Origin: an uncultured Veillonellaceae bacterium | GTDB lineage: Bacteria; Bacillota; Negativicutes; JARBTT01 | Assembly: GCA_963805085.1 (NCBI GenBank) | Contig: CAWDTA010000005.1 | Span: forward strand, 32,001 to 96,000 | Reading direction: 5' to 3' | DNA length: 64,000 nucleotides | In this document: one piece after another, positions 1 through 64,000 of the stretch | How positions within the stretch are numbered: the stretch's first letter is position 1 | Layout of the letters: each line of letters opens with the position of its first letter | The notes under the pieces: generated by a model | Databases searched by the model: none | What the model was told of the DNA's origin: nothing | Seen by the model: the letters and a program-made list of their open reading frames with translations, nothing else | Position numbers and translations under genes: made by a program

Positions 1-328
1 CTTTAGTATTTAAAAGGAATGAATACATAACTGAGATACAATTTTTAGCAGATAAAGATACCAAAATAACATTTAAAAGATATAATTCTTTTCGAGAATC
101 TAGATTGTATGCATTTTTAAGTCCAATTATCAGGACGTCATCGCTAATGAATCCTTTTAGAAGTTTGGAAGGCTGAGGGACGGTAGGGTGTGTGAAATTC
201 GTAAAGGTACGCATGCAGCGCACAGTGTTTAAGTCTTTCCGTATGATTAAAGCGTTTCGCGATACATTAATTCGGTAGGAAACGATAATGAGTAATAGCC
301 CGGGAGAATACTGTAAATAGTAAAAGGC

Positions 329-368
329 AAACTCCTGCTAAATTTTGTATGAATTTGGCAGGAGTTTT
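329..368 (+). terminator. Intrinsic terminator-like hairpin; degenerate copies near 33205-33260 and 35027-35083
   Basis: aaactcctgctaaatt-ttgtatg-aatttggcaggagtttt inverted repeat. Confidence 0.6.
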
Positions 369-489
369 GAGCTTTTATGAGAATATGGAATTTTAATATG
401 AAAAAAACTAACAAGACAAAACTACTGTTCCTTAGTCCGACGCAAGAATAGGATGGACTTTGTTTAAAAGTATTTCAAGAGGAGATTAT

Positions 490-2298
490 ATGAGTTTTAA
501 TATCAAAAATGAAGTTTTAGAAGAGATAAGTAACTATTCTAAAATGGAGATGAAGCAAAAAAAGAGAGCAGATATGATTAGCAATGTAAGGCTTACGACC
601 ATTATTATTGGGCTAAGTCTGGTATTGTGGTTTTGGAAAAATAATCAATCGTTTAACAGTTCATTGACATTCATATCCACCTTTTTAATGTTTAGTTTAT
701 TTGTTAAAAAACATCAAAAATTAATTCGACAGTTAAAAAGAATAAGGTGTTTAATTGATATAAATCGGAACAATTTAGATAGAATAGGTGTCGGTTGGAG
801 TAATTTTAGTGATGATGGCAAAGAATTTATGAATTCAAAGCATTCATTTGCGAATGATTTAGATATCTTTGGCCCGAAATCATTATTTCAATGGATTAAT
901 ATCACCAATACATTTTATGGTAGGCAATTTCTTAGACAAATACTAGAAGAACCAGAAACTGATATCGAAAAAATAAAAATACGGCAAAATATAATCAGAA
1001 AACTAGCGAAAAAGAACGATTTCGTTCAGAGAATACAATGTGAAGGAATACTTGCAAAAGGAAGTGGGATCGATCCAAGTTCACTTGTGAACTATGCTAA
1101 AGATCCTAAATGTTTATTTAAAAAGAAATCGATAAAAGTAAGCTTAACATTAATTGCTGGAATAACCATTATGTCAATCATAGCAATTATATTAAATATT
1201 AACATTCCTATTTATGTACCAGTACTGTTGATATTAGTTCAAATGGCTATTACTTTGCTTGGATATTTAAAAACTTCATCCATATTAAATACGATTCATC
1301 AATTTAAAAAAAATATTAAGGCTTATGAAAAAATAATTAAAATAATTGAAGAAACAGAATTTGATAACTCAAAATTAACGCAAATGAAGCAGACTTTAAT
1401 ACTAAATAAAAATTCTGCATCAGCAGTTATGAAGAAATTAGAGTATATAGCTGAAGCGATTGATATGCGTTATAATTCCATAAGTTACATTATTTTAAAT
1501 TTTTTATTACTTTGGGATTATCATTGTGTTTTTGCCTTAGAAGAATGGAAAAAGAAATATGGAATTGAAATAGAAAAATGGTTTTATACAATTGGCTATT
1601 TTGAGGCTCTTTCAAGCTTATCAATGATTGCTCGATTAAATCCAGAGTGGAATTATCCAATTTTTATTGAGGATGGGATGATCTTTTCAGGAAAAGAGTT
1701 AGGACATCCTTTGATCTCAAAAGGACAACGTATTTGCAATGATATTGATATGAATAACGAAATATGTGTAATTACTGGATCAAATATGTCAGGGAAAACT
1801 ACAATGTTAAGAACGATCGGTATAAATCTTGTATTAGCTTATTCTGGTGCGCCAATTTGCGGAAGCACGTTAAAATGTTCAATTGTGGATATATTTACGT
1901 CAATGAGGATAAATGATGATTTAGGCAATGGAATATCAACTTTTTATGCAGAACTCTTAAGGATAAAAATAATGATTGATCATTTAAATAAAAAACGTAA
2001 AATGATTTTTTTGATTGATGAAATATTTAGAGGGACGAATTCAAATGATAGGATTACTGGAGCAATAAGTGTATTAAATAACCTTAATAAACCTTGGGTT
2101 ATTGGACTAATCTCCACACACGACTTTGAACTATGTAACTTAGCTGACGATCCTCATTTAAAGACTACAAATTATCATTTTAATGAAAGCTATGCAAATG
2201 ATGAGATACTTTTTGATTATAAAATGCGTCCTGGGCGGAGCAATAGTACAAATGCAAAGTACTTAATGAAGATGGTAGGAATTGATTTGATAGAGTGA
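490..2298 (+). CDS. MutS-related ATPase (MutS domain V with N-terminal TM segments)
   Basis: Walker A ITGSNMSGKTT, STFYAEL, Walker B FLIDEIFRGTN, STHDFEL; ATG 490 follows GGAG. Confidence 0.9.
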   Translation: MSFNIKNEVLEEISNYSKMEMKQKKRADMISNVRLTTIIIGLSLVLWFWKNNQSFNSSLTFISTFLMFSLFVKKHQKLIRQLKRIRCLIDINRNNLDRIGVGWSNFSDDGKEFMNSKHSFANDLDIFGPKSLFQWINITNTFYGRQFLRQILEEPETDIEKIKIRQNIIRKLAKKNDFVQRIQCEGILAKGSGIDPSSLVNYAKDPKCLFKKKSIKVSLTLIAGITIMSIIAIILNINIPIYVPVLLILVQMAITLLGYLKTSSILNTIHQFKKNIKAYEKIIKIIEETEFDNSKLTQMKQTLILNKNSASAVMKKLEYIAEAIDMRYNSISYIILNFLLLWDYHCVFALEEWKKKYGIEIEKWFYTIGYFEALSSLSMIARLNPEWNYPIFIEDGMIFSGKELGHPLISKGQRICNDIDMNNEICVITGSNMSGKTTMLRTIGINLVLAYSGAPICGSTLKCSIVDIFTSMRINDDLGNGISTFYAELLRIKIMIDHLNKKRKMIFLIDEIFRGTNSNDRITGAISVLNNLNKPWVIGLISTHDFELCNLADDPHLKTTNYHFNESYANDEILFDYKMRPGRSNSTNAKYLMKMVGIDLIE

Positions 2299-2364
2299 AG
2301 TTTTCTTAACAAAAAATTATAATAATCAATGATAATCAATGATAATAGGTTAGAGGTGGCATGA

Positions 2365-2991
2365 GTGAATAAGGATGAAACAAGAGAGTTTTATGATGCA
2401 ATGGCTGAAAAAATGGCTAAAGAATGGTATGAAAATGATATTTTAAATCCATCCCTTGTAGAATTCATTGGGGTATTTAAAAAGAAGAAACCTAAAATTC
2501 TAGATTTAGGATGTGGAACAGGTCACGAAAGTATGCGAATGGCAAAGCTAGGAGCAGCTGTTTTGGGAATAGATTTCAGCAAAGAAAATATTAAATTAGC
2601 AAACAAAACGTTTAAAGATGGTCAATTTAAGTTAATGGATTTTAGAAACATTGATTCTAATATTGGAATGTTTGACGGTGTATTGGCCTGTGCAGCATTA
2701 GTACATGTAAACAGCGCAGACCTACCGGATCTTTTAAAAAGAATAGCTAATATTCTAAATGACAATGGATATTTAGGAATTATCATCAGAGAAGGAACAG
2801 GTATTGATGAAGAATGGAGTAAAGTAAAACTTGATGAAAAAGAATTTATAAGACCGTTTTATTTACATGAAAAAAATAGTATTGATAAAATTTTATTTGA
2901 GCAAAACGTCTTTTTTTCAAAAGAGGGCTATTTAGCTGAAGACTTTATTAAATATCAATGGAAGTTTTATATATATCATAAACAGAGATGA
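2365..2991 (+). CDS. Class I SAM-dependent methyltransferase
   Basis: ILDLGCGTG motif I, GIDFS, FDGVLACAALVH. Confidence 0.9.
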   Translation: MNKDETREFYDAMAEKMAKEWYENDILNPSLVEFIGVFKKKKPKILDLGCGTGHESMRMAKLGAAVLGIDFSKENIKLANKTFKDGQFKLMDFRNIDSNIGMFDGVLACAALVHVNSADLPDLLKRIANILNDNGYLGIIIREGTGIDEEWSKVKLDEKEFIRPFYLHEKNSIDKILFEQNVFFSKEGYLAEDFIKYQWKFYIYHKQR

Positions 2992-3059
2992 GTATCACAA
3001 AAGCAAAATGAGACGGAAAAGGTGATTCTTTTTAGTGGAATTTTATCTTCTATTTTCAA

Positions 3060-3629
3060 TTGAAAGAAGTGATGAACTTTGCAATCAATAGTGAGTTCAT
3101 CTTGGAAAATATCTTTACGTTAGAACCCAATAAGTTTGAAAAGTGCGATGGAATTTGGATGAGTTTTACGATGGCGTATATGGAAAATCCCAATTTATTT
3201 ATTTCAAATTGGGTAAAGTCTTTAAATTGTAATGGATGGTTTGCTATTGCAGATATTGATGGATTATTTTCTAATCATTTACATAAAAATAGTAAGTATT
3301 TTAATGACATTGAATTGTTTGAAAAAGAATCGGAGTTGAGTTGTTATGACTTCAGAATCGGAAGAAAAATAAGAAACATAATGAAAGACAATGGAATGGA
3401 AATAATAGCTGCTGAAGATGATTGATATGATAGAGAATTAAATTTTAATGGAAAGGCTTCCCCGGATATACTAGAAGCGTGGAGAAGTAGATTAGACTGA
3501 ATGATAAAGTTAAAACAATTTCTTGGGTCAAACTACATTGAATTTAGTAAAGAATTTCTAACGTCAATTCTAGATGAAAAACATAGATCAAATGGTGGAG
3601 TAAAGTTTTATGTAGGTATAAAAAAATAG
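3060..3629 (+). pseudogene. Degraded methyltransferase-like gene, 5'-truncated with two in-frame TGA stops
   Basis: Frame continues past TGA 3423 and TGA 3498 to TAG 3627 (…EDD*YDRELNF…SRLD*MIKLKQF…VGIKK*); KCDGIWMSF…GWFAIAD resembles a methyltransferase core. Confidence 0.6.
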
Positions 3630-3630
3630 T

Positions 3631-3656
3631 AGACAAAGTGACGGTTCTTCTTGTCT
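3631..3656 (+). repeat. Best-preserved copy of a junction palindrome (REP-like site)
   Basis: agacaa-agtgacggttcttc-ttgtct immediately after a stop codon; related copies listed in findings. Confidence 0.6.
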
Positions 3657-3859
3657 GAAAATTAAATGAGCATGATAATCTGAGAGAAAAAGAAGCGGAT
3701 TATCATGCCAAGACAGCAATGAGATATAAGTAATACTGGGGATTATTTTACAAAAAATAACTAAAATGCTTCCTGATTTTAGGTAATTATGATAAGCTAA
3801 TAGGAGAAGTTTGCATGTAAATACTATTAATAATACAAAAGGAAAAAGGAGCGTGAGTT

Positions 3860-4990
3860 ATGCAGACATTTAAAGATTTACAAAAAAAAATACTGGAAGC
3901 ATCAGCGTCAGACCACGAAAGTGAGACTTCTCTAAAAAACCTATTCGAGGATTTTGATAAAAGCGAATTAAATTGTCTTTTCACTCCCGAAATCCACCCG
4001 GTCTTCTGGAATTTGGAAGCCTGCGTGAACAGAGCAAATGAGAACGATTTGAAAATTTCCAAAGATGTGCTGGCTTGTATGGAATCGTTGCATGGCAAAA
4101 AAAAGCTGGCTTATGCACTCATTGCCCCGGCCTTTATCGGTCAATTTAGCGATCAAGTCACCCCGGGGATGCTTCGCAACGCTTTTAAACAAATGGGCTT
4201 TGACGGCATGGTCGAGGTTGCTGTTTTTGCTGACATTCTAACGCTGAAAGAAGCGCTGGAATTTGATCAAAACATTATTTCAGAAAAAGATTACCAGTTA
4301 ACGAGCTGCTGCTGTCCGATGTGGATTGCAATGATTCGCAAAGTATACAGCGACTTGATGCCTCACGTACCAGCAACCGTATCACCGATGATCGCGGCAG
4401 GACGTACAGTAAAAATCCTTCATCCAGATGCCGTCACAGTTTTCATTGGTCCCTGCGTCGCAAAGAAAGCAGAAGCAAAAGAGGCTGACCTACAGGGAGC
4501 CATCGATCATGTACTGACATTTCAGGAAACCAAGGAGTTATTTGATCTGCTTAAAGTGGATTTAACACTTTTTGCCGCCAACGAAAAAGAAAATTCTTCC
4601 AAAGCCGGACGAATTTACGCCCGGGTGGGCGGTGTCAGTGAAGCCGTAAAAGATACAGTCGAGCGCCTAAATCCAAACAGAAAAATTGCTATCAAAACAC
4701 GTCAAGCCGATGGTGTGCCAGATTGCAAAGCCATGATTAACGAGTTAATAGCCGGTCAGATAACAGACAACTTTTTTGAAGGCATGGGCTGCATAGGCGG
4801 CTGTGTCGGTGGACCCAAATCCATTCTTGACAGAGATACCGCAAAAGAGAACATCAATACTTATGGTGGAAAAGCCCTCTATCCAACTCCGATTGACAAT
4901 CCTTACGTAATTGAACTACTGCACCGACTTGGTTTTGATACACCAGAAAGCCTGATTGAGGATAATAAGTTTTTTACCCGGAAATTTTAA
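3860..4990 (+). CDS. [FeFe]-hydrogenase large-subunit (H-cluster) domain protein
   Basis: TSCCCPMW, GPCVAKKAE, EGMGCIGGCVGGP H-cluster-type motifs; visibly more GC-rich than its flanks. Confidence 0.85.
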   Translation: MQTFKDLQKKILEASASDHESETSLKNLFEDFDKSELNCLFTPEIHPVFWNLEACVNRANENDLKISKDVLACMESLHGKKKLAYALIAPAFIGQFSDQVTPGMLRNAFKQMGFDGMVEVAVFADILTLKEALEFDQNIISEKDYQLTSCCCPMWIAMIRKVYSDLMPHVPATVSPMIAAGRTVKILHPDAVTVFIGPCVAKKAEAKEADLQGAIDHVLTFQETKELFDLLKVDLTLFAANEKENSSKAGRIYARVGGVSEAVKDTVERLNPNRKIAIKTRQADGVPDCKAMINELIAGQITDNFFEGMGCIGGCVGGPKSILDRDTAKENINTYGGKALYPTPIDNPYVIELLHRLGFDTPESLIEDNKFFTRKF

Positions 4991-5055
4991 AAATCTACTG
5001 CACGCCACTCCTTTGTCTTTTAAAAGTGAACGACAAAAGACAAAGTGACGGTTTG

Positions 5056-5261
5056 GAAGTTGCGTTATATAATCTTTCCCTGGTTGGTCATCTCACTGAA
5101 ATAGCTGACGACATTTCATTAGAAGAGTATATAGACATTACCTATGCGAAATTAGACACGGAATTATTAGAGATGGGAATCAAACCTAGGAGACTGGTTT
5201 GTTTAAAGTTCGATTTGAAATATATCATAGACAGAGGCTCGACTAGCAGCTAGTTGAGCCT
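5056..5261 (+). repeat. Repeat R copy 1: 3' relic of an unknown gene plus hairpin
   Basis: Near-identical to 22099-22325; partial copies at 10697-10798 and 12887-12962. Confidence 0.85.
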
Positions 5262-5262
5262 T

Positions 5263-5317
5263 TAAAAAAGTTCTTGCTAAGTTTACATTACTATGTAATT
5301 TAGCAAGAACTTTTTTT
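5263..5317. terminator. Bidirectional terminator
   Basis: aaaaaagttcttgctaagtttacat…atgtaatttagcaagaactttttttt. Confidence 0.75.
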
Positions 5318-5482
5318 ATTAATCAATGTTAAACATAACAATTAAAATCACACTTGTTTGTATAGCTCTTAAAATCGACTAACTTCACCGTTTTGTTATT
5401 TTAAGCGGCTACTATAATGGAAGCATATCAATGCCACCGATATCCCTTGGATTAAAATAAAAAAATTTTTTTACAATAAATA

Positions 5483-5516
5483 GTTGTTTTTTTCCATTGC
5501 TAATGAATGTATATAA
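5483..5516 (+). promoter_or_regulatory. Shared promoter-like motif (GAATGTATATAA) upstream of GH62
   Basis: Same 12-mer at 10951, 13148, 20909, 42267. Confidence 0.55.
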
Positions 5517-5599
5517 ATAGAGCCGATATACAGGTTGTTGTAAATGGAAATCACCAGTACATCGGACTATTCAAAATTATTTTTAAGGGGGAATTGTTT

Positions 5600-6529
5600 A
5601 TGAGTACGAGTACAACGTCTAATTTCACGGCGAATTCGTCGCCAACCTGGCATGTTGATGCCAGATGTTTCTTTAGAGAGCGCGGGGTGTCTGGCGCATT
5701 TGATCAAGTCGCCGTCAAAGATCCCAGTATTGTTTACTCTGGCGGGCTATATCATCTCTTCTATACCGGTGCTACCAGTGCTGGTGCCTGGCAGATGGGA
5801 TATGCCTCCGCTGCGACTATCTCGGGATTAAGTAGCGCCAAGCATGTGTTTCTTAGCAAGCTTAGTGAAAGCTATTTTTGTGCTCCCGAAGTATTTTATT
5901 ATCAACCACAAAGTAAATGGTACATGATTTACCAAGACGGTAAAATCGGCGCGGCTTACGCTACCACGACCAATATCGCCGATCCTACCTCTTGGTCCGG
6001 GCCGCATTCACTAGGTGTTTCAGGAAATACAGGGTGGGATTATTATGTTATTTGTGATGACAAATATGCCTACCTTTTCAATACACCATCGGATGATTCC
6101 AAAAAAATCTATTGCCGTAAAACAACTTTGGCTAACTTTCCGAACGGTTGGGGCACGCCTTGGGTTGCGGTTTCCAACGCTTATGAAGGAGCATGCGTTT
6201 ATAAATGTCTGTCGGACAGCCAATATTATTTGCTGGTTGAAAATTATGGGGATAATCGGTTTTACGAATTGTGGACGTCCGGCAGCTTAAGCGGCACTTG
6301 GACCCAAGTCGCCAATAAATGGGCATCCCAACACAATTTGAGTTTCAATTCGGATCACTGGACGGATAATGTTTCCCACGGCGAATTGCTTCGCGCTGGA
6401 ACGAATCAAAAATTAGAGATCAGCAATATTAATCGCGTGGACTTCCTCATACAAGGCGTAGTTAACGGCAACTATGGTGAGTATGTGAACACTCCCTGGG
6501 ATCTGGGCGTCATCCACAATTATAAATAA
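5600..6529 (+). CDS. GH62-family alpha-L-arabinofuranosidase, no signal peptide
   Basis: AVKDPSIV, YFCAPEVFY, YEGACVYK, VSHGELLR motifs; ATG 5600 after GGGGGA. Confidence 0.85.
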   Translation: MSTSTTSNFTANSSPTWHVDARCFFRERGVSGAFDQVAVKDPSIVYSGGLYHLFYTGATSAGAWQMGYASAATISGLSSAKHVFLSKLSESYFCAPEVFYYQPQSKWYMIYQDGKIGAAYATTTNIADPTSWSGPHSLGVSGNTGWDYYVICDDKYAYLFNTPSDDSKKIYCRKTTLANFPNGWGTPWVAVSNAYEGACVYKCLSDSQYYLLVENYGDNRFYELWTSGSLSGTWTQVANKWASQHNLSFNSDHWTDNVSHGELLRAGTNQKLEISNINRVDFLIQGVVNGNYGEYVNTPWDLGVIHNYK

Positions 6530-6682
6530 TATATCTTACACTATACAATTATCGGAAGAGTCGTACCGATAGAGAATAGTAGGAGTGAATCCGATATACG
6601 GGAAATACACAATTAAGGTAAATAGAAGAGTTCTTTGGGTATATCGGTTTTAAAAAGTATTAAAAATTGAGGAGAAAATCTG

Positions 6683-6714
6683 ATGGGAACAGATGCCAAT
6701 ATAAATTTGACGTC
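6683..6714 (+). pseudogene. Scar of a deleted GH30 gene (module A)
   Basis: GAGGAG RBS + ATG + gatgccaatataaatttgacgtc matching 13596-13618, joined to the sequence that follows GH30 at ~14793. Confidence 0.75.
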
Positions 6715-6770
6715 CCTAAGAAATCGTAAACAGCTTGAATATTGTTACCGATATGAAAGAGGTGAAACTT

Positions 6771-7550
6771 ATGACTATTAAATTAGAAAAGAAATCAAGC
6801 TCTTCAGTCAACGAATTAATGATTAATTCAGCCGCTGAAGTAGAAAATGCTAACGTTTCAGAATCTATTGCCTTGTCAGCAAATAGTAGTTATAAAATTC
6901 CTGTTTTGTGTTATCACACCATTGTTACAACTACAACAGGAACTTACCAAACAGGCTTGACAAGTTTTAAAGAACAAATGGCTTACCTTTATAGCAATAA
7001 CTATACCACACTTTCTCTTGAACAATTCCGAAAAATAATTAACTCCGAGACCACCGTTCCTAGCAAACCAATATTATTGACCTTTGATGATTGTTACTCT
7101 GATTTTTATAGCATTGTATACCCAATATTAAAAAAATATGGCATGAAAGCGACTCAATTTGCGGTAAGTAACTGGGTTGGCGCTTCCGGTCGAATGACAA
7201 AGTCCCAGATTAATGAAATAGCGCAAAATAATATTGATGTTCAAAATCATACTGATAATCATTCATATCTTACTCAACAAACCTATGCCCAACAATACGC
7301 CGCTATCAATAACGCTGCAGTCGCAATTAAATCACTCACAGGTAAATCTGTTACCGCTTTGGCTTACCCTTACGGTGCTTATGATAACAACTCATTAACG
7401 GTTTTGGCAAACTTAAGCTATACAATGGGGTTTACTGTTAGCTCCGGATTGTGTACAAGTTCCAATACAAAATACAAATTGCCGCGGATTTGTATGATTG
7501 ATACCGATACATTAACTACTTTTAAAAGAAAAATTACCAACGGATATTAA
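6771..7550 (+). CDS. Polysaccharide deacetylase (CE4), possible acetylxylan esterase
   Basis: IPVLCYH, LTFDD, NHTDNH, AYPYG motifs. Confidence 0.85.
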   Translation: MTIKLEKKSSSSVNELMINSAAEVENANVSESIALSANSSYKIPVLCYHTIVTTTTGTYQTGLTSFKEQMAYLYSNNYTTLSLEQFRKIINSETTVPSKPILLTFDDCYSDFYSIVYPILKKYGMKATQFAVSNWVGASGRMTKSQINEIAQNNIDVQNHTDNHSYLTQQTYAQQYAAINNAAVAIKSLTGKSVTALAYPYGAYDNNSLTVLANLSYTMGFTVSSGLCTSSNTKYKLPRICMIDTDTLTTFKRKITNGY

Positions 7551-7801
7551 TCGCACAACAGGTGCTAGCATCGTAATAATCGCTTCGTATTCTTCAGAAC
7601 GAATCTATAATTTCACATCATTAAGGGCTGTTTTATTTCCACTGCTATACACCCGCCATGTTCACGGGATATGACACAGAATAAGTTATGTACTGCAAGG
7701 AGAAAAAACGACAAAAATGAGAGGGAGAGATTTATAGAAGGCAATATTCAAGTAGTATGTGGGTAATTAGTGACAAATAAAAATATATTAGGAGGTAAAT
7801 C

Positions 7802-8443
7802 ATGTTTAAGTTAAATAAGAAAATCTTGATGGTAGTTATTGCAATTTCAATGGGTTTTACCAGCTTGTTTACAGGAACATCATATGCAGCAACAACAGAC
7901 TACTGGCAAAATTGGACCGATGGTGGTGGGACAGTAAATGCTACCAATGGATCTGGTGGCAATTACAGTGTTTCATGGTCAAATTGCGGGAATTTTGTTG
8001 TCGGTAAAGGCTGGAATGTCGGATCACCATCTAGGGTAATAAACTACAATGCTGGCGCCTTTTCGCCGTCCGGCAATGGGTATTTGGCTCTCTATGGGTG
8101 GACGAGAAACTCACTCATAGAATACTACGTTGTTGATAGCTGGGGTACTTATAGACCTACTGGAACTTATAAGGGCACTGTGACTAGTGATGGGGGGACA
8201 TATGACATATATACGACTACACGAACTAACGCACCTTCCATTGACGGAACTGCAACTTTTACCCAGTTCTGGAGTGTAAGACAGTCGAAGAGACCGACCG
8301 GTACCACCAACACCATTACTTTTAGCAACCACGTTAACGCATGGAAGAGTAAAGGGATGAATCTGGGAAGTAGCTGGTCTTACCAGATATTAGCGACAGA
8401 GGGATATCAAAGTAGTGGGTACTCTAATGTAACGGTCTGGTAA
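7802..8443 (+). CDS. xynA: GH11 endo-1,4-beta-xylanase with Sec signal peptide
   Basis: Closely resembles Bacillus XynA ([30 protein letters not shown]). Confidence 0.95.
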
Positions 8444-8640
8444 CAGGTCACCCGCAAACAGGGCGCCTGACCGTTATCGGAATATTGATTACTGGCAGTT
8501 TACAGCAAATAGTACCTTAAGTTAAAAAATGATTTAAAATCCATAGTAAACAACCTATTATCCCAAAATAAGAAGTAATAGACTTGATTACTAATAGTAG
8601 TAATCAAATCAATAAAAAAATGTAACGGAGGTTTATAAAC

Positions 8641-9534
8641 ATGTTAAATACGAGTAAAAGTAAGACTAAATGGATTGGAAATATATGGTATGATGGGAGT
8701 ACACCTACTCACTTTGCTGACTATTGGAACCAAATAACCCCTGAAAATGCCACTAAGTGGGCGTCATGTGAACCACAGCAGAGTGTATACAATTTCAATA
8801 CAGCCAAAACAATGTACAATTACTGTAAGTCCAATGGAATGCCTTTCAAGTTCCATACATTAATCTGGGGAGGACAGTATCCAGATTGGGTAAACAATCT
8901 CTCCTCCGCAAATAGAAAAATAGAAGTTGAAAATTGGATTAAAAACGCTGGATCAAACTTTCCTAAGGCAGAGTTTGTTGATGTTGTAAACGAAGCTATG
9001 ACAGGGCATAATCCACCTAGCTGGAAAAATGACATCGGTGGTGACAACGGTCTTTATGGCACTGGTTGGGATTGGATAGTGTGGTCATTTGAAAAAGCCC
9101 GCAAATATTTCCCGAATTCTAAGTTATTGATCAATGACTATAACGTTCTTTCAGATTACAGCAGTTGTATTGATACCTATATCACTGTAATCAAAATATT
9201 GAAATCTAGAGGACTGATTGATGGTATCGGCTGTCAATCTCACGGTCTCGAAAATGTAAATGTCGCAAATGTTAAGTCAAAACTGGATAGACTTGCAGCT
9301 ACAGGGTTATCAGTGTATATTTCAGAATTAGATCTCAATATCGCAGATGATACTACCCAGAAAAATAAGATGCAGGAACTTTTCCCTGTACTCTATGAAC
9401 ATTCTGCAGTAAAAGGTGTTACCTTATGGGGTTATGTACAAGGCCATACATGGGTTACAAATAGTTATCTGTTGCGTAGTAACGGTACAGAAAGGCCTGC
9501 TCTTACTTGGTTGAAGCAGTATAATAAAAGCTAA
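8641..9534 (+). CDS. GH10 endo-xylanase, no signal peptide
   Basis: TPENATKW, FHTLIWG, DVVNEA (acid/base), ISELD (nucleophile). Confidence 0.92.
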   Translation: MLNTSKSKTKWIGNIWYDGSTPTHFADYWNQITPENATKWASCEPQQSVYNFNTAKTMYNYCKSNGMPFKFHTLIWGGQYPDWVNNLSSANRKIEVENWIKNAGSNFPKAEFVDVVNEAMTGHNPPSWKNDIGGDNGLYGTGWDWIVWSFEKARKYFPNSKLLINDYNVLSDYSSCIDTYITVIKILKSRGLIDGIGCQSHGLENVNVANVKSKLDRLAATGLSVYISELDLNIADDTTQKNKMQELFPVLYEHSAVKGVTLWGYVQGHTWVTNSYLLRSNGTERPALTWLKQYNKS

Positions 9535-9992
9535 TGCATGAGGATAAAAGTGACAGGAAGAGACGTTTCTTTTTTTGATACATATTACCATGAAAGAAGA
9601 TTTGCAGCTGCCTACGAATTAGGAAATATAAAAGCATTTAGCAAAACGAAAAAACTATCTGATTTCGGATTTTTATTTGCTCTTCAATCATTTGTATGTA
9701 TTGATTGATTTTAGCCGCTTGCCAATTAGGTGGGCGGCTTTATTTAGTGACAAGAGGTGATAAAATATGAGTATAATAGAATGAGTTATAGAGAAGTACA
9801 TAAAAAATACTGATGCAGAAATAAATTTTTTCATGGGATAAAAAGTATAGGACAAGTATCTAAGGATCATAAGGAATTTGAAAAGAGCTGTGAATATCTT
9901 ATTTCAATTATTTCTTTAAGTGGAGAGTATCACTAACTGGATAATAAGGGATGTTTTTTTTACAAGATAACCATGTTATGAAAGGATATTTT

Positions 9993-10568
9993 ATGAGCAA
10001 AGAGTTAGCAGAAATGACAAATGAGGAACTTTGGCAGTTATTTCCGATTATTTTAAGTGAACACAACCCTGTTTGGAAAGAAAAATATTTAGAAGAAAAA
10101 GCCTTGTTAGAAAATGTTGTGGGTAAAGAAAATATAGTTAGAGTGAACCATTATGGCAGTACTTCTGTTCCTAACTTAATTGCAAAACCTACAGTTGATA
10201 TTTTACTCGAAATAAAAGAAAACTGTGATATTGAAAAGTTGATTAAAGCTATGACTTCAAAAGGCTACATATACTGTGAGCAACCGGATAATCCTGCTCC
10301 GCACATGATGTTTATGAAAGGGTATACACTGCAAGGTTTTCAAGGACAAGCTTTCCATGTTCATGTAAGGTATCGCGGAGATTGGGATGAACTTTATTTT
10401 CGGGATTATTTAATAGAGCATTCTGAAATTGCCGATAAATATGGCAGGCTTAAAATGGAATTAGGCAAAGAATACGAGCATGATCGAGATGGTTATACGC
10501 AGTCAAAAACTGATTTTATTAAAATGATGACCAAATTAGCACGAGAAGAAATTGGCAGGAAGTACTAA
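9993..10568 (+). CDS. GrpB/UPF0157 family protein
   Basis: HYGSTSVPNLIAKPTVDI, FRDYL, YTQSKTDFI. Confidence 0.9.
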   Translation: MSKELAEMTNEELWQLFPIILSEHNPVWKEKYLEEKALLENVVGKENIVRVNHYGSTSVPNLIAKPTVDILLEIKENCDIEKLIKAMTSKGYIYCEQPDNPAPHMMFMKGYTLQGFQGQAFHVHVRYRGDWDELYFRDYLIEHSEIADKYGRLKMELGKEYEHDRDGYTQSKTDFIKMMTKLAREEIGRKY

Positions 10569-10696
10569 GAATAAATCTGATTAAGTAAAACCAATTTGAG
10601 CTGTCCCCTTGTTTCCTAGTAGGCCAAAACAGGCTAAAGGTCTCATGGAATATAACAATAAAATGTACAATTATTCTTTTGTAGAATGAAATGGAG

Positions 10697-10798
10697 TTAT
10701 TATTAGAGATGGGAATCAAACCTAGGAGGCTGGATTATTTAAAGTTAGATTGGAAATATTTAACAGAAAAAGGCTCAACTAGCTGCTAGTTGAGCCTT
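10697..10798 (+). repeat. Repeat R copy 2 (3' half plus hairpin)
   Basis: ttattagagatgggaatcaaacctaggagg…aggctcaactagctgctagttgagcct. Confidence 0.85.
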
Positions 10799-10930
10799 AA
10801 AGATTTGTTATACCATAAAATAAAAATATTCGATTTCTAAAACCTGTTAAGAAAAGCGTTGATTTTCCATAGCAGGTTTTGATGCCTCTAAATAAAAGTA
10901 TAAAATGAGTAAGAATTTTTTGCTTTATCG

Positions 10931-10962
10931 TTTAAAAATCCAAGTTAAAAGAATGTATATAA
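10931..10962 (+). promoter_or_regulatory. TTTAAAAA-N12-GAATGTATATAA motif
   Basis: Same spacing as at 20889 and 42247. Confidence 0.6.
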
Positions 10963-11209
10963 GTGAGAGCTGATACCCGGGACAAATATAATAATTAAAT
11001 AAAAGGTCTTCGGCTATATTAGTTTTCCAAAATTTACATTAATTTTATGGAGGAATTTGCATGGCTTACAACTCAAGGATCGACCTATTCTAAAACAATG
11101 GGATCGGCTGGCGGCGGAGCAACAACAATATGTCGCCATACTATGCATTAGCTTACATTATGTGTAAGTGCATAGAAATATGAATATTATAATTAAGGAG
11201 GCTTTTAAA

Positions 11210-12814
11210 ATGAGTAAAAAGTATAAAGTAAATGAAAGAACTAAAGTATATTTTATAGGTGCTGGACTTGCTTCCATGTCAGGAGCCTTATTTTTAACTA
11301 GAGATGCTAGAGTGAAAGGAAAAGATATAACAATTTTTGAGGAACTTAATATTGATGGTGGTAGCTGTGATGGATCTGGAGATGCTGAAAATGGATATAT
11401 GATAAGAGGAGGTAGAATGATTAATTATGAACATTATACTGCTATCTTAGATATGTTAAATTCAGTATCTTCTTTGACGGATCCTCAAACAACAGTTAGA
11501 GATGAAATATATAAATTTAGTAATGAAACAAAAACATGTGCACATGCACGGTTAATTGGGAGAGCCCATAATATATTGGATGTTAGTTCATTAGGTTTCA
11601 ATAATAATGATAGAGTTGCTATGGTGAAATTAATGCTTGCTGATGAAGACGAACTTGCCCCAGTTAGAATTGATCAATTATTCTCGCCTCATTTCTTTGA
11701 AACCAATTTCTGGTATATGTGGGCAACAACATTTGCTTTTCAACCTTGGCATAGTGCTTTCGAATTTAAAAGATATGCGCATGCATTTGTAAATGAAATG
11801 CCTCGTATAAATACGCTAAGTGGTGTCCATAGGACTCCTTATAATCAATATGATTCAATTATATTACCAATGCAAAAGCATCTGGAAAAGTTAGGTGTTA
11901 AATTCCAAAACAACGCTAAAGTAGTTGATATTGATTTTAAAGAAGAAAACGGAGAAATGACTGCTAAAGCAATTCATATACTTAGAAATAATAATGAAGA
12001 AGTTATTCAGATCAATGATAATGATCTTGTTTTTATTACAAATGGTACTATGACTGAAAATTCGACTATTGGTGCTATGAACCAGCCTGCTTCTGCTCCA
12101 ACAAAAGAAGGAAATGGATGTTGGGCTTTATGGGAAAAATTAGCTGTTGTAACGCCTGAATTTGGTAACCCAGCTCCGTTTTGTAATAACATTTCTGAAT
12201 CAGTATGGCAATCATTTACAGTAACTTTAAAAGATAAAAAATTCTTAAAGAAATATGTTGAATACTCAAGTAATAAACCTGGAACAGGGGCTTTAATGAC
12301 ATTTAAAGATTCAGGATGGTTTATGAGTATAGTAGTTCCAAAACAACCTCACTTTATCAACCAACCAGAAGATGTTGAAGTATTTTGGGGATATGCACTT
12401 CATCCTGAAAAGCCAGGAGACTATATTAAGAAGCCAATGCTTGAATGTACAGGAGAAGAAATATTCAAAGAACTTTGCTATCAACTTGGATGGATTGATG
12501 AAGTTGATGAATTTATCAAAACAACGATATGTTTACCTTGCATAATGCCATATATTACAGCGCACTTTATGACTCGTAATAAAACAGATCGTCCATTAGT
12601 TATTCCAAAATGCTCAACCAATTTAGCATTCATAGGACAATATGTAGAGTTACCTGATGTTGTATCCTTCACTATGGAGATGTCTGTACGCACAGCTCAA
12701 GAGGCTGTTTATACATTCTACGACCTACATGATACTAAGGCTATTCCACCTTTCTATAAAGGTGAAACAGATATAAGAGTTCTTCTTGGTGCTGCAGCAG
12801 CAATGATGAGTTAG
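11210..12814 (+). CDS. Oleate hydratase (MCRA family)
   Basis: GAGLAS FAD motif, GGSCDG, RGGRM, YNQYDSII, FFETNFW; ATG 11210 after AAGGAGG. Confidence 0.92.
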   Translation: MSKKYKVNERTKVYFIGAGLASMSGALFLTRDARVKGKDITIFEELNIDGGSCDGSGDAENGYMIRGGRMINYEHYTAILDMLNSVSSLTDPQTTVRDEIYKFSNETKTCAHARLIGRAHNILDVSSLGFNNNDRVAMVKLMLADEDELAPVRIDQLFSPHFFETNFWYMWATTFAFQPWHSAFEFKRYAHAFVNEMPRINTLSGVHRTPYNQYDSIILPMQKHLEKLGVKFQNNAKVVDIDFKEENGEMTAKAIHILRNNNEEVIQINDNDLVFITNGTMTENSTIGAMNQPASAPTKEGNGCWALWEKLAVVTPEFGNPAPFCNNISESVWQSFTVTLKDKKFLKKYVEYSSNKPGTGALMTFKDSGWFMSIVVPKQPHFINQPEDVEVFWGYALHPEKPGDYIKKPMLECTGEEIFKELCYQLGWIDEVDEFIKTTICLPCIMPYITAHFMTRNKTDRPLVIPKCSTNLAFIGQYVELPDVVSFTMEMSVRTAQEAVYTFYDLHDTKAIPPFYKGETDIRVLLGAAAAMMS

Positions 12815-12826
12815 TCAAGCTCCCAT

Positions 12827-12889
12827 AAAAAGCTTCCTGACAGGTAAAATTTAAAATTTAAAATTTTTTACCTGTTAGGAAGCTTTTTT
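12827..12889 (+). terminator. Intrinsic terminator
   Basis: aaaagcttcctgacaggtaaaa…ttttacctgttaggaagctttttt. Confidence 0.8.
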
Positions 12890-12962
12890 CATTCGAAGAG
12901 TATAGAGACATTACCTATGCGAGACTAGACAAGGAGCAGTTCAATACCTGCCAGTTGAGCTT
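12887..12962 (+). repeat. Repeat R copy 3 (internally deleted)
   Basis: tttcattcgaagagtatagagacattacctatgcga… fused to the 3' arm of the hairpin (ctgccagttgagc). Confidence 0.75.
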
Positions 12963-13241
12963 TAAAACATAACAATTAAAATCACGCTGTTTGTGTAGTT
13001 CTTAAAATCGATCATCTCCAAAGTTTTGTTATTTTAATCGCCGACTATAATGGGAGCATATCAATGCTGGCGAGACCTCATATATTAATATAATTTCAAT
13101 AAAAAAAGATTTATATGGGATAAGTGGTTGTTTTTTCCTTTTCTAATGAATGTATATAAATAGAGCCGATATACAAGTTATTGTAAATGGAAATCACTGG
13201 CATACCGAACTGTTCAAAATTATTATTAAGGGTAATTGTTT

Positions 13242-13422
13242 ATGAGTACGAGTACAATGTCTTATTCCACGGCGGACTGCTTCGCACCGGAACGAATCAA
13301 AAATTAGAGATTAGCAATATTAATCGCGCGGACTTCCTCATCCAGGGCGTAGTTAACGGCAGTTATGGTGATTACGTGAAAATTTCCTGGGATCTGGGCG
13401 TCTCATCCACAATTATAAATAA
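13242..13422 (+). pseudogene. Internally deleted GH62 copy
   Basis: First ~20 nt of 5600 gene joined to its last ~160 nt. Confidence 0.9.
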
Positions 13423-13550
13423 TATATCTTTCACTATACAAATATCGAAAAATCTGTACCGATATACGGGAAACACACAATTAAGGTAAATAGAAGAGTT
13501 CTTTGGATATATCGGTTTTAAAAAGTATCAAAAATTGAGGAGAAAATCTG

Positions 13551-14744
13551 ATGAAAACAGTGTCCAGTTCAACAAATTTCACGACATCGACAAGTGATGC
13601 CAATATAAATTTAACGTCTACCCAACAAATTATCAGAGGATTCGGGGCGGCTAGTGTGTGGTGCGGAGCTCTTAGCGATGCACAAATGAATACACTTTTC
13701 ACGGATATGGGACTTAGTCTTTTACGGATACGAATTGCGCCCAATGAGAACTGGAGTGGTGGTAACTATAGCGCTTGGGCTGATGAACTTGCCAATGCAA
13801 AAAAGGCTAAAGCTAGAGGAGCTAACGTGTTTGCCACTCCATGGACGCCTCCAGCTTCCATGAAAAGCAATAGCTCTACTATCGGCGGATATCTGAAATC
13901 TTCATCTTATTCCAGTTATGCGAATTACTTAAAGAGTTTTGCGAGTTACCTTTCTAATAATGGTGCCTCACTTTATGCCATTTCGCTTCAGAATGAGCCA
14001 GATTGGGATCCTGATTATGAAGGATGTACTTGGACAGCTTCTCAATTTTGTGATTTCATCAAGAGTTACGGTTCTATCGTTGCCAGCGCTACCAAAATGA
14101 TTATGCCAGAGTCATTGAATTTTAACCATTCCATGTCGGATCCAACTCTTAAGGATTCTACTGCGGCTTCTTATGTGTCGATTATTGGAGGACATCTTTA
14201 CGGAGGAACAATTCAGGATTACACTTTGGCTCGCACAAAAGGAAAAGAATTATGGATGACCGAACACCTGCTCAATGATCAATCATTAAGCGCCTGCCTG
14301 ACTACAGCCGAAGAGATTCATGACTGTATGACCGTCGCCAACATGAATGCTTATGTTTGGTGGTGGGTCATCAGTGACGCCAATGGTTTTTTTAGTAAGA
14401 CGACCGGTGCTGTTCAAAAGCGCGGATATGTAGTGGGCCAATTCGCCAAATTCGTCCGTCCAGGTTACTACCGTGTTACTGCCACTTCCAATCCCCAGAC
14501 CGGTGTATATGTATCTGCCTACAAGGGTGACGGAAAAGCGGTCATTGTTGCCATTAATCAGGGGACTTCAGGAGTCGCTCAAAGTTTTGTGTTTTCGAAT
14601 GGGTCAGTATCCACAATGTCGAGGTATGTTACCGACTCCAGTCAAAACATCGCCACTTGCACATCATTATCTGTATCAAACGGTTCCTACTGGGCATGGC
14701 TGCCGGCACAAAGTGTGACTACCTTTGTCGGCAATCTTAATTGA
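13551..14744 (+). CDS. GH30 subfamily 8-like endoxylanase, no signal peptide
   Basis: IRGFGAA, ATPWTPPASMK, QNEPD, LWMTEH, C-terminal beta domain. Confidence 0.9.
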   Translation: MKTVSSSTNFTTSTSDANINLTSTQQIIRGFGAASVWCGALSDAQMNTLFTDMGLSLLRIRIAPNENWSGGNYSAWADELANAKKAKARGANVFATPWTPPASMKSNSSTIGGYLKSSSYSSYANYLKSFASYLSNNGASLYAISLQNEPDWDPDYEGCTWTASQFCDFIKSYGSIVASATKMIMPESLNFNHSMSDPTLKDSTAASYVSIIGGHLYGGTIQDYTLARTKGKELWMTEHLLNDQSLSACLTTAEEIHDCMTVANMNAYVWWWVISDANGFFSKTTGAVQKRGYVVGQFAKFVRPGYYRVTATSNPQTGVYVSAYKGDGKAVIVAINQGTSGVAQSFVFSNGSVSTMSRYVTDSSQNIATCTSLSVSNGSYWAWLPAQSVTTFVGNLN

Positions 14745-14849
14745 AACTATAACATCAAGTCCAATCGAACTCAAAGTCGGAGCAAGAGGTTTCCTTAAAA
14801 AATCGTAAACAGCTTGAATATTGTTACCGATATGAGAGAGGTGAAACTT

Positions 14850-15391
14850 ATGACTATTAAATTAGAAAAGAAATCAAGCTCTTCAGTCAACGAATTAATG
14901 ATTAATTCAGCCGCTGAAGTAGAAAATGCTAACGTTTCGAAATCTATTGCCTTGTCAGCAAATAGTAGTTATAAAATTCCTGTTTTGTGTTATCACACCA
15001 TTGTTACAACTACAACAGGAACTTACCAAACAGGCTTGACAAGTTAAATGTAATCAAAATATTGAAATCTAGAGGACTGATTGATGGTATCGGCTGTCAA
15101 TCTCACGGTCTCGAAAATGTAAATGTCGCAAATGTTAAGTCAAAACTGGATAGACTTGCAGCTACAGGGTTATCAGTGTATATTTCAGAATTAGATCTCA
15201 ATATCGCAGATGATACTACCCAGAAAAATAAGATGCAGGAACTTTTTCCTGTAGTCTATGAACATTCTGCAGTAAAAGGTGTTACCTTATGGGGTTATGT
15301 ACAAGGCCATACATGGGTTACAAATAGTTATCTGTTGCGTAGTAACGGTACAGAAAGGCCTGCTCTTACTTGGCTGAAGCAGTATAAATAA
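14850..15391 (+). pseudogene. CE4 5' fragment fused out of frame to GH10 3' fragment
   Basis: 14850-15045 matches 6771-6966; 15049-15386 matches 9186-9523. Confidence 0.9.
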
Positions 15392-15399
15392 AAGCTTTT

Positions 15400-15585
15400 T
15401 CTAATGCTACACACGTTGAGTGTGAGAATATGACCAACGGTAGACCATATGCAGGAAATGGAACTACTCCTTCAGTACAAAGCTTAAACGTTTCCTTAGG
15501 TGAAGGGACTCAGCAAGTTAAGCTTCAGGTGGATGATGATACAGGGGCTTGGGATGCCTTTGTAGATTATTATCAAGTAAATTAA
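15400..15585 (+). pseudogene. Orphan, internally deleted CBM36-like module
   Basis: SNATHVECENMTNGRPYAG|NGTTPSVQSLNVSLGEGTQQVKLQVDDDTGAWDAFVDYYQVN*; resembles both ends of CBM36; no start codon. Confidence 0.65.
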
Positions 15586-15615
15586 GTTAATCCATTATTC
15601 AAAAATAACAAGCAA

Positions 15616-15649
15616 TAGATACAGTTACTATTGAAAGTAGCTGTATCTA
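15616..15649 (+). promoter_or_regulatory. Intergenic stem-loop
   Basis: tagatacagttact-attgaa-agtagctgtatcta, no U-tract. Confidence 0.5.
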
Positions 15650-15705
15650 CTGAATTATGAAAATCTAGGTGTAGACAAAAATCAATTAGAAGTGGAGGTA
15701 AAACT

Positions 15706-17061
15706 ATGAATAAAGTATATAAGGTACTAAGTCTTTCGTTTGTTTTTGCTCTGTTTTTTTCAACAATGTGTCATGCGGATAACCCAATTGTACAAACTAT
15801 TTACACCGCTGATCCTGCACCTATGGTATATAATGGTACTTGTTATGTATACACTGGACATGACGAAGATGGCTCAACATACTACACCATGAATGAATGG
15901 CGATGCTATTCCTCAACGGACATGGTAAACTGGACAGATTGTGGTTCACCACTAGCCTACACTGCATTTAGTTGGGCAAAAGGCGATGCATGGGCCGGTC
16001 AGTGTATTCCTAGAAATGGTAAATTTTATTACTATGTTCCTATGACCCAAAAAACTGGTGGGATGGCAATAGGTGTTGCAGTATCGAACAGCCCCACCGG
16101 ACCGTTTACTGACGCTCTTGGATATCCGTTAGTTTCTACTGGCACTGGTGATATTGACCCCACAGTATTTATCGACGATGATGGGCAGGCCTATCTATAT
16201 TGGGGAAACCCCAACCTCCATTATGTAAAGTTAAATCAAGATATGATTTCCTATTCAGGAAGCATTGTAGAGGTACCTCTAACTACAGCGGGGTTTGGGG
16301 TACGTACCGGGGATTCTAAAAGGGCGACTTTATATGAAGAGGGTCCGTGGTTTTATAAGCGTAATAAAATATACTACATGGTATATGCAGCTGGAGGTAT
16401 ACCTGAATATATTTGTTATTCCACAAGCACCAGTCCTACTGGACCATGGACCTATAGGGGTGTAATCATGCCTACTCAAGGTGGCAGCTTTACAAACCAT
16501 CCAGGAGTAATCGACTTTAAAGGAAATTCCTACTTCTTCTATCATAATGGCGCTTTACCTGGGGGCGGAGGCTTCACCCGCTCGGTATGCATAGAAAAAT
16601 TTAAATATAATGCCGATGGTACATTCCCTACGATAAATATGACCACAACGGGTGTGCCTAGTGTCGGCAATCTAAATCCATATGTTACAACCGAGGCTGA
16701 AACAATTTGCTGGCAATCAGGTGTTGAAACAGAAAAATGCAGTGAAGGCGGAATGAATGTAGGCTATATCGAAAACGGGGACTGGATAAAGGTAAAGGGT
16801 GTTAATTTTGGTTCTGGCGCAGCATCCTTTGATGCAAGAGTAGCCTCAGCAACCAATGGTGGAAACTTTGAACTCCGCCTTGACAGCCCGACAGGGACTT
16901 TGGTTGGGACTTGTCCTGTTCAGGGTACTGGCGGTTGGCAGTCTTGGGTTACTAAGTCTTGTAATGTAAGCGGTGCAACAGGAGTGCATGACTTGTACTT
17001 GAAATTTACTGGCGGAAGTGGTTATTTGTTTAATTTGAACTGGTGGAAGTTTAATAACTGA
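15706..17061 (+). CDS. Secreted GH43 (arabinofuranosidase/xylosidase) with C-terminal CBM6
   Basis: Signal peptide, TADPAP, AWAG, IDPTVFIDDDG, EEGPW; CBM6 EAET…IENGDW…NLNWWKF. Confidence 0.9.
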   Translation: MNKVYKVLSLSFVFALFFSTMCHADNPIVQTIYTADPAPMVYNGTCYVYTGHDEDGSTYYTMNEWRCYSSTDMVNWTDCGSPLAYTAFSWAKGDAWAGQCIPRNGKFYYYVPMTQKTGGMAIGVAVSNSPTGPFTDALGYPLVSTGTGDIDPTVFIDDDGQAYLYWGNPNLHYVKLNQDMISYSGSIVEVPLTTAGFGVRTGDSKRATLYEEGPWFYKRNKIYYMVYAAGGIPEYICYSTSTSPTGPWTYRGVIMPTQGGSFTNHPGVIDFKGNSYFFYHNGALPGGGGFTRSVCIEKFKYNADGTFPTINMTTTGVPSVGNLNPYVTTEAETICWQSGVETEKCSEGGMNVGYIENGDWIKVKGVNFGSGAASFDARVASATNGGNFELRLDSPTGTLVGTCPVQGTGGWQSWVTKSCNVSGATGVHDLYLKFTGGSGYLFNLNWWKFNN

Positions 17062-17142
17062 AGTGTAATTTTCACACAAATGCGACTCTGTTTTTGTATC
17101 TCGAAGTTTAATTCATGAAAATTGGAAGGAGAGTAGATTATA

Positions 17143-18519
17143 TTGAAAATAGCAAAGAAATTGTTAATTATGCTTGTATTCTGTGTATTAGTTTCTATTT
17201 CAGGCACTGTCACTGTATTTGCAGATTACCCCTTATTTTACCAGAGATATACAGCCGATCCATCTGGCTTGGAGTATAATGGAAGATTATATTTGTATTG
17301 TTCCCATGATGTATACGATCCCAATAACCCGGGTTATATCATGAATGATATTACTTGTATCTCTACTGATGACTTAAAGAATTGGACCGACCATGGTGAA
17401 GTTTTCAAAGCGTCTGGCTGGGCTAATCTATCATGGGCTCCAGTTGTTGTTAATAGAAATAATAAATTCTATATGTATTATGGAAATGGTGCCAGCGGTA
17501 TAGGTGTTGCAGTGAGCAACAGTCCTGCAGGTCCATTTACGGATTCACTTGGAAAAGCATTGGTAAATGGTAGTACCCCCGGTGTAAACGCCCCTAGTGG
17601 TTTTTGGTGCTTTGATCCAGGTGTTTTTGTTGATGATGATGGGCAAGCGCATTTGTATTTTGGAGGAAATGGTGAGGGAAATACACGAGTAATCAAACTC
17701 GGCAGCGATATGATAAGTGTTGTCGGTTCAGCATCGCAGATTGTTGCTCCACGTTTTTTTGAAGATTCATGGATTCACAAATATAATGGGAAATATTACT
17801 ACTCCTATTCTACCGATTTCTCCCAAGGGGCTGCTGCGATAGACTATATGGTGAGTGACAAACCAATGACCGGATTCCAGTACAAAGGTACTGTATTGCC
17901 AAATCCTCCTTCAAATGACGGTAATAATAACCACCATTCAATATTTACATTCAAAGGAAATTGGTATATTGCTTATCATAACAGAGCTCTTGCCATCCAA
18001 AATGGTATTACCGATACGAATGCAAGAGTATACCAAAGAAGTGTTTGCCTAGATCGTTTGTATTATAATACGGATGGTACCATGCAGCAGGTTAAGTGTA
18101 CAACTGACGGCCTGTCCCAGCTTAAGTATGTAAATCCTTATACAACAAATGAAGCTGAAACAATGGACCAAGAATATGGTATCAATACAGAAGCATGTGG
18201 TGAAGGCGGTCGTGATGTAGCCTATATAGAAAACAATGATTGGATAAAAATAAAAGGTGTTAATTTTAGTTCTAATACAGCATCCTTTGATGCAAGAGTA
18301 GCTTCAGCAACCAATGGTGGAAATATTGAGCTTCGTCTTGATAGCCCCACAGGAACGTTAGTAGGAACTTGTGCTGTTCAGGGTACTGGCGGCTGGCAGT
18401 CTTGGGTTACTAAGTCTTGTAATGTAAGCGGTGCAACAGGAGTACATGACTTGTACTTAAAATTTACTGGCGGAAGCGGTTATTTGTTTAATCTGAACTG
18501 GTGGAAGTTTAGCAAGTAG
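17143..18519 (+). CDS. Secreted GH43 (arabinoxylan arabinofuranohydrolase-like) with CBM6
   Basis: Signal peptide, TADPSG, SWAP, FDPGVFVDDDG, FFEDSW, NNHH; CBM6. Confidence 0.9.
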   Translation: MKIAKKLLIMLVFCVLVSISGTVTVFADYPLFYQRYTADPSGLEYNGRLYLYCSHDVYDPNNPGYIMNDITCISTDDLKNWTDHGEVFKASGWANLSWAPVVVNRNNKFYMYYGNGASGIGVAVSNSPAGPFTDSLGKALVNGSTPGVNAPSGFWCFDPGVFVDDDGQAHLYFGGNGEGNTRVIKLGSDMISVVGSASQIVAPRFFEDSWIHKYNGKYYYSYSTDFSQGAAAIDYMVSDKPMTGFQYKGTVLPNPPSNDGNNNHHSIFTFKGNWYIAYHNRALAIQNGITDTNARVYQRSVCLDRLYYNTDGTMQQVKCTTDGLSQLKYVNPYTTNEAETMDQEYGINTEACGEGGRDVAYIENNDWIKIKGVNFSSNTASFDARVASATNGGNIELRLDSPTGTLVGTCAVQGTGGWQSWVTKSCNVSGATGVHDLYLKFTGGSGYLFNLNWWKFSK

Positions 18520-18527
18520 TTTTATCC

Positions 18528-18580
18528 CCCTTTCAATACCAGTAGCAAGGCTGCCTGCCTTGTCTACTGTATTGAAAGGG
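18528..18580 (+). promoter_or_regulatory. Long intergenic stem-loop
   Basis: ccctttcaataccagtagcaaggc…gccttgtctactgtattgaaaggg. Confidence 0.55.
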
Positions 18581-18606
18581 ATTTATTATACAAGGAGGTA
18601 AGAGTT

Positions 18607-19575
18607 GTGTTAAAGAGTGTGTTGCCCGTGCCTGCCCTATCATTAACTTTAAATAACAACCTGGCTAAAACACCACCGATGGGGTGGAACAGTTGGAACA
18701 TTTTTCAGGGAAACATTAGTGAAAATCAAATCAAACAGATTGCTGATACAATGGTAAGTTCGGGAATGAAGGATGCAGGTTACGTATATCTAAACCTCGA
18801 CGATAACTGGATGGCAAATCCGGCACGTGATGCCAATGGGAACCTAAAGGCTGATCCTAAGCGTTTCTCGAGCGGTATGAAGGCTTTAGCAGATTATGTA
18901 CATTCCAAGGGTCTTAAGCTCGGAATATATGGATGCCGTGGGACTATGACATATATGGGTATTCCTCAAAGCGGAAGCCATGGGTATGAACAGAAGGATG
19001 CAAACACATTTGCTTCATGGGGTATTGATTATTTAAAATACGACAACTGGATGTACCTAATAGCTCCACTACCGACGGAACCCAGTTGATCCAGTGGGGA
19101 TATAGTGGAGGAAATAACCAAAGGTGGATCATTTCCCAAAACAGTGATGGCACATACAAGCTTAATAGTGCAAGCAGCGGAAAAATGGTGGACCTAGCTG
19201 ATAATTCATATAATGATGGTGCTAAAATTGATCAATGGGGTAACAACGGAAAGGATAATCAGAAGTGGTCAATCCTTAGTGTTGGCAACGGGGATTATAA
19301 GATAATAAATAAAGTTACGGGAAAAGCTCTGGTAGTTGAGGATGCATCAGCTGCCGATGGTGCTAAAATTACACAGTGGCAATATAATGCTTCACAAAAC
19401 GATCAATGGCAGATTGTTACCCCGTAATATTTCAACTGGAGTATGTCAAGCAACAGGTGGATCAACAAGTAACCTTGATGTAACTAATATAAATAATGGA
19501 GACTGGATTGCTGTAGGAAACGCTGACCTCGGTACCAAGGGGGCTAAGACGTTTACAGCAAATAGTACCTTAAGT
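18607..19575 (+). pseudogene. Truncated GH27 catalytic domain followed by ricin-B (CBM13) and CBM6 fragments in different frames
   Basis: TPPMGWNSWN, NLDDNW, DYLKYDN then break; QWG…NQRW…NQKW…DQW repeats; INNGDWIAVGNADLG. Confidence 0.85.
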
Positions 19576-19693
19576 TAAAAAATGACTTAAAATCCATGGT
19601 AAACAACCTATTATTCAAAAATAAGAAGTAATAGATTTGATTACTAATAGTAGTAACCAAATCAATAAAAAAATGTAACGAAGGTTTATAAAC

Positions 19694-20584
19694 ATGTTAA
19701 ATACGAGTAAAAGTAAGACTAAATGAATTGGAAATATATGGTACGACGGGAATGCACCTACTCACTTTGCTGACTATTGGAATCAGATAACCCCTGAAAA
19801 TGCCACTAAGTGGGCGTCATGTGAACCATAGCGGAGTGTATACAATTTCAATACAGCCAAAACAATGTACAATTACTGTAAGTCCAATGGAATGCCTTTC
19901 AAGTTCCATACATTAATCTGGGGAGGACAGTATCCAGATTGGGTAAACAATCTCTCCTCTGCAAATAGAAAAATAGAAGTTGAAAATTGGATTAAAAACG
20001 CTGGATCAAACTTTCCTAAGGCAGTTTTTGTTGATGTTGTAAACGAAGCTATGCCAGGGCATAATCCGCCTAGTTGGAAAAATGACATCGGTGGTGACAA
20101 CGGTCTTTATGGCACTGGTTGGGATTGGGTAGTGTGGTCATTTGAAAAAGCCCGCAAATATTTCCCGAATTCTAAGTTATTGATCAATGACTATAATGTT
20201 CTTTCAGATTACGGCAGCTGTATTGATACCTATATCACTGTAATCAATATATTGAAATCCAGAGGCCTAATTGACGGTATCGGCTGTCAATCCCACGGCC
20301 TTGAAACTGTAAATGTCGCAAATGTTAAGGCAAAACTGGATAGACTTGCAGCTACAGGGGTATCAGTGTATATTTCAGAATTAGATCTCAATATCGCAGA
20401 TGATACTACCCAGAAAAATAAGATGCAGGAACTTTTTCCTGTACTCTATGAACATTCTGCAGTAAAAGGCGTTACCTTATGGGGTTATATACAAGGCCAT
20501 ACATGGGTTACAAATAGTTATCTGTTGCGTAGTAACGGTACAAAAAGGCCTGCGCTTACTTGGCTGAAGCAGTATAAAAGCTAG
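19694..20584 (+). pseudogene. Third GH10 copy with two nonsense mutations
   Basis: Colinear with 8641-9534; TGG>TGA at 19724 and CAG>TAG at 19829; shared flanks 19551-19693 and 20585-20875. Confidence 0.9.
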
Positions 20585-20888
20585 TGCATGAGGAGAAAAG
20601 TGACAGGAAGAGAAATTTCGAAAAACTTATCTGATTTTGGTGTTTCATTTGCCCCACAATCATTTGTATATATTGATCGATTTTAGCCGCTTGCCAATTA
20701 GGTGGGCGGCTTTATTTAGTGACAAGAGGTGATAAAATACGAGCATAACAGAATGAGTTATAGAGCAGTACATAAAAAATACTGATGCAGAAATAAATTT
20801 TTTCATGGGATAAAAAGTATAGGACAAGTATCTAAAGATCATAAGAAATTTGAAAAGAGTTGTGAATATCTTATTTTGTCCTAGTCCA

Positions 20889-20920
20889 TTTAAAAAATCA
20901 ATTTTAATGAATGTATATAA
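20889..20920 (+). promoter_or_regulatory. TTTAAAAA-N12-GAATGTATATAA motif
   Basis: 93 nt upstream of the arabinanase ATG. Confidence 0.6.
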
Positions 20921-21012
20921 TTAGAAGCTAGTATACAAGAAAAAAATAATGAAAGGAGTTCTCTGAAATATTGGCTTCTAAAAACCAAATAATTAAAATA
21001 GGAGGTAAAATT

Positions 21013-21972
21013 ATGTTAAACCTTAAAAGGAAAATTAAGTTTCTTTCTATGGCCACTTTGTTAATTTCATTGCTAGTTGTTAAGCCGGTTTCTGCTGCTT
21101 TTTGGGAACTCTCAGGTGATTTGAATTCGCACGATCCTAGTCTGATAAAAGATGGTAGTACATGGTGGTCTCCGAGTACGGGTACTGGATTGGCAATGAA
21201 ATATTCATCTGACGGTCTCGTTTGGCATCAAGGTACAAAGATATTTTCATCGGAACTTTCATGGTGGAGAACTTATGCTCCCAAAATGAGTACAAATGAT
21301 GTATGGGCTCCAGATATCAAATATTTCAATGGAAGATATTGGATGTATTATTCTGTATCGGAATTTGGTAAGAATAATTCAGCTATCGGTCTTACATCCT
21401 GTACAAGTGTCAATAAAGGGGATTGGAGGGACGACGGTATGGTTATATATTCAAAGTCAGGCTCTACCTCTTATAATGCTATTGATCCAAATCTTATAAT
21501 TGATGCCTCAAATATTCCCTGGTTAGTCTTTGGATCTTGGTTTGATGGTATTCATATCGTAAAGCTTGATTCTTCTACGATGAAACCTACAGGAAGTATA
21601 TATTCAATTGCAAAAAGAACTAATGGTATCGAAGGAGCGTGTATGATTTATACAAACGGCTATTACTACCTTTTTGCTTCAATTGACAAGTGTTGTGCAG
21701 GTGTTAACAGTACTTATAAAATTGTATATGGACGTTCAAAAAGTATTACTGGACCATATCTTGATAAAAATGGTGTAGATATGAAAAGTGGCGGAGGTAC
21801 TATTTTGGATTCAGGTAATAGCAGGTGGATAGGACCTGGTGGGCAATATGTATATAAAAATCGAAGTTCATGGGTAATAGCACGTCATGCTTATGATGCA
21901 AACAACGATGGCACAGCAACACTCTTGATTAGTGACCTTTCTTTTGATTCAAATAAGTGGCCAACTTATTAG
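21013..21972 (+). CDS. abnA: GH43 endo-1,5-alpha-L-arabinanase with signal peptide
   Basis: Bacillus AbnA-like AFW…HDPSLIK, DVWAPD, NAIDP, FGSWFDGI, DKCCAG; ATG 21013 after GGAGG. Confidence 0.88.
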   Translation: MLNLKRKIKFLSMATLLISLLVVKPVSAAFWELSGDLNSHDPSLIKDGSTWWSPSTGTGLAMKYSSDGLVWHQGTKIFSSELSWWRTYAPKMSTNDVWAPDIKYFNGRYWMYYSVSEFGKNNSAIGLTSCTSVNKGDWRDDGMVIYSKSGSTSYNAIDPNLIIDASNIPWLVFGSWFDGIHIVKLDSSTMKPTGSIYSIAKRTNGIEGACMIYTNGYYYLFASIDKCCAGVNSTYKIVYGRSKSITGPYLDKNGVDMKSGGGTILDSGNSRWIGPGGQYVYKNRSSWVIARHAYDANNDGTATLLISDLSFDSNKWPTY

Positions 21973-22044
21973 GAAGCTATAAAAATTGAAATGTGTAGAA
22001 TCTATAAAGCAACAGAAGACATAATTATGGCTGAGGAAGTAGAG

Positions 22045-22325
22045 CACGCTGATATTAACAGATTTGGATAAGAAAAAATATGTCATGGTTAAGCAACAAG
22101 AGGAAGTCACGATATATAATCTTTCCCTGTTTGATCATCTCAATGAAATAGCTGACGACATTTCATTCGAAGAGTATAGAGACACATTACCTATGCGAAA
22201 TTAGACAAGGAATTATTAGAGATGGGAATCAAACCTAGGAGGATGGATTATTTAAAGTTTGATTGGAAATATATCATAGACAAAGGCTCAACTAGCAGCT
22301 CAAATTGAACTGCCAGTTGAGCCTT
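22045..22325 (+). repeat. Repeat R copy 4 (longest, frameshifted relic plus hairpin)
   Basis: LDKKKYVMVKQQEEVTIYNLSLFDHLNEIADDISFEEYRD/ITYAKLDKELLEMGIKPRR…. Confidence 0.85.
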
Positions 22326-22525
22326 GATTTTTTTATCTTAGCTTAGGAACATCAATTATTGATAAAATTTTATGACAATATTAATATGGGAGCGTGAGCT
22401 TAATGTCAAAAAGAAAATGCCGTAATTGAATTATTTTATCACAAACTTGTATGGAGGTATTCACAAGTAAATTTAGTAAATCGTTGTTAATGATATGAGC
22501 AAAAAAAACGAATTTGACCAAATCT

Positions 22526-22541
22526 TGGCATGGAAAATGCA
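22526..22541 (+). promoter_or_regulatory. Sigma-54 -24/-12 promoter of the PTS-RLP operon
   Basis: TGGCATGGAAAATGCA (GG-N10-GC) 50 nt upstream of IIA; GAFTGA activator encoded downstream. Confidence 0.85.
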
Positions 22542-22591
22542 TTAATAAATGGTTAGAAGTGCACTGGATTTATAAAGAAAGGAGGGATTGG

Positions 22592-23062
22592 ATGTTAAAT
22601 GTAAAGTTGCTAGACCCTGCGTTAATAGTAATTAATATGGATAAGAAAAGCAAGTATGATGTCATGAGAGAGTTGGCGAAATTATTGGTAGAGCAAGAGG
22701 CCGTGAAACCAAGTTACTTGCAGGCACTTGTTGAAAGAGAGGACATATATCCAACGGGATTACAAACTAAAGACATTGGCGTTGCTATACCGCATGCTGA
22801 TGTAAAACATGTATTGAAGCCAAGTATTGCAATTGCTACTATGAAAAATTCAGTGCAGTTTAATTCAATGGCTAATCCTAGTGATACACTTGATGTTAAA
22901 ATGGTATTTATGCTTGCACTAAAAGAACCAAAAAAACAATTGCAACTTCTTCAAGATTTAGTAGTATTGTTTCAATCGTCTGAACTAATAGAAAAAATGC
23001 TTAGGAGTGATGATGCACAAACATTTATTAATGTGGTAAATCAAATAGAACAAAACGGATAA
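22592..23062 (+). CDS. PTS EIIA, galactitol (Gat) family
   Basis: REDIYPTGL, VAIPHAD; ATG 22592 after GGAGGG. Confidence 0.9.
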   Translation: MLNVKLLDPALIVINMDKKSKYDVMRELAKLLVEQEAVKPSYLQALVEREDIYPTGLQTKDIGVAIPHADVKHVLKPSIAIATMKNSVQFNSMANPSDTLDVKMVFMLALKEPKKQLQLLQDLVVLFQSSELIEKMLRSDDAQTFINVVNQIEQNG

Positions 23063-23113
23063 AGAGTAAAACTAAAAAATTATATTAATTAGAAATAGGG
23101 AGGTGCTAGCGAC

Positions 23114-23419
23114 ATGGGAAAAGTAAAAATTATGTGTGTATGCGGAACTGGAATAGCTACGTCTACTGTTGTTAATAATGGAGTGTCTAATATTTGTAAA
23201 AAAAATGATTTCGCATATGATATTATGCAATGCAAAACTCTTGAGGTAAAGTCTAAATTAAATAGTTTTCGTCCAGATTTAATTGTTTCAACTACTCCAA
23301 TTTCTGCTGAGACCAACGTACCTATTATAAATGGAATTGCATTTTTATCTGGTGTAGGTTTGGACAATATTGAACAACAAATTGTTTCTGCATTAAAACA
23401 AACTCTGGGGGTGAAATAA
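23114..23419 (+). CDS. PTS EIIB, Gat family
   Basis: CVCGTGIATSTV P-loop. Confidence 0.92.
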   Translation: MGKVKIMCVCGTGIATSTVVNNGVSNICKKNDFAYDIMQCKTLEVKSKLNSFRPDLIVSTTPISAETNVPIINGIAFLSGVGLDNIEQQIVSALKQTLGVK

Positions 23420-23420
23420 A

Positions 23421-24683
23421 ATGTTAGATATAATCCAATTTATCCTTGGATTAGGTCCGGCTGTTATGATGCCAATTATTATCACTATCTTGGGATTGGT
23501 TTTAGGACAAAGCTTTAGCAAAGCATTTAGAGCGGGTCTTATTATCGGTGTTGGTTTTGTTGGAATAAATATGGTTATTGGGCTGTTAATTAACACATTA
23601 GGTCCAGTAACACAAGCTATGGTTAAAAATCTTGGGGTCGAACTAGATATACTTGATGTTGGTTGGCCTATATCAGCTGCTGTAAGTTTTGGATCGGTAA
23701 TTGTACCAGTAATTATGCCGCTAATACTTTTATTTAATGTATTTTTGTTGGCAATCAATCAAACAAAAACAGCAAATGTTGATATCTGGAATTACTGGCA
23801 AATGCTGTTTTGTGGCGCAATAGTATATCATTCTACAAACCAAAACTGGTATTTAACTATCGCTGCAGTGTTAATTTGTGAGTTTGTAACTTTAAAACTT
23901 GCAGATATAACAGCACCTATGGTAGAAAAATATTTTGGGTTACCCGGTATTTCATTACCACATGTAGGGACCGTTGGGTGGTATCCCGTTGCCTATATCT
24001 TTAATAAGATTTTGGATAAAGTTCCGGGGATAAATAGTGTATATATTGATCAAAAAAAGGTACAAGAAAAATTCGGAATATTCGGAGAACCATTGTTTAT
24101 AGGCCTAGTTCTTGGATCTATATTAGCGATATTGGCTAAATATGATGCAGGGAAAATTTTGACTACTGGCGTTACTTTGGGTGCAGTAATGGTCATTTTA
24201 CCAAGAATGGTAGCAATCTTAATGGAAGGATTAATTCCATTATCTGAGGGGGCAAGAGAATTTTTGAAAAAAAGATTTCCGGGAAGAGAGTTCTACATTG
24301 GCTTAGATACGGCTATTGTAATAGGAAATCCGGCAGTTATGTCGACTGCTATCATAATGATTCCAGTTGCAGTATTATTGTCGTTGGTAGTTCCAGGAAA
24401 TCATTTTCTCCCATTTACAGATCTTGTTATGTTAACATTTATTTTAAGTTTTCCTGTTGCGGTAACGAATGGGAATATATTTAGGTCTATAATTATTAGT
24501 CTGTTAATTGTTCCGCTATGCTTATTAATTGCAACAGATTTTGGACCGGTTCATACAATAATGGGACATGCTGTTGGATTTCAGTTTCCTGAAGGAACGA
24601 CAACGATTAGTAGTTTATATGGAGGTACATTACAAATTCCATGGCTTATTTGGAAACCATTATCAATATTCTTTGGACACTAA
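23421..24683 (+). CDS. PTS EIIC, Gat family
   Basis: DVGWP, NVDIWNYW, YIGLD, multiple TM segments. Confidence 0.92.
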   Translation: MLDIIQFILGLGPAVMMPIIITILGLVLGQSFSKAFRAGLIIGVGFVGINMVIGLLINTLGPVTQAMVKNLGVELDILDVGWPISAAVSFGSVIVPVIMPLILLFNVFLLAINQTKTANVDIWNYWQMLFCGAIVYHSTNQNWYLTIAAVLICEFVTLKLADITAPMVEKYFGLPGISLPHVGTVGWYPVAYIFNKILDKVPGINSVYIDQKKVQEKFGIFGEPLFIGLVLGSILAILAKYDAGKILTTGVTLGAVMVILPRMVAILMEGLIPLSEGAREFLKKRFPGREFYIGLDTAIVIGNPAVMSTAIIMIPVAVLLSLVVPGNHFLPFTDLVMLTFILSFPVAVTNGNIFRSIIISLLIVPLCLLIATDFGPVHTIMGHAVGFQFPEGTTTISSLYGGTLQIPWLIWKPLSIFFGH

Positions 24684-24779
24684 TATGTGAGAATTTTATA
24701 TGAGAAGACGGAGGTGTATCCTCGTCGCATTGATAATAAATGGATACACCTTACTAATTTTAGAAAAGAGGAATAAATT

Positions 24780-25826
24780 ATGCAAGCAATAGTATTTAAA
24801 GGACCTAAAGATTTTGAAATGCAAGAGATTCCGATTCCAGTATGTCCTACGGAAGGCATTTTAGTAAAGATTATAGCGGTGGGGCTGTGTGGATCTGATA
24901 TTCGAACTTTTGATGTTGGACATGGGAAAGTTACTCCTCCACAGGTAATAGGTCATGAAGTTGCTGGGGTAATAGAAGAAATAGGGAAGGGTGTTTCTGG
25001 TTTTTCAGTAGGGGACAAAGTCGCAATCAATCCGATTATTCCTTGTGGTCATTGTGAATATTGCAAAATGGGCTATGGAAACCATTGTAGAACTCTTGAG
25101 TTTTTAGGAACGACTATACCTGGTGGATATGCTCAATATGTGGCAATTCCAAAAGTGGCTTTGGTCAATAATTGTGTAATTAAAATAACTAGCGATTTAC
25201 CACTTGAATATGTTCCATTGGCAGAAACCACAGCTTCTGTAATTTGCGCGCAAAAAAATATGAATGTAACAAAGGGTGATACAGTTGTAATTTTTGGGGC
25301 AGGACCTATTGGTTGTTTGCATGCAGCTATTGCTAAAGCACGTGGAGCAAAAAAAGTAATTATGTCAGAAATCAATGAAACTAGATTGAATATTGTAAGA
25401 AAATTTAAAAGTATTGATGTTTTTGTAAATTCATCACAGAAAGATATTAATGAAGTCATATTGAGTGAAACCGGAAACTTAGGAGCGGATGTTGCTATTG
25501 TTGCTTGTCCGGTAGGAGCAGTCCAAGTACAAGCCATTAATGTGGTGAGAAAAAGAGGTAGAGTATGTTTCTTTGGTGGATTACCAATCAACAATTGTCA
25601 TATTAATCTCAATAGTAATAAAATTCATTATGATGAAATTGCTATTTTTGGTGCATTTGCGTATGATCCGAAGGAATTTATTGAAGCTTTTCATTTAATT
25701 TCAGAAGGAAAGGTACCAGCGGATCAGTTTGTTACGGATATATTGCCACTCAAGGACATTGCTAAAGGAATAGATATTATTAAAAATGGACTGGGTGTTA
25801 AAGTGGTTTTAAAACCTTGGGACTGA
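24780..25826 (+). CDS. Zn-dependent medium-chain (polyol/sugar-phosphate) dehydrogenase
   Basis: LCGSD, GHE, CGHCEYC…C, GAGPIG. Confidence 0.9.
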   Translation: MQAIVFKGPKDFEMQEIPIPVCPTEGILVKIIAVGLCGSDIRTFDVGHGKVTPPQVIGHEVAGVIEEIGKGVSGFSVGDKVAINPIIPCGHCEYCKMGYGNHCRTLEFLGTTIPGGYAQYVAIPKVALVNNCVIKITSDLPLEYVPLAETTASVICAQKNMNVTKGDTVVIFGAGPIGCLHAAIAKARGAKKVIMSEINETRLNIVRKFKSIDVFVNSSQKDINEVILSETGNLGADVAIVACPVGAVQVQAINVVRKRGRVCFFGGLPINNCHINLNSNKIHYDEIAIFGAFAYDPKEFIEAFHLISEGKVPADQFVTDILPLKDIAKGIDIIKNGLGVKVVLKPWD

Positions 25827-25876
25827 GATCTTAACTTTAGGGTTAATTTTTATCAGTAATGAAGGGGGAATGGAAG

Positions 25877-26740
25877 ATGGCAGTTGATTTACACGTGCAT
25901 ACTATAGCGAGTAGTGACGGTGAATTTTCACCTTTAGAGATAGTTAAACTTGCACATGAATATCAACTTCAAGCAATTGCTATAACAGATCATGATACTA
26001 TTGACAGTGTTGATGAGGCTATTTATTTGGGAAAAGAATATAACGTAGAAATTATACCCGGCTGTGAATTTTCTTCGATATATAAAAATAGGTGGCTTCA
26101 TATTTTAGGATATTATATTGATTATCATAATAGCGATCTTATTAGCTTATGTAAAAAAGTAGAGACAGCAAGAGCAAATAATGTTGATGCGCAAATAGTT
26201 AAATTGCGTCAAGCTGGTTTCTATTTGGAAAAGGAAGAAGTTTTAGAGGATAGTTCAATTCCGTTGCCAATTTCTTTTGGAAAAGCTATATTTTTAGATT
26301 CAAGAAATAATGGTAACCAACTTATAGAAAAATATCGGCAAGAGAAAAACGGCATACTTACGTTTTGCCAAGAGTGGTTGATTTATGGACGACCATATAA
26401 TGCTATGCAATATTTTCCGAAGACCGAAGAGGTTATTAAGCTTATATTGCAATGTGGTGGTGTTCCTATTTTGGCACATCCTGGAGCTAGCTTACAAGAA
26501 GGTGAGGATGAATTAATTGTTGGTTTAATAAAGGAAGGGCTTGCTGGAATTGAAGTGTTTACAAATTGGCATAATGAAAATCAAGAAAAGCATTACCACC
26601 GTTTTTGTCGAGATACAGACATGATTGCTACTGCTGGCAGTGATTTTCATGGGAAAATTAAACCCAATATTTCATTTGGGCAGATAAAAAACAATGGGTA
26701 TGATATTGTTGAACTTTTGAAGTCCAAAATACTATTGTGA
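25877..26740 (+). CDS. PHP-domain metal-dependent phosphoesterase (TrpH/YciV-like)
   Basis: DLHVHT..SDG, ITDHD, HILGY, LAHP, GSDFHG. Confidence 0.9.
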   Translation: MAVDLHVHTIASSDGEFSPLEIVKLAHEYQLQAIAITDHDTIDSVDEAIYLGKEYNVEIIPGCEFSSIYKNRWLHILGYYIDYHNSDLISLCKKVETARANNVDAQIVKLRQAGFYLEKEEVLEDSSIPLPISFGKAIFLDSRNNGNQLIEKYRQEKNGILTFCQEWLIYGRPYNAMQYFPKTEEVIKLILQCGGVPILAHPGASLQEGEDELIVGLIKEGLAGIEVFTNWHNENQEKHYHRFCRDTDMIATAGSDFHGKIKPNISFGQIKNNGYDIVELLKSKILL

Positions 26741-26869
26741 TTAAAATAATCTGTACAATATCTCCTCAAATATAATTTCGCTATTGAAAATATTTTCTAT
26801 ATTGATGTTATTTTCTTTTAATGTAAAATAAAAATTGAAGGGACCTTCAATAAGAGGAGCGGTCTACAA

Positions 26870-27847
26870 ATGCAGTCGTCGGTATACGATCAATCTACGT
26901 TTCTAGTATTTAAAGCCGCATATCTTTATTATTTTCAGGATAAACCACAAAATGAAATTGCTGATATATTGAATATATCTATATCAACAGTATCTCGTTT
27001 AATTAGAAAAGCTAAGCAAGATGGGATTGTAGAATTTGTAATTCGGAATCCATATATGGATTGTCTCGAAACAGAAGATCAAATCAAAAATAAGTTTAAT
27101 TTAAGGGATGTAATAGTCGTACCACCGATTAAAGAAATTGGGAACCATTTAGAAACCAAAGCTAATGCAAGAAAACTTGTAGCACTTGAAGGCGCACGAT
27201 ATGTTCAGCGAATTATTACCGAGAATGATGTTTTAGGACTTAGTTGGGGAAAAACAATGTATGATTTAATTCATTACTTAAATCCTTGTCAAAAAGTCAA
27301 TGCCAGTTTTGTTACAATGCATGGAAGTATTTCAGGGTGTCATCCAGATTTAGATGTGCTGGCATTAGGATCGCGGATATCTATGGCTTTTGGTGGACAG
27401 AATTATTCACTTTTAGCAGAAGGGTTAATGAGTAATGAAAAAATAGTGGCTTCTGTAAAAAACGAAAAATATGTCAATAAAATATTTGAAATATTCAAAC
27501 ACATAAGTATATCTTTGACAAGTGTAGGTGCTTTTTTCCCCAATGTAGATTCATTACTTTATAAACAAGGAGGATATCTTCTTGATAGTGAAATTCGTGA
27601 ATTGAAACAGAAAGGTGCAGTAGGTGATATAAGCCTTAGATTTGTTAATAGCCAAGGGAATGAATGCGATACATCCTTTAGAAATCGTACCATTGGAATA
27701 GAGTTAGACCTATTTAAAAAAATCAGAACAAAAATCATGGTTGCTTCTGGAGAATCCAAAGTCCATGCTCTAAAAGGAGTTTTGGCAGGTGGTTTAACTG
27801 ATATATTGATTATTGATTATGCTTTAGGAAAAGCAGTGTTAAATTAG
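26870..27847 (+). CDS. SorC/DeoR-family sugar-binding transcriptional regulator
   Basis: AAYLYY…QNEIA…STVSRLI HTH; GLSWGKT; GAVGDI. Confidence 0.9.
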   Translation: MQSSVYDQSTFLVFKAAYLYYFQDKPQNEIADILNISISTVSRLIRKAKQDGIVEFVIRNPYMDCLETEDQIKNKFNLRDVIVVPPIKEIGNHLETKANARKLVALEGARYVQRIITENDVLGLSWGKTMYDLIHYLNPCQKVNASFVTMHGSISGCHPDLDVLALGSRISMAFGGQNYSLLAEGLMSNEKIVASVKNEKYVNKIFEIFKHISISLTSVGAFFPNVDSLLYKQGGYLLDSEIRELKQKGAVGDISLRFVNSQGNECDTSFRNRTIGIELDLFKKIRTKIMVASGESKVHALKGVLAGGLTDILIIDYALGKAVLN

Positions 27848-27927
27848 GTAAGGGATAGTAGTTAGTTTCGTGATGGGCCCGTCAAAAAACTAACTATTGT
27901 TTCAAAATATAAAAGGGGGTATTCACA

Positions 27928-29247
27928 ATGTATATTGATCCTTTATTTATGCAATTTTCTGATGGTATAGAGGAAGACAAATATGTAATTGCAACTTACT
28001 ATGTGGCAAATGCCAAATCAATGGAAGCTGTTAAATATGCTGCAGCATTAGCTGTTGAACAAACCACAGGTACGTGGATTTCAGTACCTGGCGAAACTCA
28101 TGAGGTAAGAGAAAAACATCTTGGACGTGTAGTTGGTATTTATGAAGTTCCTGCATACTCTGATTCATATCCTGCAGATCTTACTGAAAGACACTTTGTT
28201 TTACGATTGGCATTCCCAGCACATAATTTTGGCGCTCAATTTGCTATGATGTTTACAGCGGTAATTGGAAACATTTCGAGTATGGGAAAATTAAAATTGC
28301 TAGATCTTGAATTTCCTCGTAAATTTTTGAAGGAATTCAAGGGTGCTAAGTTTGGTGTAGAAGGAATACGGAAGCTGTTAGGCGTTTACGACAGACCTTT
28401 AGTAAATACTATGATAAAACCATGTATTGGTTTAAATCCTAAACAAACTGCTGAACTTGCCCATAAAATAGCACTTGGCGGGGTAGATATCATAAAAGAT
28501 GATGAATTAACAGCTAGTCCAGATCATTGTCCTTTGGTAGATAGAGTTAAAGCTGTTATGGCAGCTTTGAAATCTGCTGATGCAGAAAAAGGTGAAAAAA
28601 CGCTTTATACTTTTAATATTACAGATAGAACAGAAAAATTAAGAGAAAATGCTCTTCGCGCAATTGATGCTGGTGCAAATGCTTTAATGGTCAATGCTTG
28701 GCCGATTGGAATGGATGCTTGTAGAATGCTTGCTGAAGATCCTGAAATTAATGTACCTATTCTGTCTCATTGTGATATGCAAGGGGCATTATATGAATCA
28801 CCATGGTCTGGGATGTCTGCTAGTTTGGTTTGTTCGAAGTTACCTCGTCTTGCTGGTCTTGATATGGGGATTGTCTTAAGTCCTTATGGAAAATTCCCAC
28901 TTACAATGGATACATTTATTCAAGCAGGATATGCTTGTTTGACCCCATGGCAGCATATTAAACCAATGATGCCAATGCCTGGTGGCGGGACAACGCAAGG
29001 TCATATTGAAGAGCTTATAAACAAATTTGGCAAGGATGTTATTATAGCTGCTGGTGGTGCAGTAGTAGGACATCCTCAAGGAACTACTGCTGGTGGTAAG
29101 GCATTTAGGCAAGGTATTGATGCGGTAATGAAAGGGCAATCTTTAAAAGATGCTTGTCTAGATAGTAAAAATAAAGAACTCAAATCCGCTATTGATGCTT
29201 GGGGCGTTTACGGAGAAAAGAAAATCTTTGATCTTAAGGCCAAATAA
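27928..29247 (+). CDS. RuBisCO-like protein (form IV)
   Basis: AVEQTTGTW, MIKPCIGL, GGVDIIKDDE, YGKF, GGAVVGHPQG; K177/R295/H327/S379 equivalents replaced; no small subunit or PRK nearby. Confidence 0.92.
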   Translation: MYIDPLFMQFSDGIEEDKYVIATYYVANAKSMEAVKYAAALAVEQTTGTWISVPGETHEVREKHLGRVVGIYEVPAYSDSYPADLTERHFVLRLAFPAHNFGAQFAMMFTAVIGNISSMGKLKLLDLEFPRKFLKEFKGAKFGVEGIRKLLGVYDRPLVNTMIKPCIGLNPKQTAELAHKIALGGVDIIKDDELTASPDHCPLVDRVKAVMAALKSADAEKGEKTLYTFNITDRTEKLRENALRAIDAGANALMVNAWPIGMDACRMLAEDPEINVPILSHCDMQGALYESPWSGMSASLVCSKLPRLAGLDMGIVLSPYGKFPLTMDTFIQAGYACLTPWQHIKPMMPMPGGGTTQGHIEELINKFGKDVIIAAGGAVVGHPQGTTAGGKAFRQGIDAVMKGQSLKDACLDSKNKELKSAIDAWGVYGEKKIFDLKAK

Positions 29248-29258
29248 AATTATAAAAA

Positions 29259-29306
29259 ATAGACAAGGAGAGCCTGGGTCATATACTCAGGCTCTCCTTT
29301 GTCTAT
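29259..29306 (+). terminator. Terminator after RLP
   Basis: atagacaaggagagcctgggt…actcaggctctcctttgtctat. Confidence 0.75.
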
Positions 29307-29689
29307 ACTAATATTAATAAATGTTTATATATGTAGAAATATGTCGAATTTTATTACTTATAATGTTATTATATATATGATAGAAGTACTTAGACAAGAG
29401 GAGCTATAAGGAATAAATAGGTTGTATTTAAATATCGCATAAAAAGATAGAAAATTTTGAATTTATAATAAAATTCAAAAGTGGACAATTATTTGAATAA
29501 AAAATTGCAAGAAGGTTTCATGGCTTTTTACATAGTATAGATGTAAAATTTTTAGTTAAAAACGTTAAATAATAGCAGTATGCTAACCTCAGAATAACCT
29601 CTTTTTCAGTCATTAAAAATGGAATGCAGTTCAATCAAGGTATTCATATTAAATTTGACTATAAGTAATAATTAGGGGGAGAATAAGTC

Positions 29690-32635
29690 ATGGAGAAAAA
29701 AATATCCCAAGTTATAAGTGAGGAAGATAAAAAAAATCCAATGACTGACCAAGAAATTTCTAACAAGTTATATATTAGTCGAAGTAAAGTAAGCAAAATT
29801 AGAAATGCTTTAGAAATACCTGAGGCACAGGAAAGAAGAGAAAATTTACTGCGTGAAGAAATAACAAAAATTATAAATGCAAATTCGGGTATTTCTGAAC
29901 GGCGTTTAACAGTGGAATTAAATAAAGCAGGTTTTCATATATCTAGAAATACTATAGCATCTATAGTAAATAGTATTTCTGATACTTTAGACCTTGCTAA
30001 ATATAAAAAATCAGATTTAGAAGAAAAGTCTAATAATGATTTACATAAGGATATTCAATCAATAGATGCGTTTGCCTCAATGATTGGTTGTAACAAAAGT
30101 TTACGAACAAAAATTGAACAGGCTAAAGCTGCGATTCTTTATCCACCCAATGGGTTACATACCTTAATTATTGGCTCACCAGGAGTTGGAAAAACAGAAT
30201 TGGCCGAAGCAATGTATAAATTTTCTTTAACTTATCAAGAATTAAGTTCAGATAACTATCCGTTTATCACTTTTAATTGCGCTGATTATGCTGAGAATCC
30301 ACAATTGCTTCTAGCACAGCTTTTTGGATATCGTAAAGGTGCATTTACTGGCGCTGAAAGCGATCAAGATGGTTTGGTAACAAAGGCTGATGGAGGTATT
30401 TTATTTCTTGATGAAGTCCATCGTTTGACTTCAAATGGCCAAGAAATGTTGTTTCAACTTATTGATAAGGGCCATTATAGGCGATTAGGAGAAACAAATA
30501 CAGTTCATAAGGCTAAAGTTATGATTATTGCTGCAACGTCTGAAGACATAGAAAAAAGTCTTTTGCTTACTTTTAGACGAAGAATACCAATGGTAATAGA
30601 ACTTCCATTATTGGCTGTACGAACTTTAGAAGAAAGATTAGATATGATTAGGAAGTTTTTTTTTCAAGAAACAAATGTGCTTAATAAAAAAATTATAGTG
30701 ACTACGCATGCTTTACGTATTTTATTGAGTTATAATTGTGTAGGGAATATAGGACAATTACGTTCAGATATTCAATTGTCCTGTGCAAAAGGTTTTTTAG
30801 AATATGTAGCTAGATGTGGTGAAGACGATTCTATCATTATTGATGTTCCAACACTACCTATTCATATTTCAAAAAGTTTATATAATATAGTTTGGGATAG
30901 AGAAAAAGTTAAAAAAATTATTTCAGATGATTTAGTTTTTCTACCTGGTGCTATAATTCCTGAAAAAATAAAAAAAAGCATTTATACATTTTCTAATGAA
31001 ATTTATAAAAATATTGAGGAAGAATACCAAGAATTACAAAAGCAAGGTCTATCTGATGAAATAATCAATCGTATTATTATGGATGCTTTAGAAACTAAAG
31101 TGAAAAAAATAATCAACCAGATTGGAGCAAATAAATATAATTTAGTCACACAAGATTTTAAGGCGATAGTGCGTCCCGAGGTTATTTTGTTAGTAGAAAA
31201 GATGCTTAACATAGTGAAAGCGAAACTAGGAGACTTCGATAATACATTGTTTTATTGTTTAGCAACGCACTTAAATATTTCAATTAATAGAATAAAAAGT
31301 GGTAAGTACAGTTCAACTCTTTGTCTTAATAATGTAAAACAGTATTGTACGCAGGAATATGAAGTAGCTATAGAAATGGCATCTCTGACAAAGCAGTATA
31401 TGGGTATTGATCTACCAGAGGAAGAAATCGGATTTATTGCAATGTATCTGAAAGCTAGTATCAGTAAAGATGTATGCTCTCAGAATACGATTGGAATAGT
31501 TGTTATATCTCATGGGCACGTTGCTCAAGGAATGGTTAGCGTAGCTAATCGATTTTTAGGTGTTGACTTAGTGCAAGCTGTTGAAATGTCACTTGATGAA
31601 AAAACAGAAGATGCTCTTGTAAGAACGATGGAAGTTGTAGCTAAAGTTGATCAAGGAAAAGGTGTTTTATTATTGGTTGATATGGGATCCTTAGATACAT
31701 TTGGAAATCAAATTACATTACAGACAGGAATAGCTACAAGAACTGTTACTAGGACGGATACTTTAATGGTTATTGATGCTATTAGAAAAGTTTTGTTACC
31801 AGAAAATGATCTTGATATGGTTGCTGATTCTTTGATAAAAGAAAAAAGTTTAAAAACATCTCAGTTTGAAGAAAGCAATAGAAGTACAGCAAAAGGATAT
31901 GCCGTAATTTGTTTTTGTTTAACTGGTCAAGGTACTGCCAATTATGTTGCTGATATAATAAGAAAAGAAATTCTTCAAATAGATAAAAATATAAATATTA
32001 TAACAATAGGAGCAATTGATGCAGTGAAGATGACAGAGCAAATTGATGGAATTATAAAAAAAATGAATGTTTTGGCTATCATTGGTTCAATTGATGAAAG
32101 GTATCATGATATTCCTTTCATTTCAGCAGTAGATGTGATAAGGAATGGATCTGAAAATCTAGTTAAGGTAGTTCGTAAGCAATATGAAGAAAGACAGCAA
32201 TATATTGCTAATGGTTTTTATGAGATTTTTAATACGGATCTCATAGAAATCAATAAAGAGGTAAAGAGTAAAAATGAGGCATTAACTTTATTAACAGATA
32301 GACTTGTTAATAAAAAATATGTAACGAATTATTTTATCAAAGGCGTTATGACGAGAGAAAAATTAGGGACAACCTTAATTAATGATTGTTTGGCAATACC
32401 GCATGGATATGGAGAAGATATTATCAAATCGGCAGTCGGAATTTTGGTCTTGAAAAAACCAATTGAATGGTTTGAGGGGAAAATGATTTCTTTAATATTT
32501 ATGTTAGCTCTGAATGAAAAATCAAAGAATGAGTTTCAGCGGATATATAGGATTGTAAATAATTCAGATCTTATTGCACAAATAAAAACTGCCGATAATA
32601 AAGAAGTTATTTTAAATATTTTGAAGAATGGGTAG
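29690..32635 (+). CDS. LevR-type sigma54 enhancer-binding protein (AAA+, PRD, EIIA-Man, EIIB, C-terminal EIIA)
   Basis: GSPGVGKT, FNCADYA, GAFTGA, LFLDEVH, PRD THL, SHG…LVDMGSL, CLTGQG, AIPHG. Confidence 0.92.
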   Translation: MEKKISQVISEEDKKNPMTDQEISNKLYISRSKVSKIRNALEIPEAQERRENLLREEITKIINANSGISERRLTVELNKAGFHISRNTIASIVNSISDTLDLAKYKKSDLEEKSNNDLHKDIQSIDAFASMIGCNKSLRTKIEQAKAAILYPPNGLHTLIIGSPGVGKTELAEAMYKFSLTYQELSSDNYPFITFNCADYAENPQLLLAQLFGYRKGAFTGAESDQDGLVTKADGGILFLDEVHRLTSNGQEMLFQLIDKGHYRRLGETNTVHKAKVMIIAATSEDIEKSLLLTFRRRIPMVIELPLLAVRTLEERLDMIRKFFFQETNVLNKKIIVTTHALRILLSYNCVGNIGQLRSDIQLSCAKGFLEYVARCGEDDSIIIDVPTLPIHISKSLYNIVWDREKVKKIISDDLVFLPGAIIPEKIKKSIYTFSNEIYKNIEEEYQELQKQGLSDEIINRIIMDALETKVKKIINQIGANKYNLVTQDFKAIVRPEVILLVEKMLNIVKAKLGDFDNTLFYCLATHLNISINRIKSGKYSSTLCLNNVKQYCTQEYEVAIEMASLTKQYMGIDLPEEEIGFIAMYLKASISKDVCSQNTIGIVVISHGHVAQGMVSVANRFLGVDLVQAVEMSLDEKTEDALVRTMEVVAKVDQGKGVLLLVDMGSLDTFGNQITLQTGIATRTVTRTDTLMVIDAIRKVLLPENDLDMVADSLIKEKSLKTSQFEESNRSTAKGYAVICFCLTGQGTANYVADIIRKEILQIDKNINIITIGAIDAVKMTEQIDGIIKKMNVLAIIGSIDERYHDIPFISAVDVIRNGSENLVKVVRKQYEERQQYIANGFYEIFNTDLIEINKEVKSKNEALTLLTDRLVNKKYVTNYFIKGVMTREKLGTTLINDCLAIPHGYGEDIIKSAVGILVLKKPIEWFEGKMISLIFMLALNEKSKNEFQRIYRIVNNSDLIAQIKTADNKEVILNILKNG

Positions 32636-32881
32636 GCTAAATAATCTTGTGTGAACTTCAAGTGGCATAAAAAGAGCAAATAAATTTTAAGGGGCAAAAC
32701 AAATTTACCACTAAGAAAGTTGGCAGAGATCACGGTCATTAACAAGGATAAGATAAATAAAATAACAAAATAAGACAGAAAAAGTGACGGGAGGGGACGT
32801 TTCTTTTGCCAATAAGGCGATGCAATTGAACCAAGAGTCGACAAAGTATGTAATGGTGATTGACCGAAAATACAACTAGAA

Positions 32882-32917
32882 GGGGCTGTCGCACTAAAAA
32901 ATTAGTGTGGCAGCCCC
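32882..32917. repeat. GC-rich hairpin
   Basis: ggggctgtcgcactaa-aaaa-ttagtgtggcagcccc. Confidence 0.5.
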
Positions 32918-33144
32918 ATAATAATATACTAGAAGACTATCACTAGAAGAGTAAATTCAAATCACAATTAATAAATAGGTACAACAAAAGAACTGTCAAA
33001 ATTAACAGCTTTTTTCCTATTCAATTAATGATTTTATTACCTCTCCACGTTCCACTTATGTTATTTGATTACCTAGCATCAAGTGCGCCGGATAGCATTC
33101 CACCTTTGAAAATCATATTGTTATATGCAAATACTATCACCGTT

Positions 33145-33208
33145 AAAACGCTACTGTCAAATTTTTCTATCTGTATTAGTGGATAGAAAAATTTGACAGT
33201 AGCGTTTT
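33145..33208. repeat. Perfect 27-bp inverted repeat
   Basis: aaaacgctactgtcaaatttttctatc-N10-gatagaaaaatttgacagtagcgtttt. Confidence 0.85.
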
Positions 33209-33403
33209 GTATGAATTTGGCAGAAGTTTTGAGCTTTTATAAGAATAGGGAACTTTAATATCAAAGAAGTTAAGAAAGTGTGGATTTTATCATATAATTT
33301 CTACAGGAATGGTGCCTATTTTACTAGTATTTAATTTGCAATTTATGGATAATATAACATGCGTGATACTTTGTAGAATTTTTAGTATACAAGGAGTATT
33401 CTT

Positions 33404-33650
33404 ATGTCTAATATAAAGATAGGAATAGTTGGCCTAGGAAATCTATGTCAGAAGGTAATATCTACTGTATCTTTCACAAGGGAAAAATTGGTCTTTTACT
33501 GGTGCTTATTCTCCTAATGAACATAAAAGAAAAAAGATGTGCGATTGGTATAGAATTAATGAATTTTCAAATTTGCCTAAATTACTTGAAAATTGTGATG
33601 CTATTTTTGTTATTACGAAGATTATGAAAACAGGACTAGAAAGTCCTCTC
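33404..33650 (+). pseudogene. Frameshifted, internally deleted duplicate of the Gfo/Idh/MocA gene at 36908
   Basis: Upstream region and first ~200 nt match 36845-37115, then jump to the last ~40 nt of the gene. Confidence 0.88.
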
Positions 33651-33748
33651 ACCGAAAGCTCTCATTAGTAGAGTAAGCCTTCAAATTAGTAGGAGGAGAC
33701 GTTACTGTTTTTGCAACATCTGATAAATTTTTTAGAGGAGGCTTTTTT

Positions 33749-34960
33749 ATGTCTGTATCACCGCACCAATATCCCACTAGGTTTTGGATCATAAGGGGAT
33801 TTATTATTGCATTAATTTCTGTTGTAGGTATTATCCATTTTTATAATAACCAACCCAAAATTGAAGTCAAACCAACATCTCTCGCCATTACTTTACCAGG
33901 GGAATTTTCTGTTACTTTTCCGACGCAAGGGGAATCCGCTGTTGGCACGGATAATTTTGGGGTGATTGCTTCTTCCAACGATCAAAGTTCTGTTCCTATT
34001 GCCAGTGTAACGAAAGTTATGACGGCTTATTTGATTTTAAAGGCGCACCCTTTGCAAGCTGGTCAAGATGGACCTACCTTAACTATGACAGCACAAGATG
34101 TTTCCGACTATCTTAATGATGAAGCGCAGAATTACTCTGTTTTACAGGTTGGAGAAGGAGAAAAATTAACCGAAAAGCAGCTTTTAGAGGCTTTGATGTT
34201 GCCATCAGCAGATAATATTGCGAGCATCTTAGCCCGGTGGGATTCAGGCTCAGAAAGTGCTTTTGTAGAAAAAATGAATAAATCGGCACAATCCCTAGGT
34301 ATGGCGCAGACTCATTATGCGGATGCAAGTGGTATAAATTCGGCAACCGTAAGTAGCGCAGCAGACCAAATCAAAATTGCCCAAACTGCCATGGAAGACC
34401 CGATTTTCCGAGAAATCGTCGCTATGCCGCAAGCTACCTTCACTGTTGCTGGTACCGTGCATAATGTGAACAGGTTGCTGGGAACGCGTAGTATTGTGGG
34501 GATTAAGACAGGTTCTACAAAGGCCGCCGGCGGTTGTTTTGTCTCGGCTAGCCTCATAAATGTTGGAGCAGAAACACATTATATCATTGGCGTAGTACTG
34601 GGACAAAAAACTCTACAGAATGCTTTAAATGCGAATGCAAAAATGTTAGACGAGGTTCGCTCTGAGTTTAAATTATATCCTGTGACAACCCCGCAAAACG
34701 GTTTTGGACAGGTAATCAATGCGTGGCACAGCAACAGTTCCTTATATTCTACCGAACCTGTACAAATTTTTGGCTATCCTGGAATGACGGCTTCTGTTTC
34801 TATCAGCTTGTCGCAGACGCAATTACCGATTCGGAGCGATGAAAATATAGCTACATTAAAAATCCAGTCAGGCCAGTCTATTCAGGAATTCCCGCTGCGA
34901 AATTCTGAACAAATTAATCCGCCCAATATAGTATGGCGATTGTTTCGAAACTGGATATAA
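33749..34960 (+). CDS. D-alanyl-D-alanine carboxypeptidase (peptidase S11)
   Basis: ASVTK (SxxK), LPSADN, IKTG; N-terminal TM anchor. Confidence 0.88.
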   Translation: MSVSPHQYPTRFWIIRGFIIALISVVGIIHFYNNQPKIEVKPTSLAITLPGEFSVTFPTQGESAVGTDNFGVIASSNDQSSVPIASVTKVMTAYLILKAHPLQAGQDGPTLTMTAQDVSDYLNDEAQNYSVLQVGEGEKLTEKQLLEALMLPSADNIASILARWDSGSESAFVEKMNKSAQSLGMAQTHYADASGINSATVSSAADQIKIAQTAMEDPIFREIVAMPQATFTVAGTVHNVNRLLGTRSIVGIKTGSTKAAGGCFVSASLINVGAETHYIIGVVLGQKTLQNALNANAKMLDEVRSEFKLYPVTTPQNGFGQVINAWHSNSSLYSTEPVQIFGYPGMTASVSISLSQTQLPIRSDENIATLKIQSGQSIQEFPLRNSEQINPPNIVWRLFRNWI

Positions 34961-35610
34961 TGACCTAGATATATTTAATAGCATGTGAGGCTATTAAGAT
35001 TTTATGGCAAGATGTAATATATAGATTATAAATAGTAAAAGGTAAACTCCTGATGAATATTGTATGAATTTGGCATAATTTTTATGGATTTAGAAGAATT
35101 ATTATCCATAATGTATTTACGGAAAAGGCTTAGAAGAAGACGAAGCTGAAATAGTAGCTAATAAGGGGCATATCGTCAATACATGGAAGAAGAGAGAAAA
35201 ACACAATTTCAGGAAAGCTACGATAAGCCATTGATGCCAATACCTCGTTTTTTGAAAACGTTTGTAATAAAAATCTTTTCATTTGTGCTGTCGATGATAT
35301 TTGGACGTTTTATAAATATTGAGCGTTTAATGAAATGTGATGAAAAAAGAGTGCAGTAGCATACTCTTGCAATGAAAAGATTAGAAAGTATATTTACAAA
35401 AGCATACTTAATGAATCAAATAGCGTAATTTTATTTTAAGCATCTTTCGAGGTGCTTTTTTCATATAGCAAGATCGGGGAGCTAGAATTTTGCAAAGAAA
35501 TAATACTTTTAAGATATTTTTCTCATATTTCAAAAAAGAAGGAAATTTATAGATTTTATTGAAATGATTTGTTTATATAGTAAAAAAGAAGACTGGTGGG
35601 ATTTTGTAGA

Positions 35611-35936
35611 ATGATATTTGTAAGTAAAGGACGTGGGCACTTTGTTCCAGTTATAATATTTTTAGTATGTTTGGGAACAAATAGTTATTTGATCTAGTGT
35701 TTTATAAAGGATATTACTCGACGCATAAGTGGGCAATCGCATGTGCGTTATTTATTTCAGGAGCTTTCCTTTTATTATTAGGAAAATATTTAGTAAGAGA
35801 TAAAGTTAGGATACTAATTGATCCAAAGACAGGGGAAGAAGTACGATTGGAAGACAAACATAGTTTCTTTTGGATTAGAGTAACTAGATGGGCTCCTATA
35901 TTATGGACTTTGGGGGTGTGGTGTCTAATATCTTAG
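35611..35936 (+). pseudogene. Small membrane protein, apparently frameshifted near 35680
   Basis: MIFVSKGRGHFVPVIIFLV in one frame, YYSTHKWAIACALF…IDPKTGEEVRL…HSFFWI in another. Confidence 0.5.
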
Positions 35937-35996
35937 CATTTATATGAAGTTGTAAGATACTAGATTTATATCCTAAAGAAAAAAATAGAGAGATGG

Positions 35997-36740
35997 GTGA
36001 ATGGATTGAAAAATATTATTGCACTTCCATTAGAGTTTAAACGTGAACAAATTAAACTAACGATTTTTCCAACGATTTTACGGGATGAAAATAATTTGGT
36101 TTTGGTTGATTGTGGGTATCATGGTTTTTTAGGACAAATTGAAGAAGCGATGAAACAAGTTGGAGTATCAATTAAAGATCTAACTAAAATCATCATTACG
36201 CATCATGATCACGACCATATAGGGGCTTTAAAAGAAATCGTAAGTCTTTATCCAGAGGTTGAAGTGCTTTGTTCAGAAAAACAAGCTCCTTTTATAACTG
36301 GACAAGAGAAATCTTTGCGTCTTGCGCAGTTAGAAGAAAATCATAAAGTATTAAATGGGACTGAAAGAGTACAAAACCAAAAATTTATGAATATGATTTT
36401 ATCTGTACAGCATGTAACTAAAGTAACAACGGTAAAAGATGGCGAGATTCTTCCGATATGTGGTGGTGTTCAAGTAGTTGATACAAGTGGGCACATGCCA
36501 GGACATATTTCTTTATATATACCAAGTGAAAAGACTTTGATTTCAGGGGATGCGCTTGGGGTACAAAATGGCGATCTATGTATTGCGAATCCGCAATTTG
36601 TATTGGATATGAAGAAAGCTGTGAAAGCGATCGAAAAAATTTCGCATTATGATATTGAAAAAGTTATATGCTATCATGGTGGTGAGTATGATAAGGATGT
36701 TAAAGCCAAGTTCAAGCAAATTTTAAATACTCCATATTAA
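35997..36740 (+). CDS. MBL-fold metallo-hydrolase
   Basis: LVDCG, THHDHDHIG, GHMPGH, SGDA, CYHGG. Confidence 0.9.
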   Translation: MNGLKNIIALPLEFKREQIKLTIFPTILRDENNLVLVDCGYHGFLGQIEEAMKQVGVSIKDLTKIIITHHDHDHIGALKEIVSLYPEVEVLCSEKQAPFITGQEKSLRLAQLEENHKVLNGTERVQNQKFMNMILSVQHVTKVTTVKDGEILPICGGVQVVDTSGHMPGHISLYIPSEKTLISGDALGVQNGDLCIANPQFVLDMKKAVKAIEKISHYDIEKVICYHGGEYDKDVKAKFKQILNTPY

Positions 36741-36907
36741 AGTTAGAAGGAGCATTCTAGCAAAATGGTATTATGTTACAGGAAGGACACTTCTTTCTTG
36801 CAATAAGGCAATGTACTTGATGCAAGAAAATTTATTTTATTTCTAATTCATGGATAATAAACATGTGTGATATTTGTGGAAATTTTTCATATACAAGGAG
36901 TGTTTCT

Positions 36908-37837
36908 ATGTCTAATGTAAAAATAGGAATAGTTGGCTTAGGAAGTCTATGTCAGAAAGTATATCTACCGTATCTTTCACAAGAAAAGAATTGGTCTTTT
37001 ACTGGTGCTTATTCTCCTAATGAACACAAAAGAAAAAAGATTTGCAATTGGTATAGAATTAATGAATTTTCAAGTTTGCCTAATTTACTTGAAAATTGTG
37101 ATGCTATTTTTGTTAATAGTTCAACAACCTCTCATTTTGAAATCGTAGCTGAAGCTCTAAAAAAAGGTAAAGACGTATATGTTGATAAACCTCTTGCTTC
37201 ATCTTTGAATGAAGCTGAACAATTAGTTGAATTAAGTATAAAAAATAACCGAAAGTTAATGGTCGGATTTAATCGTAGATTTGCACCTATGTATATACGT
37301 GCTAAAAACAATGTACATACGGCATCTTTAATTCGAATTGAAAAATATAGAAGTAATTCTATTAGACATGAAAATTTTCAAACTACACTATTGGATGATT
37401 ATATTCATTTAGTCGATACTGCTAGATGGTTAGCGGAACCTAATAATGCTGTTAATGGCTCTATTAAAGTTAATGATAATAAAGAATTAATTTTTGCTGA
37501 ACACAGTTATAAATCAAAAAATAATAGTAGTATATTCCTTGATATGCACAGAAAGTCTGGAACAAATTTAGAGCGTTTGGAAGTTATAGCTGAGGATTCT
37601 ATTGTAAGAGTAAAAAATATGAACAGTATTGAAATTGAAAAAAATGCAAAAATAGAACAGGAAGTATCTCCTCCATGGGAGACAATAATAAAAACCAAAG
37701 GATTTGAAGATGCAATACTTCATTTTATCGAATCAATCCTAGGTAATACAAATCCTTTAATAGATGGTATCGAAGGACTAAAAACGCAACAACTTATTAC
37801 GAAGATGATGAAGATAGGACTAGAAATTCCTCAGTAA
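36908..37837 (+). CDS. Gfo/Idh/MocA oxidoreductase (MviM/YceM-like)
   Basis: GIVGLG, VDKP, GFNRRFAP, LDDYIHLVD. Confidence 0.9.
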   Translation: MSNVKIGIVGLGSLCQKVYLPYLSQEKNWSFTGAYSPNEHKRKKICNWYRINEFSSLPNLLENCDAIFVNSSTTSHFEIVAEALKKGKDVYVDKPLASSLNEAEQLVELSIKNNRKLMVGFNRRFAPMYIRAKNNVHTASLIRIEKYRSNSIRHENFQTTLLDDYIHLVDTARWLAEPNNAVNGSIKVNDNKELIFAEHSYKSKNNSSIFLDMHRKSGTNLERLEVIAEDSIVRVKNMNSIEIEKNAKIEQEVSPPWETIIKTKGFEDAILHFIESILGNTNPLIDGIEGLKTQQLITKMMKIGLEIPQ

Positions 37838-37939
37838 GCTCTAGTTCCATTGGAAATATTTCGTACAATAATGCAGGAGTATTATGGACATATATAATTG
37901 GCTTTAGATTGAGACAAAGAGCGGTGAAAAGATGTCTAT

Positions 37940-38308
37940 AATATGATAGCGGCTGTGCTAAGTTCTTATTTTTCTACTTCAGCCTTTGCACAAAGAAGAG
38001 GTACAAAATTTTGGATTCCAGTTGTATGATTAGGGCTTTTTATCTACTGTATCATGTTAGCTAATTTGTTTTCAGTCGGACAACTTTTTTGGATTCAGAT
38101 TGTTGCAGGGCTGTCAACAGGAATTTTGTTTTCTTATTGTACGGCAGAAGCTATGCGAGATGTTTCGCCGCAAAAAAAATCGACGGCTATGGGGTATCAC
38201 CAGGCCATTTATGCAGAGGGAGCGGTAGCTTTTCTAGGCTTTATTATGGCGGCATGTTTTTATTTTTTTGCTGGTAACTTGGAGTGTAAAATGAAGTGCG
38301 ACAACTAA
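37940..38308 (+). pseudogene. MFS transporter C-terminal relic
   Basis: QIVAGLSTG…KKSTAMGYHQAIYA; upstream stops. Confidence 0.6.
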
Positions 38309-38403
38309 TAAAAATAAAGCTCACAGAGAATCCATGATTGCTACACCTTACTACCTGCCATTCTTATCTTAAATAGAGGATATGAAAAATGACATTTGAA
38401 TTG

Positions 38404-38444
38404 TATGCGCTACTAGGTACAGAGTACTTGGTAGCGTATTTTTT
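38404..38444 (+). terminator. Intrinsic terminator
   Basis: atgcgctactaggtac…gtacttggtagcgtat tttttt. Confidence 0.7.
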
Positions 38445-38549
38445 ATGAAGACCGTAGTTTATTGTTTGTTATTTAGAAGATACACTTGGAACAAGATGTG
38501 GTAAAATATGTTTAGAGAAATAAGAACGTTAGATTAAGAAGCAGGTGAA

Positions 38550-40085
38550 ATGATGAGATGTAAAAAGATCCTAATGAGTATAGTAATGGCATGGATGATT
38601 ATTACTGAGGGAATAGTTCCTGCATATGCGGCTGAAATAAAGGAAGTTATTATTCTTTCAGTCAATGATTTTCATGGTAATTTGCTAGAAAATGACCACG
38701 CACCGGGATTGGCAAAATTGGCAGGTGCGTTGAGAGATGAGCAGAAGCAAGCGCCAGATGAAACGATTTTACTCAGTGCTGGAGATATGTTTCAAGGAGA
38801 AATGGAATCGAATATCACTTTAGGCGCACCGGTTATTGTTGGTATGAATGGCTTGGAGTTTGCTGCGATGTGTCTTGGTAATCATGAATTTGATTGGGGG
38901 CTGGAAACGCTAAAAAATCGTTCTAAAGAAGCATATTTCCCATTTTTGGCGGCAAATATTGTTGATGTAAAAGGTGCATATTTACAAAATATCAAACCGT
39001 ATACCATCGTGAAACGCAATGGGATTAAGGTAGGTATTATCGGTTTAACGACACCCCAAACAAAAGTCGCAGTCAACCCGAAATATATCGAAGGTCTAAC
39101 TTTTCTGGATGGCGCACAGACGGTAAATAAACTTGTGCCTGAGTTGAAAGCAAAAGGGGCAGAGGTTATTATTGTTTTGGCGCATATGGGGTCAGAGGTG
39201 TCTGCCGATGGGACAGAAAAAGGAGAAATCATCGAGCTGGCGAAACAAGTGACAGGCGTTGACTTAATCGTGAGTGGGCATACACATCGCGTTGTGAATA
39301 CAAAAATGAATGGAATTCCGATTGTGCAAGCTGGAAAGTATGGCAATGCCTATAGCAAAGTAAAAATAGAGTATGATAAAAAAGCGCAGAAAGTAATCGC
39401 TGTTACGCCAGAAGTCGTCAATATTGCGAAAGAAAAAGTAGCAGCCGATATGGAGTTTGCCAATTATGTAGGATATATTGATACAAAGGTAAGCTATTTG
39501 AAAAATGAAAAAGTTGGCGAGACTGCAGTAAAGTTGTGGCATAATCGCTATGGTGAATCATTACTTGGACAATGGGTTACAGATGTTATGCGTCGAGTCG
39601 AACAGGCAGATATTGCTGTGATGAATGGCGGCGGGGTACGCAACGATATAGCAAAAGGTATTGTAACAAAGGGTAACTTATATGCAACGGTTCCATTTGA
39701 TAATACATTAGTAAAAGCAAGGCTTACGGGGCGTGAAATTAAGGATTTATTGGAATATGGCCTGGGAAATAACGCCCATGGACTCTTGCAATTTTCGGGA
39801 GTATCCGTCATTTTTGATGATAATCAGACAGATGGCAATAAGGTGACGCAAATTCTGTTGCCAGATGGAAGCCCAATTGATTTTGATGCGGAATATACTG
39901 TAGCGGCCACTGATTTTATTGCGGCGGGTGGAGATGGCATCACTGCCTTTAAAAATAAAAAAATCATTGAAGAGGGTAAGTTACTGCGCGATGCTTTGCA
40001 AGAAAGCTTTGTCGTGGATAAACAGCTCAATATAACTTTGGATAAGAGATTGATCATTTTACAAGCAAATCTTTTGGCTGGATAA
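38550..40085 (+). CDS. Exported 5'-nucleotidase / metallophosphatase
   Basis: NDFHG, AGD, GNHEFD, GHTH, NGGGVR, PFDN; signal peptide. Confidence 0.92.
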   Translation: MMRCKKILMSIVMAWMIITEGIVPAYAAEIKEVIILSVNDFHGNLLENDHAPGLAKLAGALRDEQKQAPDETILLSAGDMFQGEMESNITLGAPVIVGMNGLEFAAMCLGNHEFDWGLETLKNRSKEAYFPFLAANIVDVKGAYLQNIKPYTIVKRNGIKVGIIGLTTPQTKVAVNPKYIEGLTFLDGAQTVNKLVPELKAKGAEVIIVLAHMGSEVSADGTEKGEIIELAKQVTGVDLIVSGHTHRVVNTKMNGIPIVQAGKYGNAYSKVKIEYDKKAQKVIAVTPEVVNIAKEKVAADMEFANYVGYIDTKVSYLKNEKVGETAVKLWHNRYGESLLGQWVTDVMRRVEQADIAVMNGGGVRNDIAKGIVTKGNLYATVPFDNTLVKARLTGREIKDLLEYGLGNNAHGLLQFSGVSVIFDDNQTDGNKVTQILLPDGSPIDFDAEYTVAATDFIAAGGDGITAFKNKKIIEEGKLLRDALQESFVVDKQLNITLDKRLIILQANLLAG

Positions 40086-40163
40086 CATAAAGAGAGAGAA
40101 AGAATAAATGTCTAGATTTTTTTTTTGAAGATGTATTTTCAGCAAAAATAATGTTTAAACTAT

Positions 40164-40583
40164 ATGCCTAATAATAAATCACGTACGAAAGTGGGGATAT
40201 TAGTGATTAATCTACAGAGCATGCATCATATTGCAGTCATTGTGTCTGATTATGAGAAGTCAAAGCATTTTTATGTTGATTTATTGGGTTTTAAAATCGT
40301 GCGGGAGAATTATCGTCCACAGCGTGAGGATTATAAATTGGATTTAAAATTTGGCGATAGTGAATTGGAGATTTTCGGCATAAAAAATGCACCGAAACGT
40401 CCAAGTCCGGAAGCGTGCGGGCTCAGACATTTGGCTTTTAAAGTCGATTGTATTGAAGATGTTATTCGTGAACTCAATGACAAGGGAATCGAAACAGAGC
40501 CAGTACGATTTGACGAATTTACAGAGAGAAAGATGACGTTTTTTAAAGATCCAGATGGGTTGCCACTGGAACTGCATGAATAG
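40164..40583 (+). CDS. VOC/glyoxalase family protein (YaeR-like); true start probably ~40203
   Basis: HHIAVIVSDY, GLRHLAF, DPDGLPLELHE. Confidence 0.88.
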   Translation: MPNNKSRTKVGILVINLQSMHHIAVIVSDYEKSKHFYVDLLGFKIVRENYRPQREDYKLDLKFGDSELEIFGIKNAPKRPSPEACGLRHLAFKVDCIEDVIRELNDKGIETEPVRFDEFTERKMTFFKDPDGLPLELHE

Positions 40584-40689
40584 ATAAAAAATTTGCAAGA
40601 GGCATATGTTTTCTATGGTACCTTTATTGCAATTGATGCTCTGCTAGAAGCTATTGACAGTATAATTTGCATGATATAAGATAAGAATA

Positions 40690-40782
40690 TAAAAAGGTGC
40701 TACCGATAGACGGTCAGCCCCGTTATAAGTAGTTAAAAGTTTAACCGCCTAGTTTGCGAGACAGGGGCGGTTTACTTTTTTT
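40690..40782 (+). ncRNA. Putative antisense antitoxin RNA
   Basis: TTGACA(40654)-17-TAAGAT promoter; terminator aaccgcc…ggcggtt + U-tract overlapping the toxin stop. Confidence 0.55.
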
Positions 40783-40837
40783 GTAAAAGTACCACGAGAA
40801 TAATAAAAAGCAACAAAGTTGCATTCGTCTCATTCAT
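40772..40837 (-). CDS. 21-aa hydrophobic peptide MNETNATLLLFIILVVLLQKK, putative type I toxin
   Basis: GGGGGTG RBS inside a hairpin, TGnTATAAT promoter at 40900-40908 (minus), TM core plus basic tail. Confidence 0.65.
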   Translation of the reverse strand: MNETNATLLLFIILVVLLQKK

Positions 40838-41086
40838 GGGCATCACCCCCTTTTGGGGGCAAAATTGACCGCCTACCGTTATGGTAACACCTATTATGCA
40901 TTATAACATAAATTATGGAAGTATGTATATTCGCCGTTTATCGTTGATGATAAGCGGTTTTTCTTTTGTACTTTTAAGGAAAGTGTATATTTAAGATTTT
41001 TAAATTTTGGAAATATTTAAAGAAAATTTAAAGTTGTATTATTTGAAACTCTCGGGGATGATATAAATAAATTTAGGAGAGGAGAG

Positions 41087-41800
41087 TTGAAAATGTCCAA
41101 TTTTTCAAAAGATCAATTAAAAATATTCGAGAAAAAACTTATGGATGAGAAGAAACAGCTTTTAGAGACTGTTTCGCGTATAGAGGAAACAGGATTAAGT
41201 GATGCAATGTCAGATTCAGTATCGGAACTATCGATGTATGACAATCATCCTGCGGATATTGCGGATCAGGTTTTTGAGCGTAGTAAGGATTTAGCACTGA
41301 GAGATAACGAACATATTTTGCTGGAAAAGGTCGAAGCAGCTTTGGACAAGATCAAACAAGGAACTTACGGAGAGTGCAATCATTGTGGTAAATCTATTAA
41401 TATAAAAAGGCTTGAGGCTCTGCCATCGGCTATTTTATGCATGGAATGTCAGGAAGAGTCAGATAAGTTAGACTCAACTTCGCGTCCAGTGGAAGAAGAA
41501 GTCCTAGCACCACCATTTCATCAAAACTTTTTGGATAATGCTGAGTCTAATTCTGCTAGGTTTAATGGAGATGATGTTTTACAAGCAATATTGAAGTATG
41601 GAAGTTCAGATTCTGAGCAAGACCTACTTAGGATAAGCGATGATGATGATGGATGGCCGAGTAGTAATGATGAGCATCTAAATATCATTGATGATTCAGA
41701 TGCTATTCTTGATGATAATTATGACTTTACGGAAGATTTATTTGACAAGAAAAGTAACAAATCATCATGCGAAGACAGGAAAAGTAAGAATGACGATTAA
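41087..41800 (+). CDS. TraR/DksA C4 zinc-finger protein, YteA family
   Basis: ELSMYDNHPAD, YGECNHCG, RLEALP..LCMEC, RPVEEEVL. Confidence 0.9.
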   Translation: MKMSNFSKDQLKIFEKKLMDEKKQLLETVSRIEETGLSDAMSDSVSELSMYDNHPADIADQVFERSKDLALRDNEHILLEKVEAALDKIKQGTYGECNHCGKSINIKRLEALPSAILCMECQEESDKLDSTSRPVEEEVLAPPFHQNFLDNAESNSARFNGDDVLQAILKYGSSDSEQDLLRISDDDDGWPSSNDEHLNIIDDSDAILDDNYDFTEDLFDKKSNKSSCEDRKSKNDD

Positions 41801-41881
41801 GGTTCTATTTTTTAGCACGAATGATGAGAAGTTCCAGTAAAAATAATAATAATCCAGTTGAATTATAAATTCAGCTGGATT

Positions 41882-42125
41882 CAGCTTGTAGACAAACTAT
41901 GGACAGACAGCCCGCGGGTCGGCGATAAGCACTCATCTGCGTCGTTACAGCAAGATACTGCTCGTCGACGTACGAAAGTACGACTCCTTCAGAGTCTCTT
42001 ACTGTGCCTAGCATCTGAGTACTTCTCACCAACCGGCAGCCTATCTTCGTACTAGTTTATAAGTGGAACGGATTTAGATATTTTCTAAATCATCGATATA
42101 AATGTTTTGTTTTGTCGACATCTTG
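41882..42125. mobile_element. 244-bp MITE-like element with 31-bp direct repeats of a terminator hairpin
   Basis: Ends cagcttgtagacaaa / tttgtcgacatcttg; DRs 41851-41881 and 42126-42156. Confidence 0.8.
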
Positions 42126-42246
42126 AATCCAGTTGAATTATAAATTCAGCTGGATTTTTTTTGTATAAAATGAATGGCAAAGGCTATGGTATCTAGCTAA
42201 TTCTTGGTACGATAAACTAAAATTAAAATAATTGTATTAGTTTGAG

Positions 42247-42278
42247 TTTAAAAATTGCAACTGAAAGAATGTATATAA
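42247..42278 (+). promoter_or_regulatory. TTTAAAAA-N12-GAATGTATATAA motif
   Basis: 37 nt upstream of ATG 42316. Confidence 0.6.
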
Positions 42279-42315
42279 GTGAAGGTTCTTAAAAAAATCT
42301 AAAAAAGGTAAAGGG

Positions 42316-44007
42316 ATGAGAAACATGGATTTAAACACAATGCAAAACACAGTAATCCCTAAAGTCATTTTTTCTGACAATGTAAAACAGCTGGATTTCA
42401 ACACTGTCAAAGGGATGGGAGAAAGAATGATTACACTTGGGCTGAAGAAGTCAGCAGAAAAAATCAACATGCAGCAAAAAAGTATGGCGATTGATACCTT
42501 AGCAGACTCGAAGGCAGCAGCACAGGCCACGAATATTTCTATTGATCCAAGTACAGCAATCGAAATCAATGCCGATATTGCCTACTCTATCGGGACCGCA
42601 GCGGCTGGTCAACAGCTTCTAGTTAAAATCAATACAACGAATATGTTAAAGCTTACGGCGATTACAAGTTTTAGTGCAGCTACTACCTTTCAAACATTTG
42701 TATTTACACTGAATGCACAGAATGAAATTAACCAGATTGTACAATCAATTGATTACTTTGGTTCTTTTGATGTTGTTTCGTTCTTGCCTAAAGGAGGGTA
42801 TTATTACGTTCTGATCTATATCACTGCCGGTGGTGGAGATATGCAGTTTCAATTAGCAAAATCAGATACATGCAGTGCGGCAGAGCCAAATGATACGCCA
42901 AGCACACTTACAGCTAAGGTAAATGGTTTTAAGCTTACAGATATGTTTGATAACATCAATGATCTGGATGCAGTTCATTTAAGTGTTACCAAACCAAATG
43001 ATGCAGCCACAACGCCTGAAACAATGAGTATGGCATTTATTTTTAATGATAGCAATACAAAAGGTACCGTTAATCTTTACATTTATAATGTAAATCAAGG
43101 TGCTTGGGGTGTAGCTGCTGCATTAACAGCACCATTTATTGATATAAAATGGGCGCCACCAGAATTTGGAGATTATTATGTGTATGTGCAACCGACATCC
43201 GCTGATTTACTGAATAAAGGTTATGTGTTTAGTGCGGGGCAGCTTTCAACAGATGTAGCACAGGTAAACCGATTTGATCTTACAGATATGTTTGATAACC
43301 TCTATGATATGGATACGGTTCATTTAAGCATTACAAAACCAAATGATGCAGCCACGACGCCAGAGCCAGTGTATATGTCGTTCATTTTTAAAGATATCAA
43401 TACAAAAGGTAACGTTAATCTTTGCATTATTAATGTGAATCAAGGTACCTGGAGTGTAAAGAATGCAGCATTAGCAGCACCATTTGTTGGTTTGAAATGG
43501 GAGCCGAAAACATTTGGAGATTACTATGTGTATGTACAGCCGACAACCGCTAATTTAGTGAATAAAGAATATACGTTTAGTGCAGGACAGCTTTCGGCAA
43601 TTATTGTTCCATTCAGCATAAATGTTGGAAGTGTAACCTCATACCGGGATTACGGAAAATATGGCGGGGAATTTTGGGTGAATGGTGGCAGTTGTGTGAT
43701 TCTTGGCTGGGCACGAGGAGTCAAAGACGGGTCAGATGGTTATGCATGTCCTGATACGCCTTTGGAAATTGAGATCACGGGAAAAGATGCAGGCGATGTC
43801 ACAAGGGCATATGCAGTCACTGATAAAAATGGTAACTTTCAAATGACCGTTGGCTTGCCATATAGCTATGGGAAAGATGGTGCTTTCAGTGGTTACAAAT
43901 ATATACATAGCTATGACATACAGCCAGTTGAATTTTATGGCATAAATGGTAAAGATGGTAAAGACATTTACTCAAACATGGATGTAATTTTAAATGTAGT
44001 AGATTGA
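42316..44007 (+). CDS. Hypothetical beta-rich protein with two ~115-aa tandem modules
   Basis: EPNDT motif; repeats LTDMFDN…GDYYVYVQP…FSAGQLS at 42916-43260 and 43261-43598. Confidence 0.8.
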   Translation: MRNMDLNTMQNTVIPKVIFSDNVKQLDFNTVKGMGERMITLGLKKSAEKINMQQKSMAIDTLADSKAAAQATNISIDPSTAIEINADIAYSIGTAAAGQQLLVKINTTNMLKLTAITSFSAATTFQTFVFTLNAQNEINQIVQSIDYFGSFDVVSFLPKGGYYYVLIYITAGGGDMQFQLAKSDTCSAAEPNDTPSTLTAKVNGFKLTDMFDNINDLDAVHLSVTKPNDAATTPETMSMAFIFNDSNTKGTVNLYIYNVNQGAWGVAAALTAPFIDIKWAPPEFGDYYVYVQPTSADLLNKGYVFSAGQLSTDVAQVNRFDLTDMFDNLYDMDTVHLSITKPNDAATTPEPVYMSFIFKDINTKGNVNLCIINVNQGTWSVKNAALAAPFVGLKWEPKTFGDYYVYVQPTTANLVNKEYTFSAGQLSAIIVPFSINVGSVTSYRDYGKYGGEFWVNGGSCVILGWARGVKDGSDGYACPDTPLEIEITGKDAGDVTRAYAVTDKNGNFQMTVGLPYSYGKDGAFSGYKYIHSYDIQPVEFYGINGKDGKDIYSNMDVILNVVD

Positions 44008-44102
44008 TATTGTTATGCTGAATGAGAAGTTACTAAATAAGGAAATTTAATGATGTAGAGAAGCTTTTTGCTTTACTTATGCATACCAGCCCTTAAATAT
44101 TA

Positions 44103-44153
44103 AAAAGTGTAGATGAGATAGTCAAAAATGGTTATCTTATCTACACTTTTTTT
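44103..44153 (+). terminator. Intrinsic terminator
   Basis: aaaagtgtagatgagatag…ttatcttatctacactttttt. Confidence 0.8.
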
Positions 44154-44230
44154 ATTTGTAATAGGTGTATTGTTTTAATAGGAAATACGTATATTACTAT
44201 TTTGAGATAAAATATAAATTATGGAATAAC

Positions 44231-44257
44231 TTAACTTTTTTTTAAAAATTACGATAT
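44231..44257 (+). promoter_or_regulatory. Possible sigma-28 (SigD/FliA) promoter
   Basis: TTAA-N15-TACGATAT versus TAAA-N15-GCCGATAT. Confidence 0.45.
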
Positions 44258-44312
44258 ATTATAATAACAAGACATGATTTCATGGATGGAGTTTTAGAAA
44301 GGGAGTTTTAGT

Positions 44313-45290
44313 ATGCAGATTACAAACAAGCAACAGATCGTTGCTCATAAAAACACGATTCAAGGTGAGAAAGTCGTAGGTGCAAGTAATGGCAGGGCAA
44401 AGGTAAGTCTAAGTAAAGGTTTCAGTAGTACCCCGGCGGCGACGTTTAAAAATTCAACGAAGGATGACTATGACGCCTCAACATTGAATCCATTACAAAA
44501 ACGTGTTTTATCATTACAAGAACAAATAACAAATCTCAATAGTGATGAGAAAATGGATAATGACACGAAGAACAGCCAACTGAAATCTCTTCAAGAAGAA
44601 CTTGAGTCAGTACAGGAACAAATGGTAAAGCAGCAAGAAGATGCTCCCATAACGGATACAAGCCCCCAAATAGACAGTAAAGATGAAGCAACAGTTACTA
44701 CAGAAAATACTGATACCGATAAGATTAATTCAACAGAAAATAATGATAAGTCAGCGGAGCAACAACAAGTGTCTTTTGGGAAAACTCTTCAAATGAAGAG
44801 TTCATCTCCTGTAAAAAGTTCATCCGCTATGGCAATTTATTCCGAAGAGCAGGATTGGTACAGCAGTCAGGAATATAAAGACCTTGTAGAAAAATGGCGC
44901 AAAGAAGGTTATACGGACGAGCAAATTTATTACGACACGCATGTGGTTGAGGCACCAGGAGGAGTAATGGGGGATCACATGCATGAAATAACAGGTATAG
45001 TCAAAGATGTATGCGATAAATATGGATTTGATTATTATGAACGGCGTGGTCATGAGCCGGATATGGAAGCTATTTTGAAAAAAAACGGCAAAAAAGGTAA
45101 AAGTATTTATGAAGCGATGAGTCAAGCCTTTTCCGACTTTGAAAAAACCATTTGGCAGCAAACAGCAAAAGATCGCGAGGGATTTTCGTTTACCCATGAT
45201 AATGGATACGAAGGTGCGATTTGGAAAATTATTATCCCATCAAGTGCCGATCCAAATAAAAGTCGAGATCCGTTGAGTTTTATTAAATAA
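44313..45290 (+). CDS. Hypothetical protein with FlxA-like coiled coil (paralog 1)
   Basis: LQKRVLSLQEQITNLNSDEKMDNDTKNSQLKSLQEEL; disordered N-terminus. Confidence 0.75.
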   Translation: MQITNKQQIVAHKNTIQGEKVVGASNGRAKVSLSKGFSSTPAATFKNSTKDDYDASTLNPLQKRVLSLQEQITNLNSDEKMDNDTKNSQLKSLQEELESVQEQMVKQQEDAPITDTSPQIDSKDEATVTTENTDTDKINSTENNDKSAEQQQVSFGKTLQMKSSSPVKSSSAMAIYSEEQDWYSSQEYKDLVEKWRKEGYTDEQIYYDTHVVEAPGGVMGDHMHEITGIVKDVCDKYGFDYYERRGHEPDMEAILKKNGKKGKSIYEAMSQAFSDFEKTIWQQTAKDREGFSFTHDNGYEGAIWKIIIPSSADPNKSRDPLSFIK

Positions 45291-45421
45291 ATACCTAAAT
45301 TAATAGAAATTTTAATTGAGCCTTAAATTTATGGCTCAATTTTCTTACAGATAAAAGGGGATTCATAATATAATAGCAAGACATAATTTCATGGATGGAG
45401 TTTTAGAAAGGGAGTTTTAGT

Positions 45422-46327
45422 ATGCAGATTACAAATAAGCAACAGATCGTTGCTCATAAAAACGCGATTCAAGGTGAAAAAGTTGTAGGCACTAGTAATA
45501 ACAAGGTACAGGAAAAGACAGGTAAAGGTTTCAGTAGTACCCCGGCGGCGTTGTTTAAAAATTCAACGAAGGATGACTATGACACCTCAACCTTGAATTC
45601 ATCACAAAAGCGTATTTTGTCATTGCAAGAACAAATTGCGAATTTCAATGGTGATGAGAAAATGGAGAATGACACGAAGAGCAACCTATTGAAACCTCTG
45701 CAAGAGGAGCTTGCATCGGTGCAGGAAGAAATGTTAAAGCAGCAGGAAGATGCTCTCGCAGTAAAGACAAATAATAAAGATCTAGAATATTGCAAACATG
45801 TTTATAAAGAGGGCTGTGATGGTTGTATTGATTACACCAATCCAGATTATTACAAAGATCAGGATTTTAAAGATTTTGTTTCAGAATGTTATAAAGAAAG
45901 TTATACGGATGAGCAGATTTACGGATTCACACATATAGTTACCGCACCAGAAATAGAAATGGGTTCTCACATTTGGGAAATAAAAGATATGGTCAAAGAC
46001 GTATGTGCTAAATACGGATTCAATTATTATGAGCGGCGTGGTCATATGCCAGATATGGAAGCTATTTTGAAAGAAAATGGTAAAGCGGCGTATGAAGCAT
46101 TGAATCAAGTTTTTTCCGAATTCGAAAAAAACATTTGGCAGCAAGGATCAAAAGATCGTGAGGGGTTTTCCGCTTTTCAAAGAAAACTTGGGGAGCAGGG
46201 ATTACAAAATGGACAGGACGTTTCGTCTTCCCATAATGGTGGATTTAGCGGTACGATTTGGGAAGTTCTGATCCCACCAAGTGCAGATCCAAATAAAAGC
46301 CGAGATCCGTTGAGCTTTATTAAATAA
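45422..46327 (+). CDS. Hypothetical protein with FlxA-like coiled coil (paralog 2)
   Basis: Tandem duplicate of 44313 including leader and 3' flank. Confidence 0.75.
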   Translation: MQITNKQQIVAHKNAIQGEKVVGTSNNKVQEKTGKGFSSTPAALFKNSTKDDYDTSTLNSSQKRILSLQEQIANFNGDEKMENDTKSNLLKPLQEELASVQEEMLKQQEDALAVKTNNKDLEYCKHVYKEGCDGCIDYTNPDYYKDQDFKDFVSECYKESYTDEQIYGFTHIVTAPEIEMGSHIWEIKDMVKDVCAKYGFNYYERRGHMPDMEAILKENGKAAYEALNQVFSEFEKNIWQQGSKDREGFSAFQRKLGEQGLQNGQDVSSSHNGGFSGTIWEVLIPPSADPNKSRDPLSFIK

Positions 46328-46397
46328 ATAACTAAATTAATAGAAATTTTAATTAGCATCAAATTTATAAATAAAATTTTTCTGCATAAAGAAAAAG

Positions 46398-46446
46398 ATA
46401 GTATTGCAGTGTTAGAATGCTTTCTAGCACTGGAATACTATTTTTT
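46398..46446 (+). terminator. Intrinsic terminator
   Basis: atagtattgcagtgttagaa…ttctagcactggaatactat tttttt. Confidence 0.7.
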
Positions 46447-46449
46447 ATG

Positions 46450-46507
46450 ATTTTTGTTTACATGGAAACAAAAATATGTTATTGTTATATTGTTTCTGTG
46501 GAAACAA
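46450..46507. promoter_or_regulatory. Pair of palindromic MarR operators
   Basis: ttgtttacatggaaacaa and ttgtttctgtggaaacaa. Confidence 0.7.
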
Positions 46508-46520
46508 AGGAGGTTTTAGT

Positions 46521-46973
46521 ATAGATAATGCAATGCAAATTATAAGATCACTTACGCGAATACAAGAGCGTTCTGATATTCTTGAGCATCATCAAGAGGA
46601 GATTTTTGCGGGGATTAGTTTAGCGGAAGCACATTGTATCGATAAGATTGGTTCGATTGACTATGCAAATGTCACGAAAGTGGCTGCTGAAATGGGGATG
46701 ACACGAGGGGCTATAAGTAAAATCAGTAAGAAACTATTAAATAAAAATTTAATTGAAAGTTACCAAAAGCCAGAGAATAACAAAGAAATTTATTTTTGTC
46801 TTACGGAGCAAGGTAAAAAAGTATATATTGAGCATAAAAAATGTCATAAGCAAGCGAATGAAGAAAAATTATTAATTTTGTCAAAGTATAGTGAAACTGA
46901 GCAATTGATTATCTTGCGGTTTCTGAGCGATATGAACCGGAGATATGATAAAAAGATAAATGAAGAAGTATAA
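46521..46973 (+). CDS. MarR-family regulator (start uncertain: ATA 46521 or ATG 46533)
   Basis: EAHCID, TRGAISK, NKEIYFCLTEQG; GGAGG RBS precedes ATA. Confidence 0.85.
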   Translation: MDNAMQIIRSLTRIQERSDILEHHQEEIFAGISLAEAHCIDKIGSIDYANVTKVAAEMGMTRGAISKISKKLLNKNLIESYQKPENNKEIYFCLTEQGKKVYIEHKKCHKQANEEKLLILSKYSETEQLIILRFLSDMNRRYDKKINEEV

Positions 46974-46994
46974 ATAGGATACATAAAGGGGGAT

Positions 46995-48197
46995 ATGAAT
47001 TTGAATCGAAAATATGTGTATGTAGTAGCGTTAGGTCATTTTTTCTGTGATATTGGCATGGGAGCATTGCCAGCAATTTTGCCATTTTTTATTTTACAGT
47101 ATGGTATGGATTATCAGGCAGTAGCAGGATTGATGTTTGCTTCCTGCTTTTTATCATCGGTTGTCCAACCGACCTTCGGCTGGCTGGCAGATCGTACGTC
47201 AAAAACATGGCTTATGCCACTGGGAATTTTCTTAGCTGGTGCAGCAATGGGGCTGGCGGGGCTTTTTGAAAATTATTGGTCTATTTTTGCAGTCGTAACG
47301 GTGAGTGGCATCGGCAGTGCTATTTTCCATCCAGAAGCGGCGCGGATGATCCATAAGCTTTCTGGAGCAAAAAGAGGCACAGCGCTGAGTATTTTTTCTG
47401 TGGGCGGGAACGGTGGTTTCGCTGTCGGCCCGATTATTGCCGTGGCTGCCATTACGGCGTTCGGTATGAAAGGAACGGCGGTATTTTGTTTATTGGCCTT
47501 GATCATGGCAATTGTTTTATTGATCATTGTTCCGAAAATGAAAGCAGATATCGCGCAGACATCATTATCTGAAGCAGCGGCAGCTGGAAAGGGAGCAGAA
47601 CCAAAAAGCAATCTTCAAAATGATTGGCCATCTTTTGCACGCTTGACACTGTTGATCGTTTTTAGTTCGATTGTCATTTGCGGGTTACGAAGCTTTATTC
47701 CGCTATATTTGGTAAATGTCACAGGGCTTTCTACTGCGGCAGCTGGCTCGGCGTTGACGTTATTATTTATGTTTGGTGTAGTGACTACACTCATTGGTGG
47801 ACTATTGGCAGACAGAATCGGTTATTTGAAAGTGGTGCAGATGAGTTATGTACTTTTGGTACCGATGGTAGGTTTATTATCACAGACGACGAATGCGTTC
47901 ATTTGTTATGCGCTGATGATACCGATCGGCTTTGCGATGTTTTCACCGTTTAGTTCAGTCGTTGTTTTGGGGCAGAATTATTTAGCACGTAGTATAGGTT
48001 TTGCTTCGGGCGTGACGCTAGGGCTTACTTTTAGTGTAGGTGGTGTGTTTGTTCCATTGATTGGTAGTTTTGCGGATCATTACGGCCTGCCAGCGACGAT
48101 GGAACTTCTCACCGCGTTTGCATTACTGGCAGCATTATGTTCTTTCTTTTTGCCAAAACCTGTACATATGAGGGCAACTCAAGCGAAGGCTGTGTAA
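46995..48197 (+). CDS. MFS transporter, Fsr (fosmidomycin resistance)-like
   Basis: QPTFGWLADR, AIFHPE, FSVGGNGGFAVGP. Confidence 0.9.
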   Translation: MNLNRKYVYVVALGHFFCDIGMGALPAILPFFILQYGMDYQAVAGLMFASCFLSSVVQPTFGWLADRTSKTWLMPLGIFLAGAAMGLAGLFENYWSIFAVVTVSGIGSAIFHPEAARMIHKLSGAKRGTALSIFSVGGNGGFAVGPIIAVAAITAFGMKGTAVFCLLALIMAIVLLIIVPKMKADIAQTSLSEAAAAGKGAEPKSNLQNDWPSFARLTLLIVFSSIVICGLRSFIPLYLVNVTGLSTAAAGSALTLLFMFGVVTTLIGGLLADRIGYLKVVQMSYVLLVPMVGLLSQTTNAFICYALMIPIGFAMFSPFSSVVVLGQNYLARSIGFASGVTLGLTFSVGGVFVPLIGSFADHYGLPATMELLTAFALLAALCSFFLPKPVHMRATQAKAV

Positions 48198-48495
48198 GTA
48201 GTTCGGATATCTTTGAAAAAGCATACGAAAAAAATAAAATTTCATCCGGGTTAATATTTAGGCTGTTGAGAAAATTATATCTCAACAGCCTTTTAAATTT
48301 ATATTACTATTACAAAAATCCACTTAAAACATCAATAAATATTAGTTTAGAAAAAATTTGTATTACCCCGTATCCATTTTAGTTATAATTGAGACTAATA
48401 TTATAGAAATTGATTGATCCACTAGTTATGGATGTTGATTAAATAGACAGCATTTTGTCATAAAAAACAAGATCAGCTAGAAAGGATAAACTATA

Positions 48496-49135
48496 ATGAA
48501 AGTAGAGTCCAATATTCGTGGAATTATTGTACCGCATGCCCCAACATTGCTGGCAGAGAAAATTGACGATCAAGCATCTTCCGTTATAGCAGCACTTCAG
48601 GATTGTGGCAAAAGGATGGAAGAGTGGGGGGGGGGAGGTTGTCGTTGCAGTTACAACGCATTGGCAAACGGAGGATAAATTTTTCATAGATAATTCATTA
48701 CTACATGAAACATCAATGGAGTATTCTAATTGCGAAACCCAATTTGCCTATGATGTCTTTGGACATCCGGAATTGGCCGAATTGTTATTGCAGGCAGGTG
48801 AAAGAAATTTGATCTTTCCTAGCATTTGTAAACATGGTACTGATCATGCGATTGCTATTCCCTTACACTTTATGTTTTCAGAAAAAAATATTCCTGTAAT
48901 TCCGCTCTCTGTATCTGGTTCAATGCTCTGTTCATTCCGATGGGGGAGAACGTTGAGGGATACACTAAGAAAATGGGGTGGGAAAGTATTATTTCTTGCT
49001 TCTGGTTCCCTTTTTCACGATTTTAACTGTTTTATGAGTGGTAAGATGCTGATGGAACATGAAAAACTTGATTGGCAGGTTCTTAAACTGCTTTCAGAGG
49101 GAAAAGGTATGGATATTTTGGAGATTGATCAAAGC
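48496..49135 (+). pseudogene. LigB/DODA-type extradiol dioxygenase, frameshifted at G10 and 3'-truncated
   Basis: VPHAPTL in frame 1; TTHW, TDHAIAIPL, ASGSLFH in frame 2; G10 at 48626-48635. Confidence 0.75.
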
Positions 49136-49431
49136 CTAATGAGGATCCAGATAAGATGTGTGAGACGAAATATAAGCAATTTTTGGTGCAGCAAGCAATT
49201 TTGAAATTGCCTGAAACTCAGCGTGTTCTTATTATTTTGCATGATCTTGAGGGAATCCCTGTTTCGGAAGTTGCCAGTATTTTAAATATGAATACCAATG
49301 CAGCAAAATCAAGAATTCATCGTGGTAGAGCGGCTTTGCGCAATATTATAAGGAAAGGTTTTGTGGTCAAAGGAATGGAAGGGGTAGGCGTAGGCGTTTT
49401 TTCAACTGAAGATTCTAGTAAAATGATGTAG
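49135..49431 (+). pseudogene. ECF sigma factor region-4 relic
   Basis: LPETQRVLIILHDLEG..VSEVASIL…KSRIHRGR; region 2 absent. Confidence 0.75.
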
Positions 49432-49450
49432 AAAAAAAGTTGCAATAGGC

Positions 49451-49480
49451 CGTATCCTTTTCACAGAAAGAGTTGACTAA
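49451..49480 (+). promoter_or_regulatory. Possible ECF promoter
   Basis: cgtatcc-N16-tgactaa directly upstream of the DoxX gene. Confidence 0.4.
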
Positions 49481-49512
49481 CTATATAAATACAAAAAAAG
49501 GGGATTTAAAAA

Positions 49513-49926
49513 ATGGTAAAACGTTATTATGAATGGAGCATGATTATCATCCGTGTTTCACTAGGCATAATTTTTCTAGCGCATGGAGTGCAAAAATTAT
49601 CTGGAATGGACGGTATTGTTCAATGGTTTGGCTCAATTGGGTTACCACCCGTACTTGCCTATGTGGTAGCTACCATTGAGACTGTGGGCGGGGCATTCTT
49701 GATCCTAGGATTGTTTACACGAGTTGCAGCCGCTGGAATTTTGTTTGTTATGCTAGGCGCAATTTTTTCGGTCAAACTTAGCAAAGGATTTATTGGCGGA
49801 TATGAGTTTGATGTATCGCTACTAGCGATGGCATTGTCATTGATTTTATCAGGAAGTAACACTTTTTCACTAGGAAATCTATTTAGTTCATCAATAGCAA
49901 GTTCTTCTGCAAAGAAAAACGGCTAA
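49513..49926 (+). CDS. DoxX family membrane protein
   Basis: RVSLGIIFLAHGVQK, GLFTR, GGYEF. Confidence 0.9.
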   Translation: MVKRYYEWSMIIIRVSLGIIFLAHGVQKLSGMDGIVQWFGSIGLPPVLAYVVATIETVGGAFLILGLFTRVAAAGILFVMLGAIFSVKLSKGFIGGYEFDVSLLAMALSLILSGSNTFSLGNLFSSSIASSSAKKNG

Positions 49927-49966
49927 TCATGATATAATCTAAAATATATAAAGGAGGTTTTTCTCA

Positions 49967-50089
49967 ATGGCACAATTAGGCGAAGTATTAGTTTGCGAGC
50001 TCTGTGGAAATGAAGTGACTGTCACTAAAGCTGGCGGCAACCCAGAAATTCACTGCTGCGGTCAGGTAATGAAGAAAAAAAACAAATAA
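49967..50089 (+). CDS. Standalone desulforedoxin-like FeS4 protein, 40 aa (absent from ORF track)
   Basis: MAQLGEVLVCELCGNEVTVTKAGGNPEIHCCGQVMKKKNK; AAGGAGG RBS. Confidence 0.85.
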   Translation: MAQLGEVLVCELCGNEVTVTKAGGNPEIHCCGQVMKKKNK

Positions 50090-50092
50090 AAA

Positions 50093-50143
50093 ATGAGGGC
50101 AACCAATAGAAGAGATATACTTCGTTGGTTGCCCTCATCTTTT
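50093..50143. terminator. Bidirectional terminator
   Basis: atgagggcaaccaa…ttggttgccctcat between convergent genes. Confidence 0.8.
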
Positions 50144-50150
50144 ATTTTGA

Positions 50151-50960
50151 CTACATTCTTAAAAACTTCATTAAACAATAGTTAAATCTATCAAGTTCAT
50201 CATAGAAGAGACCATGCCCACTATATTCAAAAGGTATTAACATCGAACTTTCGATATAATGATGCATTTCTTCAGCGGAGGGGAAAGGCACGATTTGGTC
50301 ATGAATAGCGTGGAATATACCTGTTGGAACAAATATTCGCTGTGCATCTTTCCTTAAATCTTCGTCACGAAGAGATATTGCCGTCATAGCGGTTGCATGG
50401 CCGGAGGCTTCTAGAGCAAGTCCATTGAACCAATTCTTAAACTCATTACTTAGCTTGCTTGCAAAAAATTTCTTACCAAAATCGCTTATCATCTTCGGAC
50501 GGTCAGTATAGGTTTGCCATATTATCTTATCAACTTCCTGAATAGAAAGCCCAAAGGGATAATCCATGCGCTTAGTAAATAGAGGCACTGCCGCACTTAC
50601 TAAGGCGAGCTTTGATACGCCGTAGCTCGAATGACGGTTCATATATCTTACGGCGATGGCTCCTCCCATTGAAAATCCTAAGAGAGTTATATCGTGGAGA
50701 TTTAGGGCTCCAATGACTGAGCGAACATCATCTGCCAATTGATCATAGCAATACCCTTCCCACGGGCTGTCGGATTTGCCAAAACCCCTTATATCTATAC
50801 TAATACAGCGAAATCCATATTTGGGGAGATGGTTAAATTGATATTCAAACATTTTGTGGCTTGACGGCCAGCCGTGAAGGAACAATACAGTTTCTCCATT
50901 ACAAGGATTTAAGTCATTCACGAAAATCCGGACGCCCTTTTCTACCTCAATATAGCCCAC
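50151..50960 (-). CDS. Alpha/beta hydrolase (non-heme haloperoxidase-like)
   Basis: LHGWP, RGFGKS, GFSMGG, D…SGHG; GTG 50960 after GAGGTG. Confidence 0.88.
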   Translation of the reverse strand: MGYIEVEKGVRIFVNDLNPCNGETVLFLHGWPSSHKMFEYQFNHLPKYGFRCISIDIRGFGKSDSPWEGYCYDQLADDVRSVIGALNLHDITLLGFSMGGAIAVRYMNRHSSYGVSKLALVSAAVPLFTKRMDYPFGLSIQEVDKIIWQTYTDRPKMISDFGKKFFASKLSNEFKNWFNGLALEASGHATAMTAISLRDEDLRKDAQRIFVPTGIFHAIHDQIVPFPSAEEMHHYIESSMLIPFEYSGHGLFYDELDRFNYCLMKFLRM

Positions 50961-51131
50961 TATGGCAACACCTCGCTTACCTGTCGTTATAATCTTAATA
51001 TAGGATATGAAAAGAGACATAATATGGTACCTCATTTTTATGGTCATATGTAACAACGGGAAGCATACGATGCATTTGCAAGATATTCTGGCGACAATGA
51101 TGCCCATTATTGTGCTTAGTCGATATAAATA

Positions 51132-51160
51132 TTGACATAGGCGTATAGTTGCTATATACT
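51132..51160 (+). promoter_or_regulatory. Sigma-A promoter overlapped by a gtatag-N3-ctata palindrome (second copy 51661-51677)
   Basis: TTGACA-17-TATACT. Confidence 0.75.
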
Positions 51161-51166
51161 TTTGTC

Positions 51167-51643
51167 ATGATAAATATGAATGATTTACATGAATTAAGAA
51201 TTAGTTATTCACTATTAAGAGTAGTATACAGGTTTTTTGAAATTAATAAAGAAACTCGTTATCTTGGTACTGATGTACCGCTATTTCCTTCGGAAGTTCA
51301 TATGATTAAAGCGATCAAACAAAATGATGGGATACATGTAACTGGTCTGGCCAATATTCTAAAGGTAACTAAGGGCGCGGTCTCTCAGATTATAATGAAG
51401 CTTGAAAGGAAAGGTTTAATTCGAAAAGAAAAGGATATAAATAATCAATCAAGGCTTGTCCTAAAATTAACTGCTAAAGGTGAACTAGCCTGTAGTAATC
51501 ATGAAAAATTTCATAAGAAAATTGATGCTATGGTAAATGAATTAGTTAAAGATGCATCTGAGGAAAATGTTAAGTTTTTCAAAGATACTTTGGTTGCTTT
51601 AGAAGAAAAACTGGAGCTTTTAAAAAAGGAAATTGATAAATAA
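51167..51643 (+). CDS. MarR-family regulator, probably leaderless
   Basis: SEVHMI, VTKGAVSQ, LTAKG. Confidence 0.88.
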   Translation: MINMNDLHELRISYSLLRVVYRFFEINKETRYLGTDVPLFPSEVHMIKAIKQNDGIHVTGLANILKVTKGAVSQIIMKLERKGLIRKEKDINNQSRLVLKLTAKGELACSNHEKFHKKIDAMVNELVKDASEENVKFFKDTLVALEEKLELLKKEIDK

Positions 51644-51719
51644 AAATTTTTTAAACAAAGTGTATAGTATCTATACATAAAGATAAGAACTGTATTTCAT
51701 TGAAAGGAAGGATAAAACA

Positions 51720-53081
51720 ATGGATAGAAAAGATCAAAAAATTAAGCTGATGGCTGAGGAAAAGATTCCGAAAGTTTTATTGAAGTTTAGCGTACCTGTA
51801 ATTATCGGTATGCTGGTAACTGCTTTTTACAATGTTATCGATGCTATGTTTGTAGGGGGATTAGGAACAAGCGCCATAGGAGCGGTATCAATCGCGTTTC
51901 CGATTTCGATGTTTCTCATTGGGTTAGGTTTAACTTTTGGTAGCGGAGCGTCTTCCTATATTTCAAGGTTGTTAGGTCAAGGGGATAGTATAGAGGCAAA
52001 TCGGACGGCTTCAACAGCTTTTTTTAGCAGCTTATTTATCGGAGGGATTACGGTAACAATATTATTGTACTTTTTGGATAATGTTTTATTATCTTTTGGT
52101 ACTACTGCAACGATATTGCCGTATGCCAAGGATTTTGCCTTTATATTTATTGCTGGTTCCATTCTAAGTATCATCAATGTAACCATGAATAATATAGCAA
52201 TATCTGAAGGTGCTGCCAAACTAAGCATGACGGCTATGATAGCAGGGGCAGTCATCAATATAATTTTAGAACCGCTTTTTATTTATACCTTTGCCTGGGG
52301 AATAAAAGGAGCAGCGATTGCTAATGTAGTGGCTCAGAGTATAACTACTTTTTTATATTTGCGATATTTTGGGGGCAATAAAAGTTATGTGAAAATAGCG
52401 TTTCAATATTTTGTTTTTGATAAAGGAATATATTCTCAAATATTAAAAGTAGGAATTCCACTTCTGATTTATCAAATCTTAACAAGTGCCTCGATGGGAT
52501 TAACAAATGCAGCTGCTAGTAATTTTGGTGATGCTGCAGTGGCTGCCATGGGGATTGTTACTAGAGTCTTTGCCATAGTGACATATGTGGTTTTTGGCTA
52601 CTCAAAAGGGTTTCAGCCACTTGCTGGATATAATTATGGTGCAAAAAAATTTGACAGATTAAAAGAAGCAGTTAGTGTTTCTCTTAAATGGACTACCTGG
52701 TTTTGTGGAATCAGTGCAGTGTTGATCATAGTTTTTTCAAATTCAATTGTTGCTTTGTTCAGTAATGATAGTGCGGTTATTGCTATTGGCAGTAAAGCTT
52801 TGATCGCTAATAGCATTATATTTATTTCCTTTGGCTTTCAAACGATATATATATCCTTATTTTTAGCACTTGGCAAAGCAAAAGAGGGTGGAGTGCTAAG
52901 TATAGGAAGACAAGGAATATTTTTTATTCCTGTTATTTTGATATTGCCGTCAATCATAGGTATAGACGGCGTCATTTATACTCAATTGATCGCTGATTTA
53001 TTAACCACAATACTAACGGCAATATTGGCGGTGAGTTTAAAGAAAGAGATTAACGGTTTCAAATTCAAAGAGATTAAGTAA
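51720..53081 (+). CDS. MATE efflux transporter (MepA-like)
   Basis: YNVID, GAAIA, GYNYGA, multiple TM segments. Confidence 0.92.
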   Translation: MDRKDQKIKLMAEEKIPKVLLKFSVPVIIGMLVTAFYNVIDAMFVGGLGTSAIGAVSIAFPISMFLIGLGLTFGSGASSYISRLLGQGDSIEANRTASTAFFSSLFIGGITVTILLYFLDNVLLSFGTTATILPYAKDFAFIFIAGSILSIINVTMNNIAISEGAAKLSMTAMIAGAVINIILEPLFIYTFAWGIKGAAIANVVAQSITTFLYLRYFGGNKSYVKIAFQYFVFDKGIYSQILKVGIPLLIYQILTSASMGLTNAAASNFGDAAVAAMGIVTRVFAIVTYVVFGYSKGFQPLAGYNYGAKKFDRLKEAVSVSLKWTTWFCGISAVLIIVFSNSIVALFSNDSAVIAIGSKALIANSIIFISFGFQTIYISLFLALGKAKEGGVLSIGRQGIFFIPVILILPSIIGIDGVIYTQLIADLLTTILTAILAVSLKKEINGFKFKEIK

Positions 53082-53156
53082 TTTTGACCGCCAGGCTTTG
53101 GCAGAGTTGATGGCAGAATATATATTGATATTATTTACCATATATGATATATTTTT

Positions 53157-53190
53157 ATTGTAAACTTAAAATTTATTGATGGTTTACAAT
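53157..53190. promoter_or_regulatory. BirA operator
   Basis: attgtaaac-N16-gtttacaat upstream of bioH-bioC. Confidence 0.85.
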
Positions 53191-53212
53191 AGATATAACG
53201 AGAGGTAATGTT

Positions 53213-53902
53213 ATGCTTTTCTTTATTCACGGGTGGGCGTCGACTCCTATGGTTTGGTCGAATTTATCTGACAGAAAAGATTGTTATTTTTACGATTCTT
53301 CTACCTATCCCGATTATCAAGAGTTATCTAAAACTTTTATAGATGTAACCGACAAAACCGATTCTCCTCATATACTTGTCGGCTGGTCATTAGGCGGAAT
53401 GTTAGCCTTACAGTTAGCTTTTGATTTCCCCAAAAAAATTGATAAACTCATCTTAATTTCATCTACAGCAAAGTTTACAGCAGATGATTCTTATACTGCG
53501 GGTATTCATCCGAGTATCGTTAAAAATCTTGCTAGAAAAATAAATTCAGATAGTATTGCTGAACAAAAAAACTTTTACAAGCTTATGTTTTCCAAACAAG
53601 AGGATCATGCTTGCAAGGAATTTTTAGATGAATCAGCCGAAAATATAGTAACAAAAAATATTTTAAGTCTAAAAAATGGTTTGCAATATTTATTAGATAC
53701 AGATTTAAGAAAATTATTATCATCAATCAATGTTCAAACAAATATTATTCATGGTACAGATGATAGTATCTGCCCTTTTAGTGCAGCACAATATCTAGCC
53801 AATCATATTGCTGAATCTACTCTGTCAGTTATACCAGGAGCAGGACATATTCCTTTTTATACTCAAGAGGAAACCTGTAAGAAATTAATATTTAATATGT
53901 AA
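53213..53902 (+). CDS. bioH: Pimeloyl-ACP methyl ester esterase
   Basis: IHGW, GWSLGG, HGTDD, GAGHIPF; BirA site and bioC adjacent. Confidence 0.8.
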   Translation: MLFFIHGWASTPMVWSNLSDRKDCYFYDSSTYPDYQELSKTFIDVTDKTDSPHILVGWSLGGMLALQLAFDFPKKIDKLILISSTAKFTADDSYTAGIHPSIVKNLARKINSDSIAEQKNFYKLMFSKQEDHACKEFLDESAENIVTKNILSLKNGLQYLLDTDLRKLLSSINVQTNIIHGTDDSICPFSAAQYLANHIAESTLSVIPGAGHIPFYTQEETCKKLIFNM

Positions 53903-53935
53903 CATATAATATTATTAGAAATAACAGGTGATTAA

Positions 53936-54748
53936 ATGATAGATAAAAAACAAGTTGTTAAACATTTTTCGAGTGCTGCAAAATCATATGATGACTATGC
54001 AACTGTCCAGAAGAAAATGGCTAGTGACTTAGCGAAAATAGTAAATACTCATGGAGATTTTAAGAATATTTTAGAAATAGGCTGCGGAACAGGATTTTTT
54101 ACAAAAATAATAGCAAATCAATATCCAAAATCAAAAATTATGGTTACAGATATATCTCCGGACATGCTCGCTGCCGCAAAGGAAAACCTAGCTTCTTATC
54201 ATAATATTTCTTATCAATTAATGGATGGAGAAAAGATTAATTTCAACCAAAAATTTGATCTCATTATCTCTAATGCAGTTTTTCAATGGTTTACTAATTA
54301 TGAATGCGCTTTTCAATGTTTTCATGATCATCTAGTACCAAATGGATATTTGATGTATACAACCTTTGGGGTAAAAACTTTTACAGAACTTCATACTTCT
54401 TTTCAACATGCATTCAAATTAAGTCATATTGAAAAAGAAGCGCACCATGGACCCCAATTTAAAGATATCAACTTTTTGGAATGCATAGCAAGTCAATCTG
54501 GATTTACGGGTTATCATTTGGAAGAAAATCATCGTGATTTTTTCCAGAATCCTAAAGAATTTTTACATACAATAAAACGTGTTGGTGCTAATAACGCATC
54601 ATCTGCAAAGGATATGTTATTAAGTCGAAAAGTTATGTTGAAAATGCTGCAATATTATCAAAATAACTATACGCAAAACCAACAAGTGTATGCTACGTAT
54701 CATATAATATACGCTTGTCAGCAACGGTTTGAGGCTGCTAAATTATAA
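53936..54748 (+). CDS. bioC: Malonyl-ACP O-methyltransferase
   Basis: FSSAAKSYDDYATVQ, LEIGCGTG, SNAVFQW, TFGVKTFTEL. Confidence 0.9.
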   Translation: MIDKKQVVKHFSSAAKSYDDYATVQKKMASDLAKIVNTHGDFKNILEIGCGTGFFTKIIANQYPKSKIMVTDISPDMLAAAKENLASYHNISYQLMDGEKINFNQKFDLIISNAVFQWFTNYECAFQCFHDHLVPNGYLMYTTFGVKTFTELHTSFQHAFKLSHIEKEAHHGPQFKDINFLECIASQSGFTGYHLEENHRDFFQNPKEFLHTIKRVGANNASSAKDMLLSRKVMLKMLQYYQNNYTQNQQVYATYHIIYACQQRFEAAKL

Positions 54749-55187
54749 GAATAGAACTATAATATTTTATGTAACTATTATTCAATATTGGTGATGGTTG
54801 CGCCGTCAAGGGAATAATTGAGTCATAGAAATTGTCAGTTTGTAATATCTTATAAACAAGCGATACTGATTCATACTTGACAAAATAAGTAAATGAATAT
54901 ATTCTTATTTTGGATATATTATGAAGTTTTAAAGAGAATAGTTGAATCAGAGCAGCGTTGCTTTATGCCGTGACCGTGGCAGGAGTGGCGGCTTTTTTAT
55001 GAAATGGTCACAGAAGGAGCATTTCAAGTCGATAGTAAAGAAGATGATCTATGGAAAAGAAATCTATAAGTAAATAGGCATATTGTTGATGAGACTGCCG
55101 TAAAAATCAATAAAAATGTCTTGAAAATGGGAGGAGGTTAAAATCCAAAATACTATATCAATAATAAAGAATAAAAGGGGAGTACAT

Positions 55188-57236
55188 ATGAAACAAGTAG
55201 ATTTTAAGAATCATGACATACAATTACCAGAACTTACTCTTCGGGGAATGCTCTTGGGGATGTTCATTACGGTGATCTTTACAGCATCTAATGTTTACTT
55301 AGGGTTGAAAGTAGGTCTTACATTTTCATCTTCTATTCCAGCGGCGGTTATTTCTATGGCAATTTTGAAGATGTTCCAAGGGTCTAATATTTTAGAAAAT
55401 AATATGGTACAGACACAAGCATCAGCAGCAGGTACGCTTTCGGCAGTTATATTTATTATTCCTGGTTTGCTGATGATTGGCTATTGGCAGGGTTTCCCTT
55501 TCTGGCAAACATTGATGATTTGTGCGTGTGGCGGTAGCCTCGGGGTGCTATTTACGATTCCGTTACGTCGGGCGATGATCGTAAACAGTGACTTACCTTA
55601 TCCAGAGGGCGTGGCAGCGGCTGAAATTTTGAAAGTGGGTAGCGGTAGCGCTGAAAAAGCTGGGGAAAACGGGATAAAAGATATTATGGCTGGTGGTGTT
55701 GTCGCAGCTATTATTAGTTTATGCTCGAATGGTTTGATGATTATGTCCTCGGGGGTTAGCTATTGGTTTTCTTTCGGGAAAATTACTTCACAGATACCGC
55801 TTGGGTTTTCTTCCGCACTTTTGGGTGCAGGTTATTTAATTGGTATTGGTAGTGGTGTGGCTATGCTCGTGGGGATGGCGTTGTCCTGGGGCGTATTTTT
55901 ACCGTGGCTTACATCAATGCTGTCTCCGGCAGCTGGGCAGAGTGCTAGTGCATTTGCCTCGAGTGTGTGGGCGCAAAAAGTGCGACTTATGGGGGCTGGT
56001 GTAATTGGTATTGCTGCAATATGGACGCTGATTACGCTTGCAAAACCAATTATCGACGGTATGCGTATTTCGATACAAGCAATGAAGAGTTCACAAACAG
56101 AGAAGAGTCTGCATCGCATGGATACAGATTTATCGCCTAAAACGACTGCGATGGTTTTTGGTGCTATCGTTGTTGGTTTATTGGGCACGTTTTATTCCTT
56201 TATTGCAGATGCCAACTTGCCGACAGGTACCGCTTGGACCTTTATTATCATAGGTGTTGTTGTGGCTATCTGTATGGGCTTCTTTGTAGCTGCAGCATGT
56301 GGTTACATGGCAGGCTTAATTGGTACCTCAGCTAGTCCGATTTCGGGGATTGGTATTTTGGGGATTATTACATCCTCATTGGTCGTATTGGGCATTGGTA
56401 CAGCAGTTGGTCTTTTTAATACGGCAATCGGGATCAAATTTGCCATAGCTTTAGCAATTTTCATGACGAGTGTTATTGTTAGTATTGCGGCTATTTCAAA
56501 TGACAATATGCAGGATTTGAAGACAGGGTATCTTGTCGGCGCTACACCATGGAAACAACAGGTGGCATTACTACTCGGGAGTATTATCGGGGCTTTTGCG
56601 ATTGCACCAGTTTTGAATTTATTGTATCAAGCGTATGGTTTTGCTGGTGCTATGCCACGCGTTGGTATGGACGAAGCGCAAGCATTGTCAGCGCCGCAGG
56701 CAACTTTGATGACTACGATTGCGCAAGGTATTTTTAGTCATAATTTGGATTGGAATTACATTATCACTGGCATAGGTGCTGGAATTGCGATCATTATTGT
56801 TGATGTATTATTGAAGAAAAACTCGGCAAGCTACTCTTTACCACCTTTAGCTGTAGGTTTGGGAATTTATTTGCCGCCTACCTTGGTAATGCCGCTTGTG
56901 ATGGGGGCTGTAACGAGTTACTTTGTGCACAGGTATCTTCAAAATAGGGTAATAGAGCAAAAAGTAGAAAACAAGGAAGAAGCTGTGGAAAATTGTAACC
57001 GCCATGGGGTGCTTTTTGCCTCTGGTCTTATTGTTGGGGAAAGTTTAATGGGAGTAATCATTGCGATCATTATTGTATTTTCGGTAACCGGTGGCGGCAG
57101 CGATGCACCACTGGCCATGGTAGGCAAAGAATTTGGCCCTACAGCAGATTGGCTCGGATTGATCGGCTTCATCGCGATGATTGCGATTCTTGTTTACCGC
57201 GTGATCAGTGCAAAGTTCCAAACGAATCAGCAATAA
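55188..57236 (+). CDS. OPT-family oligopeptide transporter
   Basis: ELTLRG, YLGLKVG, LPYPEG, QDLKTG, APQATLM. Confidence 0.93.
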   Translation: MKQVDFKNHDIQLPELTLRGMLLGMFITVIFTASNVYLGLKVGLTFSSSIPAAVISMAILKMFQGSNILENNMVQTQASAAGTLSAVIFIIPGLLMIGYWQGFPFWQTLMICACGGSLGVLFTIPLRRAMIVNSDLPYPEGVAAAEILKVGSGSAEKAGENGIKDIMAGGVVAAIISLCSNGLMIMSSGVSYWFSFGKITSQIPLGFSSALLGAGYLIGIGSGVAMLVGMALSWGVFLPWLTSMLSPAAGQSASAFASSVWAQKVRLMGAGVIGIAAIWTLITLAKPIIDGMRISIQAMKSSQTEKSLHRMDTDLSPKTTAMVFGAIVVGLLGTFYSFIADANLPTGTAWTFIIIGVVVAICMGFFVAAACGYMAGLIGTSASPISGIGILGIITSSLVVLGIGTAVGLFNTAIGIKFAIALAIFMTSVIVSIAAISNDNMQDLKTGYLVGATPWKQQVALLLGSIIGAFAIAPVLNLLYQAYGFAGAMPRVGMDEAQALSAPQATLMTTIAQGIFSHNLDWNYIITGIGAGIAIIIVDVLLKKNSASYSLPPLAVGLGIYLPPTLVMPLVMGAVTSYFVHRYLQNRVIEQKVENKEEAVENCNRHGVLFASGLIVGESLMGVIIAIIIVFSVTGGGSDAPLAMVGKEFGPTADWLGLIGFIAMIAILVYRVISAKFQTNQQ

Positions 57237-57306
57237 TTTCGACATAAATACATGGTAAAATAAGGTGGAATGATATTTAGCTTATTCGTGCGATATATCT
57301 TTCATC

Positions 57307-57348
57307 AAAGAAAACTGGCTTCGCTTTTTAGCGGAGCCAGTTTTCTTT
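57307..57348 (+). terminator. Intrinsic terminator
   Basis: aaagaaaactggcttcgct…agcggagccagttttcttt. Confidence 0.8.
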
Positions 57349-57572
57349 GCATACGTCTAGCTTTGTTCGTAGAGTAGTGATAAAAGATGTCCTATTTTCT
57401 TAATAAGATGATATACTTAAAGTAAGTATGTTGAAATATGTCGAAAGAGATGAGAGTGGATGTAATCACTCTCTAATTTTTGTATGTATAGTTTTATACT
57501 AATATTTAGGGGATATATCTTACGGTTTACTTAACTTATGATTTTCGCTTTTCAGTACTTATAATAATTTTC

Positions 57573-57631
57573 GGAAAATTCAGCATACTAAAAATTTAAA
57601 AGCTATTTGTGGAAAAATTAGTATACTAAAA
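57573..57631 (+). promoter_or_regulatory. Direct repeat, candidate activator-binding sites
   Basis: ggaaaattcagcatactaaaa / ggaaaaattagtatactaaaa. Confidence 0.4.
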
Positions 57632-57722
57632 TGTAGTTAGCATTGTGGTAATGCTTTGGTATTTTTGGAGTTAGTAAAGAATGTTATGATGAATTTGTAA
57701 ATAAGAACGGGAGGAAATTCAA

Positions 57723-59528
57723 ATGAAAGATTTACAACAACGGCAAAAACAAATTTTGAATCATTTGTTGCAGATAGAAGATTTTGAACCTGTTAAAAAA
57801 TTTGCCGCTGTGTTGCAGTGCTCGACTAAGACAGTGCGAAATGATTTGATGATTTTAGAAGAATGTGGAGTTGTTTTAGAAAAAATAGCTGGAAGAGGCG
57901 TTCGTATTTTACCCTCAAAACGGAGTACTGCAGAAGTTCTTATACAAGAACCTAGTATTCTGTATGATCTATCAATAGATCACCGGAGAATGAAAATCCT
58001 ATTTGAGCTACTTGAAGGAGCAAAAGATAAACTATCTATTCAGTCTTTATCAAATAAATATTTTGTAAGTAAGACTTCAATCGTGAATGATTTAAAAGTG
58101 ATTGAAGAAAAATTAGCAGAGTATAATTTACATCTTAAGAAGGATACGCAGGGAACACAGCTCGTTGGTTCAGAGATGGACATTCGTAAGGCCATGGTTG
58201 ATATGTTAAATACGCTGATAAGTTCAAAAAGTATGACTTTTCAAGAAGAAAATTTCCGAATTAACCGTGAAACGTTATTGGAATTGGAAGAGCATTTTGG
58301 AAAATATAATGTTAAACAAGTTAAGGAAATTATTGAAGAAGCAGAACAACTTTTAAATTATAGAATAACTGAGCCTTACTACATTAATCTTGTGACACAT
58401 ATTTTAATTTTAATTCATAGAACTAAAAACGGAAAAACGATTTATTCAGAATTGAAAGAGGAAGGTAGATCTTGTGATCCAGCGTTTTATGAAGTATCCG
58501 AAAAAATAGCGAATAGGATTGAAACTATATTTTCAATTCAGATAAATCAAGAAGAAGTCTTTTATATTTACCGATATTTGATGTCTTCGGGTGGAGTTGT
58601 TGTACAGGAATTTAATTCGAAAAAATCAAGCCAAATTGATGAATCTTTACACGAAATAGCAATCGAAATGATTCATTTAAGTTCTAAAATCTTCCCGATT
58701 AAATTTACTTTTAGCCAATCTTTGTATAATGATCTAATTCTTCATTTAAAACCGATGATGAATCGGATTGAGTATAAAATTCAAATCAAAAATCCGTTAT
58801 TGGAGGAAATAAAAGATGAATTTCCCGAATTGATGATTTTATTAAAGCTAGTTATCTTAAAAATAAGACTAAAATATAAGTTGCCTCAGATTAGTGAAGA
58901 TGAAATTAGTTATATCGCTGTTTATTTTCAAGCAGCGATCGAAGAAGTAATCAGCAAAAAGCGAGTCATGATTGTTTGTTCCACAGGGGTTGGAACCTCA
59001 CACTTATTGGAAAAACGAGTGAAAAATCATTTTCCTGAGTGGAATATTGTGGAGGTTATCTCTGCTAAACAATTAGAGGGAAAAAGAAACCTAGATCATA
59101 TTGATTTAATTATATCAACGGTCAAACTCAATGTTCCCTTAAGTAAACCAGTGGCTTATGTGAGTGCCTTATTTAATAAAGCTGATGAAAAGAGAATCAG
59201 AGCATCCTTAGTGAAAGAATGTCAGGATTTAGTGATTGAAGAAAAAAAGGCGGCACTCATTAAAAATGTTTTTTTAGAGAGTGTAACAAAGTTTTATCAG
59301 GATGTCTCCCAGGCAAAATGTGTTGATTGTATCGTAATAAACAACTTGCTGGAGTTATGTGTATATGAAAAGAAAGATTTGGAAAAAGAAGAGCTTTGTA
59401 GTCAGATGGCTTGTCAAATTCGAGGGAAAAATAGAGTGAAATTGATCGTTTTAATTAGAACAAATGAGGATTTATCTGAAAAGATGCTGAAAGAAGTATA
59501 CTACTTTTTAACACATGAAATGGAATAA
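57723..59528 (+). CDS. PRD-domain transcriptional activator (MtlR/ManR/LicR type)
   Basis: HTH STKTVRNDL, second HTH, two PRDs, EIIB CSTGVGTS. Confidence 0.9.
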   Translation: MKDLQQRQKQILNHLLQIEDFEPVKKFAAVLQCSTKTVRNDLMILEECGVVLEKIAGRGVRILPSKRSTAEVLIQEPSILYDLSIDHRRMKILFELLEGAKDKLSIQSLSNKYFVSKTSIVNDLKVIEEKLAEYNLHLKKDTQGTQLVGSEMDIRKAMVDMLNTLISSKSMTFQEENFRINRETLLELEEHFGKYNVKQVKEIIEEAEQLLNYRITEPYYINLVTHILILIHRTKNGKTIYSELKEEGRSCDPAFYEVSEKIANRIETIFSIQINQEEVFYIYRYLMSSGGVVVQEFNSKKSSQIDESLHEIAIEMIHLSSKIFPIKFTFSQSLYNDLILHLKPMMNRIEYKIQIKNPLLEEIKDEFPELMILLKLVILKIRLKYKLPQISEDEISYIAVYFQAAIEEVISKKRVMIVCSTGVGTSHLLEKRVKNHFPEWNIVEVISAKQLEGKRNLDHIDLIISTVKLNVPLSKPVAYVSALFNKADEKRIRASLVKECQDLVIEEKKAALIKNVFLESVTKFYQDVSQAKCVDCIVINNLLELCVYEKKDLEKEELCSQMACQIRGKNRVKLIVLIRTNEDLSEKMLKEVYYFLTHEME

Positions 59529-59546
59529 AAATGGGGGGGATATTAA

Positions 59547-60002
59547 ATGGATCTATCAACAATTATCGACGAAAATCGAATCAATTTAGAACTAGATGTG
59601 GACAATAAAGAGGAAGCTTTAGATGCATTGGCTGATATGCTAATAAAATCTGGGGTATTATCATCAAAGGAGGGGTTCATCAAAGATGTTTATTTGAGAG
59701 AAGCAGAAGGACAAACTGGTATAGGTGGCGGAATCGCAATTCCGCACGGCAAATCAAAGAGTGTACTGAAAACATCATTAGCTATTGGAAGGACTAAAAA
59801 ACCTATTTTATGGGAGTCTCTAGATGATGAACCAATACAATGTATTATTTTATTTGCGGTAAGAGATGTGGACAGTACAACGGTACATGTAAAGTTATTG
59901 GGTGAGGTTGCGGGTAAATTAGCTGATGAAGAAATTGTTGAAAAACTGCTAACCAGTCGAAAGCCGAAAGAAATTATTTCTATTTTCAGTCAAGACAATT
60001 AG
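59547..60002 (+). CDS. PTS EIIA, fructose family
   Basis: REAEGQTGIG..IAIPHGK. Confidence 0.92.
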   Translation: MDLSTIIDENRINLELDVDNKEEALDALADMLIKSGVLSSKEGFIKDVYLREAEGQTGIGGGIAIPHGKSKSVLKTSLAIGRTKKPILWESLDDEPIQCIILFAVRDVDSTTVHVKLLGEVAGKLADEEIVEKLLTSRKPKEIISIFSQDN

Positions 60003-60019
60003 AAAATGGAGGGATAAAC

Positions 60020-60331
60020 ATGAAGATTGTAGGAATTGCAGCTTGTACATCTGGAATTGCACACACGTATATTGCCAAAGAAAAATTGCTGAAAGCCGGT
60101 AAAGCGTTGAACCATACGATTCATATTGAAACGCAGGGAACTATCGGAACTGAGGATGAACTCTTAGCGAAAGATATTGCGGAGGCAGATGTTGTAATTA
60201 TTGCAGCAGATATTAAAGTAAACGGCAGAGATCGTTTTCAAGGAAAAAAAATTGTAGATGTACCGACCCATATTGTGATTAAATCTCCGAAAGCATTATT
60301 GAATAAAATTCAGGCAGATCTGGGAATTTAA
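60020..60331 (+). CDS. PTS EIIB, fructose family
   Basis: ACTSGIAHTY, ETQG. Confidence 0.92.
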   Translation: MKIVGIAACTSGIAHTYIAKEKLLKAGKALNHTIHIETQGTIGTEDELLAKDIAEADVVIIAADIKVNGRDRFQGKKIVDVPTHIVIKSPKALLNKIQADLGI

Positions 60332-60360
60332 AAATTCGAAATTGAAGGGAGTTTTTCATT

Positions 60361-61443
60361 ATGTTGAGAAATCTGGAGCTAAAACGGCATGCGATGACAG
60401 GAATATCGTATATGATTCCCTTAGTAGTCGCATCAGGGCTATTGATCGCGATTGGAAATCTGGCTGGCGGAAATCCTGCGTTAATCTCTGACTACAAGAG
60501 TTCTTATACTTTATGGGAAGCAGCAGTTACCTTAGGTGTATATGGTATGGGGTTGATTCCGGCAGTTATGTCAGCGGCGATTGCTTACTCGATCGCTGAT
60601 CGACCTGGGATCGCACCTGGCTTATTAATGGGGATGATAGCCAATGCGATGGGCGCCGGATTCTTTGGTGGTATGCTTGGTGGTTATATGTCTGGATGGT
60701 GCGTTAATTTTCTAAGGAGCAATGTAAAGGTTCCGATTTGGGCGCAAGGCCTAATGCCAATGATGATTATCCCTTTATTAGCATCGATTATTGTAGGTTT
60801 TATTATGTTTTTTGTCATTGGCAGACCTATTGCAGCAGCTTCCTTTGCACTAACCGATATGCTCATTAATATGCAAGGTGGTTCAAAAGCGGTGTTTGGC
60901 GCAATTATGGGAGCAATGGCAGCCTTTGATTTTGGTGGTCCAGTAAACAAAGTTGCTTCGTTATTCGCAGATGGGTTGTTAATTAATGGCGTGTATGGAC
61001 CAGAAGCAATTAAAATTTGTGCATCGATGATTCCGCCGTTTGGTGTAGCGTTATCTTGGATCATTAAAAAATCAAGATATAGCAAAAGTGAAGCAGACAA
61101 TATAAAAATAGCCTTTCCGATGGGAATTTGTATGATCACCGAAGGTGTTATTCCGATTGCAGCTGTTGATCCAATTAGAGTTATCTTTTCCTGCTCGTTT
61201 GGAGCTGCAGTAGGTGGTAGTTTGATTATGTTATTAGATGTTGCTTCGCCGGTTCCATCAGGAGGAATGTTTATCGTGCCGGCAATGCAAAATCCGATAG
61301 GTTTTTTAATCGCATTAGGCGTTGGTAGTGTGGTTACAGCACTATTACTAGTAGCTTTAAAGAAGGATGCTGTGGAAAAAGAAAATGCGGAAGATGACGA
61401 GATAGAAGAAGAGGTTGATTTATCAGGTATCAATATAAAATAA
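60361..61443 (+). CDS. PTS EIIC, fructose family
   Basis: MTGISYMIP, IADRPG, FDFGGPVNK, ITEGVIP. Confidence 0.92.
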   Translation: MLRNLELKRHAMTGISYMIPLVVASGLLIAIGNLAGGNPALISDYKSSYTLWEAAVTLGVYGMGLIPAVMSAAIAYSIADRPGIAPGLLMGMIANAMGAGFFGGMLGGYMSGWCVNFLRSNVKVPIWAQGLMPMMIIPLLASIIVGFIMFFVIGRPIAAASFALTDMLINMQGGSKAVFGAIMGAMAAFDFGGPVNKVASLFADGLLINGVYGPEAIKICASMIPPFGVALSWIIKKSRYSKSEADNIKIAFPMGICMITEGVIPIAAVDPIRVIFSCSFGAAVGGSLIMLLDVASPVPSGGMFIVPAMQNPIGFLIALGVGSVVTALLLVALKKDAVEKENAEDDEIEEEVDLSGINIK

Positions 61444-61464
61444 AGCAAAGGGGGCAATGGCTGT

Positions 61465-62316
61465 ATGTATGTTTCGATGACAGATATGTTGAAGAAGGCT
61501 GATGTAGAAAATTATGCAGTTATGGCGATTAATTGTTTTAATTTGGAGACAGCACGAACTGTAATACGAGCTGCTGAAAAGGAAAATGCTCCGATTATTA
61601 TCAATCTTTTTCAAGATCATTTGCTGTATCATTGTGATAGTGAGTTAATCACACCAATTGTCAAAGTCTTAGCCAGCAGAACAAGTTGTAAGGTTGTACT
61701 AAATTTTGATCATGGTCAAGAAGTCTTGTATTTAAAAAAAGCAATAGACGATGGTTTTTCTTCGGTGATGGTCGATGCTTCGCGGTTTGATTTAGATGGA
61801 AATATCGCGATGACAAAAGAGGTCGTTGCGTATGCTCATCCTAAAGGGGTAAGCGTTGAAGGTGAAATTGGCTGTATCGGACTTACTGAAGATTCGGAAT
61901 TTACAAAAGATTCGATGTATACTGATCCGATTGAAGCAGCTAAATTTGCAAAATCAACAGGGATAGATGCCTTAGCAATTTCGATTGGTTCATCGCATGG
62001 AATTTATCCGGAGGATATGGTGCCTGCATTTGATTTTGAACGGTTAAGGCAGATTAAAAAACTAACCCAAATGCCGTTGGTGCTTCATGGTGGATCTGGT
62101 TCGGGCGAAAAAAATATTTTACAGGCCGTCAAAGATGGGATCAACAAGATTAATGTTGGTTGTGACTTTATGAATGCAAATGTGAATGCCTTAAAATGCA
62201 AGCTTGCGCAAGATCCTAGCATTAATTACTACGATTTAGTTGATCATGTTGAAAAAGAGAGCATGGAGATCGTAAGACATTATATTAGATTATCTGGTTC
62301 CAATAATAAAAATTAA
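61465..62316 (+). CDS. Class II ketose-(bis)phosphate aldolase
   Basis: NFDHG, MVDAS, IGSSHG, LVLHGGSG, KIN. Confidence 0.9.
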   Translation: MYVSMTDMLKKADVENYAVMAINCFNLETARTVIRAAEKENAPIIINLFQDHLLYHCDSELITPIVKVLASRTSCKVVLNFDHGQEVLYLKKAIDDGFSSVMVDASRFDLDGNIAMTKEVVAYAHPKGVSVEGEIGCIGLTEDSEFTKDSMYTDPIEAAKFAKSTGIDALAISIGSSHGIYPEDMVPAFDFERLRQIKKLTQMPLVLHGGSGSGEKNILQAVKDGINKINVGCDFMNANVNALKCKLAQDPSINYYDLVDHVEKESMEIVRHYIRLSGSNNKN

Positions 62317-62323
62317 AAGGGGA

Positions 62324-63199
62324 TTGAAGAATATGTTAATGAATATGAAAGAATTACTATTAGTAGCACAAGAAAATAAGTTTGCCGTACCTGCCTTTAA
62401 TACAAGTAGTAGTATGATTTTAAAAGGTGTTATGGAAGCCTGTAGAGAAAAAAAAGCTCCTGTTATTATCGCGATTCATCCCGATGAATTATCCTTTATT
62501 GAAGATAGCTTTATTGCGAGTGTGCGTGAAGAGCTCATGAGCAGTAATATACCAGGCGTCATTCATTTAGATCACGGTGGAACTTTTGAACAAGTAATGC
62601 GAGCAATTAAATGTGGTTTTACTTCAGTTATGATTGATGCCTCTTTACTGTCGTTTGAAGAAAATATTGCGATTACGAAAAAGGTCATTGAAGCAGCGCA
62701 TCCAGTAAATGTCTCAGTTGAGGCGGAGCTTGGAACGATAGGAACAACTGGAAACGGCGGGGAGGAAGGAACGGAGCAAATTATTTATACGAAACCAGAT
62801 ACGGTGAAAGAATTTGTTGAAAGAACGGGCGTTGATACTTTGGCAATTGCGATTGGTACATCGCATGGTATTTATCCAAAAGATATGAAACCAAAATTAA
62901 AACTAGATTTATTAAAAGAAATCAGAGGAATTGTGGATATCCCATTGGTACTGCATGGCGGGTCGGCGAATGAGGACAAAGAAATTGCCGAAGCTGTACA
63001 ATTAGGAATATCTAAAATAAATATATCAAGTGATATCAAGGATGCCTTTTATAAAAAATGCCGGGAAATATTATTGCAAGATTCAGGGATACGCGAACCA
63101 AATGCAATTTATCCACCATGCATTGAAGCAATGAAAGAGGTCATCTATGCTAAGATTGCATTATTTAATGATGGTGATAAAGTGAAATGTTATAAATAA
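62324..63199 (+). CDS. Class II ketose-(bis)phosphate aldolase, second paralog
   Basis: HLDHG, MIDAS, IGTSHG, LVLHGGS, KINI. Confidence 0.9.
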   Translation: MKNMLMNMKELLLVAQENKFAVPAFNTSSSMILKGVMEACREKKAPVIIAIHPDELSFIEDSFIASVREELMSSNIPGVIHLDHGGTFEQVMRAIKCGFTSVMIDASLLSFEENIAITKKVIEAAHPVNVSVEAELGTIGTTGNGGEEGTEQIIYTKPDTVKEFVERTGVDTLAIAIGTSHGIYPKDMKPKLKLDLLKEIRGIVDIPLVLHGGSANEDKEIAEAVQLGISKINISSDIKDAFYKKCREILLQDSGIREPNAIYPPCIEAMKEVIYAKIALFNDGDKVKCYK

Positions 63200-63265
63200 T
63201 CACAAATGTATTGGAACATCACTTTTATAGGGAAATAGTTTAACTTTAATAAAGTTTGTTACAAG

Positions 63266-63298
63266 AAATGGGCTGTCAATAATTTGACAGCCCATTTT
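63266..63298. terminator. Bidirectional terminator
   Basis: aaatgggctgtcaa-taat-ttgacagcccattt. Confidence 0.8.
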
Positions 63299-63337
63299 GG
63301 ATATGACGGATAATGTTTTTAATATACTATTTTATTA

Positions 63338-64000
63338 TTATGAGAAAATGAAATATCCAAGTACAATAATCCCAAGCACGATACGATAGTAACCAAAGGC
63401 TTTAAAATCACTTGTCTTAATATAGGAAATCAAAAATTTAATCGTGATAACGGATACAATGTACGCAGAAATTAAACCAACAGCAAGAATTTGAATTTCC
63501 TCTGTGGTATAATCAAAGCCAAAATTCACGACCTTTAACAAGCTCGCGCCAAACATAACTGGTACAGCTAAAAAGAAAGAAAACTCAGCGGCAACTTCTC
63601 TTGAACAGCCAATCAGCATTGCTCCCAAGATTGTCGCACCGGAGCGTGATGTTCCCGGAATTAAGGATAATACTTGGAAACAGCCGATACTGAATGCTTT
63701 GGCAAAGCTAATTCTATGCAAATTCGTCACTTGTGGTCTACTATTTCTATTATGATTTTCTAATACGATAAATAAAACTCCATAGATAATCAAGGTAATG
63801 GCAACAGTCTGATAATTATAAAACATCGCATTTAGCATATGATCAAACGGTAAGCCAATCGCTGCTGCTGGAATTACAGCTACAATAACTTTCATCCATA
63901 ATGAAATTGCTTCTTGCTTGATGTAAATACCACGCTTATAGGCAATCGGACAAAGTTTTTGCCAATAGAGCGTAACGACTGCCATAATTGCCCCCAATTG
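63338..64000 (-). CDS. uppP: Undecaprenyl-diphosphate phosphatase, 5' end outside window
   Basis: QLGAIMAVV, PGTSRSGAT, AAEFSFFLA, FGYYRI. Confidence 0.92.
   Translation of the reverse strand, partial: QLGAIMAVVTLYWQKLCPIAYKRGIYIKQEAISLWMKVIVAVIPAAAIGLPFDHMLNAMFYNYQTVAITLIIYGVLFIVLENHNRNSRPQVTNLHRISFAKAFSIGCFQVLSLIPGTSRSGATILGAMLIGCSREVAAEFSFFLAVPVMFGASLLKVVNFGFDYTTEEIQILAVGLISAYIVSVITIKFLISYIKTSDFKAFGYYRIVLGIIVLGYFIFS

Follow-up and report, generated by a model that had tools for sequence, protein, structure and literature searches.

A PTS operon with a RuBisCO-like protein of an unnamed clade probably marks an undescribed route of sugar-phosphate breakdown

The + strand of the window, which is the whole stretch of 64,000 nucleotides analysed, carries at 22526–32635 the eight genes of a PTS operon that includes a RuBisCO-like protein (RLP), all present and intact. 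This would be a sugar-alcohol uptake operon of an anaerobic bacterium, with an unstudied relative of the CO2-fixing RuBisCO as its last enzyme, and it probably marks an undescribed sugar-phosphate breakdown route. It seems likely that the operon serves to break down a small polyol, or a sugar related to it, and that the RLP is the committed downstream enzyme. The original prediction had listed Gat EIIA, EIIB, and EIIC, a Zn-dependent dehydrogenase, a PHP phosphoesterase, a SorC regulator, a form IV RLP, and a GAFTGA-containing LevR-type activator, and profile searches bear out this list. The operon genes were also scanned for methionine-salvage, PRK, small-subunit, and kinase genes and, as had been claimed, none were found.

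Genes and control regions of the operon

The EIIA of 156 aa (22592–23062) is of the Mtl/Fru/Gat class (PTS_EIIA_2, PF00359, 112 bits), its top NCBIfam match being the galactitol IIA, yet below cut-off. A start at TTG 22514, which overlaps the promoter, was rejected; the true start is the ATG at 22592, preceded by AGGAGG. The EIIB of Gat/Lac type (23114–23419; PTS_IIB, PF02302) scores 61 bits with the galactitol IIB model, under the cut-off of 95, and the EIIC of 420 aa (23421–24683), of a short 'A1' subtype of the Gat family, covers the full EIIC-GAT profile (PF03611, 313 bits) and scores 443 bits with TIGR00827, under the cut-off of 542. It is 75–92% identical to the EIICs of other loci with a medium-chain dehydrogenase (MDR), whereas its identity to the A2 subtype is about 30%.

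The Zn-dependent MDR (24780–25826; ADH_N and ADH_zinc_N) has Cys/His/Glu zinc ligands and a four-Cys structural site, with threonine, sorbitol, and xylitol dehydrogenases as its nearest structures. It reaches no equivalog cut-off, the threonine dehydrogenase model being best at 179 bits and GatD giving 128 bits, and is proposed to be a polyol-phosphate dehydrogenase. The PHP-family metal phosphoesterase (25859–26740; PF02811) is TrpH/YciV/Cv1693-like, with structural matches to PDB 3e0f, 9etk, 7ug9, and 2yb1 and 124 bits with the 3',5'-nucleoside bisphosphate phosphatase model, under the cut-off of 400. Given no role in the original prediction, it proves to be conserved as part of the pathway, present in 8 of the 10 loci of the PTS subclade and preceded by a sigma54 element of its own in two loci (L018 and L044), and it is proposed to be the pathway phosphatase.

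The region upstream of EIIA holds a sigma54 -24/-12 element, TGGCATGGAAAATGCA, at 22526–22541, with the EIIA start 51 nt downstream. The bare pattern is not above chance: with up to two mismatches allowed, the window has 72 matches where 65 are expected; the weight of the call is instead on three other observations. The element lies in a 53-nt island (22501–22553), the sole conserved block of an otherwise diverged intergenic region when aligned with two Propionispira loci, 10 of 14 PTS-type loci have a similar element ahead of their PTS cluster, and the genome has rpoN (436 bits against a cut-off of 277), as it has ptsI and ptsH. The sigma54 promoter of the original prediction is upheld by these. 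The LevR-type activator (29690–32635) consists of Sigma54_activat, PRD, EIIA-man, and an extra C-terminal PTS_EIIA_2 domain of the Mtl/Gat class, with GAFTGA at residue 217 of its AAA+ domain; it scores 466 bits with the DagR model, under the cut-off of 1400, and is found in 7 of the 45 loci of the RLP's clade, all of PTS type. Elsewhere in the genome there are paralogous sets of LevR, Gat EIIC, and MDR genes that are not accompanied by an RLP.

The SorC/DeoR-type, sugar-phosphate-sensing regulator (26870–27847; HTH and Sugar-bind, PF04198, 179 bits) has an internal control region 5' of it (26802–26850) that is about 95% identical to Propionispira over roughly 110 nt. Here sigma70-like hexamers, TTGATG-16-TAAAAT (26802–26829), are followed by a candidate SorC operator, the 16-bp palindrome TTGAAGGGACCTTCAA (26835–26850), which occurs once in the whole genome. 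A second palindrome, TGATGGGCCCGTCA (27871–27884), is 57 nt upstream of the RLP start, within a longer conserved hairpin of 19 pairs that has no compensatory change among the three sequences compared, and may be another SorC operator or else an RNA element. The terminator scan from the EIIA start to the RLP stop found none, and strong hairpins bound that unit. The one immediately 3' of the RLP stop codon (29259–29306; -34.4 kcal/mol, z = -8.07, equalled in 0 of 200 shuffles) is missing a clean T-run and was hence skipped by the scan, but is a probable transcript end. A terminator-like hairpin with a 20-bp stem follows the activator gene at 33153–33200. Since SorC and the RLP have a conserved sigma70-like promoter and palindromes of their own, the operon may not be a single transcription unit, and co-induction of the RLP with the PTS genes is therefore not assured.

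At the other end, a 21-nt inverted repeat, 90% complementary (arms 22283–22303 and 22305–22325), with a T-run read from the sequence after it, forms a terminator-like hairpin (22283–22335) that would close the upstream GH43 unit and insulate the PTS-RLP operon from it. The GH43/GH10 island beyond, which had been taken as a hint of a plant-derived substrate, is real, with several of its genes being fragments. Its adjacency is not conserved: 0 of 13 related loci match the glycoside hydrolase queries, and the flanks of the P. arboris locus have no glycoside hydrolases.

The clade of the RLP and its active-site residues

The form IV RLP (27928–29247; RuBisCO_large 169 bits, RuBisCO_large_N 42 bits) is the sole RLP in the genome. 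In a tree of 119 sequences it belongs to a clade of 23 tips (support 0.997), nested in an unnamed assemblage of 58 tips (0.883), which is sister to MtnW together with a clade matching PDB 3qfw (0.955). The latter clade would be DeepYkr, 3qfw being equated, as we infer, with RLP1; its members are shorter, without the T65/W66 stretch, and group with MtnW, not with the clade of this RLP. The RLP is outside both. Clustering with MtnW, which the original prediction had named as a result that would count against it, was thus not seen. Its own clade is large, unnamed, and made up of anaerobes.

The key residues of the RLP are E44, T49, W50, N115, K164, C166, K190, D192, E193, H281, C282, Q285, I315, K322, G352–354, and G376–377, and the clade keeps 14 of the 19 active-site residues of RuBisCO. 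Among the 120 closest clusters, E60, T65, W66, K175, K201, D203, E204, H294, K334, G380, G381, and G403 are kept in all, N123 and G404 in 119. By contrast, Cys takes the place of K177 in all and Ile that of H327 in 119, and R295 is replaced by Ser, Pro, Cys, or Thr. Thus the phosphate-1 site is retained, and the residues for binding the second phosphate are lost. Elsewhere in the tree, the combination of a lysine at K334 with E60 and N123 is confined to true RuBisCOs and an OiaX-like decarboxylase clade, the K334 position being Ser in MtnW and Arg in the 3qfw-like clade.

Genomic context across the clade

In a survey of 84 loci, 45 of them in the clade of the RLP, SorC and the RLP were the most conserved pairing, lying no more than 8 kb apart in 37 of the 45. 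Also present in these 45 were PF09370 (19), UPF0261 (16), FGGY (11), PTS (11), GlpA-like (9), MDR (8), and two PHP families (8 and 9), with HAD and ComB-like phosphatases recurrent. Across the 84 loci, SorC and RLP are accompanied by swappable modules for phosphorylation (PTS, UPF0261 kinase, or FGGY kinase), dehydrogenases (MDR, 2-hydroxyacid, or GlpA-like), and phosphatases (PHP, HAD, or ComB-like); UPF0261 is given as a proven ATP-dependent kinase in the available text of PMC12624787.

The RLPs that are PTS-linked are monophyletic (support 0.999), with a private signature residue, Gln285, and with both PTS and SorC at 10 of 10 tips from several bacterial families, as would be expected from the original prediction, in which close homologs share the PTS neighbourhood. 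Their nearest sister RLPs (59–68% identity) have a UPF0261 or FGGY kinase in place of the PTS. There is a dehydrogenase at nearly all loci; its family varies and its type tracks that of the permease, the EIIC subtype co-varying with it, and the catalytic pattern of the RLP is constant. The kinases in the same slot and the near-constant dehydrogenase from varying families support the core of what was first proposed, in which the PTS would take the place of a kinase and the dehydrogenase would make a keto-phosphate for enolate chemistry by the RLP. A GlpA-type enzyme adjoining one clade RLP meets the GlpA cut-off, and the GlpA family oxidizes adjacent to a CH2-O-P group.

Proposed pathway and alternatives

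The Gat-type PTS, with the general EI and HPr of the genome, would import the substrate and phosphorylate a terminal hydroxyl, and the Zn-MDR would then oxidize the carbon adjacent to the phosphate ester, giving a 2-keto-3-hydroxy 1-phosphate with the head group of ribulose bisphosphate carbons 1–3. The polyol-phosphate dehydrogenases known to us, GatD among them, oxidize a carbon remote from the phosphate and work without an RLP, a point against this scheme. Binding of this monophosphate at the Mg2+/carbamyl-lysine centre of the RLP, and removal of the C3 proton, would form a 2,3-enediolate. The RLP product could feed the pentose-phosphate or triose pool, with the PHP enzyme hydrolysing the phosphate ester of this product or of a side product. 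The LevR-type activator, regulated through PTS phosphorylation, would turn on the sigma54 promoter, and SorC, sensing a sugar phosphate, may additionally gate SorC-RLP through the two palindromes.

The likeliest fate of the enediolate, put forward tentatively and at somewhat less than even chances, may be reprotonation, in a carbonyl-shifting isomerization or tautomerization. This is favoured by analogy with the characterised proteins nearest to this RLP, namely the enolase MtnW and the DeepYkr RLP (R. rubrum, and RLP1 of R. palustris), a 5-methylthioribulose-1-phosphate 1,3-isomerase, which keeps Asn at N123 and for which enediol proton transfers on a 2-keto 1-phosphate are described (PMC5893883, in part). 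A plain isomerase would leave the conserved phosphatase without a necessary role, which counts against this model.

It is possible but rather unlikely that the RLP instead decarboxylates a 3-oxo acid-sugar phosphate or keto-sugar phosphate in the manner of OiaX, or cleaves a C-C bond in it by another reaction; this reading would differ in the enediolate fate only. The apionate pathway of OiaX occurs in Proteobacteria and uses a soluble kinase. The lysine at K334 with E60 and N123, shared with the OiaX-like clade and present in 119–120 of 120 homologs, points to C-C chemistry rather than to simple proton transfer. Sister PTS loci have a 3-phosphoglycerate-dehydrogenase-like 2-hydroxyacid dehydrogenase, which would fit acid-sugar phosphates, and the phosphatases that recur are akin to those for phosphoglycolate and 2-phospho-acids, which would fit small phospho-acid products. 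OiaX-type RLPs (D-apionate) are 3-oxo-isoapionate-4-phosphate decarboxylases/transcarboxylases and likewise catabolic, supplied by dehydrogenase-type and phosphorylation steps, as the available parts of PMC6302742 and PMC10176493 have it. However, the RLP has 213 bits with the OiaX model, where the cut-off is 700, the OiaX-like clade is elsewhere in the tree and retains the R295 and H327 lost here, and the galactitol-like permease and polyol-type dehydrogenase suggest a neutral polyol, which has no carboxylate to lose.

It is improbable that SorC and the RLP are a self-contained two-gene module beside an ordinary polyol PTS operon with an unrelated substrate. They are the most conserved pair, with their own promoter-like region and palindromes, and the paralogous sets that do without an RLP fit such a separation, but the PTS-linked RLPs are one clade with Gln285 that has kept its PTS across families, the terminator scan found none in the PHP–SorC interval, and the kinases and dehydrogenases in the same slot of sister clades would be hard to explain if the neighbours were irrelevant.

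More doubtful still is that the RLP truly carboxylates a ketose 1-monophosphate. All the residues for enolization and CO2 addition are invariant (K201, K175, H294, K334, E60, N123, and the Mg ligands), the hosts are anaerobes, and the layout of kinase, C-C enzyme, and phosphatase echoes the acetovanillone kinase-carboxylase-phosphatase route (PMC12624787, in part). Against this, K177, H327, R295, H298, and S379 are altered, the operon context is catabolic, and a 2023 review, in the text available, lists proton abstraction, isomerization, decarboxylation, and oxygenation as RLP chemistries, with no carboxylation shown (PMC10176493).

The least credible reading, which was rejected, is that the RLP is the 2,3-diketo-5-methylthiopentyl-1-phosphate (DK-MTP-1-P) enolase MtnW, beside the PTS operon by chance. 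MtnW/YkrW of Bacillus and Geobacillus (PDB 2oek, 2zvi) is the closest characterised match (270 bits with 2oek, the best in PDB; 372 bits with the best NCBIfam model) and shares a broad superfamily branch with the RLP (support 0.80); JGI and UniRef name several clade members MtnW, where the NCBI names are generic only. The MtnW substrate likewise has a single phosphate, and a separate phosphatase, MtnX, acts next (PMC6302742, in part), as this RLP has its PHP phosphatase alongside. The RLP is, however, under both equivalog cut-offs (372 bits against 409, and 321 against 514), which the MtnW-clade references P0148 and P0154 pass, and it has Lys for Ser at K334, Glu for Gly at E60, and Asn115 aligned with Lys98, which we take to be the catalytic lysine of MtnW. 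Its clade is apart from MtnW, it is in a PTS/dehydrogenase operon with PTS and SorC adjacency kept throughout its subclade, and MtnK and MtnA were not found in the genome, an absence weakened by its being 83% complete by marker genes.

The E. coli gat (galactitol) and Firmicute pentitol PTS operons also combine Gat EIIA, EIIB, and EIIC with a Zn-MDR polyol-phosphate dehydrogenase and, to our knowledge, need no RLP, PHP, or SorC; here all components are under the galactitol equivalog cut-offs, and the operon is under sigma54 and LevR-type control. The kinase-linked RLPs of the same unnamed clade share the SorC partner and the same apparent scheme, in which phosphorylation and oxidation are joined by an RLP and a phosphatase. 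These use FGGY or UPF0261/PF09370, in place of which this operon has a PTS with a sigma54/LevR switch and an RLP of the separate Gln285 subclade.

The operon and its control regions

The operon at 22526-32635 is real and well delimited, and is a new PTS-fed, σ54-controlled variant of catabolism based on a form IV RuBisCO-like protein (RLP), within a large uncharacterised clade. In the ORF listing and the Pfam/NCBIfam scans of the window all of its genes lie on the + strand, and the gene set of the original prediction is borne out: an EIIA with a class-2 domain, an EIIB of the Lac/Gat type, an EIIC-GAT permease (313 bits, over the whole profile), a zinc-type MDR dehydrogenase (24780-25826), a PHP phosphoesterase (25859-26740; PF02811), a SorC regulator (26870-27847; N-terminal HTH and PF04198 sugar-binding domain), the RLP (27928-29247; both RuBisCO large-subunit domains, PF00016 at 169 bits and PF02788 at 42 bits), and an activator of 981 residues (29690-32635) with σ54 AAA+, PRD, EIIA-Man, and C-terminal class-2 EIIA domains.

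The EIIC-GAT, class-2 EIIA, and Lac/Gat-type EIIB, together with EI and HPr elsewhere in the genome, place the PTS in the Gat family; galactitol specificity is not implied, since TIGR00827 scores 443 against a cut-off of 542. The genome encodes rpoN, ptsI, and ptsH. The activator is of the LevR type, with GAFTGA at residue 217 of an AAA+ domain, PRD and EIIA-Man domains, σ54 in the genome, and a -24/-12 promoter at its target, and it differs from classic LevR in its extra C-terminal EIIA (class 2) domain. The regulator is of the SorC/DeoR type, scoring 219 against the Bacillus DeoR model (cut-off 420). A link to AI-2 (phospho-DPD), prompted by the SorC/LsrR and FGGY/LsrK likenesses, is unsupported, with 117 bits for LsrR (cut-off 486) and 216 for the AI-2 kinase (cut-off 528). 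The PHP protein belongs to the TrpH/YciV/Cv1693 group, its N-terminal HxH metal motif being HVH; it reaches no NCBIfam equivalog cut-off, and relatives are present in the PDB. In all, the genome carries at least five EIIC genes of the Gat type and six activators of the LevR type. LevR/Gat-EIIC/MDR paralogues with no RLP also occur; among the places noted, C2:1201943-1211599 and C2:1916623-1934788 (C2 being another contig of the genome), are one such set and a sugar island with genes for a 2-hydroxyacid dehydrogenase, a class II aldolase, an MDR, a PHP-like protein, and an EIIC.

The EIIA start is the ATG at 22592, which is preceded by AGGAGG, the TTG at 22514 being rejected, and TGGCATGGAAAATGCA (22526-22541) is therefore intergenic, 51 nt upstream of EIIA. 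Taken alone, the -24/-12 pattern shows no enrichment in the window (72 matches with up to 2 mismatches allowed, 65 expected), and it is not this count that bears out the predicted σ54 promoter. The intergenic spacer has diverged almost past alignment with the two loci from Propionispira, except for a 53-nt island around TGGCATGGAAAATGCA, and a σ54-like element precedes the PTS cluster in 10 of the 14 PTS-type loci; these, with the genomic rpoN, support the promoter. No such element was found at L019, L005, L014, and L060, the flank examined at L019 starting only with the leading gene of that cluster.

The GH43 unit upstream ends in an inverted repeat of 21 nt with a T-run (22283-22335), and the window scan found no convincing terminator between 22592 and 29247. 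The hairpin after the RLP stop is strong (-34.4 kcal/mol, z = -8.07, with none of 200 shuffles equally stable), and the activator gene, 443 bp beyond, has its own terminator-like hairpin. Both internal gaps, PHP-SorC and SorC-RLP, are better conserved than the surrounding coding DNA. The first is about 95% identical to Propionispira over about 110 nt and contains a σ70-like hexamer pair and the palindrome TTGAAGGGACCTTCAA (26835-26850), from which it would appear that SorC-RLP can be transcribed alone as well as by read-through. The second has the palindrome TGATGGGCCCGTCA (27871-27884) within a longer hairpin. The two palindromes match at 11 of 14 core positions, are both unique in the genome, and are candidate SorC operators. 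Of 84 loci searched, the window and the pair from Propionispira alone have exact intergenic copies, so no clade-wide SorC operator can be defined. There are no compensatory changes in the SorC-RLP hairpin among these three sequences, and an RNA element cannot therefore be separated from a DNA operator here.

Upstream of the operon there are two GH43-CBM6 genes, an α-galactosidase piece, a ricin-lectin piece, a GH10 gene, and a GH43 gene. The α-galactosidase piece is of 160 aa (profile positions 1-133 of 284) and is followed in another frame by the 113-aa ricin-lectin piece, and the GH10 ORF lacks the first 65 profile positions; from such reading frames, this hemicellulase island appears partly decayed at 18607-20584, with possible pseudogenes. 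The flanks of 13 related loci contain no homolog of any island gene, and in Propionispira arboris the neighbours of the operon are a transposase-like HTH ORF, carotenoid-type genes, CHAD, and thiamine-salvage genes. The suggestion that adjacency to hemicellulases points to a plant-derived substrate is thus unsupported. The HTH ORF, of 156 aa (HTH_32, HTH_33, HTH_23), is found ahead of the operon at each of the two Propionispira loci (L016:400-870 and L015:1073-1543), which, with the differing flanks of the window, suggests that the operon has been moving as a cassette.

Family and active site of the RLP

The RLP is of form IV, with K190, D192, and E193 aligning with K201, D203, and E204 of RuBisCO, the carbamylatable Lys and Mg ligands. 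It is not a bona fide RuBisCO of forms I-III, since it retains only 14 of 19 active-site residues and scores 247 bits against the 497 of the form III model. The OiaX decarboxylase family is likewise rejected (213.5 bits, cut-off 700). The best family and structure match is MtnW (372 bits; PDB 2oek, 270 bits), yet the RLP is below both cut-offs for the MtnW/YkrW enolase (NF007095, 372.3 against 409; TIGR03332, 321.1 against 513.6), which the MtnW-clade controls P0148 and P0154 pass. In comparison with the enzyme of G. kaustophilus, Lys98, which we take to be the general base of that enolase, is Asn115 in the window RLP and a Ser is Lys322, the equivalent of the catalytic K334 of RuBisCO. The N123 position is Asn in 119 of 120 clade members and Lys in all 9 tips of the MtnW clade.

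An exhaustive search returned 2202 relatives of the RLP at E ≤0.001, the best representative being 57% identical. A FastTree phylogeny was made from 119 sequences: the window RLP, 20 of its 120 closest homologs (every sixth), and 98 of 150 representatives, those of 385-490 residues being kept and shorter or longer ones dropped; the tree is without the R. rubrum RLP and hamamelose RLP sequences themselves. The clade names are presumed here, other than those quoted in PMC5893883.

The clade of the window has 23 tips (support 0.997) and is nested in an assemblage of 58 tips (0.883). Seven assemblage tips compared with NCBIfam are all below the MtnW cut-offs and reach no equivalog cut-off. The sister of this assemblage (0.80) is a group (0.955) that joins the MtnW clade (9 tips) with a clade of short sequences that best match PDB 3qfw, with the Photo clade (1tel, 1ykw, 2qyg) and the OiaX-like clade (431 bits to OiaX) elsewhere in the tree. 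PDB 3qfw is probably R. palustris RLP1, which would make its clade the DeepYkr isomerase group; that assignment is rejected for the window RLP, as the 3qfw-like clade (P0242, 260 bits to 3qfw) groups with MtnW and apart from the assemblage. The genome, 83% complete by marker genes, carries a single RLP and has no match to MtnK (TIGR01767) or MtnA (TIGR00512). The placement outside both clades, the scores below cut-off, Asn115, and this absence of MtnK and MtnA all separate the RLP from the MtnW/MTRu-1P enzymes, as had been anticipated. The clade has no assigned reaction. There are more than 120 clusters (at 90% identity) with at least 62% identity to the window RLP, and the clade is widespread in anaerobic Firmicutes, gut genera included, where members are often mislabelled as methionine-salvage enolases; in the protein atlas, the cluster names for the RLP are only generic RuBisCO or enolase.

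The active site was scored on 19 residues that we take to be the canonical RuBisCO set, R295 and H327 presumably forming the phosphate-2 site. The window RLP keeps E60, T65, W66, N123, K175, K201, D203, E204, H294, K334, G380, G381, G403, and G404, and has Cys for K177 and R295, Gln for H298, Ile for H327, and Gly for S379. Among the 120 closest database clusters, twelve of the retained residues are invariant (E60, T65, W66, K175, K201, D203, E204, H294, K334, G380, G381, G403), with N123 and G404 each kept in 119; H327 is Ile in 119, S379 is Gly in all 120, and H298 is Gln in 18 and Thr in 93. Given the established roles of these residues in RuBisCO, the Mg2+/carbamate enolisation centre and the phosphate-1 site appear to be intact and the phosphate-2 site absent, which would call for a monophosphate substrate whose head resembles that of RuBP. 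Lys at K334 together with E60 and N123 is otherwise seen in the tree only in true RuBisCOs and the OiaX-like clade. The Cys that replaces K177, residue 166 of the RLP (about 28423-28425), is present in 120 of 120 clusters, in a K-P-C motif beside the equivalent of the catalytic K175, and may serve as an additional acid/base residue; in the MtnW clade this position varies.

Neighbourhoods of related RLP genes

Two scans, with one genome per species, gave 83 distinct loci in addition to the window, of which 45 are clade loci (RLP at least 59% identical to that of the window) and 39 are outer loci (47-56%). The ORFs were clustered, shadow ORFs removed, neighbours counted within 8 kb, and clusters labelled by Pfam/NCBIfam. 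SorC is present at 37 of the 45 clade loci. Of phosphorylating genes, UPF0261 is found at 16, FGGY kinase at 11, PTS IIA, IIB, and IIC at 11 each, HPr at 9, and EI at 8, with LevR at 7; of oxidoreductases, a GlpA-like FAD/2Fe-2S dehydrogenase at 9, its Pyr_redox_2 partner at 8, MDR at 8, 2-hydroxyacid dehydrogenase at 4, and Fe-ADH_2 at 4. PF09370 is at 19, two PHP families are at 8 and 9, a class II aldolase family at 5, and HAD-IIA at 4. The 39 outer loci have PF09370 (14), FGGY (12), UPF0261 (10), class-III aminotransferase (10), a ComB-like phosphatase (8), and PTS (3). For UPF0261, ATP-dependent kinase activity has been demonstrated (MarK; PMC12624787).

The accessory kinases resemble xylulokinase and glycerol kinase, the phosphatase phosphoglycolate phosphatase, and the aldolase-family protein pentulose-phosphate aldolase/epimerase, all below NCBIfam cut-offs. 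The dehydrogenases resemble G3P oxidase/GlpA, G1P dehydrogenase, and 3-phosphoglycerate dehydrogenase, also below cut-offs, bar one GlpA-type enzyme adjoining the RLP (553.4, cut-off 552.8). By these likenesses, the accessory enzymes resemble those of small polyol, ketose, or acid phosphates. The counts and likenesses together indicate a recurring logic in which a phosphorylating module and an oxidoreductase go with the SorC-RLP pair and a phosphatase, each of these modules being swapped for non-homologous equivalents between loci.

In a tree of 80 full-length RLPs from the loci, with three MtnW references as the root, those clade RLPs that are PTS-linked fall into a single subclade (support 0.999). 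All 10 of its tips have both PTS and SorC, so that the PTS neighbourhood is kept by close homologs, as the original prediction required. The H298 position is Gln in this subclade and Thr in its sister subclade, which is linked to UPF0261 or FGGY. Three more PTS-linked loci fall in outer branches, indicating that the coupling of PTS and RLP arose more than once. The permeases of the PTS subclade are of two subtypes only about 30% identical to each other: A1 (420-426 aa) is always with MDR, and A2 (480-485 aa) is with a 2-hydroxyacid or GlpA-type dehydrogenase. These are interleaved on the RLP tree while the catalytic pattern of the RLP is constant, which would suggest that different substrates converge on a single kind of RLP substrate.

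The operon is minimal in the window and in Propionispira, with three enzymes only, MDR, PHP, and RLP, and two type strains available in culture, Propionispira arboris DSM 2179 and P. raffinosivorans DSM 20765, carry the same operon. Neither the window nor the rest of its genome has a close orthologue of the aldolase-family, SDR, and HAD genes seen at the Peptococcia loci. In five clade loci the RLP is followed by a class II aldolase-family gene, of which a search of the window found no remnant; the genome has only paralogues of 31-40% identity. The PHP phosphatase appears to be a genuine member of the pathway, since it is present in 8 of the 10 subclade loci, has its own σ54 element in two, and is elsewhere replaced by HAD or ComB-like enzymes.

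Other arrangements were seen. At two Caproiciproducens loci (L033, L037) there are two RLP genes separated by a few kb, in the order RLP, FGGY, a 280-aa gene of unknown function, SorC, RLP, GlpA-like, Pyr_redox_2. In L064, L066, L072, L076, L077, L080, L087, L090, and other outer loci (Chloroflexota and an archaeal MAG), the RLP is beside a class-III aminotransferase and an FGGY kinase, a gene content that hints at an amino-polyol or amino-sugar variant. The Asgard archaeal loci have other neighbour clusters (c56, c57, c102). Among the larger PTS-type clusters, repeated HPr genes and a DUF2148 ferredoxin-domain protein are downstream of LevR in L018, L019, L020, L021, and L044, and in L019 and L044 a C_GCAxxG_C_C redox protein is between the dehydrogenase and HPr. 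In the genome of the window, an FGGY kinase at C5:24990-26510, about 5.5 kb before the first base of the window and about 33 kb upstream of the RLP, is 53% identical to the kinase accompanying the RLP in type C loci, with a second copy at C2:749318-750838; the GlpA-like, Pyr_redox_2, and DUF1667 partners of those loci were not found in this genome.

Possible reactions of the RLP

A 2023 review (PMC10176493) lists only four RLP chemistries as characterised: those of an enolase, a 1,3-isomerase, a decarboxylase/transcarboxylase, and an oxygenase. No RLP linked to PTS, SorC, FGGY, UPF0261, or an erythrulose pathway was found in the literature searched, which included few subscription journals and no supplements, and the available parts of PMC6302742, PMC13454268, and PMC7895386 do not mention the clade; as far as this literature shows, the operon would be the first PTS-fed RLP pathway. 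The PTS-linked form is the most tractable way into the clade, given its cultured strains and three enzymes only, and its PTS and LevR/σ54 switch should allow the substrate to be identified by screening for induction or growth. The clade retains more of the RuBisCO catalytic machinery than the nearest characterised RLPs, and its reaction is thus relevant to how the chemistry of carboxylases emerged from that of RLPs or degenerated into it.

In the proposed pathway the PTS would take up and phosphorylate the substrate, MDR would oxidise it at the carbon adjoining the phosphate ester, and the RLP would form a 2,3-enediolate. A carbonyl-shifting isomerisation is the most likely fate of this enediolate, favoured by analogy with the two nearest characterised clades and held tentatively, at somewhat under an even chance; it gives a poor account of the role of the phosphatase. 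Decarboxylation or cleavage ranks next and is unlikely, and carboxylation proper is a remote possibility. Lys at K334 with E60 and N123 is what chiefly speaks for the decarboxylase and carboxylase readings.

It is very improbable that the RLP carries out RuBisCO-type C-C chemistry on a ketose 1-monophosphate, by carboxylation and cleavage or a closely related cleavage. In the carboxylating version, ketose-1-P, CO2, and H2O would give 3-phosphoglycerate and a shorter aldonic acid. In its favour, the residues for enolisation and CO2 addition (K201, K175, H294, K334, E60, N123, D203, E204) are kept in 119-120 of the 120 clusters, only the second phosphate site is lost, and the recurring phosphatases resemble enzymes of small phospho-acids. 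If this were so, the PTS or kinase, dehydrogenase, RLP, and phosphatase would make up an unknown CO2-dependent route of polyol breakdown in anaerobes, and these RLPs would be the superfamily's first carboxylases beyond forms I-III.
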